From the NCBI GenBank assembly GCA_046732715.1, contig JBKPNQ010000004.1, forward strand, positions 4,150 to 68,149: a stretch of DNA of 64,000 nucleotides, in the 5' to 3' direction. The position numbers and the translations under genes were made by a program. The notes below the pieces were generated by a model. That model made no database searches. It was not told where the DNA came from and was given only the letters and a program-made list of their open reading frames with translations. Shown here piece by piece: positions 1 through 64,000 of this stretch. How positions within the stretch are numbered: position 1 is the first letter of the stretch; each line of letters begins with the position of its first letter. Source of the stretch: Acidobacteriota bacterium (GTDB lineage Bacteria > Acidobacteriota > Vicinamibacteria > Vicinamibacterales > 2-12-FULL-66-21).

Positions 1-265
1 GGAATCCCTGAAGTTCGACGGTCACCGTGTATCGCCCGGGGTCGAGATCGGAGATGCGATACCCGCCGTCGTTACCGGTCACGGCAACCTTCTGTGCGCC
101 CGTCTGCTTGTTGGTTGCGGTGATTGTCACTCCCGGAACGGGAGCCTGACTCGAGTCGGTCACAATGCCGGCGATGCCGCCGAACCTTTCCTGTGCTGTG
201 GCTGTACCCGCAGCCACGACTGCCAGCAGCATTGCGAGGATGCTGACAGCAAAACGCAATCGCAT
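1..265 (-). CDS. TonB-dependent receptor / carboxypeptidase-regulatory-like domain protein, N-terminal part (runs off window edge)
   Basis: Not in ORF track. Reverse strand from ATG 265 reads MRLRFAVSILAMLLAVVAAGTATAQERFGGIAGIVTDSSQAPVPGVTITATN...YRISDLDPGRYTVTVELQGF; signal peptide, CarboxypepD_reg-like domain, AAGGAG RBS upstream. Confidence 0.85.
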   Translation of the reverse strand, partial: MRLRFAVSILAMLLAVVAAGTATAQERFGGIAGIVTDSSQAPVPGVTITATNKQTGAQKVAVTGNDGGYRISDLDPGRYTVTVELQGF

Positions 266-336
266 GTCGACTACTCCTTGAATGAACCGCACGCTCATCA
301 GTCCATCCTATGGATGGATCGAAGCTCGACACGCGT

Positions 337-365
337 TATGTGACGGGTATGTAACCCTTGGTGAC
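337..365 (-). promoter_or_regulatory. Direct-repeat box GTCAC-N5-GTTAC-N6-GTCAC, candidate OmpR/PhoB-family site
   Basis: Minus strand gtcaccaagggttacatacccgtcacata; three pentamers at 10-11 bp period, about 70-100 bp upstream of the receptor start. Confidence 0.35.
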
Positions 366-407
366 GAGCTGCACGCATTTGGTGGTGAGGCGAGGGACGA
401 AATGCAG

Positions 408-630
408 CTCATCGAATCCCTCATCCCTCATCGCTGATCCCAAATCCCTCATCGTCGAATCCCTGATCCTTCGAATCCTTCATCATTGAATCGCTGAATC
501 GGCTGCGCTGATTCGAAGATTCAAGAATGCGCTGATTCGAAGATTCAAGAATTCGATGATGAGGATTCAGGGATCGGGGATTCAGGGATGAGTGATTCTG
601 GATCAGTGATTAGCGATGAGGGATTCAGAG
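408..630. repeat. Inverted array of degenerate short repeats (GAATCCC.. / ..GGGATTC) with an internal perfect 24-bp tandem duplication
   Basis: Left arm gaatccctcatc-like units, right arm gatgagggattc-like units; tgcgctgattcgaagattcaagaa at 504-527 and 528-551. Confidence 0.85.
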
Positions 631-631
631 T

Positions 632-2677
632 ATGCTGCATTCCAAAATGCAATTGGTTGTTGTTTCCGGCTTGGTGGTGAGTGTGGCCGTGATGGTCGCC
701 GTCGCCGCTCAGCAACAGCCCACGACTCAGCCCACGTTCCGCACCGCCGTCGACGCCGTGCAGGTCGACGTCTCGGTGCTCGACAAGGATCGGAAGCCGA
801 TTCGAGGACTGACGACGAGCGATTTCGCGATCCTTGAAGACGGCAAGCCGCGGCCGATTGTGGCCTTTGTTCCGGTGGACCTTGCCGAGACGGAGAAGAC
901 GACAGCGCCCGCGGCGTGGGTGCGCGACGTGGCGCCCGACATTGTCACGAACGCGGTCAAGCCCGAAGGCCGCCTCGTCGTGATCATGTTCGACTGGTCG
1001 ATCCGATTCGAAGACCAGATACTCGCGAAGAAGATCGCCGCCGCCGCCGTCGATCAACTTGGTCCGAACGATCTCGCCGCCGTGATCTTCACCAGCCAAT
1101 TCGCGAATGGCGGCACGCGGCAGAACTTTACAGCCGACCGCGGTCGCCTGCTCGCCGCGATCAATCAGCCGTTTGCCGTGGCGGCACACAATCCGCCGAA
1201 GGGCAACCCGTTCCACGATCCCCGCAACACGAACGAGGTCATGATCGACGATCCGGAAGGTTACGAGAGCGGCGACTGTTACTGCCGGATCTGCGTGCCC
1301 GAGACGATCGCGCGAGTGGCCGACGCCGTTCGTGATGTGCGCGGGCGGAGAAAGACGCTGTTGTTCATCGGCACCTACGTTCGTCTGTACGAGAGTCTGC
1401 AAGGGCCAACGACGCGACAGGGTCCTGAGTTCCGTCGTCCCGGGGCCAATGGTCTTCCTGTTGTGCATCCCGGTGGGTGCGGTTCTTACTTGAAGGATGC
1501 GCGCGGCAAGATGGATCGAGCGACGTCGCTGGCCAACCTGACCATCCACAGCATCGATCCAGTGGGCATGGAAAACGAAGGCAACAGCCCGATGGGCGGA
1601 TCGATCATCGGCCAGATCGATCGGCGCGACGATCTCGCGGCGCTTGCCGACACCACCGGTGGTCGCGCAGTGATGAACACCAACGCCCCGGAAGCACTCG
1701 TGCCCGCGCTGTTCGCGGAAAGCCACTCGTATTACCTCCTCGCCTTTTTGCCGGCAGACCCGAACGCAAAAGGGAAGTTCCACAAGATTGAGGTGAAGGT
1801 GAACCGCCCCGGCGTGAACGTGCGGACGCGCGCCGGCTACTACACCGGCGAGACGCGCGTGAAAGAGGGTGCGCCGAACCTGTTGAACCCCGAAACGGCC
1901 ACCGCACTCGAAGGGATTCTGCCGCGCGCAGAGGTGCCGCTCGGCGTCGGAGTGGCGCCCTTCGCCATGCGCGGCCGCGAGGAGTCTGCGGTCGCGGTCG
2001 TGCTCGGCGTACGACCGCAGATGGCGGGGGATCGGCCTGGATCGAACCAGGAGGTCAACGTGCTGGCGGCGGCGTTTGACCGCAACGGTCGATCGGTTCA
2101 ATCGGTCGAGCGCACCGTCGCCATCGAGTCACCTTCGAAGGCGACCGGTGACGCTCCCTATGAAGTGCTCTTGCGGATGGCATTGAAGCCGGGCCGATAC
2201 GAGATTCGCGTCGCACTTGATGCGGGATCGGCCGGGCCTGCCAGCGTCTACACCTACGCCGACGTTCCGGACTTCGCGGAGCAGCCGCTGTCGCTGTCTG
2301 GGGTCGTCGTGGCGACGTCACCGGCGCCGCCGTCGGCGCCCCAGGATGCGTTCAAGGATCTGCTGCCGATTGTTCCGACCGCACGGCGCGAGTTCGCCCG
2401 GACCAGCCGAGCCTCGGCATTCGTTCGTGTGTATCAGCGGTTGCGTGACGCGCCTCAGCCAGTCGGCGTAACCGCCCAAATCCGCGACACCGCCGGGCGC
2501 GTACTGATGAAGGATGCGGCGTCGCTCGACGCTGCGCAGTTTGGAGCGAATCGCGCCGCCGACTATCGCATCGCGCTGCCGATCGAACGGCTGACCGCCG
2601 GCGAGTACCTGTTGAGCATCGAGGCAATGCAAAGTCAGCATTCTGCCGGTCGCGCTCTCCGATTTACGGTCCGCTGA
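632..2677 (+). CDS. VWA domain protein (VWFA-related acidobacterial type), secreted
   Basis: Signal peptide; PTFRTAVDAVQVDVSVLDK..PIRGLT..DF..EDGK; LADTTGGRA, YYLL, FHKIEVKVNRPG..VRTRAGY; start may be 647. Confidence 0.9.
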   Translation: MLHSKMQLVVVSGLVVSVAVMVAVAAQQQPTTQPTFRTAVDAVQVDVSVLDKDRKPIRGLTTSDFAILEDGKPRPIVAFVPVDLAETEKTTAPAAWVRDVAPDIVTNAVKPEGRLVVIMFDWSIRFEDQILAKKIAAAAVDQLGPNDLAAVIFTSQFANGGTRQNFTADRGRLLAAINQPFAVAAHNPPKGNPFHDPRNTNEVMIDDPEGYESGDCYCRICVPETIARVADAVRDVRGRRKTLLFIGTYVRLYESLQGPTTRQGPEFRRPGANGLPVVHPGGCGSYLKDARGKMDRATSLANLTIHSIDPVGMENEGNSPMGGSIIGQIDRRDDLAALADTTGGRAVMNTNAPEALVPALFAESHSYYLLAFLPADPNAKGKFHKIEVKVNRPGVNVRTRAGYYTGETRVKEGAPNLLNPETATALEGILPRAEVPLGVGVAPFAMRGREESAVAVVLGVRPQMAGDRPGSNQEVNVLAAAFDRNGRSVQSVERTVAIESPSKATGDAPYEVLLRMALKPGRYEIRVALDAGSAGPASVYTYADVPDFAEQPLSLSGVVVATSPAPPSAPQDAFKDLLPIVPTARREFARTSRASAFVRVYQRLRDAPQPVGVTAQIRDTAGRVLMKDAASLDAAQFGANRAADYRIALPIERLTAGEYLLSIEAMQSQHSAGRALRFTVR

Positions 2678-2682
2678 CCACT

Positions 2683-2727
2683 AAAAGGTGGCTGGCACCT
2701 TTCCCGGAAAGGTGCCAGCCACCTTTT
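2683..2727. repeat. REP-like 22-bp perfect inverted repeat; possible terminator
   Basis: aaaaggtggctggcacctttcc-c-ggaaaggtgccagccacctttt; each arm is itself an imperfect palindrome; directly after the VWA stop. Confidence 0.85.
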
Positions 2728-2800
2728 TCGCGCCTCAAGGCCACTTAAGCTACAATTTCGCAACTGTTTGCGTCGGTTTTGTGACCTGACCGGGAGCGCG

Positions 2801-5800
2801 ATGAAACGACTCGGGATTTGTGTTGGGTTCGTCGGCCTCGGCGCCGCTTTGCTCGCAGCGCACGGGCGCGCGACTCTACGTACCCCTCGAATCGATTCCG
2901 CTCGCTCAGCGAACGTGTCTGGCACCCACGGCACTCCGAGCACCCCTGTCACTCGTTCCACCCAATCCACTCCGGGCACTCCAGGCAGGCGTGCCCCCCT
3001 GGGCACCTTTGCTGCTCCCGACACCTTCAAGAAGTACTGCTTCGAATGTCACGGCGGCGAGAAGCACCGCGGCGACGTCAGCATCGAAAAGCTGATCGAA
3101 CAATCCGCGCGGACCACGATTGGCGACCACTGGGACGAGTGGGACAAGGTTGCCGGGATGCTGGAATCGAAGGAGATGCCGCCCGAGGACAAGGCGGAGA
3201 TCTTCCCGACCGACGCCGAGCGCGCGGCGACCGTCGGATGGATTCGATCGTCGCTGCACAAGTATCAGGCCGAACACGCCGGCGAACCCGGGCGCATCAC
3301 GGTCCGCCGTCTCACCAGCGCCGAATATGCTTACGCGATTCGCGATCTCACCGGCATCGACATCAAGGTCGGCATCGACGGGTCCAGTGACTCGGTCGGC
3401 GGCGAAGGCTTCACCAATTTTGGCGACGTGCAGTTTGTACAGGACACCAGCATCGAGCGATATCTCGAGGCCGCAAAGCAGGTCGCTGATCACGCCATCG
3501 TCGGCGCCGGCCCGCTCGACTTTTTCGTCGACACCGGCAAGACCGGACTGGAACTTTCCGCGCTAGCTCGGATTGACGATCTCTACGCCGCGAAGGGTTT
3601 TCGCGTTGTGTCAGGCGAAGGTGGACGCCCATTTGGCCTCGAGCGGTACGGCAAGGCGCTCTTCGTGGCGTGGTACTACAAGCATCGCGTCGCGCTTGGT
3701 GACCCAACCGCGACCATTCGCGGGCTTGCGGCGAAGGAAGACATCACCGGCCGATTTGCCGAACACATCTGGTCCGTCGTCAACAAACCCAACACCGGAT
3801 ACCCGACGCGGACGACGGTGGATGGCTGGATGAAACTGCCGGCACCCACTGCTGACATCAAAGCGTCGATCGCGAAGGCTCGGGCTGGATGCGACGATCT
3901 TTACAAAGCGCTGACAACGTGGCCGAGCTGGTTCTTTGCGAGGGGCGATCTTGCGGCGGGCGGTGCCGGCGATGAAAGCCCACTGACGTTTGACGACAAG
4001 ACGCTGCAAGCCGAGCCGACGCATCACTATACGTATGCGCTGGGCGCACGCGGCGGACGTCGCGGAGGCCCGCCCGCTGTCGGTCCGACGAAAGTGTTTC
4101 TGACGTTTGCCGACGTCAATCCTGGAACTGGAACCACACCGGTGGTGATCTGGCGGAATCCGCGCGTCGTCACGCGGGCACCCGTCGCGCCTGGACGTGG
4201 AGCGCCAGGCGCAGCCCCGGCTACGGTGGCGACAGGAACGGGCCCTGGCCGCGGTGCCGTTGGTCCCGTCCTCTCGACTCAATCGTTACGCGCAGCGCTT
4301 GCACCGGACGCATCCGCCGCGCTGCGTTTCGGCACGAGCCCGGATGGGTCCTCTGTCGGCGGTGATGACTTCGCGACGACCGGTCCCGTGTCGTTCACCA
4401 TTGATGTTCCGCCGGGCGGCAATGTCCTCGAGTTTCAGGCCGACGCCGAGCTCGGCAAGGATCGAAATGCCGTCGTTCGGGTCACGATCTCCGATCGCGC
4501 CGAAGGTTCGCCGCGCGATGCGGCGCAGCGCGTCATGTTTGGCGATCCGCACAGCGTGGGCTACGAGACGTTCCGCGGACACATCGCTGAGTACGTATCG
4601 CTCCTGCCGCCGAACTCGCATGGCGAGGCCAATCCCGCCGACAAGGACCCGGTTCCGCCTCCGTTCGACGATACCTACAACAGCCCCGAGCACGACGCCT
4701 TCGTGCTGAAGGTGAAGTACCAGCGCAACGACAAGTTCTTTACCGACAACATGGTCGATGGCGCCGATCGCGCGCGGTTGAACCAGGCCTGGACCGATCT
4801 GTTCGGGTCGTGGCCGTACCACGACGCCTATCTCGGCATGCTGGCGGAGCACTACGGGCTCACGTTGAAGAGCAACAAGATCGACGACTTCGGCCCCGCC
4901 GAAATCGCGGCGCTGCCGGCTGACGTCAGGCCGTATGTGAAATCGCTGCGCGCCAATTACGACGAGGTGATTCGTGCTCAGATGCTCGGGCAGCCGCAGC
5001 ATCTGACCGATGCGCTGTCCTTTGCCAGCCGCGCCTGGCGGCGTCCGCTGACCGTGGAGGAGAAAGCAAGCCTTCGCGCGTTCTATCAGAAATCGCGCGC
5101 GGACACTCACCTCGATCACGATGCAGCCATTCGCGCGCTCATCGCCCGCATCCTCGTCTCGCCGCAGTTCCTGTATCGGGTGGAGGCGGTGGGCAGTGGG
5201 CCGGAGCGGCCGCTGAACGGCTGGGAGATGGCGAGCCGCCTCAGCTTCTTCCTGTGGTCGTCGATCCCGGACGATGAACTTCGAAGGGCGGCGGCCGCAG
5301 GGGAGTTGAGCAGGCCCGCGCTTCTGGCGAAGCAGGTCAAACGCATGACCGCCGACCCGAAGGCGCGTCGCCTGGCGACGGAGTTTTTCGGGCAGTGGCT
5401 CGGCTTCTATCATTTCGATGAGTACCGCGGCGTCGACACGACGCGGTTCCCCGAGTTCAAGGACGACGTGAAGCTGGCGATGTACGACGAGGCGATTTCA
5501 ACGTTCGAGTACATTGTCCGGCAACAACGTCCGGTCAAGGAGATCCTCACCGCCGACTACACGTTCCTCAACAAGCCGCTGGCTGCGTTCTACGGGGTGG
5601 CGAAAGACTTGAAGTTGACCGACAAGATCGAGCGGGTCGACGGCGCGAACGCGTTCGAGCGGGGTGGCGCACTGCGGCTTGGGTCGGTTCTGACGACCAC
5701 GTCGGCGCCGCTGCGCACGAGTCCGGTGAAGCGCGGCGACTGGGTGCTTCGGAGGATCCTCGGAACACCGACGCCTCCGCCACCGGCGGACGCGGGGACG

Positions 5801-6313
5801 ATCCCGGCCGATGACAAGACTTTCAACGGCTTGACCGTCCGAGAGCGGCTCGCGCAGCACAAGCGCAATGCCACCTGCGCCAACTGTCACCTCCGTATCG
5901 ATCCGCTCGGCTTCCCGCTCGAGGGATTCGACGCGGTCGGCAGAACGAGAACGACCTACGGCGATGGAAGACCGGTTGACGTCACCGGCGAATTGGCCGA
6001 TGACACGAAGATCGCCGGCACTAAGGGGCTGCTCGACTACCTGCGAAGCAAAGACAAGCAGGTCATGAACACGCTGTCGAAGAAGATGCTTGGGTATGCG
6101 CTCGGGCGAACCGTGAGAGGATCAGACAGGCCGCTCATCGAGACGATGACGGCGCACGGCGGTGATGCGTCGTTTTCCGATCTCGCAACCGCGATCGTGA
6201 ACAGCCGTCAGTTCCGAAACCGCGCCGCGGAGGAGATCGTCACGAGCGTGCCCACGACCGCACGAGCGGCCGGTCACCCGAACGCGGCGCAATCAGGGGC
6301 AGGACACCAATGA
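2801..6313 (+). CDS. Planctomycete-type cytochrome c / PSD (DUF1587-1592-1588-1585-like) protein
   Basis: Signal peptide from ATG 2801; CFECH and CANCH heme motifs; [53 protein letters not shown]. Confidence 0.9.
2921..3010 (+). repeat. In-frame 9-nt tandem repeat (about 10 degenerate units, GGCACYCCN)
   Basis: ggcacccac ggcactccg agcacccct gtcactcgt tccacccaa tccactccg ggcactcca ... ggcaccttt, encoding [21 protein letters not shown]. Confidence 0.75.
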
Positions 6314-7683
6314 GCAGTCGACACGAACAAACAGCGACCAAAAGGTGCCAGGCACCCTTGGTGGCGTCGCGACGGCACTTCCTCCGCGGCGTCGGCGTTG
6401 CGCTCGCACTGCCGTGGATGGAGTCCTTGCCCGTATTTGGACAGGCGGCCGACGTCGTGAAGACGAACACGCCGCCGCTGCGGCTCGGAATCGTCTTCTT
6501 CTCCAACGGCGTCGAGCCGATTCACTGGTGGGCCAAGGGCAGCGGCGCCAACATGGAGTTGGGGCCCGCAGCACTGCCGATGATGCCGCACCGCGAGGAC
6601 ATGGTCTTCATCCAGGGGCTCTTCAATCAATCAGCGGCGGTGTCGACGAGTCCGCACCTCGGCCGGATGAACGTGCTCTCCGGTGCCACGGTCAGCCTCG
6701 ATCCGAGCGACATCCGTGTCGGCACCTCGATGGATCAGATCCTGGCGTCGCAGATCGGCGGACATACGGCAGTCCCAAGCCTCGTGCTCGGAATTGAACC
6801 CAACGAGCTCAGGCTCGAGGACGGGCTCTCGATGATTTACGGCTCGAGCCTGTCCTGGGTCTCGCCGACCAAGCCGGCGACGAAAGAGATCTATCCGTCA
6901 CGCGTCTTCGACCGCCTGATCGGCGACGGCACGAGCCGCACGATCGATCGAAGCATCCTGGACGAGGTCCGCCGCGACTCGCAGAGCCTGCGACCAAAAA
7001 TCAGCCGCGGCGACAACGTCAAGCTGACCGAATACTTCGAATCGATCCGCGACATCGAGACGCGCATCGAGAAGGCCTCGAAGGAGGAGCGCATCGAAGG
7101 CTGGCGGCCGACGCTGACGCAGCCGGACATGCCCCGTCCGAAGAACGAGCTGCCGCAGAACGTGCCCGACCACATGAAGCTGATGCTCGACCTGATCGTG
7201 CTCGCCTTCCAGATGGACAAGACGCGTCTCGCGACGGTGATGCTCAACAACGACCTGTCGCAGATGAACTTCAAGTTCCTGGAAGGCGTGCAGGGCGCCC
7301 TGCACCTCGACCTGACGCACAACGGCCACGCGCCCGACAAGGAAGCGATGTACCTGAAGACGAATCAGTTCCACATCGCGCAGTTTGCCTACCTCACGCA
7401 GCGCATGAAGGACATCAAAGAAGGCGAGACATCGCTGCTCGACAATTCGATCCTGATGTGCGCCTCGAGCCTGTTCGACGGCGACGCGCACTCCGCCAAT
7501 CAGCTGCCGATTCTGCTGACCGGCAAGGGCGGCGGCACGCTCAAGGGCGGGCGGATCCTCGACTACCTGAACAAAGGAGACGAAAACCGCAAGGCATGCA
7601 GCCTCCACCTTTCGCTCATGGATCGCATGGGCGTGAAGCTCGATCAGTTCGGCGACGCCACCGCACGACTCGTAGATTTGTGA
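6310..7683 (+). CDS. DUF1552 (HXXSHH) family protein, Tat-exported
   Basis: [20 protein letters not shown]; SMDQILA; SILDEV; [12 protein letters not shown]; LAFQMDKTR; SLLDNS; ATGA overlap with upstream gene. Confidence 0.9.
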
Positions 7684-7733
7684 TCGCTCGCCGGCGCGGC
7701 GATTCCCTGTGGCCGCAGAAGAGCGGCGCCTCA

Positions 7734-7964
7734 ATGGCTTACTCGATCATCACACTACGGGGGGCGCTGAAGGATATGGCCGTCGCGAGTACGGCGAAGC
7801 CGTGGGTATGGCAGGCGAACACGGCGGCGGTAAACCCGAAGCTCCAGCAGCAGTTTCCGTACGGTCGCGATTCGATCCGATCGATTCTCGTCATGGACCC
7901 GAAGCTGAAGACCGAGATCCACGGCTTTGACAAATCACGGCTGCGGCCCCCCCAGCGGCCATGA
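7734..7964 (+). CDS. Small hypothetical protein or gene remnant (76 aa)
   Basis: MAYSIITLRGALKDMAVASTAKPWVWQANTAAVNPKLQQQFPYGRDSIRSILVMDPKLKTEIHGFDKSRLRPPQRP; fills the intergenic gap with host-like codon usage. Confidence 0.45.
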   Translation: MAYSIITLRGALKDMAVASTAKPWVWQANTAAVNPKLQQQFPYGRDSIRSILVMDPKLKTEIHGFDKSRLRPPQRP

Positions 7965-7992
7965 GCCCAGTTCAGTTCGACGGATATTCCTC

Positions 7993-9921
7993 ATGCGAGC
8001 AGGCCTTCTGACGGCAACCGCGCTGGCGCTGACCGTCAAGGCGCCCACTCAGGCCCCAGTCAACCCGCAGCTCACGTACCGAACGGGCATCGCGCTGGTG
8101 CAGGTTGACGTGTCGGTCCTCGACAAGGATCGCCGCCCGGTCGCTGGATTGAAGCCGGGCGACTTCATCGTGAAAGAGGACGGCAAGGTCAAGGCGATCG
8201 CCGCGTTCAGCACGGTCACACTTCCCGAGCGTCCCGCGGAGCCCGCCGCAGCGTGGCGAGGCGACGTCGCTCCGGATGTCGTCACCAACCTGACACCCAA
8301 GGAAGGGCGTCTCGTCGTCATCCTGCTCGATCGCTCCATCGCCACCGATCACATCCCCATGGCGCGACGCACCGCCGAAGCCGCGGTCGATCAACTCGGG
8401 CCGAACGACCTGGCCGCCATCATCTTCACCGGGCTCGTTGGTGCGCCGCAGAACTTCACCGCGGATCGGGGTCTCCTTCGCGCCGCCATCAATCAGACGT
8501 TTCTCGGTGATGGGGATCCGAATGACCCATATGACGGTCAAGACCCCACATGCCCCTGCGGCGTGTGCTCGCTCGAGGTGATGACGAATGTGGCGAACGC
8601 GTTGCGAGAGGTTCCGCACCGCCGGAAGATGCTGTTGTTCATCGGCAACAGCGTCGCGGTGAGTGCCACGAGTAACGCGCCGGAGAGGACCACGAGAATT
8701 GACTGTTTCGCCGAGGTGAAAGAAGCACGGGAGTCGCTACTGCGCGCGGCAGGCGCGGCCAATCTGACGATTCACTCGTTCGATTCGGCGCTGCTGCAAA
8801 CCGGGGGATCCACTGCGTCACGAGCGGGTGGAATGCCCGAGGTGACCGACGCGACGGGGCGGTCGAGGAACCTTGTCCGCCAGAACGATCTCGCCTTCTT
8901 CCCGGGCGAGACCGGCGGCCGCGCCATCAAGAACACCAACGCGCCGTGGGAGCCGCTACCCGCGATCTTTGCCGAGACCGAGTCCTATTACGTCCTGGGA
9001 ATCGTGCCGTCGTCGCTGAAGGACGACGGCGCGTTTCACAACATTTCCGTCGAGGTGAATCTTCCTGGAGTCGAAGTTCACCCACGCAAAGGCTACTACG
9101 CACCCGTGCCGCCGGCGACTGCGCCGGCGCCTCTGCCGAACGCCGCACCAGGGTCGCTGACTGCCGCCGTCAAAAGTATGTGGCCGGAGACGCAGATTCC
9201 GATGAGCGTGACGACCGCTGCATTCGCAACGCCTGGCGCGGCCGGGGCGACCGTTGCGGTCATCGCGCGCGCCCAGGAATCAGGCGCGCAGAATCGACCC
9301 GCTCAGGTCAACGTCATGACCGGGGCATACGACCGCAATGGAAAGCCGCTTGCGACCCAGGTCCAGACCATCACGATTCGACCGTCGCCGGCCGGACAGA
9401 AGATTTTCCAGTATGAGGTCTCATCGAGGCTGCAGCTGAAGCCGGGTCGTCACGAGATTCGGGTCGCCGCCGAGGATCCCGAACGTCACCTCGTCGGCAG
9501 CGTTTATACGTACGTCGATGTGCCGGACTTCGCAAAGGAGCCGATCTCGTTGTCCGGCGTCGTGATGGGGAGGCAGTCGTCTGCGGCGGGGAGCGCCTTC
9601 CACGACCTGATCCCCGTATCGCCGACGACGAGGCGACAGTTCGGCACAAGCGATCACATCTCGGCATTCGTGCGCGCGTATCAAGCGGAAAAGGACGATC
9701 CGCTTCCCGTCACGATCACGACTCGCATCGTCGACTCATCGAACCGAACGGTCGTCGAAGCGAAGAAACCACTGGCCGCCGACCGACCCGCGCGGTCGGC
9801 GGACTATGAATTCGACGTTCCCTTGTCTTCGCTCGCCAGCGGACCGTATCTGCTGACAATCGAGGCGACGCGCAAGGCGAATCAGAAGGCCCACCGCGAC
9901 GTCGTGTTCGCCGTTCGGTAG
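7993..9921 (+). CDS. VWA domain protein (VWFA-related), paralog of 632..2677
   Basis: LVQVDVSVLDKDRRPVAGL..DF..EDGK; VDQLGPNDLAAIIFT; ETGGRAIKNTNAP; same layout as first copy. Confidence 0.9.
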   Translation: MRAGLLTATALALTVKAPTQAPVNPQLTYRTGIALVQVDVSVLDKDRRPVAGLKPGDFIVKEDGKVKAIAAFSTVTLPERPAEPAAAWRGDVAPDVVTNLTPKEGRLVVILLDRSIATDHIPMARRTAEAAVDQLGPNDLAAIIFTGLVGAPQNFTADRGLLRAAINQTFLGDGDPNDPYDGQDPTCPCGVCSLEVMTNVANALREVPHRRKMLLFIGNSVAVSATSNAPERTTRIDCFAEVKEARESLLRAAGAANLTIHSFDSALLQTGGSTASRAGGMPEVTDATGRSRNLVRQNDLAFFPGETGGRAIKNTNAPWEPLPAIFAETESYYVLGIVPSSLKDDGAFHNISVEVNLPGVEVHPRKGYYAPVPPATAPAPLPNAAPGSLTAAVKSMWPETQIPMSVTTAAFATPGAAGATVAVIARAQESGAQNRPAQVNVMTGAYDRNGKPLATQVQTITIRPSPAGQKIFQYEVSSRLQLKPGRHEIRVAAEDPERHLVGSVYTYVDVPDFAKEPISLSGVVMGRQSSAAGSAFHDLIPVSPTTRRQFGTSDHISAFVRAYQAEKDDPLPVTITTRIVDSSNRTVVEAKKPLAADRPARSADYEFDVPLSSLASGPYLLTIEATRKANQKAHRDVVFAVR

Positions 9922-9922
9922 T

Positions 9923-9967
9923 AAGGGACAAAGGACAGCGCCGTCTTCCTTGTCCCTTGTCCCTGTC
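9923..9967. repeat. Short inverted heptamer array (AGGGACA / TGTCCCT) between convergent genes; likely terminator
   Basis: aagggacaaaggaca ... cttgtcccttgtccctgtc. Confidence 0.6.
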
Positions 9968-9992
9968 TGCTTTTCTCACCGCCAACCGCGAA

Positions 9993-12900
9993 TCAGAATG
10001 CGAACCGGAACGCCAGCTGCATAATCCGCGGGTCGCCTGCCAGGCTGGTGATCGTTCCGATCGTCGTCGCATCCGACACATTCCGGTTTGGCAGACCAAA
10101 GTTGGTCGTGTTGAACAGGTTGAACACGTCCCAGCGCAGCGTCGCCGTATAACGGCCGCCGAACTTGACGAGCCGCTGCAGCGTCATGTCGTAGCTCTGG
10201 TAACTGGGACCTCGCAGTCGGTTTCTCAGCTCGTTGCCGAAGACGCCGGATGCCACGGCCTGGAACGCGGCCGGGTTGAACCACTGATCGACCGTCTGCG
10301 GTCCGTCAGGATCACCAACGAGATTGGGAAGGCCGGTCATGTTGGTGCCGACGTTGTTGCCGCTCTGGTTGACCGTAAACGGCCGCCCCGACCGCCACGC
10401 GTAGACGCCCGAGTACACCCAATCGCGCGCGAACACGTTCTCGCCCAGGGGGAGGTTGACGACGAAGTTCGCTGCCACGCGATGACGGACGTCGTAGTCG
10501 CTCGGGCCGTACCAGGCGCTGAAGTCGCGCGAGTTCTGCGGGAACGCGTTCGACCCCTGGGTCGTCAGCTGCTCGGAGGTGTTGTCCTTCGAGTCGCCGA
10601 GCGTATACGCGACGCCGAACGCATAGCCCTTCGCGAACCGCTTCTCCAGCCCCATGTCGACGCCCTTGTACTCAGACTTGCCGTTTTGATCGCGCCATTC
10701 GATGAACCCAAAATTGGAGTAGGGCGCGGCGCCGAGCGCGTTGTTGGCGCCAGGCGCATTCGGCAACGGCTGGTTCAAGTTGACCAGCGACGCCAGATTG
10801 GATCCGCGGGTGTAGACGAAGTCGGCGCTCGCAATCATGCCCTGGGCGAGCTCGCGTTGGAAACCGAAGCTGGCCTGGTTGATCGTCGTTTTCGGCGCGT
10901 CGTCGTTGACTGCGCGGACGCGCAGGCGTCGCAGCTGGCCGTTGGCCGGATTCAGGTCCGGCACGGTGAGGAACGTATCGGACGGCATCCCATTCTTGAG
11001 GAAGAAGACAGGCGACCCGGACGTCTGCGTCACGGTGTTGTTGACCAGCCCGGGCACGTTCAGCGCCAGCTGATCTTCGCTGCCGACGCGATCGAACAGG
11101 TTGTAGAAGATGCCCCAGCCGCCACGCAGGATTGTCTTGTCGTTCAGTCGATAGACGACGCCGATACGTGGGGCGAAGTTGTTCCTGTCCGGCTTCACGA
11201 GGCCGCGATCGTGCAGCGAGCCGTCGCTGGCGAAGACGAGGGCGCCGCTGCCGGACGGATCGAAGTTGGTCTGGTTGTTGTTGGCCTCGAGCGCTGGGGT
11301 GATGAAGTCATAGCGCAGGCCGAGATTCAGGGTCAGGTGCCCGTTCACCTTCCAGTCATCCTGCGCGAACCCCATTGTCGCCCAATGCCGCTGCTCGACG
11401 ACCCAGACGTTCGAGAGCTGCAGGTCGGATACGTAGCCGAGTAGAAAGTCCGCCATGGGATTGCCCGTGAACGCGTTCCGGAATCGGAGTGCACCGCGCG
11501 TCGCCGGGACGTCCATGTACTGGTTCTTCATTGGCGTGATGATATCGGCGCCGACTTTCACGGCGTGGTTGCCGCGCAGCCAGGATAGCGTGTCGAGGTA
11601 CTCGAACTGATCGGTGTGCTGGAACTTCGGCAGGAAGTCCGGCGAGCCGATGCGGCCGAGCCCGGAGCCGCCAAAGAAGCCGTCGATGGTGATGCCGGGG
11701 AAGCCGCCGGCGACGAGCGGATTGGTGATCATGCCCGGGATCTGCGCGTTGGCCGGGGGAGTCAGCCCGAACGCCTGGTGCACTGCGTCCGAGACCGAAC
11801 GCGACCACGACACGCGCGCCTCGTTCACCATGGTCGACGACAACACGCGGGTCCAGCCGCCGACGAACGCGTTCGTGTCGATCGTCTGATTGCCGAACGC
11901 GGACGTGCCGGTTCCGTCGATGACGCCGCCGAAGGCACCAGGAATCTGCCGATCGCGGGTCGAGTAGATGTAGCGGCCGAAGATGCTGTCCTTCGCGTTG
12001 GGTCGCCAGTCGCTGCGGAGGAGCAGGCGGTCGGAGTTGTCAATCAGGTTGGCGGTGCGGAAGAAGTTGTTGGCGCCCGGCTGATTTGGCCCCGGCACCA
12101 GCGCGATGATCGACGCGGCGTAGGGATCGATCCGATTGCCCGGAATCGTGTTGTTGTCGAAATTCAGGCCAGTGGTGGGATCCTTGATCGGCGTGGTGAA
12201 GATTCCCGCGCGCTGATCGGCGGTCGGGACGCTGGTCAGCCGGGTCACGCCGCGTGTGATGCGGGTTCCCTCGTAATCGGCAAAGAAGAACGCCCGGTCC
12301 TTGATGAGCGGGCCGCCGACGTTGCCGCCGTACTGGTTCTGCTTGTTATCGGGCTTGGCGGCGTTGGCGCGCTTCGAGAAGAAGTCGATCGAATCCATCG
12401 CCTGGTTGCGGAAGTACTCATACGCGGTCCCGTGGACGCTGTTGGTGCCAGACTTGGTCGAGACGCTGACTGCGGCGCCAGGCGATCGGCCGTACTCCGC
12501 CGCGTACGGGCTGGTGACGACCTTGAACTCCTGAATCGCATCGACCGAGGGGCGAGAGACCTGGGTCGTCAACTCCTGGACGTTCTCGGAGATGCTGTTG
12601 TTGTCGACGCCGTCGAGCAGGAAGTTGTTCTGCAGCGCGCGGGCACCGTGAACATTGATGCCTCCGGTGCGTCCGAACGAGGTGCCGCCGCCCTGCTCGG
12701 TGTAGCGATCGCCCTGCACGCCAGGCACGAGCGCGAGCAAGTCGTCCCAGTTACGGATCGCGAGCGGAAGGTTGGACACCTGGAACTGCGGAATCACGGC
12801 GCCGAGCGTGGCGTCGTTCGAATTCAGGAGCTGGGTCGTCTCGCCAACCGTCACCGTTTCGCTGACGGCGCCGACTTCGAGGGTCGCATCCACGCGGGCC

Positions 12901-13196
12901 CGCTGACCTACTTCGAGCGTGATCACTTGCGACACTTTCTTGAACCCGGTCTGTTCCACGTCCACCTGGTACCTCCCCGGGATCAGGTTGACGAGAAGAT
13001 AGGACCCCGTCTCCGTCGTCGGCTGCCGGATGGCAACGTTGGTTGCCAGGTTGGTGATCGTCACCGTGGCGCCGGCGATCACCGCGCCGCCGCTATCGGT
13101 AACTGTGCCCGTGATCGTCGCCCGGTCGACCTGGGCGAACGCCACGCTCGAGAGCGCTAGCGTCAACACCGCCACGACGGTCAGAATTCTCCTCAT
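9993..13196 (-). CDS. TonB-dependent receptor (Oar-like)
   Basis: MRRILTVVAVLTLALSSVAFAQ, GAGGAG RBS; NNFLLDGVDN, DAIQEFKV, TKSGTN..HG, LNLGLRYD, NNFAPRIG, C-terminal RIMQLAFRFAF. Confidence 0.95.
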   Translation of the reverse strand: MRRILTVVAVLTLALSSVAFAQVDRATITGTVTDSGGAVIAGATVTITNLATNVAIRQPTTETGSYLLVNLIPGRYQVDVEQTGFKKVSQVITLEVGQRARVDATLEVGAVSETVTVGETTQLLNSNDATLGAVIPQFQVSNLPLAIRNWDDLLALVPGVQGDRYTEQGGGTSFGRTGGINVHGARALQNNFLLDGVDNNSISENVQELTTQVSRPSVDAIQEFKVVTSPYAAEYGRSPGAAVSVSTKSGTNSVHGTAYEYFRNQAMDSIDFFSKRANAAKPDNKQNQYGGNVGGPLIKDRAFFFADYEGTRITRGVTRLTSVPTADQRAGIFTTPIKDPTTGLNFDNNTIPGNRIDPYAASIIALVPGPNQPGANNFFRTANLIDNSDRLLLRSDWRPNAKDSIFGRYIYSTRDRQIPGAFGGVIDGTGTSAFGNQTIDTNAFVGGWTRVLSSTMVNEARVSWSRSVSDAVHQAFGLTPPANAQIPGMITNPLVAGGFPGITIDGFFGGSGLGRIGSPDFLPKFQHTDQFEYLDTLSWLRGNHAVKVGADIITPMKNQYMDVPATRGALRFRNAFTGNPMADFLLGYVSDLQLSNVWVVEQRHWATMGFAQDDWKVNGHLTLNLGLRYDFITPALEANNNQTNFDPSGSGALVFASDGSLHDRGLVKPDRNNFAPRIGVVYRLNDKTILRGGWGIFYNLFDRVGSEDQLALNVPGLVNNTVTQTSGSPVFFLKNGMPSDTFLTVPDLNPANGQLRRLRVRAVNDDAPKTTINQASFGFQRELAQGMIASADFVYTRGSNLASLVNLNQPLPNAPGANNALGAAPYSNFGFIEWRDQNGKSEYKGVDMGLEKRFAKGYAFGVAYTLGDSKDNTSEQLTTQGSNAFPQNSRDFSAWYGPSDYDVRHRVAANFVVNLPLGENVFARDWVYSGVYAWRSGRPFTVNQSGNNVGTNMTGLPNLVGDPDGPQTVDQWFNPAAFQAVASGVFGNELRNRLRGPSYQSYDMTLQRLVKFGGRYTATLRWDVFNLFNTTNFGLPNRNVSDATTIGTITSLAGDPRIMQLAFRFAF

Positions 13197-13234
13197 GTGG
13201 GTTCTCCTCACCCTGAAATCGCACTGAAACCCCC

Positions 13235-13264
13235 ACGCTATGGCGGCCGTGGCGAAAATGTCAA
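13235..13264 (-). promoter_or_regulatory. Putative sigma70 promoter of the TonB receptor
   Basis: Minus strand TTGACA-N18-TAGCGT about 40 nt upstream of ATG 13196; palindrome TGCAAAGCTTTGAA at 13285-13298 just upstream. Confidence 0.5.
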
Positions 13265-13458
13265 TCGCCACGACGCAACAAGTTTGCAAAGCTTTGAATG
13301 TTTCGCAGGGGGACGAGTTGCGGAGTGAGTGGGTCGCTTGCGGAGAGCACTTCCATCGATGCGCTCTCGACGCGCTCTGCGTGAGGTCCTCCGCGATCTC
13401 TAAGCGAGTTTTGCCCAGCCGGTTTTGGACCCACCTCTCGTCATTGTCCTGGAGGCCG

Positions 13459-15888
13459 CTAATCTGTGGCTCGCAGCGCTGACGCCGCGCTGACGCGTGT
13501 CGCACGGCGGGCCGGCAGATACGACGCTCCCGCGGCCGCCACCGCGAGGATCATCGCGACCCAGCCAAACGTTGCCGCATCCATTGCCGTAACCCCGTAC
13601 AGCAACGACGACAGCAACCGCGTGGAGAACACCGCGAGGGCGACGCCGGCAGTCAACCCGGCGACGATCATGGCGCTTGCGCTCGAGAACACCAGACGAA
13701 GGATGTCGCCAGGCGTCGCGCCGAGAGCCTGCCGCACGCCGAACTCGTGCGTGCGTTGCCCGACCGCCTGCGCGACGACGCCGTAGATGCCCAGCACGGC
13801 GAGGACGAGCGCCGACAGTCCGAACGTCAGAACCAACCACAGCGTGAGACGGCGCGTGGCCGTCGCGGCGCCAGCCACGGTCTCCAGTGGTTTCACGGTC
13901 GCGAGCGGCACTTCAGGATCGAGCTCGCGCAACGCCCGTCGCACCGGCTCGACGATTGACGATGGTTCCACCGACGTCCTGACGATGAGGGACATCGGCT
14001 GCGCGTACCAGGTCTGCGCCACTGGAAAATAAAGCGCGGGGGCGGCACGATCGTGCCACGGCATGTCCCGCACATCGCCCATGACCCCTACGATCGTGCG
14101 CGCCGAACCCCAAAGTTTCACTTGAGCCCCGACTGCCGTTTCCGGCCTTCCCCAGTACTTGCGCGCGAGACTCTCATTGATCAGGAATACCATGGGCGCA
14201 GTCTTCACGTCCGAGGCCGTCAGCTCGCGTCCCGCGACGATCGGCGTCCCGGTCGCGCGACTGTAGCCCGGCGTGAGGAAGTGATACCGGGCCTCAGGCC
14301 CGTCGTCGTCCGGGAACTTCTTGCCAGGAATCTCAAAACCGGTGTTCTCGTCGTAGCCGGTCCATGGCAGATCGGAACTGAATGCCGCTTCCTGGATTCC
14401 TGGCAGGGCCCGAAGCCTGTCCAGGGCACGTGTGTAGAAATCCGAGGCCGCATCAACCTTGTAACGCGCGACCGGCAGCTCGACGATGGCGGTCATCGCT
14501 CCGGTCGGGACGAATCCGGGATTGGTATTGATCATCAGCACGAAACTTCGAAGCAGTAATCCGCTCGAGACCACCAGCACGAACGCGAGCGCAACCTGAA
14601 CCGCCGCCAGCACGCGTCGGGCGCGCTGGTGCGGCGATCCCGCGATCGAGCGGCCACCTTCCCGCAATGTTTCAGCGGTGCGCACGCGAGCGAGCCGCAG
14701 TGCCGGCACCAGGCCAAACAGCAGCGCGCTCGTGAACGTGGCGGTCACCGCCGCGAACAGCGCGGAGCGATCGACGGCGATCATCTGCAGCCGCGGAAGA
14801 TCGGCCGCACCCAGTCCGCTCAGCGCGCGGATTCCCGAATAGGCGAGACCGACTCCAGCCGCGCCGCCGATCGCCGCGATCAGGCTGCTCTCGACGAGCA
14901 GCTGTCGCGTAACCCGCCAGCTGGTCGCACCAAGCGCCGCCCGCACGCCAATCTCTCGCGAGCGACTCGCCGCACGTCCGAGGAGCAGCCCGGCGATGTT
15001 CACGCACGCGAGCAGGAGCACGACGCCTGCCGCAGCTGCCAGAGCCACCAGCGTCGATTCCACCGAGCCGACGATCTCTTCTTTCAGCGCTACGGCTTTC
15101 GCCTTCCACGGACTGTTCGGCGAGGGATACCTGCGAGCAACGCTTTCGCCGGTCCGGCGGAGATCGTCAGCCAACGCGGCCGGGGTCACCCCGCGCTTCA
15201 CCCGTCCGACGACGTTGTAGTAGTGGGAGAAGCGGTTTCCGGGGCGTTCGTCGCGTGGGACAGGAAGGACCGACCAGACGTCGACCGGCTCACCGTGACC
15301 GTAGGTTCGATAGGTGCCGCCGACGTGCTGAAATGTCTCCGGTAAAACACCGACGATCTGAAACGTTCGTCCGGACAGTCGAACGGTGCGGCCGATGACG
15401 CCCGCGTCACCATCGAAACGACGCCTCCACAACGAGTGACTGAGGATGACGATGGCGTTGTTGCCTTCGATCTCATCGTCTCGTTTGAACTCTCGCCCGA
15501 GCGCAGGCGCGTAGCCGAGAAGCGAAAAGAATCCGGCCGTCACCTGCATTCCGCGAAGCTGCTCGACCGTGCTGTCGCTGCCGATCTGCAGATCGCTGCG
15601 AAAATACGCGGCGAGCCCATCGAATGTCTGCAGTTCGTTGCGGTAGTCCCGGAAGTCGGCCGGCGCCATCGGAAAATGCAAGGTCGTCGGCGTCTCCTCG
15701 AACAGACGAACCAATCGATCCGGATCAGGATATGGAAGCGGCGCAATCAGGACGCCTCGGACGGCGCTGAAGATCGCGGTGTTCGCTCCAATTGCGAGAG
15801 CGAGCGTCAACGTCGCGGTGAGGGCAAAGCCAGGCGAGCGTCGAAGCAGCCGGACTGCGTAACGGACATCGTGCAGCAATGTGGACAT
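13459..15888 (-). CDS. ABC permease, duplicated MacB/FtsX type (acidobacterial orphan permease, ADOP)
   Basis: LLHDVRYAVRLLRRSPGF, LALAIGANTAIFS, LLLACVNIAGLLL, REIGVRAALGA, second half EFGVRQALGA..ASYLPARRA. Confidence 0.95.
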   Translation of the reverse strand: MSTLLHDVRYAVRLLRRSPGFALTATLTLALAIGANTAIFSAVRGVLIAPLPYPDPDRLVRLFEETPTTLHFPMAPADFRDYRNELQTFDGLAAYFRSDLQIGSDSTVEQLRGMQVTAGFFSLLGYAPALGREFKRDDEIEGNNAIVILSHSLWRRRFDGDAGVIGRTVRLSGRTFQIVGVLPETFQHVGGTYRTYGHGEPVDVWSVLPVPRDERPGNRFSHYYNVVGRVKRGVTPAALADDLRRTGESVARRYPSPNSPWKAKAVALKEEIVGSVESTLVALAAAAGVVLLLACVNIAGLLLGRAASRSREIGVRAALGATSWRVTRQLLVESSLIAAIGGAAGVGLAYSGIRALSGLGAADLPRLQMIAVDRSALFAAVTATFTSALLFGLVPALRLARVRTAETLREGGRSIAGSPHQRARRVLAAVQVALAFVLVVSSGLLLRSFVLMINTNPGFVPTGAMTAIVELPVARYKVDAASDFYTRALDRLRALPGIQEAAFSSDLPWTGYDENTGFEIPGKKFPDDDGPEARYHFLTPGYSRATGTPIVAGRELTASDVKTAPMVFLINESLARKYWGRPETAVGAQVKLWGSARTIVGVMGDVRDMPWHDRAAPALYFPVAQTWYAQPMSLIVRTSVEPSSIVEPVRRALRELDPEVPLATVKPLETVAGAATATRRLTLWLVLTFGLSALVLAVLGIYGVVAQAVGQRTHEFGVRQALGATPGDILRLVFSSASAMIVAGLTAGVALAVFSTRLLSSLLYGVTAMDAATFGWVAMILAVAAAGASYLPARRATRVSAASALRATD

Positions 15889-15894
15889 GAGCAC

Positions 15895-16929
15895 TTACTC
15901 AACCGGATAGAGCAGCACCTTTAAGGCGCTGCGGTCTTCGACCATGTCGAACGCACGTCGCCATTCTGTGATTGGCAGCGTAGTTGAGACGAGATCGTCG
16001 AGGCGAAGGTTGCTATGTCCGAAGATATTCATCATCCGTGACCAGGTTGCGGCGGTGTAGGTGATGGAACCGCGGACCGTGAGCTGCTTGTAGAACACCT
16101 GATCCATTGGAAACTGGATTTCCCGCCCGCAAATGCCGACCTGGGTGTGACGACCCATGGGACGGAGCGAGTCAAGGCAGCCGCGAATAGAGTCGGGATG
16201 ACCCGAACACTCGAACGCCACGTCAGCTCCCAGGCCGCATGTTGCGTCACGTACGGCCTCGCCCAACCTACGTTCGCCAACATTGACGATGTGCGACGCC
16301 CCAAACCGCTTCGCCGCTTCCAGTCGATCGGCGTCGGCAGGAGTGCCCGCGACGATGGTTTGTATGCCTTCGGCAACCAGCAGCTTCAGGCACAGCAGGC
16401 CGATCGGCCCCGGGCCCGACACGACTGCGGTCTCTCCGAGGCGCACTTGCGTGATCTCCGTGACCGCCTGGACGACGGCAGCAAATGGCTCGCTGAGCGC
16501 GCCAGCCTGCAGCGACATGCCGTCCGGCAATCGATACAACTGGTCGGGACGGACGACTAGATAACGAGCGAACGCCCCGTTGACGCCGTGGCCCATGCCG
16601 CGCCGTTGCGGGCAGAAGATGAAGTATCCCGAACGACAATAGGCGCATCGACCGCAGGTCACCGCGGTTGCACCGAGGACCGTGACCGGATCGCCAACGG
16701 CCACGCCGTTGACGCCCGCTCCGAGTTCGATCACTGTCCCTGCGCACTCGTGGCCAAGAATCACCGGCGGATAGTTGCGAAAGGTATCGTGCAGGACGTG
16801 CAGGTCGGTTCCGCAGACACCACAGAACGCGACCTGCACCTTGACAAGCCCGGGACCGCACGCCGGCTCCTCAACGTCACGCACGTCGATGTTGCCCGAG
16901 CCTGGCGCGTACTTGACGACCGCTTTCAT
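15895..16929 (-). CDS. Zinc-dependent alcohol/polyol dehydrogenase (sorbitol/threonine DH-like)
   Basis: MKAVVK; CGVCGTDLH, GHE, CGRCAYC..C, GPGPIG; ATGA overlap with MFS stop. Confidence 0.92.
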   Translation of the reverse strand: MKAVVKYAPGSGNIDVRDVEEPACGPGLVKVQVAFCGVCGTDLHVLHDTFRNYPPVILGHECAGTVIELGAGVNGVAVGDPVTVLGATAVTCGRCAYCRSGYFIFCPQRRGMGHGVNGAFARYLVVRPDQLYRLPDGMSLQAGALSEPFAAVVQAVTEITQVRLGETAVVSGPGPIGLLCLKLLVAEGIQTIVAGTPADADRLEAAKRFGASHIVNVGERRLGEAVRDATCGLGADVAFECSGHPDSIRGCLDSLRPMGRHTQVGICGREIQFPMDQVFYKQLTVRGSITYTAATWSRMMNIFGHSNLRLDDLVSTTLPITEWRRAFDMVEDRSALKVLLYPVE

Positions 16930-18152
16930 GCCGCTGCCTGGTTCGTTTCGGTTCCGACCCTCGCCTTCGACTTGAAGAAGAACAGCACCAGCAGCGTGAT
17001 GACGAACGACATCGCCGCCGAGCTCAGCCAGAACGACTGCCAGTTGCGAACGACGCCGGTCGCGGTGCTGGTCGAGAAGTAGTCGAGGATGCCGCCGGAG
17101 AGCAGCGAGCCAATCAGCATGCCGATCCCATAGGTGACAAAGGTGATGAATCCCTGAGCGGTGCTGCGCAGGTGAGCCGGGGCTGCCTGGTCGGTATAGA
17201 GCTGGCCGGCGACGAAGAAGAAGTCGTAACAGACGCCGTGCAGCAGGATGGCGATGTAGAACATCCACATGCCGGCACCGGGATTGCCGAACGCCAGGAG
17301 GACGTAGCGAAGCGCCCACGCGGACAGCCCGAGCAGCAGAATGCCGCGGACGTTCAGCACGCGGAACGCGATCGGCATCGCCAGCATCATCACGACTTCC
17401 GACATCTGACCGAGCGTCATTTTGCCGGCGGCATTGACGACGCCGACGTCATTCAGGTACGGGTTGGTGAACGAGTAGTAAAAGGTGAGCGGGATGCACG
17501 CGAGGATCGAAGCAATCACGAACACGAGATACGACCGATCCTTGAGCATCGCCAGCGCGTCAAGGCCGAGGACGCGGCTGAACGTCACCTGCTGCCCGCG
17601 CGCCGGCGGCGGCGTGTGAGGAAGCGCGACGAGACTGTAGAGGCACATCACCACGCACGCGGCTGCGGCGATGAGAAACGGCGTGTTCAGCGCCTCGACC
17701 GCCATGAATCCGATGATGAGATTCACGACGATCCATCCGAGCGTACCCATCACGCGAATCGGCGGGAAGTCACGTCCCGGGTTCTTCACCTGCTGCATCG
17801 CAATCGAGTTGGACAGCGCGATGGTGGGGAAGTAGCAGAGACAGAACGCCAGCAGGAGTCCGAACACTTGCGGGAAGGTCGTAACCCGGCTCAGTAGGAT
17901 CATGCAGACCGCGCCGAGGGCGTAGAGGACGGCCATGACCCGCTCGGTCGAGAAAAATCGGTCCGCGACCAGGCCGACGAAGAACGGCGACACCAGGCAG
18001 GCAATCGACACGGTGCTGAACGCGGCGCCAGCCTCGGTTCCCGAGAAGTGCAATGTGCTTGTGAGGTATGTATTCAGCGTGACGTACCACGATCCCCAGA
18101 TGACGTACTGAAAAAACATCATTGCCCCGAGGCGAGTCTTCACGAAGCCCAT
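16926..18152 (-). CDS. MFS nucleoside:H+ symporter family (NupG/XapB/YegT-like)
   Basis: MMFFQYVIWGSWYVTL, VGLVADRFF, FPPIRVMGTLGWI, MTLGQMSEV, LLHGVCYDFFFV; AGGAG RBS. Confidence 0.92.
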   Translation of the reverse strand: MGFVKTRLGAMMFFQYVIWGSWYVTLNTYLTSTLHFSGTEAGAAFSTVSIACLVSPFFVGLVADRFFSTERVMAVLYALGAVCMILLSRVTTFPQVFGLLLAFCLCYFPTIALSNSIAMQQVKNPGRDFPPIRVMGTLGWIVVNLIIGFMAVEALNTPFLIAAAACVVMCLYSLVALPHTPPPARGQQVTFSRVLGLDALAMLKDRSYLVFVIASILACIPLTFYYSFTNPYLNDVGVVNAAGKMTLGQMSEVVMMLAMPIAFRVLNVRGILLLGLSAWALRYVLLAFGNPGAGMWMFYIAILLHGVCYDFFFVAGQLYTDQAAPAHLRSTAQGFITFVTYGIGMLIGSLLSGGILDYFSTSTATGVVRNWQSFWLSSAAMSFVITLLVLFFFKSKARVGTETNQAAA

Positions 18153-18219
18153 GAGAATTCGGTCTCCTTTCCAGAAGATGGCGCTGGTGCGCGTGAATCA
18201 TGACACAAGGGACAGAGTC

Positions 18220-18352
18220 GGTGAATTGGTGAATTGGTGAATTGGTGGGTTGGTGAATTGACTTCGCACGCGCTACCGCGCGTGCTTTTAAGGCGCGGCG
18301 ATAGCCGGGCGGCGCAAATTCACCAATCACGGATTCACCAATTCGCCGATTC
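18220..18352. repeat. Inverted octamer array (GGTGAATT)n ... (AATTCACC)n in the divergent promoter region
   Basis: ggtgaattggtgaattggtgaattggtgggttggtgaattg ... aattcaccaatcacggattcaccaattcgccgattc. Confidence 0.85.
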
Positions 18353-18371
18353 TGCAATATGCTCCCCTCCC

Positions 18372-19157
18372 ATGACCGACATCGGAGGGTTCTTTCGACT
18401 GGACGGCAAGGTCGCGCTGGTGACCGGCGGATACGGTGGCATCGGCTCGGCGGTGTGCCGAGGGCTGTCAGCGGCCGGTGCGCGTGTCGCCGTCGCGGGC
18501 CATGATCCGGATAAAGCCAAGGCCTGCGCAACCGGGATCCGCGACGCCGGCGGCGATGCCGAGGCGTTTACGTTCGACGCGCTTTCCTCTACCGAGACGC
18601 GGCAGATGGTGGACGATGTGGCGGGCCGATGGGGAAGGCTCGACATCCTCGTCAATACCGTCGGTGGCAATCAGCGCGCAGAGCTGGCAGACGAAGTGAC
18701 CGAGGACGGATTCGAGCATGTCATGAAGCTGAACCTGACCAGCGCGATGTTTCAGTCGCAGGCGTCCGCGCGGCACATGATCGCCGGTGGCCACGGCGGA
18801 AAACAGGTGCACATCGGCTCGGTGCGCAGCCTGCTGGCGCTGCGCGGCAAGGGCTTTTCGGCGTACTGCGCCGCCAAGGGCGGTCTTTCGATCCTGTGCA
18901 AGCAACTCGCGGCCGAATGGGCGCCGCACAACATCACGGTGAACATGGTGTCGCCGACGTTCGTCCGCACGCCGCAGGGTGAGCGATTCCTGACCGATCC
19001 AGCGTTCTATCAAGGCGTGGTCAGTCGCATTCCCCTGGGCCGCATTGGCGAAACGGAAGACGTTGTCGGAGCGGTGCTGTTCTTCGTTTCACCGGCCTCG
19101 AACTTCGTGACCGGGCAGACGCTGTATCTCGATGGGGGGATTACCGCGACGCAGTGA
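18372..19157 (+). CDS. SDR oxidoreductase (gluconate 5-dehydrogenase / KduD-like)
   Basis: FRLDGKVALVTGGYGGIG, YCAAK, RIPLGRIG, FVTGQTLYLDGG. Confidence 0.92.
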   Translation: MTDIGGFFRLDGKVALVTGGYGGIGSAVCRGLSAAGARVAVAGHDPDKAKACATGIRDAGGDAEAFTFDALSSTETRQMVDDVAGRWGRLDILVNTVGGNQRAELADEVTEDGFEHVMKLNLTSAMFQSQASARHMIAGGHGGKQVHIGSVRSLLALRGKGFSAYCAAKGGLSILCKQLAAEWAPHNITVNMVSPTFVRTPQGERFLTDPAFYQGVVSRIPLGRIGETEDVVGAVLFFVSPASNFVTGQTLYLDGGITATQ

Positions 19158-19170
19158 GGCTTGCGCTCAC

Positions 19171-19228
19171 AAAAGTTAAAAGTTAAAAGTTAGAAGTTAC
19201 GAGTTGAGTTTTGACTTTTGACTTCTTA
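19171..19228. repeat. AT-rich inverted heptamer array (AAAAGTT)n / (ACTTTTG)n
   Basis: aaaagttaaaagttaaaagttagaagtt ... gagttttgacttttgacttcttac. Confidence 0.85.
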
Positions 19229-19245
19229 CGCCGCCAGGAGCCTGA

Positions 19246-19959
19246 ATGCGGAAGCTGATCGACTTGAGCATGCCCGTTCACAACGACATGATTGTATTTC
19301 CCCGTGTCGTTCGACCGGCGCTGGTGATGTACGAGACCTGGCAACAGTTCGCCGAGCGTGTTGGCGCCGCGAAATATGGCGCAACGTCGCTCACCGCCAG
19401 CTATCTGGTCGTGCTCGGCGATCATGTCGGCACTCATATCGATTCTCTCCGCCATTTGCGTGAACAGGGGCCGGGCGCGGAAGCGATCCCGCTCGACTAT
19501 TGCTTCGGCGACGGCGTCTGCCTCGACTTTCGACACCTTCCCAAGGGCGCCGGCATTAGCGTCAAAGATGCGCAGGCCGCGCTCGCAACGATCAACTACA
19601 CGCTGAAGCCGCTCGACATCGTCCTCATCCATACCGGCGCGGGAAAGATTCAGGACAGCGAGAATTACGTCACCGATCAGGTCGGCATGACCGCCGAGGC
19701 GACCCACTGGATGCTGGATCAAGGCATCAAAGTCATGGGCATCGACGCGATCACGTTCGATCCGCCGGTCTGGGCGATGTTCGAGCGAAAACAGTTCTGG
19801 GAGGCGCACCGCGTCATGTGCGAGCGCGAGTACTATCACCTCGAGAACATGACGAATCTCGACCAACTGCCGGGCCACGGTTTCAAGCTGGCGGTGTTCC
19901 CGGTCAAGTGGGTCAACACGACGGCTGCACCGGTGCGTGCGGTCGCCATCATGGACTGA
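19246..19959 (+). CDS. Cyclase family protein (kynurenine formamidase-like metal hydrolase)
   Basis: LIDLS, HVGTHIDSLRH, IVLIHTG, GID, ENMTNLDQL, AAPVRAVA. Confidence 0.92.
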   Translation: MRKLIDLSMPVHNDMIVFPRVVRPALVMYETWQQFAERVGAAKYGATSLTASYLVVLGDHVGTHIDSLRHLREQGPGAEAIPLDYCFGDGVCLDFRHLPKGAGISVKDAQAALATINYTLKPLDIVLIHTGAGKIQDSENYVTDQVGMTAEATHWMLDQGIKVMGIDAITFDPPVWAMFERKQFWEAHRVMCEREYYHLENMTNLDQLPGHGFKLAVFPVKWVNTTAAPVRAVAIMD

Positions 19960-19966
19960 CACCGCC

Positions 19967-21184
19967 ATGGCCACGGTCGTTGTGCTCGGCGCGCTCGATA
20001 CCAAGGGCGAAGAAGTTCGTTTCCTGACCGGCCAAATCGAGGAGCGCGGCCATAAGACCCTCGTCGTCGATGTCGGGGTGTTGGGCACACCGGCATTCAC
20101 GCCGTTCATCACGCGCGACGAAGTCGCGACCGCCGCAGGCGCGTCGCTCGCCAGCCTCATCGCGGAAGCGGATCGGGGACGCGCGGTTACGGCAATGAGC
20201 CGAGGGGCGACGGTCGTTGTGCAACGCATGCTCGAGCAGGGACAGCTCGACGCCGTCATTGCGATGGGCGGTGGTGCGGGCACATCGATTGGAACGGCCG
20301 CCATGCGGGCCCTGCCGCTGGGGATTCCAAAAGTGATGGTGTCCACGCTTGCCAGCGGTGACGTGCGTGGTTTCGTCGGGGTGAAAGACATCACGATGAT
20401 CCCGACGATCGTCGACATCAGCGGCCTGAATCGGATCAGCCGGACGGTCTTCACTCGCGCGGCCGGTGCGGTGTGCGGTATGGTGGAATCGTCGGTGCCG
20501 CCCGGCGAAGACAAGCCCATCATTGTGGCGTCGATGTTTGGCAACACGACGCCGTGTGTGGAAGCCGCTCGCGCCATCCTGGAGCAGGCTGGGTTCGAAG
20601 TCCTGGTGTTTCACGCGACCGGCAGCGGCGGCCAGACGATGGAGAGCCTGATTGAGGCGCGTCAGGTCGCTGGTGTGCTCGACGTGACGACCACGGAATG
20701 GGCGGACGAACTCGTGGGCGGCGTGATGTCGGCCGGACCGACGAGGCTCGAGGCGGCCGCGAAAACCGGGACGCCTGCCGTCATCGCGCCCGGCTGTCTC
20801 GACATGGTCAATTTCTGGGGTCCGGAAACGATTCCCGAACGGCTCGCCGATCGGCGCCTGTATCGGCACAACGAGAAGCAGACGCTGGTTCGAACGACGC
20901 CCGAGGAAAACGAGGAACTGGGCCGCATCATTGCCGGGAAGCTGAATGCGTCGACGGGGCCGGTTGAGGTCTTCTTTCCGCTTCGCGGCATTTCTGTGAT
21001 CTCCGCCGCCGGCAAGCCGTATCACTGGCCGGAAGCGGACACGGCGTTGCTCGAGTCGCTGCGCACGCATCTGAAAAAAGGAATCACGCTGCACATGATG
21101 GACTGTCACATCAACGACGCTCCGTTCGCGGAGGCGATGGCGAAGGGGTTGCTGGCCATGTGTTCGAACGTGCAGGCCCGGTGA
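19967..21184 (+). CDS. Tm-1-like ATP-binding domain protein (UPF0261)
   Basis: VVLGALDTKGEE, GGGAGT, LPLGIPKVMVST, SMFGNTTPCV, VFHATGSGG, LDVTTTE, PGCLDMVNF, RTTPEEN, HIND. Confidence 0.92.
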   Translation: MATVVVLGALDTKGEEVRFLTGQIEERGHKTLVVDVGVLGTPAFTPFITRDEVATAAGASLASLIAEADRGRAVTAMSRGATVVVQRMLEQGQLDAVIAMGGGAGTSIGTAAMRALPLGIPKVMVSTLASGDVRGFVGVKDITMIPTIVDISGLNRISRTVFTRAAGAVCGMVESSVPPGEDKPIIVASMFGNTTPCVEAARAILEQAGFEVLVFHATGSGGQTMESLIEARQVAGVLDVTTTEWADELVGGVMSAGPTRLEAAAKTGTPAVIAPGCLDMVNFWGPETIPERLADRRLYRHNEKQTLVRTTPEENEELGRIIAGKLNASTGPVEVFFPLRGISVISAAGKPYHWPEADTALLESLRTHLKKGITLHMMDCHINDAPFAEAMAKGLLAMCSNVQAR

Positions 21185-21759
21185 TGGAATCGCCACTGAT
21201 CGGTGCCGCTCGCGCCTGGGTCATCGAGCGGTATCCCTACAATCGGCATCATCTCCTGAAAACGCTCGAATGGCTGGACCGCGTCGCGCCGGGCTCGGCC
21301 GAGCCGGTGCGGCTTGCCGCGTTGACGCACGACATGGAGCGCGCGTTCCCAGGCCCGGATCAACCGGTGATCAAAACCTTGAGCGACCCGGAGTACGAAC
21401 GCCAACATTCACTTCGCAGCGCGAGGATCGTTGGCGCGTGGTTGCGCGAGCAACAGGCGCGCGAAGCGCTCGTCGAGCACGTTGAGGCCCTGATTGTTGC
21501 CCACGAATTCGGCGGCTGGCCCGAAGCGGATCTGGTGCAGGCCGTCGACAGCCTGAGTTTTCTCGAAACCAACATCGACCTCTTCCTCGGATTCGTCCGG
21601 AGTGGAAAGCACCCTGCACACGAAGTGCGCAAGAAGTTCAACGCCATGTTTGGGCGTATCCAGATCCCACGGCTCAAGCTGTTGGCACAGCCGCTCGTCG
21701 ACGCCGCCCTTCAACAGCTCGACGCGGTCGAACGGCAGGTCCAGGGCGTGTCCGACTAG
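21184..21759 (+). CDS. HD-domain protein (DUF4202-like)
   Basis: RHHL..T..W, LAALTHDMER, HSLRSA, AHE, VQAVDSLSFLE. Confidence 0.7.
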   Translation: MESPLIGAARAWVIERYPYNRHHLLKTLEWLDRVAPGSAEPVRLAALTHDMERAFPGPDQPVIKTLSDPEYERQHSLRSARIVGAWLREQQAREALVEHVEALIVAHEFGGWPEADLVQAVDSLSFLETNIDLFLGFVRSGKHPAHEVRKKFNAMFGRIQIPRLKLLAQPLVDAALQQLDAVERQVQGVSD

Positions 21760-21788
21760 CCTCTCACGCCGCTGACAGAGTTATCATC

Positions 21789-22664
21789 TTGCGCCCGTTC
21801 GCCTACCTGCGGCCGACCACTCTCGATCAGGCGATTGCCGCCCTTGCTGATCCCGAAGCGAAACCGTATCTGCTGGCTGGCGGGACAGACTTGATCGTGA
21901 GGCTCCGGCGTGGTCATCTCCGACCGAGTGTGGTGATCGATACGAAGGGCGTCCGCGAGCTGCGCCCCGAGATTGTGTCGGTTGACGGAGGGCTGAGGTT
22001 CGGAGCGCGCGTCACGATGACGTCGATTGTCCGCGACGCGCGGGTCCGCGAGCACTTCCACGCGCTGGTCGAGGCGGCGTCGGTTGTCGGCTCGGTGCAG
22101 ATTCGCAACCGGGCAACGCTGACCGGCAACATCTGCAATGCGTCGCCGGCCGCGGATACCGTGCCGGCGTTGCTCATTTATGGTGGTGTCGCAAACGTCG
22201 TCGGGCCTTCGGGATCTCGGAGCGTCCCGCTCGCAGACTTCTTCACCGGGCCTGGTCGAACCGTGCTTGCCCGCGGTGAGCTGCTCGAGTCGGTCGACCT
22301 TCCGTTTCCGAAGCTGCCAGTTGGCGCCGCTTTCGGCCGGATTACGCGTCGTCGAGGCGTAGACCTCGCCACCATCAATTTGTGCGGCCTTGTTAGCTCG
22401 GACGGCACTGCGCGCTTTGCCTTCGGCGCCGTCGCGCCCACACCGTTCGTCGCGTCGGATGAATCGGGTGCGTTGGCGGCCGGTGGTTCCGACGACGTTG
22501 CCAGAAGTACGGCGCTCCGCGGCTTGTTCGCCAGGGCTCGCCCGATCACAGACGTCCGTGGAGGCCGCGAATATCGCGCTGCGATGTTGGAAGTGATGAC
22601 CGGTCGAACATGGCAGCTGGCGGCGACGCGTCTGAAGGAACGACTGAGGGCCGGCAGCTCATGA
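21789..22664 (+). CDS. Xanthine dehydrogenase family FAD-binding subunit (CoxM/CutM-like)
   Basis: MRPFAYLRPTTL, LAGGTDL, QIRNRATLTGNICNASPAAD, PITDVRG..EYR. Confidence 0.93.
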   Translation: MRPFAYLRPTTLDQAIAALADPEAKPYLLAGGTDLIVRLRRGHLRPSVVIDTKGVRELRPEIVSVDGGLRFGARVTMTSIVRDARVREHFHALVEAASVVGSVQIRNRATLTGNICNASPAADTVPALLIYGGVANVVGPSGSRSVPLADFFTGPGRTVLARGELLESVDLPFPKLPVGAAFGRITRRRGVDLATINLCGLVSSDGTARFAFGAVAPTPFVASDESGALAAGGSDDVARSTALRGLFARARPITDVRGGREYRAAMLEVMTGRTWQLAATRLKERLRAGSS

Positions 22665-23137
22665 GCGGCGAGAAGGTATCCGTCCGCATCCAGGTGAACG
22701 AGCGACCCTTCGATCTCGAGATCGCCTCGCACCATACGCTCCTCGACGTGTTGCGTGACGACGTCAGGCTGACCGGGACGAAGGAGTGCTGCGCGGAAGG
22801 CGAGTGCGGCGCGTGTACGGTGCTCGTGAACGGCGAGGCGGTGTGCTCGTGCCTCGTGCTCGCGGTCGAGTTGGACGGTCAGCGAGTCACCACGATCGAG
22901 GGCCTCGTCTCTGATGGAGCCCTCGATCCACTCCAGGAAGCCTTCGTCTCCACCGGCGCCGTTCAGTGTGGGTTCTGCATTCCAGGGATGATCGTGGCTG
23001 CCCGTCAGCTGCTCGCCTCGAACCCGAATCCGTCGCGGGCTGAAGTTCAGGAAGGGCTTGCCGGCAATCTTTGCCGCTGCGGCGGCTATAGCCGCATCCT
23101 GGATGCGGTCGTGCTCGCAGCGAACTCACGCCGATGA
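22661..23137 (+). CDS. Xanthine dehydrogenase family [2Fe-2S] subunit (CoxS/CutS-like)
   Basis: TGTKECCAEGECGACTV, CSCL, TTIEGL, QCGFCIPG, GNLCRC. Confidence 0.95.
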   Translation: MSGEKVSVRIQVNERPFDLEIASHHTLLDVLRDDVRLTGTKECCAEGECGACTVLVNGEAVCSCLVLAVELDGQRVTTIEGLVSDGALDPLQEAFVSTGAVQCGFCIPGMIVAARQLLASNPNPSRAEVQEGLAGNLCRCGGYSRILDAVVLAANSRR

Positions 23138-25392
23138 CCACGCCTGACTGGATCGGTCGCTCGCACGAGCGGATTGGCGCACGCGACCGAGTTACCGGCG
23201 CGCTTCGCTACACCGCCGATTTGTCGTTCGACGATGTCCTGCACGTAAAGCTCGTCCAGGTCGGGGGCGCGCGATCGGCGATCAGGAAGATCGATCGGGG
23301 CGACGCGCTGAAAGTGCCAGGCGTCGAGTGCGTGCTGATCGCTGACGATCTACCGCAACCGGTGGCTCGATTTGGTCCGGCGTTTGCCGATCGACCTATC
23401 CTGGCGACGGGAGAGACGAAGTTCTTCGGCGAACCGGTCGCCGCCGTTGTCGCGAAGACGAAGGATGCCGCGGAGGCTGCGGCCGCGCTCGTTCATGTTG
23501 AGGCGGAGCCGCTCCCGGCGGTTCTTTCCATCGAACAGGCTCTCGATCCAGCGTCGGCTCTGGTGCAAGAGATATCGCTGCGTCCCAAAGATCCGCTCGC
23601 GAACTCAAATGTTCTCCGCGAATGGACCTTCGGTTGGGGCAATCCTTCCGAGGCGCCGCCCGACCTGGTCATCGAGCACGATTATCGGTTCCCGATGGTC
23701 ACGCATTTCGCCATCGAGCCGCACGTGTTCATCGCCGCGCCTGACGCCAACGGCGTCACGATCTGGACGCCGACCCAACATGTCTTCGTGTTGCAACGCG
23801 TCGTCGCCGCCGCTCTGAAGTGGCCGATCGCGAAGGTCCGCATCGTCGCGCCCGATCCGGGTGGCGGCTTTGGCGGGAAGGGCTGGCCGAAGTTTGAACC
23901 TCTCCTTGCGGTGCTGGCGCTTCGCTTGGGACGCCCCGTTCGTCTGGTGCTCACGCTCGAGGAAACCTTTCAACAGGCGCGGCGCACGTCGGCGCGGATT
24001 CATGCCAAGACCGGGTTCGATCGCGAAGGACGAATTGTCTCGCAGGAGCTCAACACTGATTTTCTGATCGGTGCGTATGCGGATATCGGCGTTCGCGTCG
24101 TCAGCAAAGCCAGCTACGCAGCGTGCGGTCCGTATCGTACGCCACACGCAAAGGTTACGGCTCGAGCGCTGCTCTCGCACACGACTCCGAGCACGGCGTT
24201 TCGAGGTTTCGGCACGCCGCAGGCGTCATGGGCGGTAGAGAGCCAGCTCACTGAAGCGGCCGGCCTCCTTGGGATCGATCCAGTCGAGATTCGACGACGC
24301 AATCTGCCGCGCAAGGGAGAAGCGTTCATTCCGAATGACACCCCGGCGGACGGCGACTGGGCGGCGGCGCTCGCGTCGGCCGAGCGTGCTCTCGACTGGC
24401 ACTCGCCGTTGCCGAAGAACAGAGGGCGCGGTATCGCGCTCGGCTTGAAGAGCTCATCGACGGCGTCAGCATCCCAGGCCATCGTCCGGTTGCACTACGA
24501 CGCCAGCGTATCCGTCCTGTCGGGGACCTCCGACATGGGGCAGGGCGCGCGAACTGTTTTGGCGCAGATCGCAGGGAAAGAGCTGGGCGCCAGCCCCGAT
24601 CGTGTCGTCATCACGATGGCTGACACAGCGATCGTCCCCTACGACTCCTCGACGTCAGCGAGCCGATCCACGGTGTTCATGGGCAATGCGGTCATCAAAG
24701 CGTGCGAGCAGATTCGACGGCAGCTCCAGACGATCGCTGCCCGCGCGCTGGGTGTCGATGAATCGGCGATCGAGGTTGTTCCCGGCGAAGTGCGAACCCC
24801 GAAGGGAGCGATGTCGTACGCCGAGGCGATGCAGGCGGGCCTGGGACCGCCTCGTGGCGAGATCATCGGCGTCGGCGAAGAGCGGGGGGGTGGCTACCGG
24901 CCCGAGCACCCGCTCGGAGGGCGCCCGGAGTTCTGGGAATTCATGTGCACCGCGGTGGAGGTCGAGGTCGATCCGGACACCGGCATGGTCGATGTGACCC
25001 GACTGGTCCTCGCCAGCGACGTCGGGAAAGCGCTCAACCCGCAGCAGGTCGAGACACAGGATGAGGGGGCGGCGACGATGGGCGTCGGCCACTCGCTGAT
25101 GGAGGAACTGATCCTCGATGGCAGCGGTCGAATCGTAAACCTGGGCGCGATGGACTACCGCATCCCGACAATTCAGGACATTCCCCGCGAGCTTCATTCC
25201 GTGCTCATCGAAAACGAGGACGGTCCGGGCCCGTACGGTGCGAAGGGAGCCGGCGAAGGAGGCATCCTCGGCATCGGCGGGGCGATCGGCGCCGCCGTCA
25301 ATCAGGCTGCCGGCGTCAAGATTCGCGATCTGCCGCTGACCCCAGAGCGCATCTGGCGCGCGATCCAATCAGCCCGCTCGGAATTGCCGTGA
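23134..25392 (+). CDS. Xanthine dehydrogenase family molybdopterin-binding subunit
   Basis: VTGALRYTAD, GGGFGGKG, AFRGFG, DMGQG, SASRST, DVGKALNP, YGAKGAGE (catalytic Glu). Confidence 0.95.
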   Translation: MTTPDWIGRSHERIGARDRVTGALRYTADLSFDDVLHVKLVQVGGARSAIRKIDRGDALKVPGVECVLIADDLPQPVARFGPAFADRPILATGETKFFGEPVAAVVAKTKDAAEAAAALVHVEAEPLPAVLSIEQALDPASALVQEISLRPKDPLANSNVLREWTFGWGNPSEAPPDLVIEHDYRFPMVTHFAIEPHVFIAAPDANGVTIWTPTQHVFVLQRVVAAALKWPIAKVRIVAPDPGGGFGGKGWPKFEPLLAVLALRLGRPVRLVLTLEETFQQARRTSARIHAKTGFDREGRIVSQELNTDFLIGAYADIGVRVVSKASYAACGPYRTPHAKVTARALLSHTTPSTAFRGFGTPQASWAVESQLTEAAGLLGIDPVEIRRRNLPRKGEAFIPNDTPADGDWAAALASAERALDWHSPLPKNRGRGIALGLKSSSTASASQAIVRLHYDASVSVLSGTSDMGQGARTVLAQIAGKELGASPDRVVITMADTAIVPYDSSTSASRSTVFMGNAVIKACEQIRRQLQTIAARALGVDESAIEVVPGEVRTPKGAMSYAEAMQAGLGPPRGEIIGVGEERGGGYRPEHPLGGRPEFWEFMCTAVEVEVDPDTGMVDVTRLVLASDVGKALNPQQVETQDEGAATMGVGHSLMEELILDGSGRIVNLGAMDYRIPTIQDIPRELHSVLIENEDGPGPYGAKGAGEGGILGIGGAIGAAVNQAAGVKIRDLPLTPERIWRAIQSARSELP

Positions 25393-26364
25393 CTGATCGC
25401 CGATCAGGCGATCCGGTAACGCGCCATCGAAGGTCACGACGCGATAGCGGAGCGTCAGCGATTGTCCCTGCGGCACTTCAAACGGCTTGTTCGCGACAAT
25501 GCAAGGGTTGATCATCCACACGTAGCGCGGGTTGTGCCAGGTCGAGGGCGGGTTCGATGGATGGTCGATGACCGCGCACCCGATCGATTTGCCATTCGTG
25601 AGCGTGATCAGAAACGCGTACCAGTCGGCCGCTGGCCAGTTGAGATCGGCGCTCGAGTAGTGCGGATCGGGCCGCGTCACCCGTCCGTGCGCATCGGCGT
25701 ACGAGGATTGACCATCGTTTCGCGCGCGGACGCAGAAGCCGCCAAACGGCGTCTGATTCAGGACCAGGGTGCCGTCGGGGGTCAGGCGATAGGTCAAGTC
25801 GAGGATGTTCGCGCCCTCGGCCGCGCGCCACGAGGCGGTCGTCTTTTCGCCCATCACTTTGCGCGCGCCAATCATCCAGTCATTCTGAATGTCGACGGTC
25901 GCGGACTTTGCGTCTGACTGCTCCAGCTGCAGGCGCTGGTTGGTGATGACACGCTGATCGGTTGGCGCAAATTGTCCCCATCCCCAGAAGTCCGCGCGGC
26001 TGATGTCGAAGCCATGCGTCGGACCGAGTGGGCCAAGCTTCGAGAAGTCGGCTTTCCACCGGAACTCCATCGCGTGCCACGCGAGAAAGACGCCGCGGTG
26101 GTGAACGTGATCGCCAGGGGCGAGATCCGTGACGCGCTCGCCCGACGGGGTATTCAGCGGATGAAAGCAGCAGGCGCTGTTCGCTTTGAGGTTCGACCCC
26201 GCCGGCTTCTTCGTCAGATAGGTGAAGCCGACACGCCCGTCCGGTCCGCGCAGCGTCTGCCCGTCCGCCTCGGGGACGAGCACGTATCCTGGTGCCTGCA
26301 TTCGTGCTCCAAGGGAGGCGGTCAGTATCCCGCCGGTTGCTGAAAGGAACTGGCGTCTGTGCAC
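25369..26364 (-). CDS. DUF6807 / so-called PmoA-family periplasmic protein, Tat signal
   Basis: GTG start (V)HRRQFLSATGG; CFHPLNTPSG..TD..PGDHVHHRGVF, FGGFCVR, IDHPSN; overlaps the XDH 3' end by 24 bp. Confidence 0.7.
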   Translation of the reverse strand: MHRRQFLSATGGILTASLGARMQAPGYVLVPEADGQTLRGPDGRVGFTYLTKKPAGSNLKANSACCFHPLNTPSGERVTDLAPGDHVHHRGVFLAWHAMEFRWKADFSKLGPLGPTHGFDISRADFWGWGQFAPTDQRVITNQRLQLEQSDAKSATVDIQNDWMIGARKVMGEKTTASWRAAEGANILDLTYRLTPDGTLVLNQTPFGGFCVRARNDGQSSYADAHGRVTRPDPHYSSADLNWPAADWYAFLITLTNGKSIGCAVIDHPSNPPSTWHNPRYVWMINPCIVANKPFEVPQGQSLTLRYRVVTFDGALPDRLIGDQSRQFRAG

Positions 26365-26473
26365 GTGAAGTGGTTTACCACGGCGCCGTCCCGTTGGCAA
26401 AGCCCGCTCTGTAACCTCAGTTGGCACTTGCAAAAACTTCAGCCTCCCGCCATCATCCGGTCGTTCGCGATGG

Positions 26474-26518
26474 CGGATCCGCATCCCGGACCCGGATCCC
26501 CGATCTGATCGGGAATCC
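26474..26518. repeat. Short GGATCC-type repeat cluster in divergent intergenic region
   Basis: cggatccgcatcccggacccggatccccgatctgatcgggaatcc. Confidence 0.5.
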
Positions 26519-26541
26519 ACGACTTCTTGAGGAGGATGTCG

Positions 26542-27492
26542 ATGAATCGTCGAGTGTTCCTGGCGCAGTTGTCCGCAGCGGTCGGTGTGGTTCCAGTCCT
26601 GTCGTCGACGCGCCTGTCAGCGTTCCAGGGAGCCGGCGTACCCGCGATCCCGCCGGCTGTCATGCAGCGCATCGGCATCACCACCGTCTGCTTCCGGGAT
26701 CGGTTCAAGCAGACGGCGCCGAAGGACGCGGCGAACAAAGCCGATCTGACGCTCCTTGGCGCCCCGAAGTTCATCGCCGACTCGCTTGGGATCCACAACG
26801 TCGAGGTGTGGAATGCGCAATTCGAGAACGACTCGCTCGACTACTGCGCCCAACTCAAAGCCGCGGCCGCGAAGGTCGGATCACGGTTCACCAACATCCA
26901 GCTTGATGCGTCGTACGATCTGTCGTCGCCGGATGCGGCGAAGCGGGCCGATTCGATCAAGTTCGTCAAGGGGTGGATGGATCGCGCAAAGGCCATTGGG
27001 GCGCCGACCATGCGGGCCAACACCGGCCCTGAAACGCGAGGAGCCGCGTTCGAGCCGAACACTATCGCCGATTCGTTCAAGCAGTTGGCGGCCTACGGGA
27101 AGACCATCGGCGTCAAGATTCTCATCGAGAACCATACCGGATTCAGCGCTGACGTAGACAAGGTGGTCACCCTCCTGAAGGCCATCAACGATCCGAACTG
27201 CGGGGCGATTACGGACTGGGGCAACTCGACCGCCACGGATATCGAACATCGTGTGGCCGACATGCAGAAGCTCATGCCGTACCTGTCGCTCGTCTCGGCG
27301 AAAGAACTCGATTTCGACGCCAACAACAACCACACGAGCTACGACGTCGTCCCGCTGATCAAGGCCACAGAAGCCTCAGGGTTTCGCGGCATATACTCGA
27401 TCGAGTTCTACACGGTAAAGAATCCGCCGCCCGATCCTGTGGTCGCCGCGAAGAAGATGATGGCGGCGATTGCGGCGAACATCAAGACATAG
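26542..27492 (+). CDS. Sugar phosphate isomerase/epimerase (xylose isomerase-like TIM barrel), Tat signal
   Basis: MNRRVFL; ILIENH, DWGN, SAK, FRGIYSIEF; GAGGAG RBS. Confidence 0.88.
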   Translation: MNRRVFLAQLSAAVGVVPVLSSTRLSAFQGAGVPAIPPAVMQRIGITTVCFRDRFKQTAPKDAANKADLTLLGAPKFIADSLGIHNVEVWNAQFENDSLDYCAQLKAAAAKVGSRFTNIQLDASYDLSSPDAAKRADSIKFVKGWMDRAKAIGAPTMRANTGPETRGAAFEPNTIADSFKQLAAYGKTIGVKILIENHTGFSADVDKVVTLLKAINDPNCGAITDWGNSTATDIEHRVADMQKLMPYLSLVSAKELDFDANNNHTSYDVVPLIKATEASGFRGIYSIEFYTVKNPPPDPVVAAKKMMAAIAANIKT

Positions 27493-27497
27493 GAGTC

Positions 27498-27559
27498 GAT
27501 TGTTGATTGCTGATTGAGCCCAGCCTTCAATCAGCAATCAGCATTCGGCCATCAGCATT
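27498..27559. repeat. Inverted heptamer array (GATTGCT)n / (AGCAATC)n
   Basis: gattgttgattgctgattga ... tcaatcagcaatcagcattcggccatcagcatt. Confidence 0.8.
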
Positions 27560-27571
27560 TTGGGAGTTCCC

Positions 27572-28678
27572 ATGTTGCACGGCGTGTCGTACAAGAGCCC
27601 GCTCCATCAGATGACGCAGACGACCAGCACCTGCCTCTGGAACGATTCCGCGGCGGAGGCCGAGCTGGCGTATGCGATCGACCACGGGGCGGTTGGCGCG
27701 ACGTGCAATCCGGTCATCGCCGTCGAGGTCGTCAAGAAGGAGCTCGCCTACTGGACGGGTCGGATCAAAGCCCTGGCCGCCGAACATGCGACCGCCACGG
27801 AAGGCGAACTCGCGTGGCGCGTCATCGAGGAAATGTCGGCGACCCGTGCGGCGCTGTTACGTCCAGTGTTCGACGCGCAGGGCGGGCGCAACGGCCGCCT
27901 GTCCATTCAGACCGACCCGAGGTTGTTTCGTGACGGTCCGGGGATCCTGCGGCAGGCGGTTCACTTTGACGCGCTCGCGCCCAACATGATCGTCAAGATT
28001 CCGGCGACGTTCGCCGGAATCTGGGCGATCGAGGAAGCGACGGCCCGCGGGATCAGCATCAATGCCACGGTCTCCTTCACTGTGCCGCAAGCGATTGCTG
28101 TCGCCGAGGCGGTGGAACGAGGACTTCGTCGCCGTGAGCGCGAGGGCGGAGACATTACGACGATGGGGCCGGTGTGCACGATCATGGTTGGCCGGCTGGA
28201 CGATTGGCTGAAGGTTCAAGCCGACAAACAAGTGATCACCGTCGATCCCGGCTACCTCGAATGGGCAGGCGTGGCGGTCTTCAAGAACGCCTACAGACTT
28301 TATCGATCCCGCGGTTACCGCCTACGGCTGCTGTCAGCGGCGTTCCGCAATCACATGCACTGGAGCGAGTTTATCGGCGGCGATGTGGTGATTTCACCAC
28401 CGCATGTCTGGCAGAAGCGATACAACAGCTCCGACATCGAGGTGAAGTCTCGCATCGATACGCCGGTCGCGCCTCATGTAGTCGACGAACTCCAGCGAAA
28501 GTTCGTGGACTTCCGCCGCGCGTACGAGCCTGATGGCCTCACGCCCGCTGAATTCGACAGCTTTGGCCCGACCGTCCGGACCCTGCGTCAGTTCTCGGAC
28601 GCGTGTCATGATCTCGAGCGGTTTGTGCGCGACATCTTGTTGTCGAATCCGGACGTCGCACTGCTTCCGCCAAAATAG
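27572..28678 (+). CDS. Transaldolase family protein
   Basis: LWNDS, GATCNP, IVKIPAT (Schiff-base Lys), INATVSF, MVGRLDD, LLSAA. Confidence 0.9.
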   Translation: MLHGVSYKSPLHQMTQTTSTCLWNDSAAEAELAYAIDHGAVGATCNPVIAVEVVKKELAYWTGRIKALAAEHATATEGELAWRVIEEMSATRAALLRPVFDAQGGRNGRLSIQTDPRLFRDGPGILRQAVHFDALAPNMIVKIPATFAGIWAIEEATARGISINATVSFTVPQAIAVAEAVERGLRRREREGGDITTMGPVCTIMVGRLDDWLKVQADKQVITVDPGYLEWAGVAVFKNAYRLYRSRGYRLRLLSAAFRNHMHWSEFIGGDVVISPPHVWQKRYNSSDIEVKSRIDTPVAPHVVDELQRKFVDFRRAYEPDGLTPAEFDSFGPTVRTLRQFSDACHDLERFVRDILLSNPDVALLPPK

Positions 28679-28839
28679 AGCAGTCTGACCGACTTCCGAG
28701 ACCACCACGGTCCGGCTACTCCGCTCTCAGCTCGGCGCGCACGCTGGCCGAGTTCCCGAACGTCATCGACGCATCAAGCACACCCGCACCACAAACACCC
28801 CTCAGACGAAGTACACTTACACGAGAGCCTGGGCTCCAT

Positions 28840-29715
28840 ATGACCACCGAACGAGCGACGACGCGGGTCCCGGCCATGAGGCGGTACGACTCCGTCGTGT
28901 CGGAGGTCATCGTCGAGACGCCGGATACGATCACGGCTGTGCTCGACCTCGGTGAGCCGGTGACCTACCGCGCCGGGCAATACGTCACCATCGATCCGCA
29001 TCAGTTCCCGGCGCTCGGCAGCATGACGCGCTACCTCGAACACCTGAAGGGCCGGGCCGAGCCTCCGCGCGCGTACTCGATGAGTTCGGCGCCGCACGAA
29101 GCGGGCGTCGCCATCACGATCAAGGAAGAGGTGTACGACGGTGAGATGGCCTACCCGCCGCTGATCTCGGGATTCCTCGTGCACCAGACGCGGCCAGGCG
29201 ATCGCATGGCGGTGGTCGGCTTCGCTGGCGCGTACGTGTTACCGGAAGTGGTGGATGCCGAGCACATCTTGCATCTCTGTGCCGGCTCCGGCAGCGTCCC
29301 AAACCTGTCGATGATCAAGGATTCGATGCAACGCCATCCGAATCTCCGGCACACGTTCGTGTACTCGAACAAGACCTGGCAGGATGTGATCTTCCGCAGC
29401 GATCTTGCTGCGTTGCGCCGAGCCAATCCGGACAGGCTTCGCGTGATTCACATGCTGACGCGAGAAACGGCGGTGTCGTCCGAGGACGAGGATGTGCGGA
29501 GCGGACGCGTCACGCTCGAGCTGCTCGGCAGCATCCTCGAGAAGGAGCCGCGGTCGCTGGTCTACTCGTGCGGCCCGGCGATCAGCGTGTGGGACAAGCG
29601 CGCCCACGCCGCGAAAGGCACGACCCCGCCGCCGCGGTTCCTCGAGACGATGCAGAGCTATCTGACGACCCTCGGCGTGCCTCGCGATCGAATCAAGATC
29701 GAAGCGTTCGGGTAG
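28840..29715 (+). CDS. FAD/NAD(P)-binding oxidoreductase (ferredoxin-NADP reductase-like)
   Basis: YRAGQY, RAYSMSS, AGSGSVP, YSNKT, YSCGP, C-terminal EAFG; no Fe-S domain. Confidence 0.88.
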   Translation: MTTERATTRVPAMRRYDSVVSEVIVETPDTITAVLDLGEPVTYRAGQYVTIDPHQFPALGSMTRYLEHLKGRAEPPRAYSMSSAPHEAGVAITIKEEVYDGEMAYPPLISGFLVHQTRPGDRMAVVGFAGAYVLPEVVDAEHILHLCAGSGSVPNLSMIKDSMQRHPNLRHTFVYSNKTWQDVIFRSDLAALRRANPDRLRVIHMLTRETAVSSEDEDVRSGRVTLELLGSILEKEPRSLVYSCGPAISVWDKRAHAAKGTTPPPRFLETMQSYLTTLGVPRDRIKIEAFG

Positions 29716-29763
29716 CCCGCCCGTCGCACGGCGTCGTGCCCTCCTCGACGGCTCACAACCCGT

Positions 29764-31302
29764 TCAGGGGGTTCTTCTGGCTTCTGCGAATCCTGCGATC
29801 ACGATGCGTTCATCCGTTGAGTCTCCACAGAACCGTTCCGATCCCCAGTCCGCAGTGTATTCCCAGCACGCCCACGGAGTGCTGTTCGAGGTGGTTTCCG
29901 CGGTCCGTAGCGACACGGTTAACGGTCCTTGATAGATTGCGTCGGGGGATGTCAGCGTCACATCAATGCTGTAGGTCGATCCCCACTGTGCCGGCGTACC
30001 GCTGCGGGAACCACCTGCATCATTCCACGAATAGGATGAATCGGTAGTGACGGTCCCATCCGCCGAACGGTGCCACTGGAGGTCATACCCAATCGAGAAG
30101 TAGGTCACCTCACCGGTCAGATTCGCATACATCAGCGTCGTCAGTGGACCGTCAGGACCGCCACTTTGGCAGATGAACAGCCACACCGATGGTTCGGTGC
30201 CGGCCTGCCTGGAACCGCAGCCGTTCGGTCCGCTCACGATCTGGTCGAAATAAAACGAATGAACGACCGCGCCCGCGGTTGATTCGGTCACCGACAGCTG
30301 TGTGGCGTCGAAGTCGAAATGCTGTCTCACCTCGGCGTAGTAGTCGACGACCTGCGTCAATTGAGTCACGAGGCTGTGCTCTTCATAATCGCGGCCGTAG
30401 ACGATGGAGCCGTCGCTGCGGGTCGACCAGTCCTGAATATTCGCTCCCAGCCGCGTCGCCTCGGAACCAGCCCTCAATTCGTAATAATCGAATGGTTCGA
30501 TGGCCCGAACGACGATGGACGTCGTCGCGGCGTTGTTCCCGCCGTCGTAATCCGACGGAACGACGTTCGCCAGCTGGACCGACACAGACTTTGTCCCGGG
30601 CGTCTCGAACGTGTGCGTGAAAGCGCAGCTCACCAGTCCGCCGGCATCGACCCAGATTCCATCAGCCCGGTCCGCTTCAATCCCATCGACCGACAGAACG
30701 CACGATGCGCGCGCTCCGACGTCCTGATTGATCTCCGCGATTGTTGCGGAGATGACAACCGGTGTGCCCGGCACCGCCTTTGACGGCGCCGAGATGCGCT
30801 GGACGAACAGGTCGGGTCTCAGTTTCACCTTGGATGCGGCGGTTACGACATCGGTTCGTGTGCCGTCGACGTCAACGATATCCGCGACGACCTCCAACGC
30901 CTGGCCGCGCGGGAGACCGGTATACGTGAAGGCGAGATACCCTCCGTTGCCCTCGAGATTCGGATATTCCTTCACCATCTGTCGACGACCGCGCGCGTCG
31001 GTCGTGGCAATCTGGGCGCGCGAAATGTTGCCGGACCGGGCATCGTTCGTGTCCAGGTCCCCGCTTGCCAGTTCCACGTCGGTCTCACCGGTTTTTCGCT
31101 GGAGCGCTCGCGTCGTCAGTGTGGCGTTCCCGGATCGTCCTCTAGCGACCGGCGGCTTGCTAACGCGATACGGCGTCGCGTTAGAGATGCGCTCGGGACC
31201 ATTGGCGCGGGCATCGCGCACGACGGCACCGAGTCCGATGCTGCCAATGCAAACGATTCGCAACGACAGTCCGACGATGACGGTTTTGTGAGAGATAGGC
31301 AA
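29764..31302 (-). CDS. Secreted hypothetical protein with CARDB/Ig-like domain
   Basis: TTG start with GGAG RBS and signal-like segment; RPDLFV..ISAP, VISATIAEIN, HTFETPGT, DYDGGNN. Confidence 0.65.
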   Translation of the reverse strand: MPISHKTVIVGLSLRIVCIGSIGLGAVVRDARANGPERISNATPYRVSKPPVARGRSGNATLTTRALQRKTGETDVELASGDLDTNDARSGNISRAQIATTDARGRRQMVKEYPNLEGNGGYLAFTYTGLPRGQALEVVADIVDVDGTRTDVVTAASKVKLRPDLFVQRISAPSKAVPGTPVVISATIAEINQDVGARASCVLSVDGIEADRADGIWVDAGGLVSCAFTHTFETPGTKSVSVQLANVVPSDYDGGNNAATTSIVVRAIEPFDYYELRAGSEATRLGANIQDWSTRSDGSIVYGRDYEEHSLVTQLTQVVDYYAEVRQHFDFDATQLSVTESTAGAVVHSFYFDQIVSGPNGCGSRQAGTEPSVWLFICQSGGPDGPLTTLMYANLTGEVTYFSIGYDLQWHRSADGTVTTDSSYSWNDAGGSRSGTPAQWGSTYSIDVTLTSPDAIYQGPLTVSLRTAETTSNSTPWACWEYTADWGSERFCGDSTDERIVIAGFAEARRTP

Positions 31303-31370
31303 GAATTGGTTCTCCCGTCGCCGCAACGGACGGCAGACTCGACACCGACCGTCGGCGACGGCGAGCGGCC

Positions 31371-31387
31371 AGCGATAAATGTGCCAA
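31371..31387 (-). promoter_or_regulatory. sigma54 (-24/-12) promoter of the CARDB gene
   Basis: Minus strand TTGGCACATTTATCGCT, GG-N10-GC spacing, about 70 nt upstream of TTG 31302. Confidence 0.6.
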
Positions 31388-31509
31388 ACGATCGGTCTGC
31401 TGACGCTTGCGGGTGAGAAGGTGTGTGCGGAACTGGCGTCAGCGTTCCGCACACCGGCGGGTCGACGTTTTCTCGCGCGACTCTTTGTCACCGCCCGCGG
31501 GCGGCAACC

Positions 31510-33078
31510 TTACTGCTTCAACACCCTCAGGAAGAACTCCAGTTTCGACGGTTCCGCAACGCTCATCGCTCCCATCTGCGCTCCGAGCTCCATCGTCTTG
31601 TGTGCGGTTGAGTTGTAGGTCGGCCACGTTGACAGCCCCGCGCCGTTCGGATCTCCCGTTGCGGCGAAGTTGACCCAGTACGACGACATGGCGTCGGATA
31701 CTTTCTTGTCCACCGGCTCCCACGGACGATCGAGTTTTGAGATGGTCTGAAAGACGTAAGGCACTTCGGACGTGTGGAACGCGCCGAACTCGGGATGCGC
31801 CGGCCAGGGCAGCACGCGGTTGAAGTAGTAGGTGTAGACCCGCTTGCTGGCTTTCTCCTGCTCGGCCGCCCACAGATCCATCGATACGCGGGCACGATCG
31901 CGGCCCGCCGTCTTCTGAGCAGCGGTCACATCGGCGTCCGCTTTCGCCGGATACAACTTCAGGAAGTCCCCGGCTTGATCACCATAGGCTTGTTGCGCCG
32001 AACTTTCATACGACGCAATCGACGGTGTCGCGGCACCACCGCGACCACCGCCACCAACACCGATGTCGTCGGCGACGAACCCCAGCATCAGCGGCACCTG
32101 TTCGGCCGGATCCGTGGCGGGCAGTACCCATCCGTCTTTGAATGGGCCGTTGGGGGCCGCGACGCCACCGCGCCCGCCAGTCGAGGTGAAGAACGTCGCC
32201 GGCGGCAGCGCGCGCAATTCAGCAAGGGAATGCGCCCCTTTCGACTCCGCGTAGCGCGTCCCCGCGGCCTCTCGATCGGCGAGCGTTGCGGTAGCGCCGA
32301 GAGCGTTTGACGGCAGGAGTCCCGGGCCGCTCTGCGCGATGGCCCGAACGAACAGCCCCTTCGCAAGCGGCGAGCGCATCAGATCGATGACGGAGATCGC
32401 GCCGGCAGACTGCCCAAAAATCGTGACCTTCGCTGGATCGCCGCCGAAGGCGACGATGTTCTTCTTCACCCATTGCAGCGCAGCGATCTGATCGAGCAGC
32501 CCATAGTTGCCGGAGACGTGTTGTTCGGACTCCTTCGACAGCTCCGGATGCACCAGGAAGCCAATGGGGCCGACGCGATAATTCACGCTGACCAGGACGA
32601 CGCCCTTCTTTGCCAGCTCGGTGCCGTCGTACACCGCGACGGAGCTCGACCCTTCGTTGAATCCGCCGCCGTAGATCCAGAACATCACCGGAAGCCTCGC
32701 GGTCTCGGCCTGTGCCGGCGTCCACACGTTGAGGAAGAGGCAGTCCTCGCCGATGGGGCCCTGCGTCATGAACTCCTCGGTCCACGGAAGCCGCGAGCCG
32801 GCCTGGTTCTGCATGCAGCTTGTGCCGAAATGGTCGGCCTTGCGCACGCCGTCCCAATGCGCGACCGGTTGAGGCGCCCGCCAGCGAAAATCGCCGACTG
32901 GCGGTCCGGCATATGGAATGCCGAGATATGCCGTTACCCCGCCGGACGCCGACGTGCCTGAGAGCGTGCCGGCATCGGTCTTCACAGTGCCCAGATCGGC
33001 GCGGAGTGTCAGGGCGGTCGTGGCGAGAGTCGTCACGCATAGGGTTGCTCTCAGCCAGGAATACTGTTCTCTCGTCAT
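31510..33078 (-). CDS. Type-B carboxylesterase (p-nitrobenzyl esterase-like), secreted
   Basis: YLGIPYA.PP, EDCLFLNVW, WIYGGG, GNYGLLDQ, GQSAG, GAFHTSE; GAGG RBS. Confidence 0.95.
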   Translation of the reverse strand: MTREQYSWLRATLCVTTLATTALTLRADLGTVKTDAGTLSGTSASGGVTAYLGIPYAGPPVGDFRWRAPQPVAHWDGVRKADHFGTSCMQNQAGSRLPWTEEFMTQGPIGEDCLFLNVWTPAQAETARLPVMFWIYGGGFNEGSSSVAVYDGTELAKKGVVLVSVNYRVGPIGFLVHPELSKESEQHVSGNYGLLDQIAALQWVKKNIVAFGGDPAKVTIFGQSAGAISVIDLMRSPLAKGLFVRAIAQSGPGLLPSNALGATATLADREAAGTRYAESKGAHSLAELRALPPATFFTSTGGRGGVAAPNGPFKDGWVLPATDPAEQVPLMLGFVADDIGVGGGGRGGAATPSIASYESSAQQAYGDQAGDFLKLYPAKADADVTAAQKTAGRDRARVSMDLWAAEQEKASKRVYTYYFNRVLPWPAHPEFGAFHTSEVPYVFQTISKLDRPWEPVDKKVSDAMSSYWVNFAATGDPNGAGLSTWPTYNSTAHKTMELGAQMGAMSVAEPSKLEFFLRVLKQ

Positions 33079-33168
33079 GTTGTCGATTCCTCGTTGTCGG
33101 GGTCCGGGGCCCCTCGGCCTCAGCAGCATAGACGACAACGGGCACGAACGCATTACACTCAACGGCTC

Positions 33169-33183
33169 TGGCACAGCTCCTGC
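33169..33183 (+). promoter_or_regulatory. Possible sigma54 site upstream of or within the APC remnant
   Basis: TGGCACAGCTCCTGC (GG-N10-GC); could be chance inside an eroded coding region. Confidence 0.3.
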
Positions 33184-33189
33184 GCCCGT

Positions 33190-33370
33190 CACACGCGCTA
33201 ACGCCATCGCCATGGTCGCTGGAACGATCATCGGGGCGTCGATCTTCGTGCAACCGTCTGAGATTGCCTGTCATCTGGAAACGCCTGCGCAAATCATGGT
33301 CGTCTGGGCCGCCTGTGGTCTCCTGACGCTCGCGCCGGTCTACTACTATGTGCGCTATGCGAATCGTTGA
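33190..33370 (+). pseudogene. Amino acid permease (APC) remnant with large internal deletion
   Basis: NAIAMVAGTIIGASIFVQPSEI..VVWAACGLLTL (TM1-TM2) joined directly to a C-terminal-like APVYYY then stop; start approximate. Confidence 0.75.
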
Positions 33371-33818
33371 TTTCCACAATCACTACTGGCTGATGCCGCT
33401 CGTGGGATTCCTGATGGACACGACCCTCGCGGCCGCGAAGCTCGTCTTTACCGGCGTCGTCGCGCAGTGCTCGCGAATCCGCTGGGTGCTGACGCATATG
33501 GGAGGCGCGATTCCGTATCTGGCTGAACGGCTCGACCGCGGCTATCGAGCGTTCGCGGACTGCCGTCAGCACATCGATCGGCCGCCGTCCGAGTATCTAC
33601 GCCAGTTCTATTACGACACGGTCAACTTCAATCCCGCGGCTGTCCGGCTGGCCCTGGACTTCGCCGGGCCGGACAGGATACTTGCTGGTAGCGACTATCC
33701 CCATCAGATCGGCAGCATCCCTCTGATGATCGAGACGATTCGCGGGCTGGACGTCAGCGACGATGTGCGCCGAAGAATCTTTGGCGGGAATGCAGCGGCC
33801 CTGCTTGGCTTGTCGTAA
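33357..33818 (+). pseudogene. Amidohydrolase_2 (ACMSD-like) remnant with in-frame internal deletion
   Basis: MRIVDFHNHY fused to WLMPLVGFLMDTT..LTHMGGAIPY..YYDT..GSDYPH; only 153 aa, N-terminal half of the barrel missing. Confidence 0.8.
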
Positions 33819-33828
33819 GAACCGTTGT

Positions 33829-33847
33829 CCGGGATCCGCGATCCCGG
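33829..33847. terminator. 8-bp hairpin after the amidohydrolase remnant
   Basis: ccgggatc-cgc-gatcccgg. Confidence 0.35.
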
Positions 33848-33953
33848 TTGTCGCGATTTGTGACAAAACGATGGCCGCTCAGCTGCCAAAAACCGAAGCG
33901 GTCGAATAAACTAGACCCGTTTTTGAGGCCCCCGTCCGCAAGGAGTGAACTTG

Positions 33954-36900
33954 ATGTCACGCTTTTTCCGTTCCGCGTTGACGGCGGTCGTCATCGCGAG
34001 TTTCGCATCGTTGCTCATCGCCCATGTGACGGCGATCTCGGATGATGGACAGGCTGCACCCCAGCCTGGGAGCACGCCGCCGGCCGCGCCGGCGCAGCCC
34101 CCGACAGAGTTTGGCGGCCGATCGATGACCAGCGAGGCAACGGATTTCACGCCCAAGACGCCGTATGCAGCCCGAACGCCAGAGGAAGAAGCCAAGGGCT
34201 TCATGTTGCCGACCGGGTACCGATTGGAACTCGTCGCCGCCGATCCGCAAGTCATTAGCCCCTCACTCATCGAGTTCGACGGCAACGGCCGTATGTATGT
34301 CGGCGAAATGATCAGCTACATGATGGACGCCGGCGCGAGCCGCGAACACGATCCGATCAGCCGCATCAGCCGCTGGGAAAGCACGAAGGGCGACGGCCAT
34401 TTCGACAAGCACACGGTATTCGTCGACAAGCTCGTCGCGCCGCGCATGATTCTCCCGCTTCAGGACGGCGTCATCCTGACGAGCGAAACCGACTCCGACG
34501 ATCTGGTGAAGTGGACCGACACCAATGGCGACGGTGTCGCGGACAAGCGTGAGGTGGTGTTTACCGGCCTAGGCCAGAGCGGCGACCCGAACATCGAGCA
34601 CCAGAAGGCCGGCCTGCTCTGGGCGATGGACAACTGGATCTACACGACCTATAACCCGTTCCGCATTCGCTGGACTCCCGCCGGCTTCCTTCGCGAACCG
34701 ACCGGCGCCAACGGCGGCCAGTGGGGCCTTGCCTCGGACGATGACGGCAAGCCGTGGTTCGTGGATGCCGGTGGCGAGCGCGGCCCGATGAATTTCCAGT
34801 TCCCGATCCATTACGGATCGTACACTCCATGTCCGGCCGCGGGGCGCGGCGGGCGTGCAGGTGCTCCTGCAGCGCCGCCGCCAGCACCGAATCCGAACTG
34901 CCCACCGGGAATGGAAAACGGATTTGAAAAGGACTTCGCGACGGTCTGGCCAGCTCCCGGTATCGGCGATATGCAGGGCGGCCTCCCGCGCACGCGCATG
35001 CCGGCGCAGAACCTGAATCATTTCACGGCGGCGACTGGCCCTGCGATCGTTCGCGGCGATCGAGTGCCGGAAGACCTCAAGGGCGATCTTCTATTCACCG
35101 AGCCTGTGGGGCGACTGATCCGGCGCGCCGCGATCGACAACATCGAAGGATTGACGCAGCTGCGCAACGTGTACCCGCAATCGGAATTCATCACGAGCGC
35201 CGATCAGCTGTTCCGTCCGGTCAACATCAGCAACGCACCGGATGGCACCGTCTACATCGCCGACATGTATCACGGGATCATCCAGGAGCTGCAGTGGTCG
35301 GGTCCCGGCTCGTACCTGCGTGCGAAGATCGAGCAGTATCAGCTCGACAAGGTCGCGCAGCACGGACGCATCTGGCGGTTGCGTTACGACGGCCGCCCAG
35401 CCGTGGCCGCCACTGCCACGAATATCGGTCAGCCGGCGATTGCGGCGATCACGCCCAACTTCGCGCCGCCCCGGATGTACAGCGAGACGCCGTCGCAACT
35501 CGTCGCGCATCTGTCGAACCCGAACGGCTGGTGGCGCGACATGGCGCAGCGGCTGCTCATCCTGAAGCAGGACAAATCAGTTGTGCCCGCGCTGGAGCAG
35601 ACGGTTCGATCGTCGGACAACATCCTCGCGCGCTTCCACGCGCTGTGGACGCTCGAGGGGCTCGGGGCCCTCAACCCGGCTCTGGTTCGTTCGGCGATGG
35701 AGGACAAGAATCCGCGGATGCGCATCCAGGCGATCCGGGCGAGCGAAACGCTCTACAAGGCTGGCGATAAGAGTTTCGCCGGCGACTACCGGGCGCTCAC
35801 GAAGGATCCCGACACCAACGTCGTCATCCAGGCGATGCTGACGGCCAATCTCTTCAAGCTGCCCGACGCCGCGGATCTCGTGAAGGCGGCCCAGGCGGCG
35901 AACACGTCGAAGGGCGTGGCGCTCATCGGCGATCGCCTGCTCGCGCCGGCACCAGCGCTCGGTGGTGGTGGTGGACGACGCGGTGGACCGTTGAGCGCGG
36001 ACGAAGAGAAACGTCTGCAGCAGGGCAACGACGTCTTCGGCGCAGTGTGCTTTGCTTGTCACGGTTCGGACGGAGGCGGCGCGCCAATGGAAAACGCACC
36101 TGCGGGCACGATGCTGGCGCCGCCGCTTGCCGCGTCACCACGCGTGCAGGGCCATCGTGACTATGTGATCAAGGTGCTGTTGAAGGGACTGACAGGTCCG
36201 CTCGACGGCAAAACCTATCGCGATGTCATGGTGCCGATGGGGGGAACCGACGAGTGGATCGCCGGGATCGCGTCATACGTTCGCACGAGCTTTGGCAACA
36301 ACGGTGGTTTGGTGACGCCTGCCGATGTTGCGCGCGTCCGCGCGGAAGTGGCCGATCGAAAGAATCCGTGGACGGTCGCCGAGCTCGAAGCGACGATGCC
36401 GCGGCCGCTCGATGCACAACAGTGGAAGATGTCTGCGAGCCACGCAACCGACGCGGCGTCTGGCGCGGCGACGCTGCGCGGCTGGAGCACAGGGGTGCCG
36501 CAGGCATCAGGCATGTGGTTCTCGATCGAACTGCCGCAGCCCACAGTCGTCACCGAACTGCAGTTCGACTCAGCTTCTACAGGTGGCGGCGGTCGCGGAG
36601 GACGCGGTTTGGCGGCAGCGCCGCCTGCCGGAGCCCCTGGCCAAGCAACGCCAGCCGGCGCTGCGCCGACGACGGCTGCACCCGCGGCGCCAGCCGGTGC
36701 GGCACCGCCCGCAGGGCAACCTGCAGCGGCCGGCGCGGCGCAAGGTCAGCAGGGCCGCGGCGGCTTTGGTGGCGGCTTTGGTGGCGGACCCCAGGTCGTG
36801 GGATATCCGCGCGGCTACTCGGTTCAGGTCTCGACCGACGGCACGAACTGGAGCAAGCCGGTGGCTGAGGGAAAAGGCGAAGGATCGCGCACGACGATCT

Positions 36901-37019
36901 CGTTCGCTCCGACTCGTGCCAGGTTCATCAGGATTACGGAGACGGAGACGCCGACGGACCCGGCGCCGTGGTCGATTCGGGGGCTGCGGATCTACGAAGC
37001 CCCGGCGGCGAAGAAGTAG
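33954..37019 (+). CDS. PVC-type membrane-bound dehydrogenase-like protein: beta-propeller, HEAT repeats, cytochrome c, discoidin (F5/8 type C)
   Basis: LPTGYRLELVAADP, FDGNGRMYV.EM, DTNGDGVAD, FRPVN..APDG..YIADMY, HLSNPNGWWRD.AQRLL, CFACH, YSVQVSTDGTNW; AGGAG RBS. Confidence 0.88.
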   Translation: MSRFFRSALTAVVIASFASLLIAHVTAISDDGQAAPQPGSTPPAAPAQPPTEFGGRSMTSEATDFTPKTPYAARTPEEEAKGFMLPTGYRLELVAADPQVISPSLIEFDGNGRMYVGEMISYMMDAGASREHDPISRISRWESTKGDGHFDKHTVFVDKLVAPRMILPLQDGVILTSETDSDDLVKWTDTNGDGVADKREVVFTGLGQSGDPNIEHQKAGLLWAMDNWIYTTYNPFRIRWTPAGFLREPTGANGGQWGLASDDDGKPWFVDAGGERGPMNFQFPIHYGSYTPCPAAGRGGRAGAPAAPPPAPNPNCPPGMENGFEKDFATVWPAPGIGDMQGGLPRTRMPAQNLNHFTAATGPAIVRGDRVPEDLKGDLLFTEPVGRLIRRAAIDNIEGLTQLRNVYPQSEFITSADQLFRPVNISNAPDGTVYIADMYHGIIQELQWSGPGSYLRAKIEQYQLDKVAQHGRIWRLRYDGRPAVAATATNIGQPAIAAITPNFAPPRMYSETPSQLVAHLSNPNGWWRDMAQRLLILKQDKSVVPALEQTVRSSDNILARFHALWTLEGLGALNPALVRSAMEDKNPRMRIQAIRASETLYKAGDKSFAGDYRALTKDPDTNVVIQAMLTANLFKLPDAADLVKAAQAANTSKGVALIGDRLLAPAPALGGGGGRRGGPLSADEEKRLQQGNDVFGAVCFACHGSDGGGAPMENAPAGTMLAPPLAASPRVQGHRDYVIKVLLKGLTGPLDGKTYRDVMVPMGGTDEWIAGIASYVRTSFGNNGGLVTPADVARVRAEVADRKNPWTVAELEATMPRPLDAQQWKMSASHATDAASGAATLRGWSTGVPQASGMWFSIELPQPTVVTELQFDSASTGGGGRGGRGLAAAPPAGAPGQATPAGAAPTTAAPAAPAGAAPPAGQPAAAGAAQGQQGRGGFGGGFGGGPQVVGYPRGYSVQVSTDGTNWSKPVAEGKGEGSRTTISFAPTRARFIRITETETPTDPAPWSIRGLRIYEAPAAKK

Positions 37020-37256
37020 CCGGCGTTTTCTCACATCTCAATGGCCGGCTGAGGGACTCGTCCGCGGGCCGCAACTTTCGGTTTGCCCGTGGGCGGACAT
37101 CGCGGGGACGGGGATGCCGCTGCTTGCGAGCACCCCGCCCGCCGCCACTACTGCTCAGTAGCGTCTTCGGTCCGGATGGAGAACAAGTCGGAGGGCTACT
37201 CGACGGACGAGCTACACAAGGTTCTACTGGCCCGCAGAACCTGGGCCAACGTGATC

Positions 37257-40200
37257 CTACAGGAGCGTCCCCTTGAGGACGACCAGGGCGACCGAGAAAT
37301 AAATGATCAGCCCGGTCACATCGACGAGCGTGGCAACGAATGGCGCCGACGATGCCGCGGGATCGAATCCGAGCCGCTTCAAAAGAAACGGCAACAACGA
37401 TCCGCTCAGCGTGCCCCACAAGACGACTCCAATCAGAGAGACGCCCACGGTGATCGCCACCAACAACCAGTGCGCGCCGTAGATGTTCGAGAACGCCGAC
37501 CATACCGTGATTCGCAGGAACCCGATGCTGCCGAGGATCACACCGAGCGACAACCCGGCAAAGATTTCCCTCCGCATCACTTGCCACCAATCGCGGAGCG
37601 TCACCTCACCGAGGGCCAGTGCGCGGATGACGAGCGTCGAGGCCTGGGATCCAGAATTGCCGCCGCTCGAAATGATGAGCGGAACGAAGAGCGCAAGCAC
37701 GACCGCGCGCGAGATTTCTTTCTCGAAGGCTCCCATCGCCGTGGCCGTGAGCATTTCGCCGAGGAACAGCGCCGTCAGCCAGCCGGCGCGCTTCTGAATC
37801 ATCTGCCAGAAGCCGACCTGCATGTACGGTTCATCGAGCGCCTCGGATCCGCCGATTCGCTGAATCTCTCGCGTCGCGGTCGCTTCCGCGACGTCCAGTA
37901 CGTCGTCGATCGTTACGATGCCGATGAGCATGCCGGCGGTGTCGGTAACCGGCAGCGCCGACCGGTCGTACTGCCGGAACACACCGACAGCGGTTTCCTG
38001 GTCGTCCGTGGCTTTCAGCGCAACGAAACGGCGATCCATCAGATCGGCGACCTTGCGATCGACCGGCGCCAGCAGAAACTCTCGAATCCTCACGTCGTCG
38101 ATCAGCAAACCGGTTTCGTCGACCACATAAATGACGTTGAGCGTTTCGCTGTCGTGCCCGTGAGTTCGGACGTAATCGAGGACTTGCTGGATCGTCCACT
38201 GTTCGCGTACGGCCAGGTATTGCGGCGTCATCAGCCGCCCGACGGACTTCTCCGGGTAGCCGAGAAGCGACACGGCGACCGAGCGTTCGGCCGGGGTGAG
38301 CAGCGCCAGTAGTTCGCGAGTGACCTCCGCCGGGAGTTCTTCGAGGAACAACGTGCGATCGTCCGGCGCCATGTTATTGAGCAGCTCGGCGACCTCGCCC
38401 TGGGCCATCGTCTTGAGCAGGCCTTCCTTGGCTTCTTGCGACAGGTATTCAAAAACCGCGGCGGCGTCTTTGCGGGGCAACACGCGAAACACGATGACCT
38501 GATCTTCGAGGCTGAGCGAGGTCAGCAGCTCGGCGACGTCACCAGCGTGGCGATTGCGCAACACATCGCGGAGCCGGGCGTAGTCGCGACCGCGCAGCAT
38601 GGCCGCCAGTTCTTCGGCCGGCTGCGCGATCTCCCGGATCGCGGCAATAGCATGATCCCGTTCGGGACCGGACAGTTGCTGTTCCATTTGTCTCAACGCT
38701 GCTCTGACGACGTCGTGGTGATGCACGTGGGGACCGACAGCCTTGACGGCGTCGAGCCACAGGCGGTGAATCAGGTCGAGGTCGACCGATGTGAGGGACG
38801 GGGGATGCGCGCCGAGGTGGTACGAATCGGCGCGGCCACTGCGGTGGCAGATGACGAGTCGGACGTCGAGCGGCTCCGGTTTTTCAATCCGCTCCCAGGC
38901 TTCGCCAAGCAGTCTGGCTTGATCGGCGGCCGAGAGCGTGGCCGATTCACCGACGTACACGTCTGATGAACGGAGCCGGACGACGCTCGCGACGATCGCG
39001 TCGATCACATTCCGCGCCGGGACGATCATGAGGCGCACTGGACGGCCGATGCGCTCCGCCAGGGCGACCACGTCTGAGAGCAGCCGTCGCTCGTATGCAG
39101 TCGGTGTACTCTGTCCGACCGCGTCTTCGGAGACGTCGACGTCGATCAACCTCGCGGTCATCACGACCACGTCGCGATCGCCGCCGGCCTGAAGCGCGGC
39201 CACGACATGCGAGAGCGCATGCGGGTTGCGGACCGGCACCAGAATGTTTCCGGGGCGAGCGGCGATTTGATCGAGCGACAGTTCAACCGCCCGCAGCAGA
39301 TCCGACGTACCATCGTCGGCTTGAGCCTCGTCGGCGGGGGCGCGTCTCCTGCCGAGCGTGATCGACGCCGCGACGGCCATGATGAGGACGGCCGACGCAA
39401 TCGTTGCGATGTCGCCGGTGGCAATCATCGCGAACGCGCAGAGTCCGACAACCGCGGCCGCGGCGAGAAGCCCGAGCGGCACTTCTCGCTTCCGTGTTTG
39501 GACGCTCCCAGGAGTCTTGAACGGGGTGGCACCCTGCCGGGTTCGTCGAAGCCGTATCAACGCTGCGGCAGTGAGTACCACCAGCACTGCAATGGCAAAT
39601 CCGTACGCACGCGCCAGCCATCCGACCCGGCCAGCCGTCGCGACGATGATGAGGATCGTCGCGACGATGGTCATGTCGATGGCGCGCGCCGGTGTGCCGA
39701 AGCGGGCGTGCAGCGACGCCAGTCCCGATGGCAGCGTTCCATCGGTGGACGCTCGGTGCAGCATCTTCTCTGAGTCCCGCAGGGCGGTGTAGGCGGCGGG
39801 CACGACGACGAGCGTGGCGGCAGCTGCGACGCCCAGCGACATCAGGTATCGTAACCATCCTGCGCCGGCGAGGTGCTGCGCCAGACCGACCAGCGGTGCA
39901 TTGATCCAAAGGGACGGATCGGCGCCAGGGACCAGCAGCACGACGAGGAATGTGCTCGCCGTGGTCACGACGAGCGAGAAGATCACGGTCACGAAACCAG
40001 TGCGCCGGAGCGCGTCCACGCGCGGCGGAGGGAATTCATGGGCCGCACGGGCGAGGGCGTCGCCGCCACCGATGACCGGCAGCGTCAGGGCAATGCCAAG
40101 GGCGCACGTGACGATGAGATCGACGAGCCACCAGCCGGTATCGACCATCGACCGAGGCATCGACGCCAGCGCCGGGATGGGCGTCGAGGTTCCGCGGGCG

Positions 40201-40787
40201 GCGGTCACACTGCCCCACACGATCAGGACCGTGAGAATGGCGACGCCGATCCAGACGCCTTGCGCCAATGACTCGCGCCGAAGTTCGCGCCCCACGCGTG
40301 CGTGGATCCAGAGCACCGCCATCACGGCAGCGGCAAGCACCGTCGCGAGATCTTCGGATCGAACCAGTCCAGTGAAACGCCACTCCGCCGTCGTCATGAC
40401 CGCCACGAGGTAGTGACCGACGACGAGACTGGTCAGCGACCCGAACAGCAGCCGTTCGACGAGTGCCGCGCCAGCGGCAATGCCTCCCGCCCGTGGGCCG
40501 AACGCGGCAACCACTCGGGCTTCAAAGCCGCCCGGCATGAGTAGCGCCCAGCTTTCGAGGTCGATCGCGCGGACGAGCGCGGCCAACGCGGTGGCTGCGA
40601 GAACGAACCAGCCGGCGGACTCACCCAACGCGGCCGGCATGATGCCGGACATGAAGAACGCCGCGACGCCAAGCTGCGCGATGACCAGCGCGGCAGCGTT
40701 CCTGACGGAAATGAACCGCAGGAGCGCCGGCGACGACAGGACGACTCGTATCGGGTGACGAGGCGGAATGGGTGAAAAGGGAGTCAT
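37257..40787 (-). CDS. mgtE: Fusion: APC-family permease + USP-like domain + MgtE magnesium transporter
   Basis: N-terminal multi-TM APC (LHARFGTPARAI), NILVPVRNP USP-like segment, then MgtE_N, CBS pair (VGRLMTP, LPVTD..GIVTIDD), PLIISSGGNSGSQ, DPAASSAPFVATLVDVTG; one uninterrupted ORF. Confidence 0.85.
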   Translation of the reverse strand: MTPFSPIPPRHPIRVVLSSPALLRFISVRNAAALVIAQLGVAAFFMSGIMPAALGESAGWFVLAATALAALVRAIDLESWALLMPGGFEARVVAAFGPRAGGIAAGAALVERLLFGSLTSLVVGHYLVAVMTTAEWRFTGLVRSEDLATVLAAAVMAVLWIHARVGRELRRESLAQGVWIGVAILTVLIVWGSVTAARGTSTPIPALASMPRSMVDTGWWLVDLIVTCALGIALTLPVIGGGDALARAAHEFPPPRVDALRRTGFVTVIFSLVVTTASTFLVVLLVPGADPSLWINAPLVGLAQHLAGAGWLRYLMSLGVAAAATLVVVPAAYTALRDSEKMLHRASTDGTLPSGLASLHARFGTPARAIDMTIVATILIIVATAGRVGWLARAYGFAIAVLVVLTAAALIRLRRTRQGATPFKTPGSVQTRKREVPLGLLAAAAVVGLCAFAMIATGDIATIASAVLIMAVAASITLGRRRAPADEAQADDGTSDLLRAVELSLDQIAARPGNILVPVRNPHALSHVVAALQAGGDRDVVVMTARLIDVDVSEDAVGQSTPTAYERRLLSDVVALAERIGRPVRLMIVPARNVIDAIVASVVRLRSSDVYVGESATLSAADQARLLGEAWERIEKPEPLDVRLVICHRSGRADSYHLGAHPPSLTSVDLDLIHRLWLDAVKAVGPHVHHHDVVRAALRQMEQQLSGPERDHAIAAIREIAQPAEELAAMLRGRDYARLRDVLRNRHAGDVAELLTSLSLEDQVIVFRVLPRKDAAAVFEYLSQEAKEGLLKTMAQGEVAELLNNMAPDDRTLFLEELPAEVTRELLALLTPAERSVAVSLLGYPEKSVGRLMTPQYLAVREQWTIQQVLDYVRTHGHDSETLNVIYVVDETGLLIDDVRIREFLLAPVDRKVADLMDRRFVALKATDDQETAVGVFRQYDRSALPVTDTAGMLIGIVTIDDVLDVAEATATREIQRIGGSEALDEPYMQVGFWQMIQKRAGWLTALFLGEMLTATAMGAFEKEISRAVVLALFVPLIISSGGNSGSQASTLVIRALALGEVTLRDWWQVMRREIFAGLSLGVILGSIGFLRITVWSAFSNIYGAHWLLVAITVGVSLIGVVLWGTLSGSLLPFLLKRLGFDPAASSAPFVATLVDVTGLIIYFSVALVVLKGTLL

Positions 40788-40995
40788 TCCGGCAAACGAC
40801 CAAGCGTATCGCTTGATTCGAACGATGATAGCCCGGGGAGCCGTCCTCGGAACCCCACGATAATCGTGCGACGACGAATTCGCCGACCCGGGGACCTCGA
40901 ACGCCCGGCTCTTAGCCGTCGGCTCGTGCCATGCGACAGTGAACGTCGTTGACCTCACATGACAAACTCGCCTCGTCGTGCGACGATCGCGCCGC

Positions 40996-42276
40996 ATGAG
41001 CACCGAATTCGCCTTCGAGATGGCCACCTCCAACATCCGATTCGGCTCGGGTGTGACGCAAGAGGTGGGGATGGACCTCGTCGACCTTGGCGTGCACCGC
41101 GCGCTGGTCGTGACCGATCAGACCGTTGCGCAGCTCGCACCGGTGCAGACGGTGCTGTCTGCGCTCGAAACCGCGGGCGTCGAAGCCGTGCTCTACGATC
41201 GCGTGCGGGTCGAGCCGACCGATGGATCGTTCCGCGACGCGATTCAGTTCGCCAACGCGCACCCATCTGACGGGATCGTGGCCGTTGGCGGCGGGTCGGT
41301 GATCGACACCGCCAAGGCGGTGAATCTCTATACGACCTATCCGCCGTCAGACTTCCTCGACTACGTCAACGCGCCGATCGGCAAGGCCCTGACGGTACCG
41401 GGGCCGCTCAGGCCGTTGATCGCGATTCCAACCACCGCTGGAACGGGCAGTGAGACAACCGGCGTCACCATCTTCGACTTCACAGAGCTCCACGCGAAGA
41501 CCGGCATCGCCAGCCGGCGGCTGAAACCGACCCTCGGAGTGCTGGATCCTGAGAACACCCGGACGATGCCACGCCAGGTCGCGGCGTCGAGCGGGCTCGA
41601 TATCCTCAGCCATGCGATCGAATCGTTCACGGCCCTGCCGTACTCGTCTCGCCCGCGGCCCACGAGCCCCGCGCTGCGTCCCGCCTACCAGGGATCGAAT
41701 CCGATCAGCGACATCTGGTCCCTCCAGGCGTTACGCATCGTCGCCAGCTGTCTGATCTCTTCTGTCGAGGATCCCGGCAACGACGAGGCCAGGGCGCAGA
41801 TGATTCTGGCTGCGTCGTATGCGGGCGTGGGATTCGGTAATGCGGGTGTGCACCTGCCGCACGGGATGTCATACGCGGTGTCGGGCCAGGTGAAGGATTT
41901 CCGATTGCCCGGATATCCATCCGATCATCCGCTTGTGCCACACGGGATCTCGGTGATTCTGAATGCGCCCGCTGTGTTCCGATTCACGGCGGCTGCGAAT
42001 CCTGCACGGCACCTGCAAGCCGCCGAAGCGCTTGGCGCCCACGTCTCCGACGCGAAGGCGGACGATGCGGGCAGAATCCTCGCGGACCGCATCGTGTGGT
42101 TCATGGAGCGTCTAGCCGTGCCGAACGGATTGAAGGCCGTTGGGTATACGTCGACCGACATACCTCGCCTGGTCGAGGCAACACTGCCGCAGCATCGCGT
42201 GACGAAACTGTCGCCACGGCCCGCGGGACCGGAGGAATTCGCCAGGCTATTCGAAGAGTCGATGGTCTGCTGGTAA
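40996..42276 (+). CDS. Hydroxyacid-oxoacid transhydrogenase (iron-containing ADH family, ADHFE1-like)
   Basis: FEMATSNIRFG, RVEPTD.SF, GGGSVID, YVNAPIG, PTTAGTGSETT, RPAYQGSNPISD, GNAGVHLPHGMSY, PHG. Confidence 0.92.
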   Translation: MSTEFAFEMATSNIRFGSGVTQEVGMDLVDLGVHRALVVTDQTVAQLAPVQTVLSALETAGVEAVLYDRVRVEPTDGSFRDAIQFANAHPSDGIVAVGGGSVIDTAKAVNLYTTYPPSDFLDYVNAPIGKALTVPGPLRPLIAIPTTAGTGSETTGVTIFDFTELHAKTGIASRRLKPTLGVLDPENTRTMPRQVAASSGLDILSHAIESFTALPYSSRPRPTSPALRPAYQGSNPISDIWSLQALRIVASCLISSVEDPGNDEARAQMILAASYAGVGFGNAGVHLPHGMSYAVSGQVKDFRLPGYPSDHPLVPHGISVILNAPAVFRFTAAANPARHLQAAEALGAHVSDAKADDAGRILADRIVWFMERLAVPNGLKAVGYTSTDIPRLVEATLPQHRVTKLSPRPAGPEEFARLFEESMVCW

Positions 42277-42285
42277 CGAAGATAG

Positions 42286-42359
42286 GTTCTGCAAAGTTCT
42301 GCGAGGTTCGTTCTGGGTTCCACAAGGTTCGTGGAACCCAGTCGAATCTTTCAGAACCC
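42286..42359. repeat. Inverted array of GGTTC / GAACC units between convergent genes
   Basis: ggttctgcaaagttctgcgaggttcgttctgggttccacaaggttcgtggaacccagtcgaatctttcagaaccc. Confidence 0.6.
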
Positions 42360-43505
42360 TTACTGAGTGACGGCTCGCAGGGATCCGAAGAGACCGTGCG
42401 TCTCGTCCTGTATTCCGGCTGCAAAGTACAACGCGTTCTTATCGCCTCCGTTGCCGCCGTTGCCGAAGGCAATTCCCCACAGACCGTCGATGACGATCGG
42501 CTTGCCGCTCTCGCCGTTCAGTTCTCCGAGGTACTTCCCGGAATCCGGATCGAAAGCGTGCAGTTGCCCGTCGCCAAAATTGCCGACGATCAACGCGCCG
42601 CTGAATGCGCCAAAATCCGCCGGAGCCAGAGCGAGCCCCCACGGAGCCCTGAGATGGTTGCCTTCGATCAGCCGCTGGAGCAGATGGCCGCTGGTGTCGA
42701 ACACATCCACGAAGCCCGATCCGTGATCGGTCTCCTCGTCGGGTTCCTTGTGACTCTGCTGCGCATAGGTCACGTACAGCTTCCCGGCGATGTTCTGGAT
42801 GTTGAAGATGGAATAGCTGCTCGGAATGTTGGGATCGCTGAATGACCCATCGAGCGTAGCCGGCTTGAACGCCCCGTCGTACACGTCGATTTTGCCGTGT
42901 TCGAAGTCAGCGGCGTACAGGTACGTGGTCGTGCCGCCTTGTCCGTTGCTGACCTGCCCGATGGCCAGGCCGGTATACACGGCATCGCCGGTGGCACCCA
43001 CCTGGGCCTGCTTTGATCCGGCGGCCGGGACATTCGTATTCCAGCCACTGATGATGCCCACCTGTGAAGCAAACAGAAATGCAGCTCGACCGCTTGCCGA
43101 ACCGGATTTCACGATGAAGTCAGTGGACGCGCCGGTGTTGAACACAGTGCCTGTCGGCAATCCGCCAGGGATGGTGACGACCAACGCGTTCTTGGTTAGC
43201 GGTACGGGCGGCGTGTTACCCGGGTGGTCTCCAGCATAGAGCGTGGCTGTGCCACTGCCGTTGTTCGCAACCCAGAACGGGCTGCCACCGCTCATGCTGA
43301 TCCCCCACGGGTTGACGAGGTCAGGATCCTGAATGAGGGCCATGCCTGGCAGATCGGAAACCAGGTTTGTCTGCTGATACGCGTTCGACACCGCCGCAGC
43401 ATGGGCGGGTCTGGTCAATGCGAAGGGGAGCAGTGCGATTGTCAGCGCGGCGAGCGCACCGATGCCGGCCACTGCGATCCGATTCCGCACGCCAATGATG
43501 TTCAT
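42360..43505 (-). CDS. TIGR03118 family secreted protein
   Basis: YQQTNLVSD, DPDLVNPWGI, PFWVANNG, PTGTVFN, YTGLAI, APWGLALAP, VGNFGDG, IDGLWG, HGLFG. Confidence 0.9.
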   Translation of the reverse strand: MNIIGVRNRIAVAGIGALAALTIALLPFALTRPAHAAAVSNAYQQTNLVSDLPGMALIQDPDLVNPWGISMSGGSPFWVANNGSGTATLYAGDHPGNTPPVPLTKNALVVTIPGGLPTGTVFNTGASTDFIVKSGSASGRAAFLFASQVGIISGWNTNVPAAGSKQAQVGATGDAVYTGLAIGQVSNGQGGTTTYLYAADFEHGKIDVYDGAFKPATLDGSFSDPNIPSSYSIFNIQNIAGKLYVTYAQQSHKEPDEETDHGSGFVDVFDTSGHLLQRLIEGNHLRAPWGLALAPADFGAFSGALIVGNFGDGQLHAFDPDSGKYLGELNGESGKPIVIDGLWGIAFGNGGNGGDKNALYFAAGIQDETHGLFGSLRAVTQ

Positions 43506-43641
43506 GAAAATCTCCTCTCGTTTAGGCGGTCGAAGCGTCCTCCTGAGGGCCAGCCTACACCCGGCGAGCAGCAAGCGGAACTCGGAACTCAAACAGAGGG
43601 GGATTTCGGGAGGGATCGCGTACCGAACTTCTGACACTTCC

Positions 43642-43670
43642 ATTATACCGGTCTGTCAATCAGGCACCAA
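43642..43670 (-). promoter_or_regulatory. Putative sigma70 promoter of the TIGR03118 gene
   Basis: Minus strand TTGGTG-N17-TATAAT with an AT-rich tract upstream (43674-43710). Confidence 0.45.
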
Positions 43671-43757
43671 GCGAAAAATTCACTTAACCGATTAAAAAAT
43701 AAAGAGTTACAGGTTCTGGTTGTCGTGCTACTTTGGTCGGCCCGGAGGTCCGACTGC

Positions 43758-45446
43758 ATGCCTACGAACGCGCTGGATCAGCAGAGGCCGTCTCAGTTGC
43801 TCGAACGTCTCCTCGATACGCCGAATCTTCCGCAGGTGGTTCGCGAGCTCGACCCGCAGATCTTGCATCGGCTGGTCCGCGTTGTTGGGCTCGAAGACTG
43901 CGGAGAAATCGTCTCGCTGGCGACTCCAGCTCAGTTGACCCGAGTCTTCGACGTCGACTTGTGGCGAAGCGATCGTCCCGGTCATGCCGAGAAATTCGAT
44001 GCGGCCCGGTTTGGAATCTGGCTCGAAGTCCTCGTCGAATCCGGACTCTCGAACGCTGCGCTGAAGGTGGCGGGACTCGACGTCGACTTTGTTACATCCG
44101 CGATCCTGCAGCACGTGATGGTCATCGACCAGGCGGCCGAGACCGCGGCCGCTGTCTTTCGGCAGATCGTCAACGACAGCCAGGAAGAAGAGGTGTATGA
44201 GCGGCCCTCGATCATCGAAAGAATTCGGGAAAGCGGTGCGACCTGCGAGATAGCCGGATACGCCATCGTCGCAAAACGCAGTGAGTCGTGGGACGCACTG
44301 GTCGCAGTGCTTGGCGCGCTCCATGGCGAGCATCAGGATTTCTTCCACCGGTTGATGAGCAGCTGCTGTTCCGTTTCGGCAAAAGAGATTGCAGACGAGA
44401 GCGGTTCGTACGAATTGCTGAATGCACCGGAGCAGCTGCGTTTCGACGTGGCCTTCGATCGCGAACAACGCCGCGAAGGGCAGGGCTATGTCACCGCCCC
44501 GCAGGCTTCGGCGTTTCTGCAGTCGGCAAGACGTATTGCGCTTCGAGCCGACGCCGCGCCAGCCCGCGATGACCTGACGCGAGCCTATTTTCGTGAGCTC
44601 GAACGCCAGCCGCGATGGAGCGAACGCGAGTCAGCGGCGCCGTCGCAAAACTCCGGGCCGTCGCCCCAGTCAGAGCCTGGAATGGCGAGCTTCATGGAAA
44701 CGCTGCGCGAGGCTGGCGTGGTGGCGGATGCACCGCGTGCGCTTCTTGCTGGCGACGTCGCTGCCAACGCTCGTCGCTCGACGCTTACCGAACACTTGCA
44801 GTTCGTCAGCGAACACGATGAGGATGCATTCACGAGACGCAACGAGGAACTCGGCTATCTCGCCAACGTGCTCGTCTCTGGCTGCTCGTTCAATTCGGCT
44901 GAATTCAGCTCTGCCGCCGCCCAGGACGCCGTCGTGGCGACGTGCAATCTCGGCCTGGAGAACTGGCCGCGGCAATGGCGTGACGTGTCAAAGGCCGCGG
45001 AGGCTGACACGTTGCTACCGCCGAATTTTTTGCTGCGCCACGATCTCGTCACGGTGTTCAAGGTGGGATGGACTGTACTTTTCGAACAGGTGGTGGTTTA
45101 CGTGACCCGGCGCGTGATTGAGATCCTGTCAGAGTTGTCGTCGGACGATAGCGATCTGCATAGCGATCTGCGCGAGGTGTGCCGGAAGCTGCACGCGTCT
45201 CTCCGCGCCGGGACTCCGTGGTCTGCCCGCGATCACCTCGACGTCATCGCGATTCTCGACACCCCGTCGTGGGCCATGCTGCTTCGATTGCTCGACGAGT
45301 GCCCGGTGCTTTCTGCCGATCTCGACACGAAAACTTCCGGCCGCGGCCTCAGAGTATCGACCGATTTCTCGTTCATCTCCGAGAATCGCCAGATTGCAAG
45401 AGTGCACCAATTCATCGAAGAACTGCCTGACAGGTTAGTGGGATGA
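43758..45446 (+). CDS. Hypothetical protein, DUF6178-like
   Basis: GGAGG RBS; LHRLVRVVGLEDCGEIVSLATPAQL..FDVDLW, RREGQGYV, ELGYLANVL; family recalled from memory. Confidence 0.6.
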   Translation: MPTNALDQQRPSQLLERLLDTPNLPQVVRELDPQILHRLVRVVGLEDCGEIVSLATPAQLTRVFDVDLWRSDRPGHAEKFDAARFGIWLEVLVESGLSNAALKVAGLDVDFVTSAILQHVMVIDQAAETAAAVFRQIVNDSQEEEVYERPSIIERIRESGATCEIAGYAIVAKRSESWDALVAVLGALHGEHQDFFHRLMSSCCSVSAKEIADESGSYELLNAPEQLRFDVAFDREQRREGQGYVTAPQASAFLQSARRIALRADAAPARDDLTRAYFRELERQPRWSERESAAPSQNSGPSPQSEPGMASFMETLREAGVVADAPRALLAGDVAANARRSTLTEHLQFVSEHDEDAFTRRNEELGYLANVLVSGCSFNSAEFSSAAAQDAVVATCNLGLENWPRQWRDVSKAAEADTLLPPNFLLRHDLVTVFKVGWTVLFEQVVVYVTRRVIEILSELSSDDSDLHSDLREVCRKLHASLRAGTPWSARDHLDVIAILDTPSWAMLLRLLDECPVLSADLDTKTSGRGLRVSTDFSFISENRQIARVHQFIEELPDRLVG

Positions 45447-45456
45447 GGCTGCGCTC

Positions 45457-46752
45457 CTACTTTGGCATCCACCGCGTACGCAGAACGGTCTGTCCTGTCG
45501 ACCCACTCGTCCACGCGATCACCGTGCCGCCGTCGGTGACCGCAACAACGGGATAGGTGGCCGGAGCCGCATCGTCGATTGGCTGCCGAACGAGTTGCGC
45601 GGCGCCGGAGCGGTTGACGTCGCCGCGGGCAAGCACAACGCGGCGCACGCCGGGCGCCTGCTCCTCCCACACGACGACGATCTCTCTCTTCGCCGTTACC
45701 GCGACCTGAGCATGACGGGGCAGCCCTTCCGTTGGTAACGGTTGCCGTGGCGTGAAGTGGACGCCGTCCTGCGACGTCGCGTAGAACATTCCTAAGGCCG
45801 GCTCGGTTGACGACGATCCGCCGGGGACGAGCGTCGGCCAGACCACGTGAACCCGCTTCTGCTGATCGACGGCAAGGGCCGGGCCATTCTCGGGACATCC
45901 GTCGAGCACCCACTTGTCCTCGCTCACCCGCACCGGTGCGCTGAACGATCGGCCGCCATCGAATGACCGGCTGAACGCGATGTCACGGATGTTGCCGTCG
46001 TACACGTGACGCCACGCCGCGTAGACGCCTCCGTCGGCATCGGTCGCGATCGACGTCTTGCAGCAGTAGCAGACGCCGCCTGTCAGCGCGCGTGCACTGT
46101 CGCGGCTGTCGAGCCTCGCGAAGAAGAGCTTCGAGAGCTGTGCGCGCGCGACTCCCTCCGTCTTGTTCACGCCCGATGCGGCGTGCTGATGCTCCGCGTG
46201 GTTCATCGCTGTTCCGCCAGCCACGGCCAGGCTGCGATGATCGAGCCACATGGCAACGACGGAGCCGTCGCCACTGGTGGCGAGTGATTCCCATCCGCGG
46301 TTCCCAGGCGCATCGGTGCCCGGCACAGGCTGCGCCGCTGTGAAGGACTGTCCGCCGTTGTCGGATCGCGCAGAGAAAAGTCGGGTTCCCGTATCGCTCT
46401 TCGCCGTCCAGACGACGATGATGGCGGGATCGAGACTGGCGCGGTGGATGAGCGTTACCCGTGGTGGTTGCTCACCAGAGACGTTCGCCGAAACCGTGGC
46501 GCTGTTTACGCGACTGGGGGCTCCGAAGCTTTGTCCACCGTCGCGGCTGACCGAGGCGTAGACGCCGGTGACGCCATCTTTCGTCGCGCCCCACGCGATC
46601 GCTGCGAATCTGCCGCTCGCCGCAATCGAAGCGAACGCGTTGGATCGATCCTTTACCCCGATTTGCGTCGGCGGTCCGGCTGCCATTCCGGACGTTGACT
46701 GCAGCAGCGCCGCAACAATCAGAACCGGTCCGCAGGTTTTCCAGAGACTCAT
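45457..46752 (-). CDS. BNR/Asp-box (sialidase-like) periplasmic protein with Cys/His motifs
   Basis: Asp boxes SRDGGQSF, SDNGGQSF, SFDGGRSF, SQDGVHF; CYCCKT, GCPENGP, MNHAEHQH. Confidence 0.85.
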   Translation of the reverse strand: MSLWKTCGPVLIVAALLQSTSGMAAGPPTQIGVKDRSNAFASIAASGRFAAIAWGATKDGVTGVYASVSRDGGQSFGAPSRVNSATVSANVSGEQPPRVTLIHRASLDPAIIVVWTAKSDTGTRLFSARSDNGGQSFTAAQPVPGTDAPGNRGWESLATSGDGSVVAMWLDHRSLAVAGGTAMNHAEHQHAASGVNKTEGVARAQLSKLFFARLDSRDSARALTGGVCYCCKTSIATDADGGVYAAWRHVYDGNIRDIAFSRSFDGGRSFSAPVRVSEDKWVLDGCPENGPALAVDQQKRVHVVWPTLVPGGSSSTEPALGMFYATSQDGVHFTPRQPLPTEGLPRHAQVAVTAKREIVVVWEEQAPGVRRVVLARGDVNRSGAAQLVRQPIDDAAPATYPVVAVTDGGTVIAWTSGSTGQTVLRTRWMPK

Positions 46753-46769
46753 GTGATGGATCGTTCCTC

Positions 46770-49622
46770 TCAAAACGTCAGTCGCAGCCCGAATTGAAAC
46801 ATCCTGGGATCGCCGACGGCCGTGATCTCGTTGAACGTTGACACCGGGTTCGCCGGATACGCACCGCTGCCAAAATTCGTATTCCTGGTCAGGTTGTTCA
46901 CGCGATTTGTCACGTTGAAGCCTTCCACAAGCCCCTCGAGCTTGACGTTGCCACCGATCCGGAATGTGCGCGTCGCACGCAGGTTCAGCGCGAAGAAATC
47001 GTTGCCGATTCCCGCATTCCTCGGGATGAACGCCACGCTTCGAACATCGAAGTTCGCGGACGTCGTCGCTCCGTTCGCCAGTGGACGTCCGGTCGGGCCC
47101 TGCAGGCTCGCCACTCCCGACGTGATGTTGAAAGGCAAGGCCGAGTAGTACTGCAACATGCCGCTCAGCTGGAAGCCGTGGCTGATGTGGTCCCACACCG
47201 TTGCGGCGGGCGCCATCGACGTGTTCACGGTTCCGTTGACCACGAGTCGATGCCGCTGATCGTCGTCTGACCGGCCCCAGTCTCGCATGATGTCGGTCGA
47301 ATCGATTGGCGAACTGAAGAACGCTTCGCCGACGTTGTTCATCGACTTGGACAACGTGTAAGTGAGACGAAGGCTCGACCACGCCGTCGGTCGCTGCACG
47401 AACGACAGATGCGCGCCGTGATAGTTGGATCTGGCGGCGGATGAATACTGGCTGTTGTTTCGGTAGGAGGCGTTGGGCCGGCAGCTGTTGTTGGGTCCGG
47501 CGGCGACGCAGGTCGCGACATTCTGGTTGATGGACATGAGCAAATCGTCGCCGCGCACATATTGATAGCCGGCACTGACCGTTCGACCCACGCCAATGGC
47601 GTGCTCGACTTCCAGGCTTGCCTGCGTCGAGTGCGCATTCTGCAGGTCTTTGTCCATCGTCGTGAAGTCGACGAGCGTGGTCGTCAGGATCCGCGCCGGC
47701 AGAATGTTGGGGAAGGTCGGCGCGCCATCCTGCGTTGGGATAAGTCCGGCCACGGTGGGCTGATGCACGTTGTTCACGTCTGTCGTGTTGCCCGCTGAGA
47801 GAATCGCGTTGGCGACTGCGCGTAGAGGCACACGGTCGAAGAACAGACCGCCGCTGCCGCGAATGACGAAATCACGCGAGGCGGATGGCGCCCATGCGAA
47901 GCCGGCTCTCGGCGATACGTTGTTGCGATCGGTGTTGATCGGCTGCAGATATTGAAGATCGTAGCGCAGGCCCAGATTGACCGTCAGATCCGATCCGATT
48001 CGCCATTCATCTTGCAGGTAGAGTCCCACGTTCGGATTCGTTTGCGATACGACCGGATCCCCGAACGTCTGCGTGAACCCGCTATAGTTGCCAGCCAGGA
48101 AGTTGGCGAGTGTCGAAAACGAATAGCTGCCGCGAAACGAACGGGGATACGTGATGGTGTCGTCGTTGAACACGTAATCCACACCGGCCCGCAGCGCATG
48201 CGCGCCGGCCTGGTGTGAGAGGTTGTTGACCACCTGATACATCTTGTTCAGACGTCGTGTGGGACTGCCCGACGAGGTGCCGAACAACGCGACGCCAGCG
48301 ATGCTGACGGCTGGTCCTGTCAAATCCGTCGGCGGCGCCTTCAAGTCGCCGTAGGCAAATTGGACACGCGTTTCGTTGACCGTCTTTGGCGAGATCGTCC
48401 ACGTATTCGCGAGCGCCACGGAGTGGTCGGTATTATCCAGACCGGCTGAGGCGGTCGCCGCGTTCAACGCACCGGCCCCACGGGAGTTGTCTGCGGTGAC
48501 GTGATAGAGGCTGTATCGGACGGACAGCTGGTCGGATCCGCTCGCGTGATGATCGATCTTGCCGAGCATGGTCGCGCTGTGCACGGGATTCGGATAGACG
48601 CCCGTGCTGATGAGCGATCCCGGATACTCAACCGCCGCCAGCTTCGCGTTGATGACCGGGACATTCTCCGGCAGGATCGTGACGAGTCCCGTCTGATCGA
48701 GGAGCCGCTGTTCGAAGTTCGAGAAGTAAAACGTTCGGTTCCTGACCACTGGTCCGCCGATGCTGGCGCCGTACTGCTGCTGATCCATCGGCAGCGTCTT
48801 GCCCGACAGTGCATTTGCCGCGTTGAGATTGTCGTCGCGGATGAAGTCGTACACGGAGCCGTTGACGGCATTCGTTCCGCTCTTCGTGACGACGCTGACG
48901 TAACCGCCAAGAGCCCGGCCAAGCGCGGCTTGTGCGCCGGACGTGACCACCTGAAACTGTTCGACTGCGTCGACACCGAACGGTATGCCGCTCACGCCGG
49001 CCGCATCATCGTTTGCCGAGACGCCATCGACGATGAAGGTGTTCGACAGGTTTCGCTGGCTGGCGACGGAGATGCCTTGCCCAGGGACCGCTGACGTTTC
49101 CGCAAACAATTGCGCGCTGCCGAGATTGGTCGGCGCGACGCCGGGAACGAGCAGCGCCAGATCGAGGAAGTTCCTGCCGTTCATCGGCAAGTTCTGAATC
49201 TCGACCTGCGGTACTGTTCCTGCGATCTGGGTTCGCGCTGTCTCGAGAACGGCCGCATTGCCGCTCACGCTCACATTCGTTTCGAGCCCGGCGATCGCGA
49301 GCACGAGCGAAAGGTCGAAGGCCGAACCACCGGCGAGCGTCAGCGACCGGGTCAGACCGGCGAACCCCTGCAGACGAACCTTCAGTTCGTAGTGACCGAC
49401 CTTCAGATAGGGAAAGCGGAAACGCCCGGACGCATCAGTGACAGTCTCAGTCGTCAAGTTCGTGTCGGTCTGGCGGGCACGGACTTGGGCCCCTGGGACC
49501 GACGCTCCCTGCTGATCCGTCACGCGACCGCTGACGCTCGCGTAATCAACCGATTGCTGCGCGGCAACCGGCTGGGCGCACGCAAGCGCGGCACAGACGA
49601 GAACCGCCAGACTCCACGGCAC
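46770..49622 (-). CDS. TonB-dependent receptor (Oar-like)
   Basis: GGAGG RBS, signal peptide, NLPMNGRNFLDLALL, DAVEQFQV, TKSGTN, NLGLRYD, C-terminal RMFQFGLRLTF. Confidence 0.95.
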   Translation of the reverse strand: MPWSLAVLVCAALACAQPVAAQQSVDYASVSGRVTDQQGASVPGAQVRARQTDTNLTTETVTDASGRFRFPYLKVGHYELKVRLQGFAGLTRSLTLAGGSAFDLSLVLAIAGLETNVSVSGNAAVLETARTQIAGTVPQVEIQNLPMNGRNFLDLALLVPGVAPTNLGSAQLFAETSAVPGQGISVASQRNLSNTFIVDGVSANDDAAGVSGIPFGVDAVEQFQVVTSGAQAALGRALGGYVSVVTKSGTNAVNGSVYDFIRDDNLNAANALSGKTLPMDQQQYGASIGGPVVRNRTFYFSNFEQRLLDQTGLVTILPENVPVINAKLAAVEYPGSLISTGVYPNPVHSATMLGKIDHHASGSDQLSVRYSLYHVTADNSRGAGALNAATASAGLDNTDHSVALANTWTISPKTVNETRVQFAYGDLKAPPTDLTGPAVSIAGVALFGTSSGSPTRRLNKMYQVVNNLSHQAGAHALRAGVDYVFNDDTITYPRSFRGSYSFSTLANFLAGNYSGFTQTFGDPVVSQTNPNVGLYLQDEWRIGSDLTVNLGLRYDLQYLQPINTDRNNVSPRAGFAWAPSASRDFVIRGSGGLFFDRVPLRAVANAILSAGNTTDVNNVHQPTVAGLIPTQDGAPTFPNILPARILTTTLVDFTTMDKDLQNAHSTQASLEVEHAIGVGRTVSAGYQYVRGDDLLMSINQNVATCVAAGPNNSCRPNASYRNNSQYSSAARSNYHGAHLSFVQRPTAWSSLRLTYTLSKSMNNVGEAFFSSPIDSTDIMRDWGRSDDDQRHRLVVNGTVNTSMAPAATVWDHISHGFQLSGMLQYYSALPFNITSGVASLQGPTGRPLANGATTSANFDVRSVAFIPRNAGIGNDFFALNLRATRTFRIGGNVKLEGLVEGFNVTNRVNNLTRNTNFGSGAYPANPVSTFNEITAVGDPRMFQFGLRLTF

Positions 49623-49656
49623 GCAAACACCTCCACGAAAACGGCACTATTCCACT

Positions 49657-49678
49657 TCGAGGCACACACGTGCCTCGA
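49657..49678. promoter_or_regulatory. Stem-loop between the leader ORF and the receptor RBS
   Basis: tcgaggcac-acac-gtgcctcga, extendable by cact/agtg. Confidence 0.55.
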
Positions 49679-49696
49679 GTGCAGAGACGAGTGACG

Positions 49697-50143
49697 TTAC
49701 GCGCGTGGGGGAGGAGCGTCGGGAGGTTGGAACTGTCGAATCAGTTGAATCGTGGAAGGAAGCGCGTCGCCGGCGACCGGAAAGTCGATTGTTGAGGCAA
49801 CCGAAGCTGTCAACACGCCATCAGTCGAGAGCAGGGCCAGCAGCGCTGCGGTTGGACCGCCGCACGTGCCGCGAAGTGCGCAATCGTGCCCAGGCGTTGA
49901 TCCTGCCGGCGCCGCCGCGTCGTGCATCTGGCCGTGATCGTGATGCATCGACCGGGAAGTGGTCTCGTCCGCCGGCGTCGGGCAGTGCGCAACCGCCGCC
50001 TGCTCGTGGCCACCGCTGTGGGCGGCGGAACCTGAGTGATGCGCCAGGCAGCAGGCCCTCGGGACGAGCGTCGAGAGCGACATCACCTGGAAAAGGATCC
50101 AGGCCGCCGACAAAAGACGCAGGCGCTGACGAAATGCGGCCAT
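49697..50143 (-). CDS. Cys/His-rich exported leader protein with Pro-rich C-terminus (DUF2946/CruR-like architecture)
   Basis: N-terminal hydrophobic segment, CCLAHH, HCP, MHHDHGQMH, CALRGTC, ends QPPDAPPPRA-stop; directly upstream of the TonB receptor. Confidence 0.65.
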   Translation of the reverse strand: MAAFRQRLRLLSAAWILFQVMSLSTLVPRACCLAHHSGSAAHSGGHEQAAVAHCPTPADETTSRSMHHDHGQMHDAAAPAGSTPGHDCALRGTCGGPTAALLALLSTDGVLTASVASTIDFPVAGDALPSTIQLIRQFQPPDAPPPRA

Positions 50144-50193
50144 TGATCTGGAACAGATTAACCAACTAAGGGCACCGGCGCAACCGATGGATA

Positions 50194-50210
50194 CGCACAG
50201 AGCGTGCCAG
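50194..50210 (-). promoter_or_regulatory. sigma54 (-24/-12) promoter of the leader-receptor-BNR operon
   Basis: Minus strand CTGGCACGCTCTGTGCG, GG-N10-GC, about 50 nt upstream of ATG 50143. Confidence 0.6.
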
Positions 50211-50343
50211 ACGCTATCGCCAGAAAATGGCGGAAACAGCCCGGAACCGCTCGGCGCGCGTAAGCGCTTACGCTGAATTGTCAAATCCGCGTTTGCAGAT
50301 CCCTTGCCTGGATAGTGATGTGAAACGACGATCCCTTTCGCGG

Positions 50344-50713
50344 CTATTCAAATCGACGTGCATCGATCGGATCGACCTCAGCCGCCCGGCGAGCCGGGTA
50401 CCAGCCAAAGAAAATGCCGATGAATGCCGCGAACGCGAATGAGCCGAGCGCGGTGGAACTGGAGATGTCCGTGGGCCATTCCAGGAATGGAGTCAGGCTC
50501 GTTGAGATGATGTATCCGAGCGCGATGCCGACGATGCCGCCGGCCGCAGAGACGAAAACGGCCTCGGTCGGCGGTTTGGGCGCCGCTGCCGAGGGCGACG
50601 ATGGTGATGACCGCGGCGACGCCGACGGCAATGCCAACCATAGTGAGGATCGTGCGGAACAGGTTGCGGCGCAGGGCTTTGAGCGCGACCGCCACAATCG
50701 ATGACGCGGACAT
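50344..50713 (-). pseudogene. MacB-like ABC permease remnant (internal deletion with frameshift)
   Basis: One frame reads ALKALRRNLFRTILTMVGIAVGVAAVITIVALGSGAQT; near 50569 another frame continues TEAVFVSAAGG..IGIFFGWYPARRAAEVDPIDARRFE; middle of the protein absent. Confidence 0.85.
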
Positions 50714-50735
50714 GCCATCGATCGTACTACGACGT

Positions 50736-50753
50736 TAGTTTGAGCTCAAATCA
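50736..50753. promoter_or_regulatory. Palindromic operator 1 (candidate MarR site)
   Basis: TAGTTT-GAGCTC-AAATCA between the macB remnant and marR. Confidence 0.6.
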
Positions 50754-50825
50754 TTGGACCCTCGAGGCAAGTGCCGCCGTCGGCTGCCTCGCCCCGGGGT
50801 CGCCAATCCATGATAAAAACGCGGG

Positions 50826-51293
50826 GTGAAGCGTCCGACCCGCCCCGTAGACACGCCGGCGGCGCTGCCGGACGTGCTGGAATTCATGCAGCTGCTGTGG
50901 GCGGTGGTGCACGGCCTGGAGCGATCGTCGAAGCGTATGAGCCGCGCGCTCGGCGTGACCGGGCCGCAGCGGCTGGTGCTGCGGGTGGTCGGGCTGTTCC
51001 CGGGGCTGTCGGCCGGGGACCTTGCGACCATCATGCATGTCCACCCCAGCACGCTGACCGGCGTGCTCCAGCGCCTGACCTCGCAGAGACTTCTCCACCG
51101 GATCGACGACCCGCGCGACCGTCGCCGCGCCATTCTCCGCCTGACGCCGGGCGGCCGGCGGGTGAACGCGGTTCGCGCCGGCACGGTGGAGTCCGCGGTC
51201 GCCGCCGCCCTCGCCGGGGTCAGCCACCTCGATCGGGTCGCCACGAAACGGGTGCTCGAGCGCCTGGCCAGGTATCTGCAGCCCTCCGATTGA
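50826..51293 (+). CDS. MarR family transcriptional regulator
   Basis: GVTGPQRLVL, SAGDLA..HVHPSTLTGVLQRL, DPRDRR..LRLTPGG. Confidence 0.92.
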   Translation: MKRPTRPVDTPAALPDVLEFMQLLWAVVHGLERSSKRMSRALGVTGPQRLVLRVVGLFPGLSAGDLATIMHVHPSTLTGVLQRLTSQRLLHRIDDPRDRRRAILRLTPGGRRVNAVRAGTVESAVAAALAGVSHLDRVATKRVLERLARYLQPSD

Positions 51294-51300
51294 ACTACAA

Positions 51301-51318
51301 TAGTTTCAGGTCAAACTA
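51301..51318. promoter_or_regulatory. Palindromic operator 2 (candidate MarR site) abutting a TACAAT -10 box
   Basis: TAGTTT-CAGGTC-AAACTA; TACAAT at 51296-51301; GGAGG RBS downstream. Confidence 0.65.
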
Positions 51319-51335
51319 ATCGGAGGGATTCAATC

Positions 51336-51905
51336 ATGACCTCGAGTGCCCATCCGTCCAGGCTGTGGGTGATCTGTACTGTCGTCGCCATCGTCGCCAT
51401 GGTGGCTCCGCCGATTCGCGCGGCTGGCGGTGGTGGATCCGCGGCACTGGCGACCGAGCTGACGTCGCTCCTGACCGATCGACATCTCGATTCGATCGCC
51501 GCTCAGGACCCTGAGGCCGCCAATCGCTTCATCGCTGCCCTGTTGATCCCGGACGCGCAGCTGCTGGTCGTCTCCGCGGATTACCCGGCGCCGGCCGAAC
51601 TCCAGGCGCAGCTCACACAGAAGAACTATCGCGACGTGTACGCGGCGCTGCACCAGCCAGCATCGCTTCAGACCCGGTTGTTCTTCATTGATGCCGGGTG
51701 CGACGGGCTGAAATCGGGCGCGGACACCGTCGACGTCCTCTACGAAAGAGGCAAACAGACCATGTTCGACGGCCACTGGAAGCAGCAAGGCTTGTCGGAA
51801 GCTGCGTATACCAAGAAGGTGGGAGAGTCCGACGAGCAGTACGCGAAGATGCTGACGGTCCTGCTCACCGCGTTGAAAGCGCCCGCGGCGAGCGCTGCCC
51901 GCTAG
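51336..51905 (+). CDS. Secreted hypothetical protein
   Basis: GGAGG RBS, signal peptide, 189 aa, host-like codon usage. Confidence 0.8.
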   Translation: MTSSAHPSRLWVICTVVAIVAMVAPPIRAAGGGGSAALATELTSLLTDRHLDSIAAQDPEAANRFIAALLIPDAQLLVVSADYPAPAELQAQLTQKNYRDVYAALHQPASLQTRLFFIDAGCDGLKSGADTVDVLYERGKQTMFDGHWKQQGLSEAAYTKKVGESDEQYAKMLTVLLTALKAPAASAAR

Positions 51906-51920
51906 CGCGCGGCCCCGGCG

Positions 51921-54086
51921 TTATCCGACAACCCGTACGTCGATGTCGGCTTCGGAACGGAGGACGGTCACATCGATGTCCGCGTCGTGCCGCTCGACCA
52001 GCAAGTCAACCTGTCCCCACGGCAGATTGAGGTTGAGTGCGCGGAACCACGTCAGAAAAGGCGGCAACGTCGCCCGCTCGAAGGACAGGCGTCGCGCATC
52101 GGCGTCAATCGACAGCCCAAGGCACGCCTGGATCATCTGAAAAACGACGCCCGACGCCCATGCCTGCGGCGAGCAGGCGACCGGATACCGCGTCGGGCCT
52201 TCGCCGGCGCGCCGATGAAAACCGCAGAAGAGTTCCGGCAGGCGGCCATCCATCGTCACGCTGGCATCGAACAACGCGGTGAACGGCGCGGTGACCAGAT
52301 CGAGAAATCCATAGCGCGAGAACCCGGCGGCAATCAGTCCGTTGTCGTGCGGCCACACCGAGCCGTTGTGGTAGGACATCGGATTGTAGCGACCCTCGGT
52401 TGCGCTGACCGTCCGGATGCCCCACCCAGAGAACACGTCCGGAGCAATCAGCTGCTCAGCCACTCGGCGGGCTCGGGCGCGGGAAGCAATCCCGCCAAAC
52501 AGGCAGTGCCCGGCATTTGACGTCCGCACGCTGCACGGCTGTTTTCGGCCGTCGAGGGCCAGCGCGTAGGTCGACCGAGCATCGCACCAGAAGTGTTCCT
52601 CGAAGGCGGCCCGTAGTTGCTCCGCGCTTCGGCGCAATCGGGCGCCATGCGTGTGTTCGCCGAGCGCGTCCGCCATCCGCGCCGCGCGTATTCGCGCGTC
52701 ATAGACGTAGGCCTGCACTTCGCAGAGCGCGATCGGCGGATCGGCCAGCGAGCCGTCCTCGTGAAACACCGAGTCCTGTGAGTCCTTCCATCCCTGCTGC
52801 ACCAGGCCGTTGGCCGATCGCCGCGCGTATTCAATGAATCCATCGCCGTCGCGGTCGCCGTAGCGGTCGATCCAGTCCAGTGCGCGGGTCACGTGCGGCC
52901 AGAGGCGCGCCAGAAACTCCCGCTCGCCGGTCCGCTCGAAATAGGCGCCGGCCAGGATCACGAAGAGCGGCGTCGCATCGACGCTGCCGTAGTACCGCCC
53001 GAATGGCACCTCACCGAGCCGCGCCATCTCGCTGCTGCGGGTTTCGTGAAGGATCTTTCCCGGCTCGGCATCCTGCTGTTCGTCGACATCGGTCGCCTGT
53101 GTGGCGGCCAGGTACTCGAGGACGCCGCATGCGATCTGCGGATTCACCCATAGCGATTGCAAGGCGGTGATGATTCCGTCGCGACCGAACGGAGTGCTGA
53201 ACCACGGCACGCCCGCGTACGGATATCGGCCGTGCGGGGTGACGGACACCAGCATGCGCAGGTCAGCGGCCGAGCGGCGGATCCATTGGTTGAATCGCTC
53301 GCTCGAGCTCTCGAAGATCGCGTATTCACCTCGCGCCGCCTCCTGAAATGCCTCGGCTGCAGATTCGGCGACTTCGATCGGCCGCGCGGCCACCGGCCGC
53401 CATTCCCGCTGGCACCGAATCGCCATCGAGAGCGATACCGGTGTGCGGGGCGTGAGCTCGTATTCGAACCGCGCCAGGGTTCCGGTGGCGGCGGCCGGCG
53501 GTTCGCTCCATTCGATCGCCGTCCACCGCTGCTCGCCGTCGAGGCCGCGGTATCCGAGGCGAGTCGTGGCGCCGTCGACGAGCGGCGGCGTCAGCTCGCC
53601 GCGCTTCTCGCGCGTCGTCCCGCGCACTTCGAAGATGTCTGCGAAATCGGCATCGAACTCGAAGGTGAGCGAGACCGGCACTGGCGTGCGGCTGTAGTTC
53701 CAGAGCCGGATTCGCTCGTACCAGGTGCCGTCCCACAGGAATCGCGCGCGAAACAGGTGAACGAGATCGCGCGCGATCACGAGACTGCCGTCATCGAGCG
53801 GAATGTCGGGATTGGTCAGGTCGACGCTGAAGAGCTCGTTGTCGTCCTTGACTCGGGCGCTGAGGAGCAGCGGCCGTTGCCCGTTCAATCTCAAACGAAG
53901 CACCGACAAGTACCTGGTGCCCTCGTGGTAGAGCCCCTGCTCGCAGGCGCCGAACGTCCCGATGTCGCCCGAGTGATCGAACACGGCGAAGGTGTCGTCG
54001 TGCTTCAGGACGGCGGTCGGCTGCACCGCCTGCGAGGCGGTGGCGAGAATATAGAACTGATCCTGCACGCGAATGACGTCGTTCAT
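51921..54086 (-). CDS. Amylo-alpha-1,6-glucosidase / glycogen debranching family
   Basis: LKHDDTFAVFD..GD, AGVPWFSTPFGRD, DAEPGKILHE, YYGSVDATPLF, QGWKDS, YNPMSYHNGSVWPHDN, LPELFCG, ACSPQAW. Confidence 0.93.
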   Translation of the reverse strand: MNDVIRVQDQFYILATASQAVQPTAVLKHDDTFAVFDHSGDIGTFGACEQGLYHEGTRYLSVLRLRLNGQRPLLLSARVKDDNELFSVDLTNPDIPLDDGSLVIARDLVHLFRARFLWDGTWYERIRLWNYSRTPVPVSLTFEFDADFADIFEVRGTTREKRGELTPPLVDGATTRLGYRGLDGEQRWTAIEWSEPPAAATGTLARFEYELTPRTPVSLSMAIRCQREWRPVAARPIEVAESAAEAFQEAARGEYAIFESSSERFNQWIRRSAADLRMLVSVTPHGRYPYAGVPWFSTPFGRDGIITALQSLWVNPQIACGVLEYLAATQATDVDEQQDAEPGKILHETRSSEMARLGEVPFGRYYGSVDATPLFVILAGAYFERTGEREFLARLWPHVTRALDWIDRYGDRDGDGFIEYARRSANGLVQQGWKDSQDSVFHEDGSLADPPIALCEVQAYVYDARIRAARMADALGEHTHGARLRRSAEQLRAAFEEHFWCDARSTYALALDGRKQPCSVRTSNAGHCLFGGIASRARARRVAEQLIAPDVFSGWGIRTVSATEGRYNPMSYHNGSVWPHDNGLIAAGFSRYGFLDLVTAPFTALFDASVTMDGRLPELFCGFHRRAGEGPTRYPVACSPQAWASGVVFQMIQACLGLSIDADARRLSFERATLPPFLTWFRALNLNLPWGQVDLLVERHDADIDVTVLRSEADIDVRVVG

Positions 54087-55145
54087 TCAAGACTCCGGCG
54101 GGGCAGTGGGTTTCAACGCGGCAATCGTGCGCGCATAGACGTCGAGATACCCGTCGGCCATTTTGGCGACCGAGAAATTCGATTCGACGAACGACCGGCA
54201 GGCAGTCGGATCGAGATCCAGCGATGAGATGCGCCTGGCCATGTCGTCGACGTCCGAACAGATCCACCCATTCACGCCGTTGCGGACGATTTCTTCAACC
54301 GCGCCGCCGGCGAAGGCGAGCACCGGTGTTCCGCACGCCATCGCCTCGATGAGAACGAGCCCGAACGGTTCTTGCCACTGAATCGGGAAGAGCAGGGCGC
54401 TGGCCTTGGCGAGCAGCGCATTCTTGGCGGCGAAGTCTGCTTCGCCGACGTACTCAATCTGATCGCCGTCAACGAATGGCACGACCTCCTGTTGCCAATA
54501 GTCGTTGAAGAGCGGCTGAATTTCACCGGCGAGCTTGAGCTGCACGCCGGCACGAAGCGCGGCGGCAATCGCCAGATGCGGGCCTTTACACGGGGCCATG
54601 CGGCCGAGAAAGGCGACGTACTTCTCTTTTTCATTCGACATGCGATAGTCCGAGACCGGAATGCCGTGATGCACCACTCGAACGCGGGGCATCGGCTCCG
54701 TCCGCGCGAGCCACTCGGCTATCGCGACGTAGCACGTGTCGGGGTATCTCACGTACTGTTGGGTCAATTCCTCATCGTGAGGATGGTGGATCGTCAGGAC
54801 AGCCGGGACATCGATGAATCTCGTGAACGGCAGGCCGACCACGTCGTTGAGATGAATGACGTCGGCCCACGTTGACGCATCTTTCATCGCCCACGCCGTG
54901 TGATCGGCATTCTTGAGCTGCGACTGCGCGGATCCGTCAGGCGGCCAGTCGGAGTGTTCGTAGCGCCATTTGACCGGACACGGTGTGTCCGATTCGCCGT
55001 TGGCGTAGACGACGACGTCGTGGCCCCGCATGTAGAGCTCGGACGCCAGGTTGGCGATGAAAAGCTCAGTGCCTCCATATCGCCTTGGGGGAATTTCAAT
55101 GAATGGTGGTCCTATTAATGCGATGCGCCGTAACGGTTGAGTCAA
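54087..55145 (-). CDS. Glycosyltransferase family 4
   Basis: IPPRRYGGTE, HHGI, FLGRMAPCKG, LLFPIQWQEPFGLVLIEAMACGTPV. Confidence 0.93.
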   Translation of the reverse strand: MTQPLRRIALIGPPFIEIPPRRYGGTELFIANLASELYMRGHDVVVYANGESDTPCPVKWRYEHSDWPPDGSAQSQLKNADHTAWAMKDASTWADVIHLNDVVGLPFTRFIDVPAVLTIHHPHDEELTQQYVRYPDTCYVAIAEWLARTEPMPRVRVVHHGIPVSDYRMSNEKEKYVAFLGRMAPCKGPHLAIAAALRAGVQLKLAGEIQPLFNDYWQQEVVPFVDGDQIEYVGEADFAAKNALLAKASALLFPIQWQEPFGLVLIEAMACGTPVLAFAGGAVEEIVRNGVNGWICSDVDDMARRISSLDLDPTACRSFVESNFSVAKMADGYLDVYARTIAALKPTAPPES

Positions 55146-55465
55146 CGTGTGGCCCCGTCGAGGATGTCTATTGGCCAGCTAGTGCAAGCCACGGTCCACA
55201 ACGACAAGGGACAAGAGACACTGACCACGGAAAGAAACGGTTGTGTTCGGGCCGAAAGGTTTGACCAGTGTTACGCCTACGTTACTAAGTTGCGCGAGCT
55301 CAGCGACGGAAGTATCGGTGCGCGGTGGCCTACGACACGCCTTCCGCCCCGTCCGGTCGAAAGGGGCGACGGCGAGACTTTGATGGGGGATCGGTCAGGG
55401 ACTGGTTCAGCTGTGGCGTCGCAGGCTGACTCCGGTTCCTCGCCGATCCGATCGAGGCACATCTG

Positions 55466-55837
55466 ATGAAGTTTGCGAAGATCGTTTTCACAGGCGCTGG
55501 CATCTGGGGCCTGTTGGTGCTCTCGCCTCTGTACTTCCTGTTCGACGCTGTCGGCCAGAAATACCCGCCACCGGTTACGCACCCTGACTTTTATTACGGG
55601 TTCGTCGGCTTGGGGCTCGCGTGGCAGTTGGCGTTCCTTGTCATCGGCAGGGATCCTGTCCGCTTCCGTCCGATGATGATTCCAGCTGTCTGCGAAAAGG
55701 CCTTCTACGTGATCAGCCTGTTGACGCTGTACATGACAGGAAGCATCGAGGCCGGACAACTTGCTGTCGGCGGCCCTGACTTGCTTCTTGGCTGTCTATT
55801 CGTGTCGGCGTTTGTGAAGACCCCTCGACTCGCCTGA
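55466..55837 (+). CDS. Small membrane hypothetical protein
   Basis: GAGG RBS; about four hydrophobic segments; HPDFYYGF, DPVRFRPMM..EK. Confidence 0.75.
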   Translation: MKFAKIVFTGAGIWGLLVLSPLYFLFDAVGQKYPPPVTHPDFYYGFVGLGLAWQLAFLVIGRDPVRFRPMMIPAVCEKAFYVISLLTLYMTGSIEAGQLAVGGPDLLLGCLFVSAFVKTPRLA

Positions 55838-55930
55838 CTGTCGCTCAGGGCACGCCCGCGGCCAGGAGCCAACAGCCAGGCGCCAAGCAGCTCGCCGTAA
55901 GCAAGCGCACACTTCACGCGAGTCGAAGGG

Positions 55931-56635
55931 TCATCGCGTCGATGTGCTGTCGAGACAGATCAGTTGCTGCTGCTGGTCGTGCGTCAATCGGAGATGGCCA
56001 GGCTTCGGGAAGGCCAGATCGTTGACGCTGAGAGTTCCGCGCAGCAATCCGACGGTCGAGTGATTCGTCGTGTCGAGGAGGTAGTGCGCGAGCTCATGGG
56101 CGAGCGCTACACCCAGCATCTGTACAAGGATCAGGTCGCGCTCCACACGCGATCGTGAGAGGAACGGCCGGCCTTCGATCTCTGCTCCTGTGGCCAGCGC
56201 CTCGGCGTTGGCCGGCCACAGGTGAATGTATGGCGTCGCGTGGCCACCCGAGAACAGCGTATCGCCGAGGATCGTGGGTCGAAAGCCGGTCGCGGTGGTC
56301 GTCGTGCCACGTGAAATGACCACGGCGATTGCGTCAGTGCCCGTGCTCGGTTCGATGCAGACGCCATACGGGTTCCAAATCCGGTTTGCCATCTCGAGGA
56401 TCCGCTTGATTCCGGTATCGTCGATATCGGGCTGATTATAGATTTTCAGCCCGAGCACGCGGGACTGGAGTGCTTCGGCTGCGCACTCGGAGCAGCCCTG
56501 ACAGCGTGTCGATACTCGCTCGCGATCGGGTGAAGCTGCGAGCGCTGGTGCCGCAAGGCAGCCAAGTAGCGGAATCATCAGCACGCAGGCTCCGAGCCGC
56601 CGCGGCTGACGCGTCAATCGCGTCGTCATTGCCAT
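55931..56635 (-). CDS. Secreted HExxH (zincin-like) hypothetical protein
   Basis: AAGGA RBS, signal-like segment, LGVALAHELAHYLL..H..GLL. Confidence 0.7.
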   Translation of the reverse strand: MAMTTRLTRQPRRLGACVLMIPLLGCLAAPALAASPDRERVSTRCQGCSECAAEALQSRVLGLKIYNQPDIDDTGIKRILEMANRIWNPYGVCIEPSTGTDAIAVVISRGTTTTATGFRPTILGDTLFSGGHATPYIHLWPANAEALATGAEIEGRPFLSRSRVERDLILVQMLGVALAHELAHYLLDTTNHSTVGLLRGTLSVNDLAFPKPGHLRLTHDQQQQLICLDSTSTR

Positions 56636-56678
56636 GTAAATCCTTCGGCGTTGGAGAAGCGTCAACGCCCACACTAAG

Positions 56679-56706
56679 GTAGGGCTCGATTACGCGAGTT
56701 CTTTCA
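56679..56706 (-). promoter_or_regulatory. Shared motif copy 3: TGAAAGA-N16-CCTAC (candidate ECF promoter)
   Basis: Minus strand tgaaaga actcgcgtaatcgagc cctac, 44 nt before ATG 56635. Confidence 0.55.
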
Positions 56707-56758
56707 GGAACCGAACGTCCACTGAGTGGCGCGACCGCGCGACGAATTGCGGCAGGGA

Positions 56759-57510
56759 TCAGGAGATCCGTACGGGGAATCGGAGAGGGCTGTGTGCGCT
56801 CGAGTCACGACCGAATCGAGAGGACGCCCCATATCTCCCGGCGACACGATTGCGTCCTGCGCGCTTCGCTCGATACAACGCGGCGTCGGCTTCCTCGATC
56901 CACTCGAGCGCCGACTGCTCTTGCGCGAGTTCGACGACGCCGATGCTGATCGAGACGTGCGCTCCAGGCACCAGCCGCGCGTCCTGCACCAAGCGGCGGA
57001 GATCCTCGGCAACGAACAGCGCATCGCTGAAGCGTGTTCCGGACAACAGCAGGACGAATTCTTCGCCGCCTGCGCGGAACAGCGCGTCGACCTTGCGCAC
57101 CCGTTGTCCCGCCAGCGCGACCAGCGATTTGAGAACGCGGTCTCCCTCGGCGTGCCCGAGTGCATCGTTGATGTCTTTGAATCGATCGATGTCGAACATC
57201 AGAACCGTGGCGCGTTCACCAGATCGGCGTCGCCGTTCGACCGCCGCCGCCAGCGTCGTGTGCATCTGCCGCCGGTTGTACGCGCCGGTCAGCGGATCGG
57301 TGATCACCTGCTCTTCGAGCATGTGAACCCGATGCTGAAGCGCCGCCACTCTGACTACCGCGACTGCCGCGACCGCAAGAACGACCAGATTGACAGTCAC
57401 TGCAGCGGCGCTCAGAAAGTCCGCGACGTCCCGGCATGGGGCGTACGAACGGTGCTGATTGAGGCGAGAGCAAGCCGAGTCCAGAAGCGGCGCAAAGCCA
57501 CTCGATCCAT
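56759..57510 (-). CDS. GGDEF diguanylate cyclase with N-terminal TM helix; 5' end apparently frameshifted
   Basis: TDPLTGAYNRR, DIDRFKDINDALGHAEGD, FRAGGEEF, SISIG, ADAALYRAKRAGRNR; the GGAGG-ATG at 57510 is out of frame with the domain. Confidence 0.8.
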
Positions 57511-57527
57511 CCGTACCTCCCAGCGAA

Positions 57528-57554
57528 ATAGGCGACGGTGAACGAAATCTTTCA
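57528..57554 (-). promoter_or_regulatory. Shared motif copy 2: TGAAAGA-N15-CCTAT
   Basis: Minus strand tgaaaga tttcgttcaccgtcg cctat, overlapping the CHAT stop codon, upstream of the GGDEF RBS. Confidence 0.5.
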
Positions 57555-60500
57555 GCGGGAGGTGCGGAGACGAGTCCAGTCGCCGGATTGGATGAAGCCG
57601 CCCCAGTAGTAGGGGTGGCGCAGGCCTGGACGTCGCAGGATCGACAGTTTCGCCTGACGAAGAGCGTCGCCTCGACCGGCGCCCGATCGCAGCCGCGCGT
57701 AGTAGGCCACCATCGTGTCGCGCGCCACGGCATCGCTCACAGGCCACAGGCTCATGACGAGCGTCTCGGCTCCGGCCAGCATGAACGCGCGCCGTAGCCC
57801 GTAGACGCCCTCGCCGTTGTGGATGTCCCCGACGCCGGTGTCGCAGGCCGAAAGCGTGACCAGACTGGTTCCGCGGAGGTTCAGGCCGGCAGCTTCGAGC
57901 GCCGTCAGGATGCCATCGCCATCGCCCTGTGCGGTTCCGGCGAAGTTGGCGCCGGCGAGCGCCAGTCCCGATCGCAGCAGCGGATTCTGAGCGATGACCG
58001 ACTCCGATCCGCCGCTGGCGTCGTCTTCCAGGAAGAATCCATGCGACGCGATGTGCAGGATGTTCGGCGCCGCGATCCGTGTGAGCGTGGACTTTGTCGC
58101 ACGTCGTCCGGTCAGCAAAGTCGCGTCCGGGAAGAGCGCCTTGATGGCACGGCCTTCCAGCGCGCTGCCGAGCAGCGGGGCGAAGTAGAGGCCGGACAAG
58201 TCGGCGCCGACGGTGACGGAGCGGGAGCCGCCGGTCGCCGCTGATTGTCCGCGTCGCGCGACGGTGGCCGACGGTTCGCCGAACAGCGGGTCGGCGACGA
58301 TCACCGGCTTGCCAGGCGCGGCCGGCGCGCTCTGCATGCGGAGCAGATCGCGGCCGCTGGTGAGATAGGTCATGGCGTATCGCTCGATCAGGTAGCGGCC
58401 ATGTTCGTCCACCAGGGCCTCGAAGGGCACCAGGTTCAAGCCGCCGTCTGGCGAGATCAACAGGCGGGTGACGCCCGCCAGGGAGGCGCGCAGCGGCCGT
58501 ACGATTCTCTCGTCGAGCGCGCGGCCTCGTGCGTTCACGTCGGTGTCACCCGGGTCGCGAAGCGCTGTGCGCAGGCCGACAATCAGTGCGTCGATGTCTT
58601 CGACCGCGCCGAGATCAAACCCGATGGGTGGACCGTGCTTTGAGACGACGTAGGCGGCGTAGTGAGGTGGTCCGTAGGCTTCTTCATTCCGCTCGGCCTC
58701 CGGATCGAAGGGACGGAACACGGCGAATTCAATCAACACAGCGTCGCGTGGAATCGCCGCCTGTACGGTTTCCAGCGTGACCGGACACATATCAGCCCTG
58801 AACTCCGCGCTCCGCTCACTGAGCGTCGCTTCCAGTTGCTCCTTGCGCGCCTCAATCTCGGCGACCGACTCGCGCACGTCCGGCGCCGATTGTCGTGCTC
58901 CGCCCAGGGCGATGCGGGCGAGGCTGGCATCGGTCTCTTTCAACTCGTCCATCAGCATCTGATCGTCCGGGGCGGCCACGCGCTGTCGCGCCGCAGCGAA
59001 GAGATCCGTCATCGCGTCCTGCACACGGCCCTTCCGCTGAAGCAGAACCAGCGCAGCCAACGACGCAGCGTCCGGGTTGTCGGGCGCCTGCCTGAGATGG
59101 AGTGAGATCGTGCGGTCGGTGCGGTCCGCTTCGTTCCTGACGAACGCCAGTTTCTGCCGCTCCGAGCCGGTCGCGAGGTAGAGGTTCAGCTGCATCTCGA
59201 GAATCGCGTCAGCCCGCCGCTGGAACTTCAGCGCATTTTCGATGTCGCCGGCGCCGGCGTAGGTGCGCGCGATGTTGCCGACGACGAGGAGCGTTTCGCG
59301 ACCGTACGGTCCGACGCTCTTTTCCCACATGCTCAAGGCGCGGAAATGGATCTCGAGCGCTTGTTGATCGTTTCCGGTTGCGCGATAGATGTTCGCGAGG
59401 TTCGTCAGCACCCCGGCCAGGCCCGGATGATCCGGTCCGAGCAGCCGTTCCCGAATCGACAAGGCGCGGCTGTAATAGCTGACCGCCTCGTCGTAGTTCT
59501 TGCGCTCGCGCGCCATGATGCCGAGATTCTGCAAGGCTGTCGCGACGAAGAGGCTGTTGCTGCCAATCAGCGACTCACCGATCGCTAGCGACTTCCGGAA
59601 CAGCGACTCGGCGCCCGCGTAGTCGTTCCTCGCGCGGAGGACGTCGGCGAGATTGTTCTCGAGCGTCGCCTCCAGAAGCGTACCCGTCTGCCCGGTACGC
59701 TCGACCACCGCCAACGCGTCACGGTCGACGTGCTCGGCCTGCCGCAGGTCTCCGGCGCTCTGGCGCAGGTTTCCAAGCGTGACCAGCGACAGCAGATACC
59801 ACGGGTGCGCGGAGCCAAGAGAGCGCTCGAGGAGCGGCAGCACGTCGCGGATAGCCGCCTCCGCCTTCAGACGCTGACCGGCGCGCTCATCGAGCAGCGC
59901 CAGTCGCGATCGTGTCATCGCCGCATACGGGTGCGCCGCGCCCCACGCGCTGTCGAACGTCGCCAGGGCTCGCTCGTACAAAGACCTTGCTCGGTCGTTG
60001 TCTTGCGCCTCCAGCGCGTTGCCGGCAAGGTCGAATCGCAACAGCGCGAGCGACGTGGCGTCGATTCCCGGCACCGACTCCGCGACCGAAAGCGACTGCT
60101 CCAGGAGCGTCCGCGCCTCGGTGAAGTGTCCACTCCGCTCGAGTTGTTGTCCGAGCGAGCGCAAGATGAGCGATTGCTGCAGGCGGCGGTCTGATTCCGA
60201 CGCCACTCGCGCGGCCCCCATTCGGATGACGAAATCTCCCGGGTCTACCGCTCCAGTGGCCGGCCTGACGGTGACGGTGTAGGTCCCCGCCGCCGACGCG
60301 ACAATCTCGACGTGTTCTTCGCCGTCGCGCCGGATTTCGTCCTGAAAGTCACAAATCGGCTTTCCTCCTGTGTCCGACACCGAGACCACGAGGTCGATCC
60401 CTTTCTGCTCGACAGCGATGGCGACGGCCGTGGCCGCGGTGAGCGCGAGTTGAAACCGCTGCTGCTCGCCCGGCGCGATGTGTCGTTGGATAGGGATTTC

Positions 60501-60605
60501 CGGGATGAGCCTCGAGACCTCCGGCTCCTGGCTGCTGAGGTTCGAGAAGAGCAGAGCGGTCGCGGTCCAGGTGGTGGCGGTATTGAAAAGAAAGGCGCCG
60601 CGCAT
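57552..60605 (-). CDS. TPR-CHAT (caspase HetF-like) protease with N-terminal PPC-like domain
   Basis: Signal-like N-terminus; VEQKGIDLVV; kinesin-light-chain-like TPRs; ISPDGGLNLVPFEAL, ILHIASHG (His), LSACDTG (Cys), SLWPVSD, HPYYWGGF. Confidence 0.93.
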   Translation of the reverse strand: MRGAFLFNTATTWTATALLFSNLSSQEPEVSRLIPEIPIQRHIAPGEQQRFQLALTAATAVAIAVEQKGIDLVVSVSDTGGKPICDFQDEIRRDGEEHVEIVASAAGTYTVTVRPATGAVDPGDFVIRMGAARVASESDRRLQQSLILRSLGQQLERSGHFTEARTLLEQSLSVAESVPGIDATSLALLRFDLAGNALEAQDNDRARSLYERALATFDSAWGAAHPYAAMTRSRLALLDERAGQRLKAEAAIRDVLPLLERSLGSAHPWYLLSLVTLGNLRQSAGDLRQAEHVDRDALAVVERTGQTGTLLEATLENNLADVLRARNDYAGAESLFRKSLAIGESLIGSNSLFVATALQNLGIMARERKNYDEAVSYYSRALSIRERLLGPDHPGLAGVLTNLANIYRATGNDQQALEIHFRALSMWEKSVGPYGRETLLVVGNIARTYAGAGDIENALKFQRRADAILEMQLNLYLATGSERQKLAFVRNEADRTDRTISLHLRQAPDNPDAASLAALVLLQRKGRVQDAMTDLFAAARQRVAAPDDQMLMDELKETDASLARIALGGARQSAPDVRESVAEIEARKEQLEATLSERSAEFRADMCPVTLETVQAAIPRDAVLIEFAVFRPFDPEAERNEEAYGPPHYAAYVVSKHGPPIGFDLGAVEDIDALIVGLRTALRDPGDTDVNARGRALDERIVRPLRASLAGVTRLLISPDGGLNLVPFEALVDEHGRYLIERYAMTYLTSGRDLLRMQSAPAAPGKPVIVADPLFGEPSATVARRGQSAATGGSRSVTVGADLSGLYFAPLLGSALEGRAIKALFPDATLLTGRRATKSTLTRIAAPNILHIASHGFFLEDDASGGSESVIAQNPLLRSGLALAGANFAGTAQGDGDGILTALEAAGLNLRGTSLVTLSACDTGVGDIHNGEGVYGLRRAFMLAGAETLVMSLWPVSDAVARDTMVAYYARLRSGAGRGDALRQAKLSILRRPGLRHPYYWGGFIQSGDWTRLRTSR

Positions 60606-61510
60606 TACTGCCGCGCCACCTCGAATGCGTAGGTGGCAACGAAGTCAGGCGGCGCGCTTGCGTGCACGAAAAGGTCGAGTGCGTAGTGCTGCGCCTTCAG
60701 CAGCGCGGCGGGCAGCCCGATTGATACCACTGGCGCGAGGCGCTCTCGATTCGGGGCCACTGGCGCGCTGCGCCAGATGATGCGATTGGTCGCGGGATCC
60801 TTGAGCGCAACGTCGTAGGAGGCGGATCCAACCGCTTCGACCTCGAGGTCCAACGGCACACTGCGCGATCCCGGCGCCACCGAGATGATCGGCGTTGGTC
60901 CGACGCCGCGCGTCTGCGGCCGGAGCACGAGCGCGATCGCGGAGAGTGGTCTGACGGCCCGCGCATCCGCGAGGGCTTGGGTAGCGGTCGCAGCCGCCTT
61001 CCGCTGTTGGTCGAGTTCAGCCGACACGGTATTGGCGCGTTCGGTCGCGGCGGTGATCTGTCCCCTGGCGATATCCAGGTCACGCCGAAGAGAGACATGC
61101 TGAAGGACGAGCACGCTGACGCTTACAAACAACGCAGCCGCGACCGCCTGCGCCCACGGAAATATGCGGCGGCGTCTGGCCGGCCGTGGAACGATTGCGG
61201 GCTGCGGCACGGCAGACAGACGCGATTCGGGACGATCGATCTTCGCCAGGAAGCCTGTCGCGAATGCTGCCTTTCTGCGACGGCGCGGCGACGCGAGGTA
61301 GAACGACTCGAACCGCCGCCGCGTCTCGCCGCTGAGTGTGCCGGCCGCGTAGGCGTCCACCAAATCGTCTTCGACAAGCCGCAATCGCGTCGACAGCTCG
61401 TCGTCGATGATGCTCAGCTCTTCGAGACGTTCGGTATCCTCTTCGGGCAGGCAGCCAAGGACATAGCTCACCAGTTGGTCGTCGCTAAACGGTTCTCGGG
61501 GCTGAGACAT
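60605..61510 (-). CDS. Putative membrane-anchored anti-sigma factor
   Basis: LVSYVLG.L.EE..ERLEE..EDDLVDAY..G.L; one TM helix, coiled coil, C-terminal beta domain; TAATG coupling to CHAT; no HxxxCxxC. Confidence 0.7.
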   Translation of the reverse strand: MSQPREPFSDDQLVSYVLGCLPEEDTERLEELSIIDDELSTRLRLVEDDLVDAYAAGTLSGETRRRFESFYLASPRRRRKAAFATGFLAKIDRPESRLSAVPQPAIVPRPARRRRIFPWAQAVAAALFVSVSVLVLQHVSLRRDLDIARGQITAATERANTVSAELDQQRKAAATATQALADARAVRPLSAIALVLRPQTRGVGPTPIISVAPGSRSVPLDLEVEAVGSASYDVALKDPATNRIIWRSAPVAPNRERLAPVVSIGLPAALLKAQHYALDLFVHASAPPDFVATYAFEVARQ

Positions 61511-61539
61511 AGGCTCCAGATCGAAAGGCCCTTCTTAGG

Positions 61540-61567
61540 ATAGGAATTCCGCCACCAGAATCTTTCA
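61540..61567 (-). promoter_or_regulatory. Shared motif copy 1: TGAAAGA-N16-CCTAT
   Basis: Minus strand tgaaaga ttctggtggcggaatt cctat, overlapping the sigma stop, 30 nt before the anti-sigma ATG. Confidence 0.55.
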
Positions 61568-62173
61568 GAGCCGTTTTCGGCAGGCGCCGACGCAGCGTTC
61601 CAGGTTCGCCCGCAGGCGCCAGGCTCGAATACCCAGCGCGTTCATGCTAATCCCGAGCTGCCGGGCGAGTTCCCTGCGTCGATCGATTCGCTGTCGTTTC
61701 GCGTCGCGGTAGTACTCGACGATCAGGTGCTTGTCCTCTGGCTTCAGGATGTTCAGGCAACGCCCCAGGCAGTCGAGCGACTGGTCCACACCGTCGTCGG
61801 CGCCCGACAGGTCAGCTCGCGCATGGTGGACGGCGGCACGGGTTTCCTCGAATGGAACGTCGCGACGCGTCCGCCGGATGTCCTCGAGGAGCACAAATCG
61901 TGCGACGACGTAGCAGTAGCGCGCCGGGGGCGTGACCTTGATGCGGCCGGACTCCTCGAGCGTCCTGCTCACGCGATCGAATGTCTCATCGGCCAACACG
62001 TCCGGTGCCGGGCGGTTGCGTCGATCAAAGTAGGCGACCAGGCGGCGTCGCATTTCCAGGTAGCGCTCGCCCTGCGAGTCGGACCCGTCATCGAGCCAGC
62101 GAAGGAGCCGTGTGAAAGCGGTTCCGGAGATCCCCGAATCGTGTCGATCAACTTCCTGCGTCAGAACAGTCAT
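61565..62173 (-). CDS. Atypical ECF-type RNA polymerase sigma factor
   Basis: FTRLLRWLD..GERY..RRRLVAYF, LADETFDRV, CLGRCL..L, RRELARQLGISMNALGIRAWRLRANLERC. Confidence 0.8.
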   Translation of the reverse strand: MTVLTQEVDRHDSGISGTAFTRLLRWLDDGSDSQGERYLEMRRRLVAYFDRRNRPAPDVLADETFDRVSRTLEESGRIKVTPPARYCYVVARFVLLEDIRRTRRDVPFEETRAAVHHARADLSGADDGVDQSLDCLGRCLNILKPEDKHLIVEYYRDAKRQRIDRRRELARQLGISMNALGIRAWRLRANLERCVGACRKRL

Positions 62174-62416
62174 GATGATTTCTTCGTTCGCGTATTTACC
62201 ATCCGCCGATCGGTCGGATGAAGCAACTCCATGCAAGACACGTGACCACGATGGACGATGAGAAAGATCTGCAGACGATCAATATTTGATGACGTGCAGC
62301 TGTCCGAAGGTAAGACCTCGCCCCGGCCGGCTCGCCCCGATCGCTGCGAGCGACAAAAACCGGCGCCTCGTTACGCACGCCGTAAATGCCGACTGGTTCG
62401 AAGGTCCTGATCGTCC

Positions 62417-62998
62417 CTACACTGCCACCCCTTCGTCCTTTGGTTCCTCTACGCTTCGCATGTGAGGGGTCGCGCGTTTCAATTCGTCGCCGAGCAGGCC
62501 ACGCAGCGCTTCACGGGCTCGCGACAGGCCCGACATCACCGTGCCGATCGGAATGTCCATGACATCCGCCAGCTCACGATAGGAAAGTCCCTCAATCTCG
62601 CGGAGGACGATCAGTTCGCGAAATCGATCGGGCAGGCTGCCGATCGCCCGCTCGATCCGTGCCGCAGTATCGGTCCGCAGCATCAGCGTCTCCGGACTAT
62701 TGGACGACTGCGCGCTGCTGTGACGTTCCTCATCGAACGGATCCGTCAGCGTCCGGATCGGTTTCCATTCGCCGTGGCAGGTGTTTCGGACAATCCGAAG
62801 AAACCAGGCGCGGCCGTTTCCGCCGCCGAAGGTCCGAAAGTAGCGGAACGCGCGCAGCGCCGCTTCCTGCACCACGTCTTCTGCATCGTCTTCGTTCCGC
62901 ACCAGCCAGCGCGCCAGCCGGTAGGCCGCGTCAAGGTGAGGCAGGACGACATCGTCGAAGGTCGCTCCCTCGTCGAGTGACCGTGTGACTTCATTCAC
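62417..62998 (-). CDS. ECF RNA polymerase sigma factor (sigma24 type)
   Basis: PHLDAAYRLARWL, DAEDVVQEA, RAWFLRIVRN, LREIEGLSY.E.A..IPIGTVMSGLSRAR; GTGA overlap with upstream gene. Confidence 0.93.
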   Translation of the reverse strand: MNEVTRSLDEGATFDDVVLPHLDAAYRLARWLVRNEDDAEDVVQEAALRAFRYFRTFGGGNGRAWFLRIVRNTCHGEWKPIRTLTDPFDEERHSSAQSSNSPETLMLRTDTAARIERAIGSLPDRFRELIVLREIEGLSYRELADVMDIPIGTVMSGLSRAREALRGLLGDELKRATPHMRSVEEPKDEGVAV

Positions 62999-63942
62999 GA
63001 TGTGACCTCGCTGGCGCCGACGATCTGTTGGATGCCCTCTTCGAGCGTCGGATAACTGAATTGAAAGCCGGTTCCCCGAAGCCGGATGTTTGAGAACACC
63101 ATGTCGCCCTCGAGGCAATCGACGGTCGTGCGGCGACCGAGAATCTGCGCCGCGGCGGCGGGGAGCCGCCGCACCTTCAGCGGCCGCTCAGCCATGCGCG
63201 CGAACGTTTCCGCGAACTCATGAACCTGAATCGGATCGCTGTTGACGAGAAAATAGCGGCTTCCAGGTTCGCCCCGTTCGGCCAGGTGGACGAGCGCCCG
63301 GGCGCAGTCGTGAACGTGAATGGGCGAGATCCAATTCCGGCTCGCGCCAAACTGCAGGACTCGACGGCCTGACATGATGGGCTCCAGGATTCGCTCTCGA
63401 AACCAGGCACCATTGCCGTAGACCCACCCGGGAAGCGCGGTGACGACCGGTAGCCCGGCGACGACATACCCGTCCAGTCGATCGAGAGCCGGACTGAGGC
63501 AGCGTCCCCAGCCACCTGGCCGAAGCGGTGAGTCTTCCGTGATCGGACGTGCACCGGTGATTCCGTAGCAGCTCGAATCGGCCACGTACACCACCCGGCG
63601 CGTCGTCCCGTTGGCGACGGCATCCAGCAGGTTGGCATCCATCGCGACGCGTTCACTCATCAGCGCCGCCGCGTGTCGGCGTCCGCGCGCTTCATGCATC
63701 AGCGGCTGCGGTGGGATATGGAACACCCACTCAGTACCTGCCTCGTCCTGCCACTGACCCGGCTTCGCTAGCTCTCCGACGACGGCCGTGGCTCCTGCCC
63801 GGCGAAGTCGATGCGCTGACTCCACCGAAGGTACCAGGCCAATCACCTGATGGCCGCCCGCGACCAGGACCTTCACGAGCTCCCTGCCGACAAACCCGAC
63901 GGCGTTCGTAACGAAAGTGGTGACTCCTTCGCCGACTGTCAT
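62995..63942 (-). CDS. NAD-dependent epimerase/dehydratase family protein (degenerate motifs)
   Basis: FVTNAVGFVG (variant of TGxxGxxG), PITED, PGWVYG, PIHVHD.A, GFQFSYPT.EEG. Confidence 0.8.
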   Translation of the reverse strand: MTVGEGVTTFVTNAVGFVGRELVKVLVAGGHQVIGLVPSVESAHRLRRAGATAVVGELAKPGQWQDEAGTEWVFHIPPQPLMHEARGRRHAAALMSERVAMDANLLDAVANGTTRRVVYVADSSCYGITGARPITEDSPLRPGGWGRCLSPALDRLDGYVVAGLPVVTALPGWVYGNGAWFRERILEPIMSGRRVLQFGASRNWISPIHVHDCARALVHLAERGEPGSRYFLVNSDPIQVHEFAETFARMAERPLKVRRLPAAAAQILGRRTTVDCLEGDMVFSNIRLRGTGFQFSYPTLEEGIQQIVGASEVTS

Positions 63943-64000
63943 GGCGCCAGTGTGAACCGTCCTCGGATGCAGGCGCCACGGACGATGCCCATACAGCAGC

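Follow-up and report, generated by a model that had tools for sequence, protein, structure and literature searches.

Organisation of the locus

The locus comprises a 148-residue leader ORF, a short spacer carrying a hairpin, a receptor gene and a gene for a BNR-type protein, all on the minus strand of the window, by which we mean the whole 64,000-nucleotide stretch of DNA analysed (Table 1). A preliminary description had listed a Cys/His/Met-rich ORF ending in QPPDAPPPRA, a 9-bp hairpin ahead of the receptor ribosome-binding site, and the receptor followed by a BNR protein, and all of these were found. The leader contains five Cys (C31, C32, C54, C88 and C94), ten His and four Met. In Pfam, the receptor matches OMP_b-brl_4 (2.8e-107), CarboxypepD_reg (1.1e-20) and TonB_dep_Rec_b-barrel (33.2 bits, cut-off 27), while the match of the BNR protein to BNR_2 (24 bits) lies under the cut-off of 31.4; the nearest Atlas clusters of the latter are of the sialidase family.

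Table 1. Positions of genes and sequence features at the locus (window numbering)
Feature	Position	Strand	Remarks
Sigma54-type -24/-12-like element, TGGCAC-N5-GTGC (TGGCACGCTCTGTGC)	50195..50209	-	Putative; motif scan
Sigma70-like -35/-10, TTGCGC-N17-TAATCT	50155..50183	-	Conserved; ends 11 nt before leader ATG
Leader/sensor ORF P0001	49697..50143	-	148 aa; ATG at 50143, TAA 49699..49697, stop included
Export signal or signal anchor, residues 1-27	50063..50143	-	Predicted; Arg-rich start, then hydrophobic stretch
C31-C32-x-x-H35 motif	50039..50053	-	Directly after hydrophobic segment
C88-x5-C94 motif (CALRGTC)	49862..49882	-	C94 invariant
Tail P140-P-D-A-P-P-P-R-A148 and TAA	49697..49726	-	Putative arrest motif; GCU CCU CC (49717..49710) double as anti-Shine-Dalgarno
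Leader-receptor spacer		-	74 nt; contains the 9-bp hairpin
Long imperfect stem, P1+P2+P3	49627..49717	-	Predicted; MFE and pair probabilities
P1	49717..49710 with 49634..49627	-	Predicted; tail codons with SD region
P2	49698..49690 with 49647..49640	-	Predicted; stop and post-stop sequence
P3, apical 9-bp hairpin, UCGAGGCAC-GUGU-GUGCCUCGA	49657..49678	-	5' arm 49678..49670, 3' arm 49665..49657
Receptor Shine-Dalgarno and start	49620..49634	-	GGAGG 49634..49630, GTG 49622..49620; context conserved
TonB-dependent-type outer-membrane receptor	46770..49622	-	950 aa; N-terminal CarboxypepD_reg; Pfam
BNR/sialidase-like beta-propeller protein	45457..46761	-	434 aa; predicted exported; optional third gene

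The leader defines a conserved family

A search with the leader retrieved 82 homologues at E ≤ 0.01, mostly of 139-150 aa, and the family extends to 214 cluster representatives at E ≤ 0.001, without annotation and nearly all from one acidobacterial order, Vicinamibacterales as judged from record titles. These numbers, together with a nearly invariant tail, exceed what chance would give. An alternative TTG start at 50284 would yield a protein of 195 aa, which is unlikely since the homologues of 139-150 aa begin at the ATG position. No match to the leader was found in Pfam or NCBIfam at E ≤ 1.

Among 77 diverse members, C31, C32, C94, P145 and P146 are invariant and C88 is conserved in at least 90%, so that CC, Cx5C and a C-terminal PPPR-x-stop are near-universal marks of the family; the Cys residues and the PPPR tail are thus nearly invariant upstream of orthologous receptors, a check that the preliminary description had proposed. 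Of the 112 distinct sequences, 107 contain CC-x(1-3)-H, 110 contain Cx5C, and 63 carry motifs like CPMH, which is a Cu(I) motif. The N-terminus is also well conserved, with W15, F18, Q19, S22 and L23 nearly invariant and S24, L26 and V27 invariant, and residues 2-26 are predicted by AlphaFold2 as a helix (pLDDT about 95). No globular fold was predicted besides this N-terminal helix (mean pLDDT 66.5, pTM 0.33).

The tail stands at the extreme C-terminus. PPP[RK]-x-stop is found in 98 of the 112 sequences and PP[RK]-x-stop in 107, with exactly one residue after the R/K in 106 of 110; altered tails occur among close relatives (ARPPRA in L011, SPRPGI in L038). The last Cys and the final PP are separated by 48-51 residues in 110/110 sequences, and by exactly 50 in 85, across a linker that is poorly conserved yet fixed in length. 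In contrast, the N-terminal half of the protein varies in length and the distance from CC to Cx5C ranges from 31 to 76. The codons of the tail are biased as well: P144 is encoded by CCT in 22/33 loci (background 9.5%) and A143 by GCT in 20/33 (background 8.4%). These rare CCU/GCU codons, enriched in the tail, create the sequence CUCCUCC, and CCTCC occurs within the last eight leader codons in 26/33 loci.

Association with the receptor

Of 40 assessable loci, 39 have a receptor orthologue (60-97% identity) downstream of the leader, and a receptor is also found there in 10/11 divergent genome loci. Conversely, 12 of the 13 genomes of the order with a receptor orthologue have a leader directly upstream, so leader and receptor are conserved together, as the stalling hypothesis of the preliminary description demanded. 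The spacer between them measures 70-81 nt in 32/39 loci. The BNR gene had been presented as a member of the same operon, and it does come after the receptor at the locus studied here, but a BNR orthologue follows the receptor in only 6 of the 13 loci that reach far enough, and the gene is an optional partner of the leader-receptor pair. The Cys- and His-containing motifs previously pointed out in the BNR protein (CYCC, GCP and a His-rich stretch) are real features, GVCYCCKT, DGCPENGP and HAEHQH being kept in 6/6 aligned orthologues. In the locus L053 the BNR gene directly follows a leader-like ORF.

Predicted structure of the spacer RNA

The 9-bp hairpin, which the preliminary description had treated as an element by itself, is merely the tip of a longer predicted stem, at whose base the PPP codons pair with the receptor Shine-Dalgarno (SD). 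The SD-tail pairing has a probability of 0.97 in the window, exceeds 0.5 in 32/34 distinct loci and is also predicted in 10/11 divergent loci, so that the spacer RNA is predicted to mask the receptor SD. The fold z-scores are modest, at -1.71 for the 161-nt stretch of the window and on average -2.2 for the distinct loci.

Covariation was assessed on a covariance model (CM)-fitted alignment, which, being fitted to the model, favours the structure in all the figures that follow: 79.3% of the cells are paired, against 75.7% for shuffled (reached in 0/500) and 41-55% for slid controls, 14 of 25 stem pairs change on both sides, and the apical helix is 87.2% paired with 5/9 pairs changing on both sides, while P2 is just 52-74% paired. 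Cognate P2 duplexes are more stable than non-cognate ones (-9.28 vs -7.94 kcal/mol; permutation p about 0.007). In L012, L014 and L043, inserts replace or extend only the apical hairpin and the outer helices persist.

Much of the SD-tail pairing is a plain consequence of Pro codons (CCN) lying opposite GGAGG, since the pairing persists at 0.65 when the tail is recoded synonymously, against 0.91 for the native sequences. When the tail was blocked, as it would be by a stalled ribosome, the predicted unpaired fraction of the SD increased only from 0.12 to 0.30-0.35, and 3 of 17 loci gave no rise at all.

Upstream promoter-like elements

The sigma54-like promoter of the preliminary description is present as an element, and it is the sole match in the window; this single match is not significant by itself, because 0.59 are expected by chance. 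Of 38 distinct orthologous upstream regions, 25 carry TGGC[AG][CT]-N5-[GT]TGC at a distance of 66-109 nt ahead of the leader ATG, and the genome encodes a Sigma54_DBD protein. Closer to the ATG, the sigma70-like element gave no call in the consensus scan; the related pattern TTTGC-N~19-TAA[GT]CT is present in 29/38 distinct upstream regions.

Comparison with known arrest leaders

The preliminary description had placed the leader near the DUF2946 proteins, a kinship that our searches did not recover: Pfam DUF2946 matches 0/77 members at E ≤ 10, and an hhalign comparison of the family with eight acidobacterial DUF2946 proteins gave a probability of 2.4%, such that a relationship is not detectable at the sequence level. 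Elsewhere in the Acidobacteriota, canonical DUF2946 genes with an R[AG]PP end are present (10/401 genomes). The PPPRA end had likewise been taken as a divergent type of tail, overlooking that CutF of Rhodobacter capsulatus (cutFOG) already ends in PEPEGPPPRL (bioRxiv 10.1101/2025.02.05.636593).

The two systems share a small exported protein (here predicted) as first gene of the operon, four core Cys with two N-proximal and a C-x(n)-C pair (C5, C12 and C41xxxC45 in mature CutF; bioRxiv 10.1101/2025.02.05.636593), a C-terminus of the form P-[DE]-[AG]-P-P-P-R-x-stop, and a spacer below 100 nt with a stem masking the SD of the next gene (here predicted). Cu-dependent control by CutF is lost when its PPP is mutated to PAP (bioRxiv 10.1101/2025.02.05.636593). 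The leader family differs in having no detectable sequence relationship to CutF, in its adjacent CC and Cx5C in place of CxxxC, in a distance from the last Cys to PP of about 50 rather than about 41 residues, and in its phylum, Acidobacteriota; the main text of PMC9973294, on 'CutF-like'/DUF2946 proteins, contains no mention of 'Acidobacter'. The regulated gene also differs, being here an importer (a CarboxypepD_reg TonB-type receptor) and in CutF the multicopper oxidase CutO. In the present locus the putative stall codons themselves form the predicted anti-SD strand.

CruR (Bp2923) of Bordetella pertussis, a DUF2946/PF11162 protein, is the uORF of cruR-bfrG-bp2921, and its Cys and arrest motifs are 45 residues apart, conserved within 1-2, with five extra residues impairing regulation (PMC9426467). 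The fixed Cys-to-tail distance of the leader family agrees with this report. CruR resembles the leader in heading an operon with a TonB-dependent transporter second and a third gene after it, in having a Cys motif at a conserved distance from a C-terminal Pro-containing motif, and in its predicted export signal. In contrast, CruR has CXXC and an RAPP three residues before the end, whereas the leader has Cx5C and PPPR one residue before it; CruR acts through Rho-dependent termination with a 162-nt spacer, whereas the spacer of the present locus has 74 nt and a predicted pairing with the SD; the third gene of the CruR operon is not a BNR protein; and the leader family has no match to the DUF2946 model of Pfam. 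SecM, VemP and MifM, force-sensitive arrest peptides that are monitoring substrates (as cited in PMC9973294 and bioRxiv 10.1101/2025.02.05.636593), likewise combine an exported nascent chain, C-terminal arrest and unmasking of the next gene's SD, as proposed for the leader, but what they monitor is how active the export machinery is, rather than a ligand. They have unrelated arrest sequences and act on Sec/YidC components.

Proposed mechanism and alternative explanations

The family with its invariant residues, the Cys-PP spacing, the synteny, the codon bias of the tail and a predicted co-varying stem are directly supported by the data. In these soil Acidobacteria the family is most likely a metal-sensing ribosome-stalling switch of the CutF/CruR kind, and we consider it reasonably probable that the leader acts in cis as an arrest leader, probably sensing copper, that unmasks the receptor ribosome-binding site. 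Of the preliminary stalling-operon interpretation, the conservation, synteny, spacing and predicted SD masking stand, while a DUF2946 kinship is not detectable, the tail is not new and the BNR gene is optional. As a stalling switch of this kind was already shown for CutF and CruR, it would extend a known principle by a new branch and not introduce a principle of its own.

We infer export, stalling, metal binding, the identity of the metal and the sign of control as follows. During translation of the leader, its N-terminus would enter or cross the inner membrane. As the ribosome arrives at PPP-R-A-stop, a set of Cys, His and Met ligands would just have come out on the periplasmic side, namely C31, C32, H35, the stretch of Met and His, and C88-x5-C94, which lies about 50 residues N-terminal to the tail. 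Occupancy of these ligands by metal, most likely Cu(I), could alter the pull on the nascent chain or its fold, and thereby set the dwell time of the ribosome on the poly-proline tail. In the free mRNA, the tail codons and the post-stop sequence would pair with the receptor SD in the long stem that has the 9-bp hairpin at its apex; a ribosome on the tail would keep this stem open, so that a second ribosome could initiate on the receptor gene, and dwell time would translate into receptor synthesis. The genome encodes EF-P family genes. The PPPR tail alone does not prove arrest, because the CutF tail alone gives no stall in E. coli LepB fusions (PMC9973294). As to the sign, we lean towards metal relieving the stall and turning the receptor off, as in CruR, which is favoured for an importer; the opposite, metal causing the stall as in CutF, is somewhat less probable.

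Alternatively, and rather less plausibly, the small protein could be a stable metal-binding protein, membrane-anchored or periplasmic, that acts in trans as a chaperone or partner of the receptor. In that case the Pro-rich end would serve for contact with another protein, and the pairing in the RNA would be a by-product of Pro codons facing GGAGG. Its 148 residues, conserved along their length with Cys/His/Met motifs, would suit a stable periplasmic protein, strict co-location with one receptor family is expected of a partner, and the persistent pairing of recoded tails fits a by-product. However, a partner protein would not explain why the spacing of Cys and PP stays constant over a linker of low conservation, why the tail is always one residue from the stop, or why rare-codon enrichment strengthens the anti-SD, and the leader has no predicted globular fold. 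The tail also has the form of the functionally required PPP tail of CutF (bioRxiv 10.1101/2025.02.05.636593), a protein described as rapidly degraded after export (PMC9973294).

A sensor of the same arrest type whose output is Rho-dependent termination between leader and receptor, instead of or besides SD masking, appears improbable. CruR controls a TonB-dependent transporter by this route (PMC9426467), and the spacer has no detected intrinsic terminator, so any termination would need Rho; but the spacer, at 70-81 nt in most loci, is short compared with the 162 nt of cruR-bfrG (PMC9973294), and its almost complete predicted base-pairing with the SD fits the CutF stem-loop model better. Finally, a chance origin of both ORF and hairpin, with control of the receptor confined to a promoter, sigma54-like or other, would accommodate the non-significant promoter match and the single-sequence z-score, but is refuted, unless the homologues are mis-called frames, by the invariant residues across the family representatives, the receptor synteny and the conserved Cys-to-PP ruler, and we regard it as very improbable indeed.

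The leader family and its conserved spacing

The leader, the spacer hairpin, the receptor and the BNR gene named in the preliminary description were all found, and that first description proved accurate (see table). The leader ORF (P0001) contains 5 Cys, 10 His and 4 Met, and its Arg-rich N-terminus is followed by an 18-residue hydrophobic stretch, a putative signal peptide or anchor to judge from the sequence and a predicted helix; the V-P-R-A preceding the CC pair reads, by eye, as an untypical cleavage site. AlphaFold2, run with the family alignment, gave a helix for residues 2-26 with a pLDDT of about 95, the sole confident part of the model, and predicted no globular fold for the leader (mean pLDDT 66.5, pTM 0.33). 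P0001 matches no Pfam family at E ≤ 1, and a search of NCBIfam gave no useful match for the leader, the receptor or the BNR protein. An alternative TTG start at 50284 was rejected, since the homologs of 139-150 aa start at the ATG.

Phmmer-type searches retrieved 82 homologous proteins at E ≤ 0.01 and 214 cluster representatives at E ≤ 0.001, including 73 at E ≤ 1e-10, all of them called 'hypothetical protein' in every source that gives a name. Judged by these sequences, the leader ORF is a real family that lacks annotation. Across 77 diverse members C31, C32, C94, P145 and P146 are fully invariant, and M1, R5, W15, Q19, A25, H67, C88, P97 and R147 each show conservation of 90% or more. Among 112 distinct sequences, Cx5C is present in 110, CC-x(1-3)-H in 107 and CPMH in 63, while the tail reads PP[RK]-x-stop in 107 and, in the stricter form, PPP[RK]-x-stop in 98; the expected conservation of the cysteines and of the PPPR tail is thus borne out.

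The spacing between the second Cys motif and the tail behaves as a ruler. In all 110 sequences with both motifs, 48-51 residues separate the last Cys of Cx5C from the final PP (exactly 50 in 85 of them), and a single residue follows the tail R or K in 106 of 110, with a linker between Cx5C and the tail that is poorly conserved in sequence. The CC-to-Cx5C distance, unlike this spacing, is variable, ranging from 31 to 76. In the window's leader the PPP occupies residues 144-146 of 148.

Variant tails were observed in a few of the related loci. L011, 94% identical to the window, has the tail ARPPRA (5418-5447), through a change of CCT to CGT, and L038 (655-684) has SPRPGI, with the receptor Shine-Dalgarno (SD) altered to GUGAGGUGG, which pairs elsewhere. 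At L016 (239-967), leader residues 1-140 continue into unrelated sequence, giving a 242-aa product with the precomputed Pfam assignment PF18011 and with neither PPPR tail nor receptor; it stems either from a contig that is chimeric or from a rearrangement.

Features of the leader-receptor-BNR region in the window, with coordinates and basis
Feature	Position	Strand	Basis	Remarks
Sigma54-like element TGGCAC-N5-GTGC (TGGCACGCTCTGTGC)	50209..50195	minus		G for T at -14 relative to canonical TGGCAC-N5-TTGC
TTTGC-N~19-TAA[GT]CT	50155-50183	minus		same place in loci L001-L044; 11-14 nt between its end and the ATG in 29/38 distinct upstream regions
Leader ORF P0001, 148 aa	ATG 50143 to TAA 49699..49697	minus		ends QPPDAPPPRA
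Spacer, 74 nt	between leader and receptor	minus		perfect 9-bp hairpin 49678..49657; GGAGG 49634..49630; GTG 49622
Receptor, 950-aa outer-membrane protein	GTG 49622 to 46770	minus	Pfam	
BNR/sialidase-like protein, 434 aa, predicted exported	46761..45457	minus	Pfam, Atlas	

Distribution and gene neighbourhood

The leader profile matched 15 of 401 sampled Acidobacteriota genomes, namely the window's own, in which the leader is present in one copy, 13 of the same order and one outside it, and related contigs bear the name Vicinamibacterales in their titles. Distant members of the family are present in the closed genomes G110, G044 and G399. Synteny was analysed in 42 loci where the leader end is complete (the window, 8 genome contigs and 33 metagenome contigs), two of which lack downstream room. 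A receptor ortholog with 60-97% identity lies directly 3' of the leader in 39 of the 40 assessable loci, L016 being the exception, and the spacer measures 70-81 nt in 32 of these 39. A further set of 13 genome loci, more divergent, supplied 11 downstream ORFs for testing, and 10 of these carry CarboxypepD_reg plus OMP_b-brl_4 or Plug; the downstream ORF of L050 matches no Pfam family, and L055 has no downstream ORF by the criteria applied. The converse search, among 60 other genomes of the order, turned up 13 with a receptor ortholog of 47% identity or more, and in 12 of these the leader is directly upstream, so that the proposed conservation of leader with receptor is seen from both sides.

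The one of these 13 genomes without a leader is G429 (locus L072, G429:C11:314600-315700; receptor identity 57%), where a membrane histidine-kinase-like gene with the H-box AAHELSTPL, transcribed divergently, begins some 50 nt from the start of the receptor; one control device may here have been swapped for another. In the window, a 124-aa ORF matching the C-terminal part alone of FtsX-like permeases (50344-50718, minus strand) and a divergent MarR-family regulator gene (50826-51293, plus strand) are found upstream of the leader.

The receptor matches OMP_b-brl_4 (2.8e-107), CarboxypepD_reg (1.1e-20) and TonB_dep_Rec_b-barrel (33.2 bits, cut-off 27). Plug (PF07715) has no match at E ≤ 1 in the window's receptor and was detected in its distant relatives at L056 and L057, and a PDB sequence search gave no match at E ≤ 0.001 with the receptor, nor at E ≤ 1 with the BNR protein. 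The BNR protein scores 24 bits against PF13088 (BNR_2), under the cut-off of 31.4; a precomputed table gives PF13088 for this protein and many relatives, and its nearest Atlas clusters are sialidase-family. Its family is far larger than that of the leader (2381 proteins at E ≤ 1e-10), and the gene lies 3' of the receptor in 6 of the 13 distinct loci that extend far enough. The BNR gene had been described as part of the operon, which it is in the window, but from the gene order across loci it is an optional partner and not a constant member.

At L053 (genome G399, about 1900-3350) a BNR-like gene comes immediately after a distant leader-like ORF (tail LDVPPPRG), and no receptor intervenes. This gene has the motifs CFCC, EGCPDDGP and VWPTLVPG of the BNR family, in a frame that seems split over two ORFs, and the adjacency suggests that the BNR family is linked to the leader independently of the receptor. 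The gene convergent to the window's BNR gene encodes a DUF6178 protein (573 aa; 43725-45446, plus strand), and the same neighbour is found at L001.

Tail codons and the receptor Shine-Dalgarno

In the MFE fold of the window, GCU CCU CC of the A143-P145 codons (49717..49710) is paired with GGAGGUGU (49634..49627), the Ala148 codon with the CGU immediately 5' of the SD, and the stop codon and the bases that follow it with a stretch lying upstream of the SD, the 9-bp hairpin forming the top. The hairpin noted before the receptor RBS is therefore present, but as the tip of a longer predicted stem with the tail codons and the SD at its base, not as the whole element. Of 34 distinct loci, 32 show a predicted pairing of SD and tail codons at P > 0.5, the exceptions being L005 and L038 (the latter with the mutated tail), and the mean fold z-score against dinucleotide shuffles is −2.2 for these 34; the loci are mutually related, and the RNA counts are not independent. 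In L012 (437-611) and L014 (2559-2725) a palindromic insert of some 60 nt takes the place of the apical hairpin, and in L043 (880-1025) the hairpin is lengthened; in all three, the tail-SD and post-stop helices are retained despite the apical change. In the divergent loci, with receptor starts assigned by hand, the SD window is predicted to pair with the tail in 10 of 11, and the partner sequences differ, as in CCUCCGAA with UUCGGAGG (PPPK clade) and CCACCUC with GAGGUGG (L050).

The codons of the tail are also biased. Of 33 loci, 22 encode P144 and 16 encode P145 by CCT, a codon with a background of 9.5% in the same loci, and 20 have GCT for A143 against a background of 8.4%; P146 is the common CCG in 26 of 33, and CCTCC occurs within the last 8 leader codons in 26 of 33. 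This usage points to selection on the RNA. A covariance-model alignment (38 matches, 35 distinct rows, one a spurious reverse-strand match), which is itself fitted to the model, has 79.3% of cells paired against 75.7% when shuffled (0 of 500 reaching the observed value) and 41-55% when slid, and 14 of its 25 pairs change on both sides. RNAalifold on a plain MAFFT alignment returned 5 pairs only, because that alignment does not follow the structure, and for this reason the per-sequence folds and the covariance-model alignment were used instead.

Composition accounts for some of this pairing. Synonymous tail recodings pair with the SD at 0.65 versus 0.91 for the native tail, indicating that Pro codons opposite GGAGG account by themselves for part of it, and the tail-versus-SD duplex energy is at or below the 5% level of random 20-mers from the same locus in just 3 of 11 divergent loci, since a tail rich in C finds many G-rich partners. 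When the tail was blocked as by a ribosome, the predicted unpaired SD rose from 0.12 to 0.30-0.35, a modest opening, and this simulation lends weak support to SD unmasking. Rfam gave a chance match only (Yar_3, E = 0.5), and a consensus scan of 49550..50400 found no intrinsic terminator.

Promoter region

The sigma54-like element has a chance expectation of 0.59 in the window and is not significant there alone; it has counterparts in 25 of 38 distinct upstream regions, and rpoN is present in the genome. Reading the element as a palindromic operator was thought less likely, because its left half is conserved as TGGCA[CT] and its right half as [GT]TGC only. From its sequence, the downstream TTTGC-N~19-TAA[GT]CT element could be a sigma70-type -35/-10 promoter producing a near-leaderless mRNA, which would fit the missing SD before the leader ATG; a consensus scan called no sigma70 promoter in 49550..50400.

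Relationship to CruR, CutF and DUF2946

To our knowledge, nascent-chain control of outer-membrane metal import has been demonstrated by experiment for CruR (Bordetella pertussis) and CutF (Rhodobacter capsulatus) alone, both of them proteobacterial and both DUF2946 proteins. A survey of protein-localisation arrest peptides names each of them once, and our literature search returned no paper joining arrest peptide, TonB-dependent and Acidobacteria. The leader family comes from a different phylum, the abundant soil Acidobacteria, and from a group with almost no genetics.

CruR has a CXXC motif and an RAPP three residues from its end, separated by 45 residues conserved within 1-2, and lengthening this distance by 5 residues impairs copper control; the output is Rho-dependent termination ahead of a TonB-dependent transporter (Roy et al., PMC9426467). 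Three supplementary files of that article contain no mention of Acidobacteri or Vicinamibacter. The leader family differs in having CC and Cx5C (110/112) instead of CXXC, and a PPP[RK]-x-stop tail (98/112) instead of R-[AG]-P-P. It shares with CruR a fixed spacing from Cys motif to C-terminal Pro motif (48-51 residues versus 45 in CruR), and its fixed length over variable sequence is the same property as that reported for CruR.

The likeness to CutF is closer at the tail. The preprint on CutF (bioRxiv 10.1101/2025.02.05.636593) describes two N-proximal Cys plus C41xxxC45 (mature numbering), the C-terminus P109EPEGPPPRL118 and the disappearance of CutO's Cu-dependent induction when PPP is changed to PAP. 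The window's tail QPPDAPPPRA matches this form, so that PPPRA, taken at first for a new motif, is a tail of the CutF type, and as in CutF a stem-loop is predicted, here in silico only, to shield the downstream SD. The published rules for 'CutF-like' proteins ask for fewer than 150 aa, for PP among the final 15 residues, for a neighbour on the same strand no more than 1000 nt away and for a signal peptide (PMC9973294). The window's leader falls within them in size, PP position and neighbour distance (74-nt spacer), and for the signal peptide its N-terminal hydrophobic helix is the sole basis.

Placement of the leader in DUF2946 was not upheld. An HMM search with PF11162 (Pfam cut-off 23.7 bits) matched 0 of 77 family members even at E ≤ 10, gave no match in a six-frame search of the window's own genome, and found the domain in 0 of 92 leader-profile matches; hhalign of the 77-sequence leader alignment against 8 acidobacterial DUF2946 proteins, a small reference set with no proteobacterial members, gave a probability of 2.4% over 19 columns. 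CzcI and DUF2946 clusters (0.94) are among the nearest named clusters of the leader in the ESM Atlas, which we regard as a lead only and not as evidence. Canonical DUF2946 genes occur in 10 of the 401 sampled Acidobacteriota genomes (7 above the cut-off), their products (loci L059-L067 among them) have CxxC and end in R[AG]PP plus 1-11 residues, and none of these 10 genomes holds the PPPR leader family. By sequence comparison the leader family is thus not detectably a member of DUF2946: its anatomy is that of CutF and CruR, with no kinship detected against the PF11162 model and the 8 acidobacterial proteins, and it may be either a remote relation of theirs or the product of convergence. The earlier interpretation is of the right kind, and four points of it are corrected, namely the tail type, the stem, DUF2946 and the BNR gene.

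Proposed mechanism

In the mechanism that we propose, a ribosome on the PPP-R-A-stop tail would keep the stem open and leave the receptor SD free, and on its departure the stem would re-form. How long the ribosome dwells would depend on the nascent chain: with the ribosome at PPP, the chain's Cys/His/Met ligands would lie about 50 residues from the peptidyl-transferase centre, which by our own estimate is roughly the length that spans the ribosomal tunnel and the translocon. Our best guess for the sensed metal is copper, because of the Cys-rich ligand set, the CPMH motif and Met/His stretches, which we take to be Cu(I)-type motifs, and the two precedents, both of which sense copper. As to the sign of the response, a CruR-type switch, in which metal relieves the stall and the importer is turned off, would suit an uptake receptor, and a CutF-type switch, in which metal causes the stall, would suit the identical tail.

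A fuller reading, which we put forward tentatively and hold to be rather unlikely in its entirety, is that of a self-contained switch, in which about nine nucleotides would both encode the poly-proline arrest motif (Ala-Pro-Pro) and form the anti-Shine-Dalgarno. Dwell time would be the sole gate of the receptor, set from the periplasm by Cu(I) at CC/Cx5C/CPMH, ligands kept at a precise distance of some 50 residues from the peptidyl-transferase centre, with metal relieving the stall and turning the importer off; the device would have arisen in Vicinamibacterales independently of DUF2946, by convergence, and the Cys-rich BNR propeller would have been recruited as a periplasmic partner.

The leader would in any case represent no new kind of mechanism but a variant of the CutF/CruR principle, with an exceptionally sharp ruler between ligand site and arrest site and with stall codons that appear to be the RNA mask. 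If this is true, nascent-chain metal sensing would be general and possibly convergent, the family would offer a clean natural test of the reach of periplasmic binding on the ribosome, and the CarboxypepD_reg receptor and its BNR partner would be candidate components for uptake of a metal, probably copper. Two EF-P-family genes are present in the window's genome, G000 (C125:24111-24272 and C183:19838-19993), and an EF-P paralog could matter for the relief of poly-proline stalls.

Follow-up and report, generated by a model that had tools for sequence, protein, structure and literature searches.

A sigma factor of Acidobacteriota, its membrane anti-sigma factor and a caspase-like protease exported on its own appear to form a split DdvS/DdvA-like envelope switch

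The anti-sigma factor RseA is protected by RseB and is cleaved by DegS and then by RseP. In the general scheme of regulated intramembrane proteolysis of the RseA type, a site-1 cut in the ectodomain is followed by the action of RseP (PMC11506125). The closest known system to the locus described here is DdvS/DdvA of Myxococcus xanthus, where the transmembrane anti-sigma factor DdvA carries a periplasmic TPR-CHAT part on the same chain (PMC11506125). The same source describes truncated DdvA as degraded by RseP and has already proposed the role of a site-1 protease for CHAT; the catalytic mutants of DdvA are reported there to have no phenotype in the absence of a known signal, so that even this precedent is unproven (PMC11506125). 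DdvA-like proteins are reported in that account only from Myxococcota and one Comamonas (PMC11506125). In craspase, the TPR-CHAT protease Csx29 cleaves Csx30, which binds a sigma factor, as described in PMC10028731, and the genes of ECF54 of Actinobacteria are described as regularly lying near CHAT proteins fused to TPRs (PMC7826278).

In the present study, a locus of a soil acidobacterium was analysed whose sigma factor, membrane-bound anti-sigma factor and caspase-like protease, the last exported as a protein of its own, appear to make up one envelope signalling switch. The features found in the window, that is the whole 64-kb stretch of DNA analysed, are listed in Table 1. Gene calls checked on the sequence bore out the five-gene layout of the first-pass annotation, including the common strand, the TAATG coupling, the intact His/Cys dyad and the GGDEF and HExxH genes. 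The proposed independence from CRISPR also held, as PADLOC found no CRISPR or defence genes and no repeat array was seen in positions 40000-64000 of the window. The only PADLOC matches were generic, namely of the CHAT protein to a TPR model and of the GGDEF protein to a Cas10 model (E 1.4e-5).

Table 1. Genes and sequence elements of the sigma/anti-sigma/TPR-CHAT locus, in window coordinates.
Feature	Position	Strand	Remarks
Atypical ECF-like sigma factor	61565..62173	-	ATG start, 202 aa
Sigma upstream region, conserved inverted repeats	62174..62416	-	alignment of 27 upstream regions
Promoter-like motif P1, GAAAGA-N16-CCTA	61541..61566	-	sigma/anti-sigma spacer
Single-pass anti-sigma-like protein	60605..61510	-	301 aa
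TPR-CHAT protease, predicted exported	57552..60605	-	1017 aa
Promoter-like motif P2, GAAAGA-N15-CCTA	57529..57553	-	upstream of GGDEF gene
Diguanylate cyclase (GGDEF)	56759..57400	-	GTG start, 213 aa
Promoter-like motif P3, GAAAGA-N16-CCTA	56680..56705	-	upstream of HExxH gene
Exported HExxH putative zinc peptidase	55931..56635	-	234 aa
Small hydrophobic protein	55466..55837	+	123 aa, recurs beside module
Fourth, looser motif copy, GAAAGG-N16-CCTAC	55254..55280	+	degenerate regex scan of window

Structural modelling places the sigma protein among divergent two-domain factors of the ECF type. Pfam gave no match for the window protein, and TIGR02989 matched it with an E-value of 1.6e-8, yet with 34.6 bits against a cut-off of 124.55. 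Sigma70_r4_2 was matched in 29 of 76 homologues and Sigma70_r2 in two of them, and the family profile matched no solved sigma factor by sequence. The AF2 model (pLDDT 78.7) comprises a sigma2 domain (residues ~16-108) and a sigma4 domain (~121-202), and Cys135 and Cys139 are conserved. The best 15 Foldseek matches of this model were all ECF sigmas, and the VIA comparison fitted sigma2 to sigmaE (4lup_A; Z 8.1, rmsd 2.9, 79 residues aligned) and sigma4 to SigL (3hug_C; Z 8.5, rmsd 3.2, 77 aligned). The homologues share the start MTVLTQE with the window protein. The conserved inverted repeats upstream of the gene are TTACG-N5-CGTAA (62371-62385), ATCAA-ATA-TTGAT (62278-62290) and CACGTGTCTTGCATG (62230-62244), and none of them agrees with the promoter-like motif described below. 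A canonical ECF gene located directly upstream weakens the assignment of that motif to the present sigma factor.

The anti-sigma gene has an ATG preceded by GGAG with a gap of 4 nt. Its product has N-terminal helices (residues 10-91) and a basic disordered linker (97-115), followed by a membrane helix (~119-141), a coiled coil to residue 186 and an Ig-like beta-sandwich (194-300; AF2 model, pLDDT 86.5). The single hydrophobic helix occupies the same position in the orthologues, and Arg201, which sits in the loop RPQTRGVGP, is invariant. The Ig-like fold gave a generic match to 6oe6_B (VIA Z 9.0). The N-terminal domain matched no solved anti-sigma domain and lacks the HxxxCxxC zinc motif; the only similarity was to a part of the Pfam family zf-HC2, below the cut-off in the window protein (E 3.2e-4) and partial in 21 of 56 homologues.

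The ATG of the CHAT gene overlaps the anti-sigma stop codon as TAATG. The protein, matched by Pfam CHAT (E 8e-78) and TPR_12 (E 6e-56), consists of a weak signal peptide (1-26), a beta-rich domain (~27-140), TPR repeats (~141-560), a linker region (561-690) and the CHAT domain (693-1009). The dyad is formed by His855 (HIASHG) and Cys921 (LSACDTG), conserved in 44 and 45, respectively, of 45 related CHAT domains. The signal-like N-terminus noted by the first-pass annotation is well supported in the orthologues, where 43 of 47 have a hydrophobic 10-mer of at least 2.0 just before the N-domain, against two of 76 sigma and none of 56 anti-sigma N-termini. The window copy is weak in this respect: its best 10-residue hydropathy is 1.21 versus a median of 2.55 in the 47 orthologues, the lowest in the family, so its export is less certain than that of its relatives. 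Three loci encode the anti-sigma factor and TPR-CHAT as one chain joined at the membrane helix, an arrangement that puts CHAT on the extracytoplasmic side. On the strength of the signal peptides and these natural fusions, CHAT and the C-terminal domain of the anti-sigma factor are predicted to share one extracytoplasmic compartment, as the first-pass annotation had supposed.

The neighbourhood survey established sigma, anti-sigma and CHAT as a conserved module, in agreement with the grouping initially suggested. A CHAT gene lies no more than 5 kb away in 57 of the 80 loci that have a sigma homologue, and an HMM search gave the identical set, while the 6.63-Mb genome of the window has only three CHAT genes; the association is therefore far beyond chance. 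In 34 of these loci CHAT lies downstream on the same strand, in 12 upstream and in five convergently; three have no anti-sigma match by phmmer, and three carry the fusions. The anti-sigma N-domain adjoins sigma in 68 of the 80 loci. Only eight loci with full flanks have no CHAT nearby (L008, L024, L036, L045, L061, L030, L042 and L055), which indicates that the sigma/anti-sigma pair can exist without it. The fused proteins (L059, L060 and L070; ~1185 aa) directly follow the sigma gene and include the anti-sigma N-domain, one membrane helix, TPRs and CHAT (E 1e-55 to 1e-63); they form one group in the sigma tree, nested among the split forms. Of 53 split loci, 41 have both the Ig-like domain and the N-domain of CHAT, and among 56 loci with both parts the three fused proteins alone have neither domain.

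A promoter-like motif, whose exact form was defined from three window sites, connects the genes of the cluster. The window contains three exact copies versus 0.10 expected, all of them intergenic, in this cluster and on the gene strand. P1 begins within the stop codon of the sigma gene and leaves a gap of 30 nt to the ATG of the anti-sigma gene, and P2 begins within the CHAT stop codon. The motif recurs with its fixed spacing between the sigma and anti-sigma genes in 30 of 33 related loci; L005 and L009-L014 keep P2 behind the CHAT stop, and L005 and L006 keep P3. In 2.42 Mb of loci the degenerate motif gave 63 matches versus 10 for the backwards control, including 24 before anti-sigma genes, seven before GGDEF and five before HExxH genes, among the last also divergently placed ones (L020 and L024). 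There is no genome-wide enrichment of the exact motif (13 matches versus 35 for the reversed control), so the case for the motif is made by where it stands and by its conservation in relatives.

The GGDEF protein (Pfam GGDEF, E 1.1e-39; TIGR00254, E 8.2e-46) lacks a sensor domain and has a single membrane helix at its N-terminus; its translation contains a GGEEF active site and, five residues upstream, an RKVD inhibition site (RxxD). Its orthologues, among them that of L005, agree with it in length and membrane helix. The HExxH protein, a putative zinc peptidase that is possibly lipidated at LLGC, has no Pfam or NCBIfam match, and its motif HExxHxxxxxxxH (His180, Glu181, His184 and His192) is invariant in an alignment of 16 homologues; the nearest named Atlas clusters, Peptidase_M10 with scores of 0.86-0.92, are a lead only. 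The looser fourth motif copy stands 186 nt upstream of the gene for the small membrane protein, which matches no Pfam or other known family. Its homologues occur in six related loci (L006, L015, L017, L019, L021 and L032) and follow a motif copy in L015, L017 and L032. Since the motif is kept at the same positions in relatives, the anti-sigma, GGDEF, HExxH and small membrane protein genes look like one regulon. The suggestion that GGDEF and HExxH are outputs fits their sharing the motif of the anti-sigma operon, but both genes are confined to the subclade of the window; in other loci TonB-dependent receptors, a solute-binding protein and further exported proteins stand behind the motif.

The computed picture, comprising gene anatomy, folds, conservation of the trio, shared compartment, fused variants and conserved motif, can be read as an envelope switch with CHAT as a site-1 protease acting in trans, and we give this reading an even chance. 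At rest, the N-terminal helices of the anti-sigma factor would bind the sigma factor and keep it at the membrane, while its coiled coil and Ig-like domain would project from the anti-sigma factor into the periplasm. There the separately exported TPR-CHAT would meet this ectodomain, probably through its beta-rich N-domain and TPR repeats. An extracytoplasmic signal, sensed by the TPR part, would activate the His855/Cys921 site, and CHAT would clip the ectodomain, whereupon the RseP-type M50 protease encoded in the genome (E 4e-68) would remove the rest. We infer that the freed sigma factor reads the GAAAGA-N15/16-CCTA motif. The copy before the anti-sigma/CHAT operon would provide feedback, the output of the sensor-less membrane diguanylate cyclase in c-di-GMP would be set by its expression level, and the HExxH peptidase and the small membrane protein would be further units of the regulon.

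The CHAT protein could instead be a binding partner or co-sensor docked on the Ig-like domain of the anti-sigma factor and shielding it, like RseB on RseA or TonB-dependent transducers on their anti-sigma factors. Its proteolysis would then have a different target, a periplasmic or foreign protein, and binding or cutting of that protein would free the anti-sigma factor to general proteases, for example one like Prc or DegS, and RseP. This is a real possibility, though a rather unlikely one. The joint occurrence and joint loss of the Ig-like domain and the N-domain of CHAT suit a docking pair, TPRs generally serve to bind proteins, partner protection of anti-sigma factors is described as an established mechanism (PMC11637429), and another substrate would explain the conserved dyad equally well. 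However, the neighbourhood has no further conserved gene for a dedicated site-1 protease, and in the fused forms, as in DdvA, the active site and the linker that it would have to cut belong to one polypeptide.

It is improbable that CHAT is cargo only, that is, an exported protease for protein scavenging or antagonism, co-transcribed with the anti-sigma gene as a regulon output and taking no part in sigma release. Other products of motif-driven genes (HExxH, TonB-dependent receptors and the solute-binding protein) are exported as well, eight fully flanked loci do without adjacent CHAT, and its position and orientation vary; yet the cargo differs between subclades, with GGDEF and HExxH limited to that of the window, whereas CHAT stays with the pair family-wide, and the three fusions are hard to explain for mere cargo. 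The chance that the "sigma" is another helix-turn-helix regulator, and that the motif serves some other factor as an operator or RNA element, seems very slight. The missing Pfam match of the window protein, the failure of the family profile on solved sigmas and the scarcity of Sigma70_r2 would suit such a view, but both domains fit ECF structures at ~3 Å over 77-79 residues, Foldseek and Sigma70_r4_2 agree with a sigma factor, the partner has an anti-sigma-like architecture, and the motif resembles a promoter in having two blocks at a fixed spacing.

Read as a switch with CHAT as the site-1 protease, the locus resembles the RseA scheme in its single-pass anti-sigma factor, the RseP homologue and the proposed ectodomain cut licensing RseP. 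Where that scheme uses DegS, a PDZ serine protease, the site-1 role is proposed here for a caspase-like cysteine protease of clan CD that carries a TPR sensor and shares an operon with its substrate. The first-pass annotation cited type III-E Csx29/Csx30 as precedent, but DdvS/DdvA is closer (PMC11506125). Craspase likewise ties a TPR-CHAT protease to the freeing of a sigma-type regulator by cleavage of an inhibitor, as would happen here; it is described as cytoplasmic, RNA-guided and Cas7-11-bound, whereas the window protease is predicted to be exported, its inhibitor is a membrane anti-sigma factor, and no cas genes or arrays were found (PMC10028731). CarboxypepD_reg recurs near ECF54, as in the TonB-receptor targets here, but the ECF54 description gives no putative anti-sigma factor, subtilases alongside, Actinobacteria only and a different predicted promoter, GTATCAG / CTCC (PMC7826278). 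A membrane anti-sigma factor, its proposed periplasmic proteolysis and TonB-dependent receptors among the targets in several related loci recall FecI/FecR cell-surface signalling as presented in the sources cited; the FecR domain is absent here, the receptors have a CarboxypepD_reg N-terminus instead of a signalling domain, and a dedicated CHAT protease would take the place of Prc (PMC11637429, PMC5411451).

With DdvS/DdvA, as far as that system is described in its report, the trio shares an ECF-type sigma factor, a single-pass anti-sigma factor whose helical domain is cytoplasmic, a TPR-CHAT that has a His-Cys dyad, lies outside the cytoplasm and is proposed to act as site-1 protease ahead of RseP, and the presence in some species of several paralogous pairs in one genome (PMC11506125). 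By sequence, the sigma profile and the CHAT proteins did not match the DdvS/DdvA chains, whose presence in the searched set is unconfirmed. Unlike DdvA, the anti-sigma factor and TPR-CHAT are separate genes, the former with its own Ig-like ectodomain and the latter with its own signal peptide and N-domain; the CHCC zinc site is absent, and the host phylum is Acidobacteriota (PMC11506125). The sigma factor, unlike DdvS, is too divergent for Pfam. The regulon comprises a GGDEF cyclase, a peptidase and membrane and outer-membrane proteins, not CBASS/CRISPR (PMC11506125). It appears that the trio is a split version of the recently described Myxococcus system; what is new here is the split layout, which is Acidobacteriota-wide and has no link to defence genes.

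The five genes lying between 55931 and 62173 were found to correspond in every item to the description in the first-pass annotation, as judged by the gene calls, the sequence itself and Pfam searches. All five are co-oriented on the minus strand, and the base composition is even over the whole region. A scan for sigma-70 promoters and terminators found neither between the module genes.

Coordinates and main characteristics of the module genes and neighbouring features in the window
Feature	Coordinates	Strand	Remarks
Canonical ECF sigma gene	62417-63118	-	Directly 5' of the atypical sigma gene
Sigma upstream boxes	62230-62385	-	TTACG-N5-CGTAA (duplicated in related locus L012); ATCAA-ATA-TTGAT; CACGTGTCTTGCATG
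Sigma-like gene	61565-62173	-	ATG start, 202 aa; homologues of 201-203 aa share the first residues
Anti-sigma-like gene	60605-61510	-	301 aa; stop and TPR-CHAT start overlap in TAATG
TPR-CHAT gene	57552-60605	-	1017 aa
Motif copy P2	57529-57553	-	5' of the GGDEF gene
32-codon frame	57412-57510	-	ATG at 57510
GGDEF gene	56759-57400	-	Next after the TPR-CHAT gene
HExxH gene	55931-56635	-	Next after the GGDEF gene
Small membrane protein gene	55466-55837	+
Looser motif copy	55254-55280	+	186 nt 5' of the small membrane protein gene

A scan with the sigma profile, taking one genome per species, yielded 80 loci, whose ORFs were searched with the window proteins and with HMMs. Nearly all belong to Acidobacteriota (Vicinamibacterales, Pyrinomonadaceae, Blastocatellia, Thermoanaerobaculia and Terriglobia), and a few carry a Myxococcota, Betaproteobacteria or Heliomicrobium label. 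The anti-sigma N-terminal domain adjoins the sigma homologue in 68 of the 80 loci, and a CHAT-domain gene is located within 5 kb of it in 57, so that the trio is kept together, as the first-pass annotation had supposed in proposing a neighbourhood survey. Among these 57 loci the CHAT gene is placed downstream on the same strand, as in the window, in 34, upstream in 12, convergently in five and fused in three; in three loci phmmer gave no anti-sigma match. The 23 loci with no CHAT gene within 5 kb comprise 15 where contig ends are too near to judge and eight with full flanks, the neighbours of which include a TonB-dependent receptor. In the sigma tree, the CHAT-less loci are scattered (seven changes for seven rows), and the loci with fused proteins (L059, L060 and L070) make up one group nested among the split forms.

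Several CHAT-less loci show other surroundings. The sigma homologue of L055 stands behind TIR and AAA_35 genes and is possibly fused to AAA_35, and that of L061 follows a papain-family peptidase and two short anti-sigma-like ORFs. The homologues of L027, L029 and L030 lie beside a Ser/Thr kinase with TPRs and a Sigma70_ECF gene, and the homologue of L045 precedes a STAS/HATPase/SpoIIE partner-switching set.

The distribution of the sigma family is patchy, with paralogue expansion. Members (E ≤ 1e-15) were found in 39 of 301 sampled Acidobacteriota genomes, with a maximum of seven copies per genome; the family is missing from a genome of the window's own genus in this sample, and the window genome itself carries one member and only three CHAT genes. 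Genomes G251, G034, G064, G050 and G089 contain six or seven copies each. Among 1.84 billion cluster representatives, the sigma profile matched 2290 clusters at E ≤ 1e-30.

The structure of the sigma-like protein was modelled using 76 homologues (pLDDT 78.7). In the model, a disordered linker (residues 107-124) connects two helical blocks, the two-domain ECF layout lacking region 1.1 and region 3. Residues 25-108 superimpose on region 2 of E. coli sigmaE (4lup_A; Z 8.1, rmsd 2.9, 79 residues aligned) and on SigW (5wuq_A; Z 7.9), and residues 121-202 match the sigma4 helix-turn-helix fold of SigL (3hug_C; Z 8.5, rmsd 3.2, 77 residues aligned). The top 15 solved matches found by Foldseek are all ECF sigma factors. 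At the level of sequence, Sigma70_r4_2 was recognised in 29 of the 76 homologues (best E 4.2e-7) and Sigma70_r2 in just two. The window protein itself passes no curated model (Pfam Sigma70_r2/r4, NCBIfam) and has no Pfam family, reaching 34.6 bits against a cut-off of 124.55 for TIGR02989 and 16.1 against 42.9 for TIGR02937; a search of solved-structure sequences with the family profile recovered no sigma factor. Thus, judging from the model, the window protein is of the ECF type by its fold while failing the curated sequence models, and because of this failure the family may have been overlooked by classifications built on such models.

The sigma4 domain has two flanking CxxxC pairs. One of them, Cys135/Cys139, is conserved in at least 90% of the 76 homologues, and the other, Cys194/Cys198, is invariant among the 22 closest ones; the pairs might provide the sigma factor itself with a metal or redox site.

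The canonical ECF gene next to the module matches Sigma70_r2, r4_2 and NF009185 (E 2.6e-57) and is not flanked by an anti-sigma gene of its own. Its homologue is adjacent to the sigma gene in L005 and L006, located downstream in L008 and absent beside more distant loci. Upstream of the atypical sigma gene, close relatives share three inverted repeats or boxes, none of which is the putative regulon motif described below. The window sequence here also contains GG-N11-GC, one base off the spacing of sigma-54 promoters. In a sister group of loci (L017, L019-L021, L025, L028, L032, L043 and L046), the sigma gene is preceded by GG-N10-GC with TTGCA, similar in appearance to a sigma-54 promoter. A sigma-54 activator gene was seen nearby in L008.

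In the model of the anti-sigma protein (pLDDT 86.5), N-terminal helices (residues 10-91, pLDDT above 90) are followed by a basic disordered stretch (97-115), a long helix (119-186), the first third of which is the membrane span, a poorly ordered linker (187-193) and an eight-stranded Ig-like sandwich (194-300) with generic structural matches. Orthologues share the position of the single hydrophobic helix, and RPARRRR stands just before it in the window protein, consistent with one membrane helix and an N-terminus inside. The zinc ligands HxxxCxxC of ZAS domains are absent from residues 1-95 in both the translation and the alignment. Partial zf-HC2 matches were obtained for 21 of 56 homologues (best E 2.3e-5), the match of the window protein being below threshold. 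Fold searches with the model returned generic Ig-like and coiled-coil matches, filled by domains other than the N-terminal one, and comparison of the profile with solved-structure sequences gave TPR proteins or chance matches only. In the ectodomain, Arg201, located in an exposed loop (197-207, RPQTRG), is kept by all of 56 sequences, with identities as low as 23%.

The third protein contains a CHAT domain (PF12770, E 8e-78, 262 bits with a cut-off of 24) and matches many TPR families. Of the catalytic dyad, His855 is conserved in 44 of 45 related CHAT domains, the single miss being a fragmented ORF, and Cys921 in all 45. The signal-like N-terminus reported by the first-pass annotation is present, though only weakly hydrophobic in the window protein itself. 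Among 47 CHAT orthologues, 43 have a hydrophobic 10-mer (≥2.0) within the 40-residue stretch leading up to the N-terminal domain, typically with an A-x-A or AQ site after it; in the control, such a 10-mer was found in 2 of 76 sigma and 0 of 56 anti-sigma N-termini. Directly 3' of the sigma gene, the three Pyrinomonadaceae loci L059, L060 and L070 encode a protein of ~1185 aa composed of the anti-sigma N-terminal domain, one membrane helix, TPRs and a C-terminal CHAT domain. As the anti-sigma domain of these fusions has to lie in the cytoplasm, their CHAT part would be extracytoplasmic. Signal peptides and fusion topology together point to an extracytoplasmic location of the TPR-CHAT protein with its His-Cys dyad, so that the protease and the ectodomain of the anti-sigma factor are predicted to share a compartment, in agreement with the earlier proposal. 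The CHAT protein and the fused L059 protein, compared with solved-structure sequences, gave no DdvA, DdvS, Csx29 or ECF sigma matches. Two tandem TPR-CHAT genes stand beside one sigma/anti-sigma pair in L035 (10837-13959 and 14012-17122), L051 and L058.

In 56 loci having both the anti-sigma N-terminal domain and a CHAT domain, the Ig-like ectodomain and the N-terminal domain of the CHAT protein occur together in 41; nine loci have the Ig-like ectodomain only and three the CHAT N-terminal domain only. The three loci with neither beta domain are exactly the fused L059, L060 and L070. This distribution, taken from related loci that are not independent, fits a docking pair of beta domains made redundant by a covalent link. 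A single run of complex prediction for CHAT residues 27-700 with anti-sigma residues 142-301 gave a score of 0.00 and a mark of 0.32, which speaks neither for nor against an interaction.

The GGDEF protein (PF00990, E 1.1e-39) contains GGEEF and RKVD (RxxD) in its translation, and has a single N-terminal membrane helix and no sensor domain. A frameshift in its gene was considered and ruled out, as orthologues likewise begin at the membrane helix and are ~213 aa long. In the peptidase-like family, all 16 homologues share the pattern HExxHxxxxxxxH without variation, and their N-termini are signal- or lipoprotein-like. This spacing of putative zinc ligands differs from that of metzincins, HExxHxxGxxH. 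The Pfam search of the window protein gave no match; Atlas clusters relate it loosely to Peptidase_M10, which is a lead only.

Alignments of the intergenic regions, together with the window sequence itself, revealed one two-block sequence recurring in three spacers of the module: behind the sigma stop, behind the CHAT stop and ahead of the HExxH gene. Within the 64 kb of the window, GAAAGA-N14-17-CCTA occurs exactly three times, always in one of these spacers and on the gene strand, with 0.10 expected, a circular count, as the pattern was read from these very sites. In the whole genome the exact motif is not enriched, with 13 matches versus 35 for a reversed control. Therefore, the independent evidence for the motif is comparative. 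The spacer between the sigma and anti-sigma genes contains GA(A/C)AG(A/G)TTT and then, at fixed spacing, (G/A)TCCTATC in 30 of 33 related loci, and Pyrinomonadaceae and relatives have the variant GTCTTATC. A degenerate form of the motif gave 63 matches in 2.42 Mb of loci versus 10 for the backwards control. Of these, 24 precede anti-sigma genes, seven GGDEF genes and five HExxH genes, including divergently oriented ones in L020 and L024. The other 27 are mostly directly 3' of the CHAT gene or directed away from the sigma gene, and the genes behind them include those for TonB-dependent receptors with a CarboxypepD_reg N-terminus (L006, L018 and L026), a solute-binding protein, a DinB-like protein, unknown exported proteins and homologues of the small membrane protein that follows the looser motif copy in the window.

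On the simplest reading of these alignments, the motif would be a promoter read by the sigma factor of the module, giving a compact regulon. The neighbouring canonical ECF factor might be another reader, but its gene stays with the module in the nearest relatives only. The proposal that the GGDEF and HExxH proteins are outputs of the circuit gains comparative support, since a shared motif is conserved 5' of both genes. The region upstream of the sigma gene contains no copy of the motif, and for this reason it seems that the sigma factor is expressed separately, with the anti-sigma factor and protease under feedback.

Five of the ten exact genome matches outside the cluster lie 23-91 nt 5' of ORFs with exported-looking N-termini, one prepilin-like, three lipoprotein-like and one resembling the starts of CarboxypepD_reg/TonB receptors. 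These sites (C60:1727, C131:43888, C153:29609, C211:12313 and C224:5108 of the window's own genome, G000; loci L096, L097, L099, L100 and L101, respectively) could be further regulon members or chance occurrences. A separate observation concerns the 32-codon frame directly 3' of motif copy P2. It is opened by an ATG with a good ribosome-binding site and stops just 5' of the GTG start of the GGDEF gene, in a different frame. The equivalent of this ATG is the start of the GGDEF protein itself in the related loci L009-L013, and the window frame might serve as an upstream ORF or have been left as a remnant.

The best explanation of the module, which has about an even chance of being correct, is regulated proteolysis in which the exported TPR-CHAT protein, as site-1 protease, cuts the anti-sigma ectodomain in trans. 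After this first cut, the RseP homologue encoded in the genome would act on the anti-sigma factor, and the freed sigma factor would transcribe four motif-bearing units. The cut can be hypothesised to fall in the linker or in the exposed loop with the invariant arginine. Some clan-CD proteases, such as metacaspases, cut after Arg. The same is described for separase, also of clan CD, in PMC11506125. The circuit put forward by the first-pass annotation, in which the exported protease cleaves the anti-sigma factor and so turns on c-di-GMP synthesis and a metallopeptidase, is supported in part: comparative evidence speaks for the module, for the shared compartment and for the outputs, while the proteolytic step and the link between sigma factor and promoter are inferred.

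Other roles can be considered for the same proteins. A CHAT protein paired with the Ig-like ectodomain through its N-terminal domain might be a docking co-sensor that shields the anti-sigma factor and uses its conserved dyad to cut something else, which is unlikely. Encoded behind the motif-bearing anti-sigma gene, it might also be mere cargo of the regulon, which is still less probable. As for the idea that the "sigma" is not a sigma factor, the failure of curated models stands next to an ECF fold in both domains, and this reading is highly improbable. Site-1 proteolysis in its most specific version combines an unclassified ECF-like sigma family, an anti-sigma factor with a dedicated caspase-like protease in the periplasm that cuts it in trans, docking of the Ig-like domain to the CHAT N-terminal domain (replaced by a covalent link in the fusions) and Arg201 as the P1 residue; taken as a whole, this version is tentative and somewhat improbable.

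The nearest known system, as far as the available part of PMC11506125 goes, is the sigma/anti-sigma pair DdvS/DdvA of M. xanthus. DdvA is an anti-sigma factor with a periplasmic TPR-CHAT part, and its truncated form is degraded by RseP. In the authors' proposal the CHAT domain acts as site-1 protease, but mutants of the dyad had no phenotype in the absence of a known signal. DdvA-like proteins are reported in that text only from Myxococcota and one Comamonas. In DdvA the anti-sigma and TPR-CHAT parts are on one chain, an architecture met in Acidobacteriota in L059, L060 and L070, whereas the window has two overlapping genes. Compared with the published description of DdvS/DdvA, the window module has extra beta domains, no zinc site, a much more divergent sigma factor and a host from another phylum. 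The use also differs: DdvA controls a CBASS/CRISPR defence island, whereas the window module is not tied to defence islands and its predicted targets are GGDEF, peptidase and membrane proteins.

The analogy with type III-E craspase (Csx29) drawn in the first-pass annotation is more remote than that with DdvS/DdvA. According to the available text of PMC10028731, craspase is cytoplasmic and Cas-bound; Cas7-11 and an array, which belong to that system, were not found here, and the window protease has a signal peptide. The PADLOC matches were limited to generic TPR and palm-domain models; no CRISPR arrays were found at 40000-64000, and of the Cas models only one matched, weakly and through the palm domain of the GGDEF protein. 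With a predicted regulon that is not a defence island, these results bear out the supposed independence from CRISPR. In the available portion of the supplement to PMC7826278, the actinobacterial ECF54 group is described as located near TPR-CHAT proteins and subtilases and having no anti-sigma factor; the window module differs in possessing an anti-sigma gene, in showing no subtilase and in its Acidobacteriota host. The literature search found no paper joining a CHAT domain, a sigma factor and Acidobacteria, and among the literature searched TPR-CHAT, anti-sigma and periplasmic were joined only in PMC11506125. The DdvS/DdvA kind of system is thus already known, and the split, Acidobacteriota form of the TPR-CHAT anti-sigma idea is new.

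The finding is real, conserved and coherent. The association of sigma, anti-sigma and TPR-CHAT genes reaches across Acidobacteriota, the sigma family comprises thousands of metagenomic clusters and has a wide reach among soil bacteria, and the fused forms widen the range over which the DdvA architecture has been reported. A candidate promoter and a small predicted regulon also emerge from the analysis; among the regulon members is a diguanylate cyclase whose sole obvious control is its expression. The protease role of DdvA is still a proposal, because its signal is unknown and enzyme and substrate are on one chain. In the window module the enzyme and its presumed substrate are separate proteins, and the mechanism is therefore testable by simple co-expression with a Cys-to-Ala control. 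If the proposed mechanism is true, the split system would be a natural two-piece version in which the site-1 role of TPR-CHAT anti-sigma factors becomes directly testable. It would also represent a caspase-like switch tied to c-di-GMP and envelope remodelling and not to phage defence.

Follow-up and report, generated by a model that had tools for sequence, protein, structure and literature searches.

Three copies of a bipartite element, TGAAAGA-N15/16-CCTAY, precede three genes of a CHAT cluster in the window (the whole 64,000-nucleotide stretch of acidobacterial DNA that was analyzed), and with a probability of about 0.8 they represent ECF promoters, dependent on a divergent sigma factor, sigX, of an anti-sigma/TPR-CHAT gene pair, a GGDEF gene, and an HExxH gene. 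In the proposed mechanism, the divergent ECF sigma factor of 61565-62173 would direct RNA polymerase to the copies by recognizing two boxes placed 16 (rarely 15) bases apart, GA(A/C)(A/G)G(A/G)TTT at -35 and TCCTAT(C) at -10, with transcription expected to start a few bases after CCTAY. Released sigX would transcribe its own presumed anti-sigma factor with a TPR-CHAT protease-like protein as the first unit, a short upstream frame with a GGDEF diguanylate cyclase as the second, and an HExxH secreted protein as the third, and would probably also transcribe a few unlinked envelope genes. The 301-aa product of the first unit is presumed to bind sigX, and the CHAT protein may act on this anti-sigma factor. 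The features are listed in Table 1.

Table 1. Features of the sigX cluster and its flanks, in positions of the window.
Feature	Position	Strand	Basis and remarks
ECF2, ordinary ECF sigma factor	62417..63118	-	Sigma70_r2 and r4_2; PRK12533 at 2.6e-57
sigX upstream region	62174..62416	-	no motif copy (no matrix hit)
sigX, divergent ECF-type sigma factor, 202 aa	61565..62173	-	profile and fold; presumed reader of the motif
Motif copy 1	61540..61567	-	TGAAAGATTCTGGTGGCGGAATTCCTAT; pattern scan; -35-like TGAAAGATT over the TGA stop of the sigma gene, 16-nt spacer, -10-like TCCTATC
Presumed single-pass anti-sigma factor, 301 aa	60605..61510	-	synteny, weak zf-HC2
TPR-CHAT protein, 1017 aa	57552..60605	-	CHAT at 8e-78, TPR_12 at 6e-56
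Motif copy 2	57528..57554	-	TGAAAGATTTCGTTCACCGTCGCCTAT; N15; pattern scan; TGAAAGATTTC over the TGA stop of the CHAT gene, 15-nt spacer, GCCTAT
Upstream open reading frame, 32 codons	57412..57510	-	directly after copy 2; frame differs from that of GGDEF
GGDEF diguanylate cyclase	56759..57400	-	GGDEF at 3.6e-40; one N-terminal hydrophobic helix
Motif copy 3	56679..56706	-	TGAAAGAACTCGCGTAATCGAGCCCTAC; GGDEF-HExxH intergenic region; 16-nt spacer
Secreted or lipoprotein-like protein with HELAH (HExxH), 234 aa	55931..56635	-	translation
Membrane protein, 123 aa, no known family	55466..55837	+	recurs near sigX clusters
Weak candidate fourth site	55254..55280	+	GAAAGG-N16-CCTAC; 185 nt before the membrane-protein gene

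The first-pass annotation placed three copies of the element on the minus strand; a scan of the window recovered all three, and 100 dinucleotide-preserving shuffles gave no match. Two of the copies reuse a TGA stop codon and the third does not, as had also been described: the sigma-like gene ends on the TGA of copy 1 (61565-61567), the CHAT gene ends on that of copy 2 (57552-57554), and copy 3 lies 53 nt beyond the GGDEF stop (56759-56761), where it coincides with the stop of no plausible gene. The distance to the start codon is 29 nt from the CCTAT of copy 1 to the anti-sigma ATG at 61510, 17 nt from the CCTAT of copy 2 to an ATG at 57510 that has a GGGAGG Shine-Dalgarno sequence, and 43 nt from the CCTAC of copy 3 to the HExxH ATG at 56635. 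The longer form CCTAYCYTA, proposed for copies 1 and 3, is present in both copies but is not kept by the orthologues, and it is therefore not part of the element.

In orthologous clusters, the boxes are conserved at the corresponding gene junctions and the spacer has drifted, which is the outcome anticipated in the first-pass annotation for a functional motif. Copy 1 is found at the equivalent junction in eight of nine close loci by regular expression, the ninth having GAAACA, and the equivalent of copy 2 follows CHAT in all seven close loci that hold the CHAT gene. Copy 3 is kept in the two closest relatives (L034 and L035) and is absent from four loci in which the GGDEF and HExxH genes abut. 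At site 1, the mean pairwise identity among the nine close loci is 0.85 for the -35 box and 0.89 for the -10 box, compared with 0.34 for the spacer and 0.37 for the downstream sequence; at site 2 (seven loci), the boxes are at 0.73 and 0.84 and the spacer is at 0.34.

A wider set of related loci, all from Acidobacteriota, comprises 63 found and 60 tabulated, of which 42 encode a sigma factor at least 54% identical to sigX. A search for GAnnGn-N15/16-[CA]CTAY within -20 to +75 of the sigma stop codon located the motif at the junction in 37 of these 42 loci; among 1660 windows of 95 nt drawn at random from them, 13 matched. All 37 junction sites have a -35 box GA(A/C)(A/G)G and a -10 box CCTAT. 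The three positions after the -35 box are T in 34, 34, and 37 of the sites, a T stands ahead of CCTA in 28 of 37, and a C stands behind CCTAT in 27 of 37; none of these bases was imposed by the pattern. Between GAnnGn and CCTAY, 34 sites have a spacer of 16 nt and the other three have one of 15 nt, and the median distance from the -10 box to the start codon is 28 nt. Relative to the sigma stop codon, the motif starts at five different offsets (-8, +1, +9, +12, and +23), which shows that it is an element of the DNA itself and does not arise incidentally from coding sequence. It might be supposed that the repeats are chance matches, or functionless similarity left over between recently diverged sequences, since they are short sequences, rich in A+T although the genome is 63% G+C, and the close relatives share ancestry. 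Hardly any weight can be given to this explanation, which is already contradicted by the comparative counts: the empty shuffles, the 37 loci set against 13 of 1660 windows, the boxes at 0.85-0.89 identity next to spacer and flanks at ~0.34, and the movement of the motif relative to the stop codon.

A weight matrix was built from the 37 junction sites, which match it by construction. Above 18 bits, it gave 70 hits in the 42 loci and none on the reversed sequence. Forty hits lie at the sigma/anti-sigma junction (40 of 42 loci) and seven lie directly after CHAT. Another 13 face the divergent neighbor from the opposite strand, no more than ~300 nt upstream of the sigma gene; four, at 30-34 bits, are upstream of the sigma gene itself (L104, L109, L112, and L123), and six are elsewhere. 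The 30 tabulated non-junction hits are always oriented toward the next gene on their strand, divergent genes included.

The geometry of the motif fits a -35/-10 ECF promoter, as first suggested from the three copies: two boxes stand upstream of and co-directional with a gene, with a fixed spacer of the 14-17-nt class that is 16 nt long at all but three of the 37 sites, and the -35 box runs into a TTT tract. A T-tract just downstream of the -35 box is a feature of some ECF groups, as described in the available sections of PMC5758882, where the common ECF consensus is given as a -35 box with AAC and a -10 box with CGT. The motif has neither AAC nor CGT, so that its departure from GGAAC..CGT was correctly noted, yet it is one base per box away from the Bacillus subtilis sigmaW/V-type promoters, tGAAACnTTTt ... 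CGTA in the same sections (PMC5758882). In both, a T-tract follows a purine-rich -35 box, and the -10 box is short and set off by a spacer of ~16 nt. The differences are that the C of AAC is a G here (GAAAG), the G of CGT is a C here (CCTAT), and the sigma factor belongs to another family and another phylum.

Two of the copies lie at stop codons inside what could be a single operon, and a consensus scan between the genes of the cluster found no intrinsic terminator and no sigma-70-type promoter (0 promoters); its four terminator-like sites are all inside genes or under the shuffle expectation. These observations would suit a site for a DNA-binding regulator, or an RNA-level signal for processing, stability, or translation in a long sigX-to-HExxH transcript, in place of a promoter. 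Such a role is improbable given the form and placement of the motif. The two boxes are unlike each other and form neither direct nor inverted repeats, the 16-nt spacing is held while the spacer sequence is free, the non-junction hits point at the next gene on the strand, and the unlinked sites described below precede single genes. At the RNA level, a consensus structure at site 1 has 0 pairs, and Rfam over 55000-64000 gave no family at its gathering score. A single microRNA match at 0.43, the only Rfam match at E<=1, was dismissed.

The presumed reader of these promoters, sigX, is by profile and predicted fold a divergent ECF sigma factor, encoded by a single-copy gene in this genome. The sequence fails the curated sigma models (Pfam Sigma70_r2/r4_2 and TIGR02937): it matches no Pfam family at E<=0.01, reaches 16.5 bits against TIGR02937 (cutoff 42.9), and scores 35.2 bits (1.1e-8) against TIGR02989, below the cutoff of 124.55. 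As a single sequence, it gave no hit to solved structures at E<=10. A profile of 23 sigX homologues matches Mycobacterium tuberculosis SigL at 1.8e-6 over positions 53-188 and Rhodobacter sphaeroides RpoE at 2.7e-5 over positions 14-185; among the 23, eight touch Sigma70_r4_2 and three touch Sigma70_r2, all weakly. The AlphaFold2 model (pLDDT 77) contains helical domains at residues 17-104 and 125-201 joined by a disordered linker, and its top 15 Foldseek hits are all ECF sigma factors, the best being 6dv9_F at 8.4e-4. The protein thus appears to consist of sigma2 and sigma4 only with a short linker, as in ECF (group 4) sigma factors. Four conserved cysteines flank region 4. The family comprises 1833 database proteins at E<=1e-3 and is common in soil Acidobacteriota.

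In the window and in its nine closest relatives, the motif is missing from the region upstream of the sigX gene; four of the 42 loci have a copy there. The usual argument from autoregulation therefore rests on these four more distant loci, and since the sigX gene of this clade has no upstream copy, the predicted circuit would have negative feedback through the anti-sigma factor without positive autoregulation. Upstream of sigX, the nine close loci have other conserved blocks, read by eye as TTTACG-N5-CGTAAC, ATCAAATATTGAT, and GTCACGTGTCTTGCATGG. A sigma-54 reading of the conserved block GGTCACGTGTCTTGCAT was rejected, as its GG is not conserved and its spacing is one base too long.

The promoter could instead be read by the neighboring ECF2 or by another of the many ECF sigma factors of the genome. 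The ECF2 gene is 240 nt upstream of sigX in the window and has no adjoining anti-sigma gene of its own there, and orthologues (~60-76% identity) occur in seven of the nine relatives with a close sigX, in three of them on the same contig and 15-17 kb away. Because both sigma factors occur in the same genomes, a genome-level profile alone cannot separate them. Several observations make an assignment to ECF2 unlikely. Only three of 42 loci have an ECF2 homologue of at least 55% identity within 6 kb of sigX, compared with 37-40 that have the motif at the junction, and a relative that is 90% complete (G031) has no ECF2 match at E<=1e-40, yet contains the strict motif both in its cluster and before a methyltransferase gene. 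The copies upstream of the sigX gene itself in four loci argue against ECF2 as the reader, as does the -10 box of distant clusters (sigma at 43-53% identity), which is read by eye as GTCTYAT and drifts together with sigX. In relatives, the ECF2 gene follows an epimerase gene, with overlapping stop and start, and it is probably not part of the module. The assignment of the motif to the atypical sigma factor of 61565..62173, made from the window in the first-pass annotation, is thus supported by the junction sites (37 of 42 by regular expression and 40 of 42 by matrix) and by the four sites upstream of the sigma gene.

Beyond the cluster, the enrichment of the motif in the genome is weak. The strict pattern has eight matches in the 6.63-Mb genome compared with two for the reversed pattern, a scan that had been suggested as a check and that came out in favor of the motif. 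Among 61 relatives, the ten with a close sigma factor (at least 59% identity) have 27 strict matches and 14 control matches, and the 51 without one have eight and 41, in a split that was set after the variant motif had been seen in distant clusters and among related genomes that are not independent. The family matrix gives 24 hits compared with 12 in the control above 15 bits, and five compared with one above 18 bits; a genome-wide regulon drawn from the matrix alone was rejected as unreliable on the former counts. Enrichment in intergenic DNA, which had been expected of a true promoter, is seen in part: six of ten GAAAGA-N15/16-CCTAY hits are intergenic on a crude gene map, but the controls are mixed (reversed pattern, 3/5; one shuffle, 3/7; another shuffle, 0/13; N11-12, 0/3; N19-20, 0/7).

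The proposal that the motif defines a local regulon agrees with the three copies in the cluster but not with a gene for an LCM-family methyltransferase, located away from the cluster, that carries the motif with different spacers in three genomes (G000, G015, and G031). The regulon is probably not purely local. The unlinked motif sites stand before single genes. The methyltransferase orthologue of G014 and the C211 lipoprotein orthologue of G015 are without the motif, and four of six cupredoxin paralogues fail the motif regular expression. The site on C224 has a gene for a TonB-like receptor behind it. Strict hits in two genomes without the sigma factor (G019 and G004), and in G001:C10 and G008:C136, look like chance matches, being inside genes or having no gene behind them.

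An anti-sigma-like gene is directly downstream of sigX in 40 of 42 loci. The modeled protein is composed of a helical N-domain (residues 10-91), a linker, a long helix (119-184), and a C-terminal beta-sandwich. Its zf-HC2 match, at 3.2e-4, is just under the cutoff and covers profile positions 6-25 only, and 11 of 14 homologues have such matches (best 2.3e-5). Residues 1-100 contain a single cysteine and no H-x3-C-x2-C. The sequence gave no hit to solved structures at E<=10, a profile search gave nothing meaningful, and a fold search gave only Ig- or cupredoxin-like matches to the C-terminal sandwich and none for the N-domain. Binding to sigX is thus presumed, from synteny and the weak zf-HC2 matches only. 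The start of the TPR-CHAT gene overlaps the anti-sigma stop (TAATG), and the TPR-CHAT gene is found in 30 of the 42 related loci, several of them truncated by the end of a contig.

The frame that directly follows copy 2 has 26 codons in the closest relative, and four other relatives start GGDEF at this ATG. The GGDEF protein would have 213 aa if it starts at GTG 57400, a start suggested by orthologues of 212-218 aa. The HExxH protein belongs to no Pfam or NCBIfam family; homologues are found in 13 of 42 loci, in two of them behind a divergent motif copy. The candidate fourth site, on the opposite strand, scores 18.4 bits with a close-orthologue matrix and below 15 bits with the family matrix, and it is considered with low confidence. 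Homologues of the membrane protein encoded behind it are found in L089 and L098, and also near the ECF2 loci of G008 and G018; in L098, a 26-bit site starts 47 nt before the gene.

Among the closest known systems is DdvS/DdvA of Myxococcus xanthus, an ECF sigma factor and a transmembrane anti-sigma factor with a periplasmic TPR-CHAT domain, as described in the available portions of PMC6061681 and PMC11506125. As far as these portions go, an ECF sigma factor, a membrane anti-sigma factor, and a TPR-CHAT module are encoded together in both systems, and each locus has several sigma-dependent promoters, four in M. xanthus and a predicted three here. The differences are in the proteins, the promoter, and the targets. 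DdvA is a single polypeptide, whereas the 301-aa anti-sigma and 1017-aa TPR-CHAT proteins are encoded by separate, translationally overlapping genes, and the zinc-binding (CHCC) anti-sigma domain of DdvA contrasts with an N-domain without the H-x3-C-x2-C zinc motif. The DdvS promoter is GTAA-N16-CGT (PMC6061681), compared with GAAAGATTT-N13-TCCTAT here, and in contrast to DdvS, the sigma gene here has no motif upstream. CBASS or CRISPR is the target of DdvS/DdvA, and a GGDEF enzyme and an HExxH protein are the predicted targets here. In the same portions, fused DdvA-like proteins are reported only in Myxococcota and one Comamonas (PMC6061681, PMC11506125).

Two other systems are comparable. 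ECF54 of Actinobacteria has CHAT/TPR, subtilase, and carboxypeptidase-regulatory proteins nearby (available parts of PMC8999054 and of the PMC7826278 supplement), and thus also has an ECF sigma factor and a CHAT/TPR protein in a conserved neighborhood. In those parts, ECF54 is described as without an anti-sigma factor and as restricted to Actinobacteria, whereas an anti-sigma-like gene accompanies sigX in 40 of 42 loci, all in Acidobacteriota. ECF54 and DdvS were the only published ECF groups found with such a context in the available sections, and other parts of the PMC7826278 supplement may classify the sigX family. In the type III-E CRISPR craspase, as outlined in the available accounts, the TPR-CHAT protein Csx29 cleaves a partner of an ECF sigma factor; the likeness is a protease linked to ECF sigma control, and the differences are that the region examined here has no CRISPR or Cas genes and that the anti-sigma factor is predicted to be membrane-anchored and not cytoplasmic.

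A broader reading, that the module is an Acidobacteriota-specific split version of DdvS/DdvA, is tentative, and all of its parts holding together is doubtful. A sigma family missed by curated sigma-70 models would read a promoter on its own stop codon and would induce the anti-sigma factor and the TPR-CHAT protease, and not itself, in this clade. Removal of the anti-sigma factor would fall to the CHAT protein, acting as a protease, and the four cysteines around region 4 could provide a second (redox or metal) input. The outputs would be c-di-GMP synthesis, the secreted HExxH protein, cupredoxin-like small lipoproteins, and an LCM-type methyltransferase.

ECF sigma factors rank among the principal means by which bacteria sense their surroundings, and the understanding of each group comes largely from its promoter motif and gene neighborhood. 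The element described here is a regulatory site of an ordinary kind, so that what is gained lies in annotation and in a clean handle for experiments, not in a new principle. A testable promoter consensus, GA(A/C)(A/G)G(A/G)TTT-N13-TCCTATC, and a first, predicted regulon are offered for a sigma family that curated Pfam models miss though it is common in soil Acidobacteriota. The predicted regulon would extend the link between sigma/anti-sigma control and a TPR-CHAT protease-like protein beyond Myxococcota, the phylum of DdvA, which is reported to have a narrow distribution and is the only characterized case in the available portions of the literature, and it suggests an output through c-di-GMP.

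The 64-kb window has three matches to the strict form of the motif TGAAAGA-N15/16-CCTAY, TGAAAGAN{15,16}CCTAY. All are on the minus strand, and 0 of 100 dinucleotide-preserving shuffles of the window gave a match. The three copies described in the first-pass annotation are thus borne out, as is its statement that two of them reuse the TGA stop codon of the gene upstream and the third does not. In the motif, a T-tract comes after the -35 box and a spacer of ~16 nt leads to a short -10 box, which is the layout of an ECF promoter. Start codons and "intergenic" status are taken from simple open-reading-frame logic, not a gene finder.

Features of the sigX (atypical ECF-type sigma gene) cluster and its surroundings
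Feature	Coordinates	Strand	Size	Remarks
Epimerase–ECF2 unit	62417-63942			stop/start overlapping
ECF2, ordinary ECF sigma	62417-63118	-		Sigma70_r2 and r4_2
Region upstream of sigX	62174-62416	-	240 nt	conserved blocks
sigX	61565-62173	-	202 aa	no Pfam family
Motif copy 1	61540-61567	-		TGA is the stop codon of sigX, the gene upstream
Presumed anti-sigma	60605-61510	-	301 aa	zf-HC2 match near threshold
TPR-CHAT protein	57552-60605	-	1017 aa	CHAT at 8e-78; start overlaps preceding stop
Motif copy 2	57528-57554	-		TGA is the stop codon of CHAT, the gene upstream
Short frame	57412-57510	-	32 codons	strong ribosome-binding site
GGDEF protein	from GTG 57400 (most likely)	-	213 aa	between the TPR-CHAT and HELAH genes
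Motif copy 3	56679-56706	-		53 nt beyond the GGDEF stop
HExxH protein (HELAH motif)	55931-56635	-	234 aa	last of the minus-strand series
Membrane-protein gene	55466-55837	+	123 aa	convergent with the cluster
Overlapping frame	55277-55759	-	160 aa	probably not a gene
Weak site GAAAGG-N16-CCTAC	55254-55280	+		185 nt before the membrane-protein gene

Of 61 related genomes, 20 carry a sigX homologue. Twenty sigX loci were retrieved. The close set, in which the window is counted, consists of nine loci at 72% identity or more. The motif is present by regular expression at the sigX stop in eight of these nine, the ninth reading GAAACA, and at the CHAT stop in all seven that possess CHAT. A copy before the HExxH gene is seen in the window and its two closest relatives; in the other four close loci, the GGDEF and HExxH genes abut and no motif precedes the HExxH gene. 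When site 1 is aligned on its -10 box, pairwise identity averages 0.85 in the -35 box and 0.89 in the -10 box, and 0.34 in the spacer and 0.37 downstream. RNAalifold gives no consensus structure at this site (0 pairs).

A scan with one genome per species yields 63 loci, by record titles almost all from Acidobacteriota and mostly Vicinamibacterales, of which 60 were tabulated; L121, L133, and L141 were excluded for a partial sigma match. Among loci whose sigma is at least 54% identical, 37 of 42 have the relaxed pattern GAnnGn-N15/16-[CA]CTAY within -20 to +75 of the sigma stop; of 1660 size-matched random windows drawn from these loci, 13 have it. The conservation at orthologous clusters on which the promoter proposal of the first-pass annotation hinged is thus observed, at the junction of the sigma and anti-sigma genes. 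None of the 18 more distant loci has the relaxed pattern near the sigma stop; related bipartite sequences such as GAAATGTTTT..GTCTTATA were read there by eye, uncounted, at the junction. The motif starts at offsets of -8, +1, +9, +12, and +23 from the sigma stop, and the -35 box is therefore formed by the last codons, the stop itself, or plain intergenic DNA, depending on the locus. The motif is a DNA element and no by-product of coding sequence. Conservation extends to positions left free in the search pattern, namely the TTT after the -35 box (34, 34, and 37 of 37 sites), the T before CCTA (28/37), and the C after CCTAT (27/37). A spacer of 16 nt separates the boxes in 34 of the 37 junction sites.

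A weight matrix built from these 37 sites gives 70 matches above 18 bits in the 42 loci versus 0 on reversed sequence. Junction sites account for 40 (37 by construction), 7 lie directly 3' of CHAT, 13 are on the opposite strand close upstream of sigX and face a divergent gene, 6 are elsewhere, and 4 (30-34 bits; L104, L109, L112, and L123) are upstream of sigX itself, ~90 nt before an N-terminally extended sigX. These four loci form one subclade with a sigma extension of ~50 residues (251-253 aa in total in three loci, 233 aa by automatic start in L123), and CACTAT replaces CCTAT in their junction copy. In L084, L085, L087, and others, the first in-frame anti-sigma ATG lies 7-10 nt after CCTAT, so that the transcript would be leaderless, or nearly so, if it starts where expected.

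The sigX product is itself divergent. Searched as a single sequence, it has no match at E<=10 among solved structures, and the NCBIfam models that it matches (TIGR02989 at 1.1e-8) are all below threshold. When 23 homologues are combined into a profile, the profile matches Mycobacterium tuberculosis SigL (1.8e-6) and Rhodobacter sphaeroides RpoE (2.7e-5) over nearly the whole length. The AlphaFold2 model (pLDDT 77) has two helical domains and a disordered linker, and ECF sigmas take all of the first 15 places in a Foldseek search with it. Weak matches to Sigma70_r4_2 and Sigma70_r2 occur in 8 and 3 of the 23 homologues. From these profile, predicted-fold, and homologue matches we conclude that sigX encodes a divergent ECF-type sigma factor. 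The gene is single-copy in its genome; a search at E<=1e-3 puts the family at 1833 database proteins, many of which one source labels "sigma24 family". Four cysteines around region 4 are conserved in the alignment of 23 homologues. In sigX they are residues 135, 139, 194, and 198, a C-x3-C before and a C-x3-C after the helix-turn-helix, kept family-wide, with C139 and C194 invariant in the 23 sequences. The pairs may form a metal or redox site.

The motif could instead be read by the neighbouring ECF2. The strict pattern has 27 matches in the 10 genomes with a close sigX (control 14) and 8 in the other 51 (control 41), a split chosen after variant motifs had been seen and among related, non-independent genomes; as ECF2 orthologues are present in the same genomes as close sigX, these figures by themselves cannot tell one sigma from the other. 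The survey of loci can: sigX has the anti-sigma gene beside it in 40 of 42 loci and CHAT in 30, but only 3 of the 42 have an ECF2 homologue (identity of 55% or more) within 6 kb of sigX. In addition, G031, a related genome, carries the motif without an ECF2 match at 1e-40, and ECF2 forms a separate two-gene unit with an epimerase gene. By this survey the motif appears to go with sigX, as the first-pass annotation had proposed, and recognition by ECF2 is very improbable. The epimerase, NAD-dependent and of DUF1731 type, precedes ECF2 with stop/start overlap in several genomes (the window, L067-L069); no anti-sigma gene adjoins ECF2 in the window.

In the 6.63-Mb draft genome (63% G+C), the strict pattern has 8 matches versus 2 for the pattern read backwards. 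Whole-genome matrix scans barely exceed the control, and a crude intergenic test gave a mixed outcome. Each of the five strict sites outside the cluster is followed by a gene. One of these genes encodes an LCM-family methyltransferase, one a cupredoxin-like lipoprotein, and two encode lipoproteins without a known family; the fifth is penicillin-binding-protein-like. A TonB-dependent-receptor-like gene has a 24-bit matrix site before it. In G015 and in G031, which belongs to another genus, the methyltransferase site persists with differing spacers, and in G014 it is absent; one lipoprotein site is kept in G008, and another in G025 but not G015. Cupredoxin paralogues are found near sigX clusters in five relatives, and two of six examined fit the regular expression. 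Because of this uneven retention and the near-control scans, the methyltransferase is the only unlinked target that we consider probable; the others are candidates. Homologues of the membrane-protein gene convergent with the cluster recur beside sigX clusters, one with a strong motif copy starting 47 nt before the gene.

Within the cluster, translation from the first ATG downstream of copy 2 (57510, GGGAGG ribosome-binding site) would yield only the 32-codon frame. GTG 57400 is the most likely start of the GGDEF frame, since the resulting 213 aa agree with the length of the orthologues (212-218 aa). The short frame ends 11 nt before this start; the closest relative has a 26-codon frame in its place, and in four other relatives GGDEF begins there, with no short frame. 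It may encode a leader peptide whose translation is coupled, or a recent rearrangement may have produced it. The TPR-CHAT sequence carries HG and AC motifs, which we take to be those of the caspase dyad. Past the CHAT stop, L042 (G031) has a long array of tandem GGGCAAT-like heptamers.

The motif departs from the common GGAAC..CGT consensus, as first noted, but is only one base off in each box from the Bacillus ECF promoters, tGAAACnTTTt..CGTA (PMC5758882). The closest characterised system is DdvS/DdvA of Myxococcus xanthus, in which a single protein contains both the anti-sigma domain and a periplasmic TPR-CHAT (PMC6061681, PMC11506125); here each has its own gene. Unlike the present system, its anti-sigma binds zinc, its promoters read GTAA-N16-CGT (PMC6061681), and it controls defence genes. 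ECF54 sigmas (PMC8999054, PMC7826278) likewise have CHAT neighbours, but are actinobacterial and have no anti-sigma. A literature search covering part of the ECF reclassification supplement found no paper on the sigX family or the motif.

In the proposed circuit, free sigX product would drive transcription at all three copies: copy 1 would serve the anti-sigma/TPR-CHAT pair, copy 2 the short frame and GGDEF, and copy 3 the HExxH gene. No motif copy lies upstream of sigX in the window's clade, so that the feedback would be negative, with no positive autoregulation; a sigmaE-dependent promoter before rseA in E. coli is a precedent. In the nine close loci, other sequence blocks are conserved upstream of sigX. 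TTTCGAA stands ahead of a first palindrome, TTTACG-N5-CGTAAC; ATCAAATATTGAT is a second palindrome, and GTCACGTGTCTTGCATGG lies ~70 nt upstream of the ATG. These blocks look like sites of other regulators. Given that DdvA joins both modules in one protein, the separate CHAT protein may, by analogy, act on the anti-sigma. On the sequence evidence, the element is most likely an ECF target promoter of an uncharacterised sigma family, unusual in its consensus and position.
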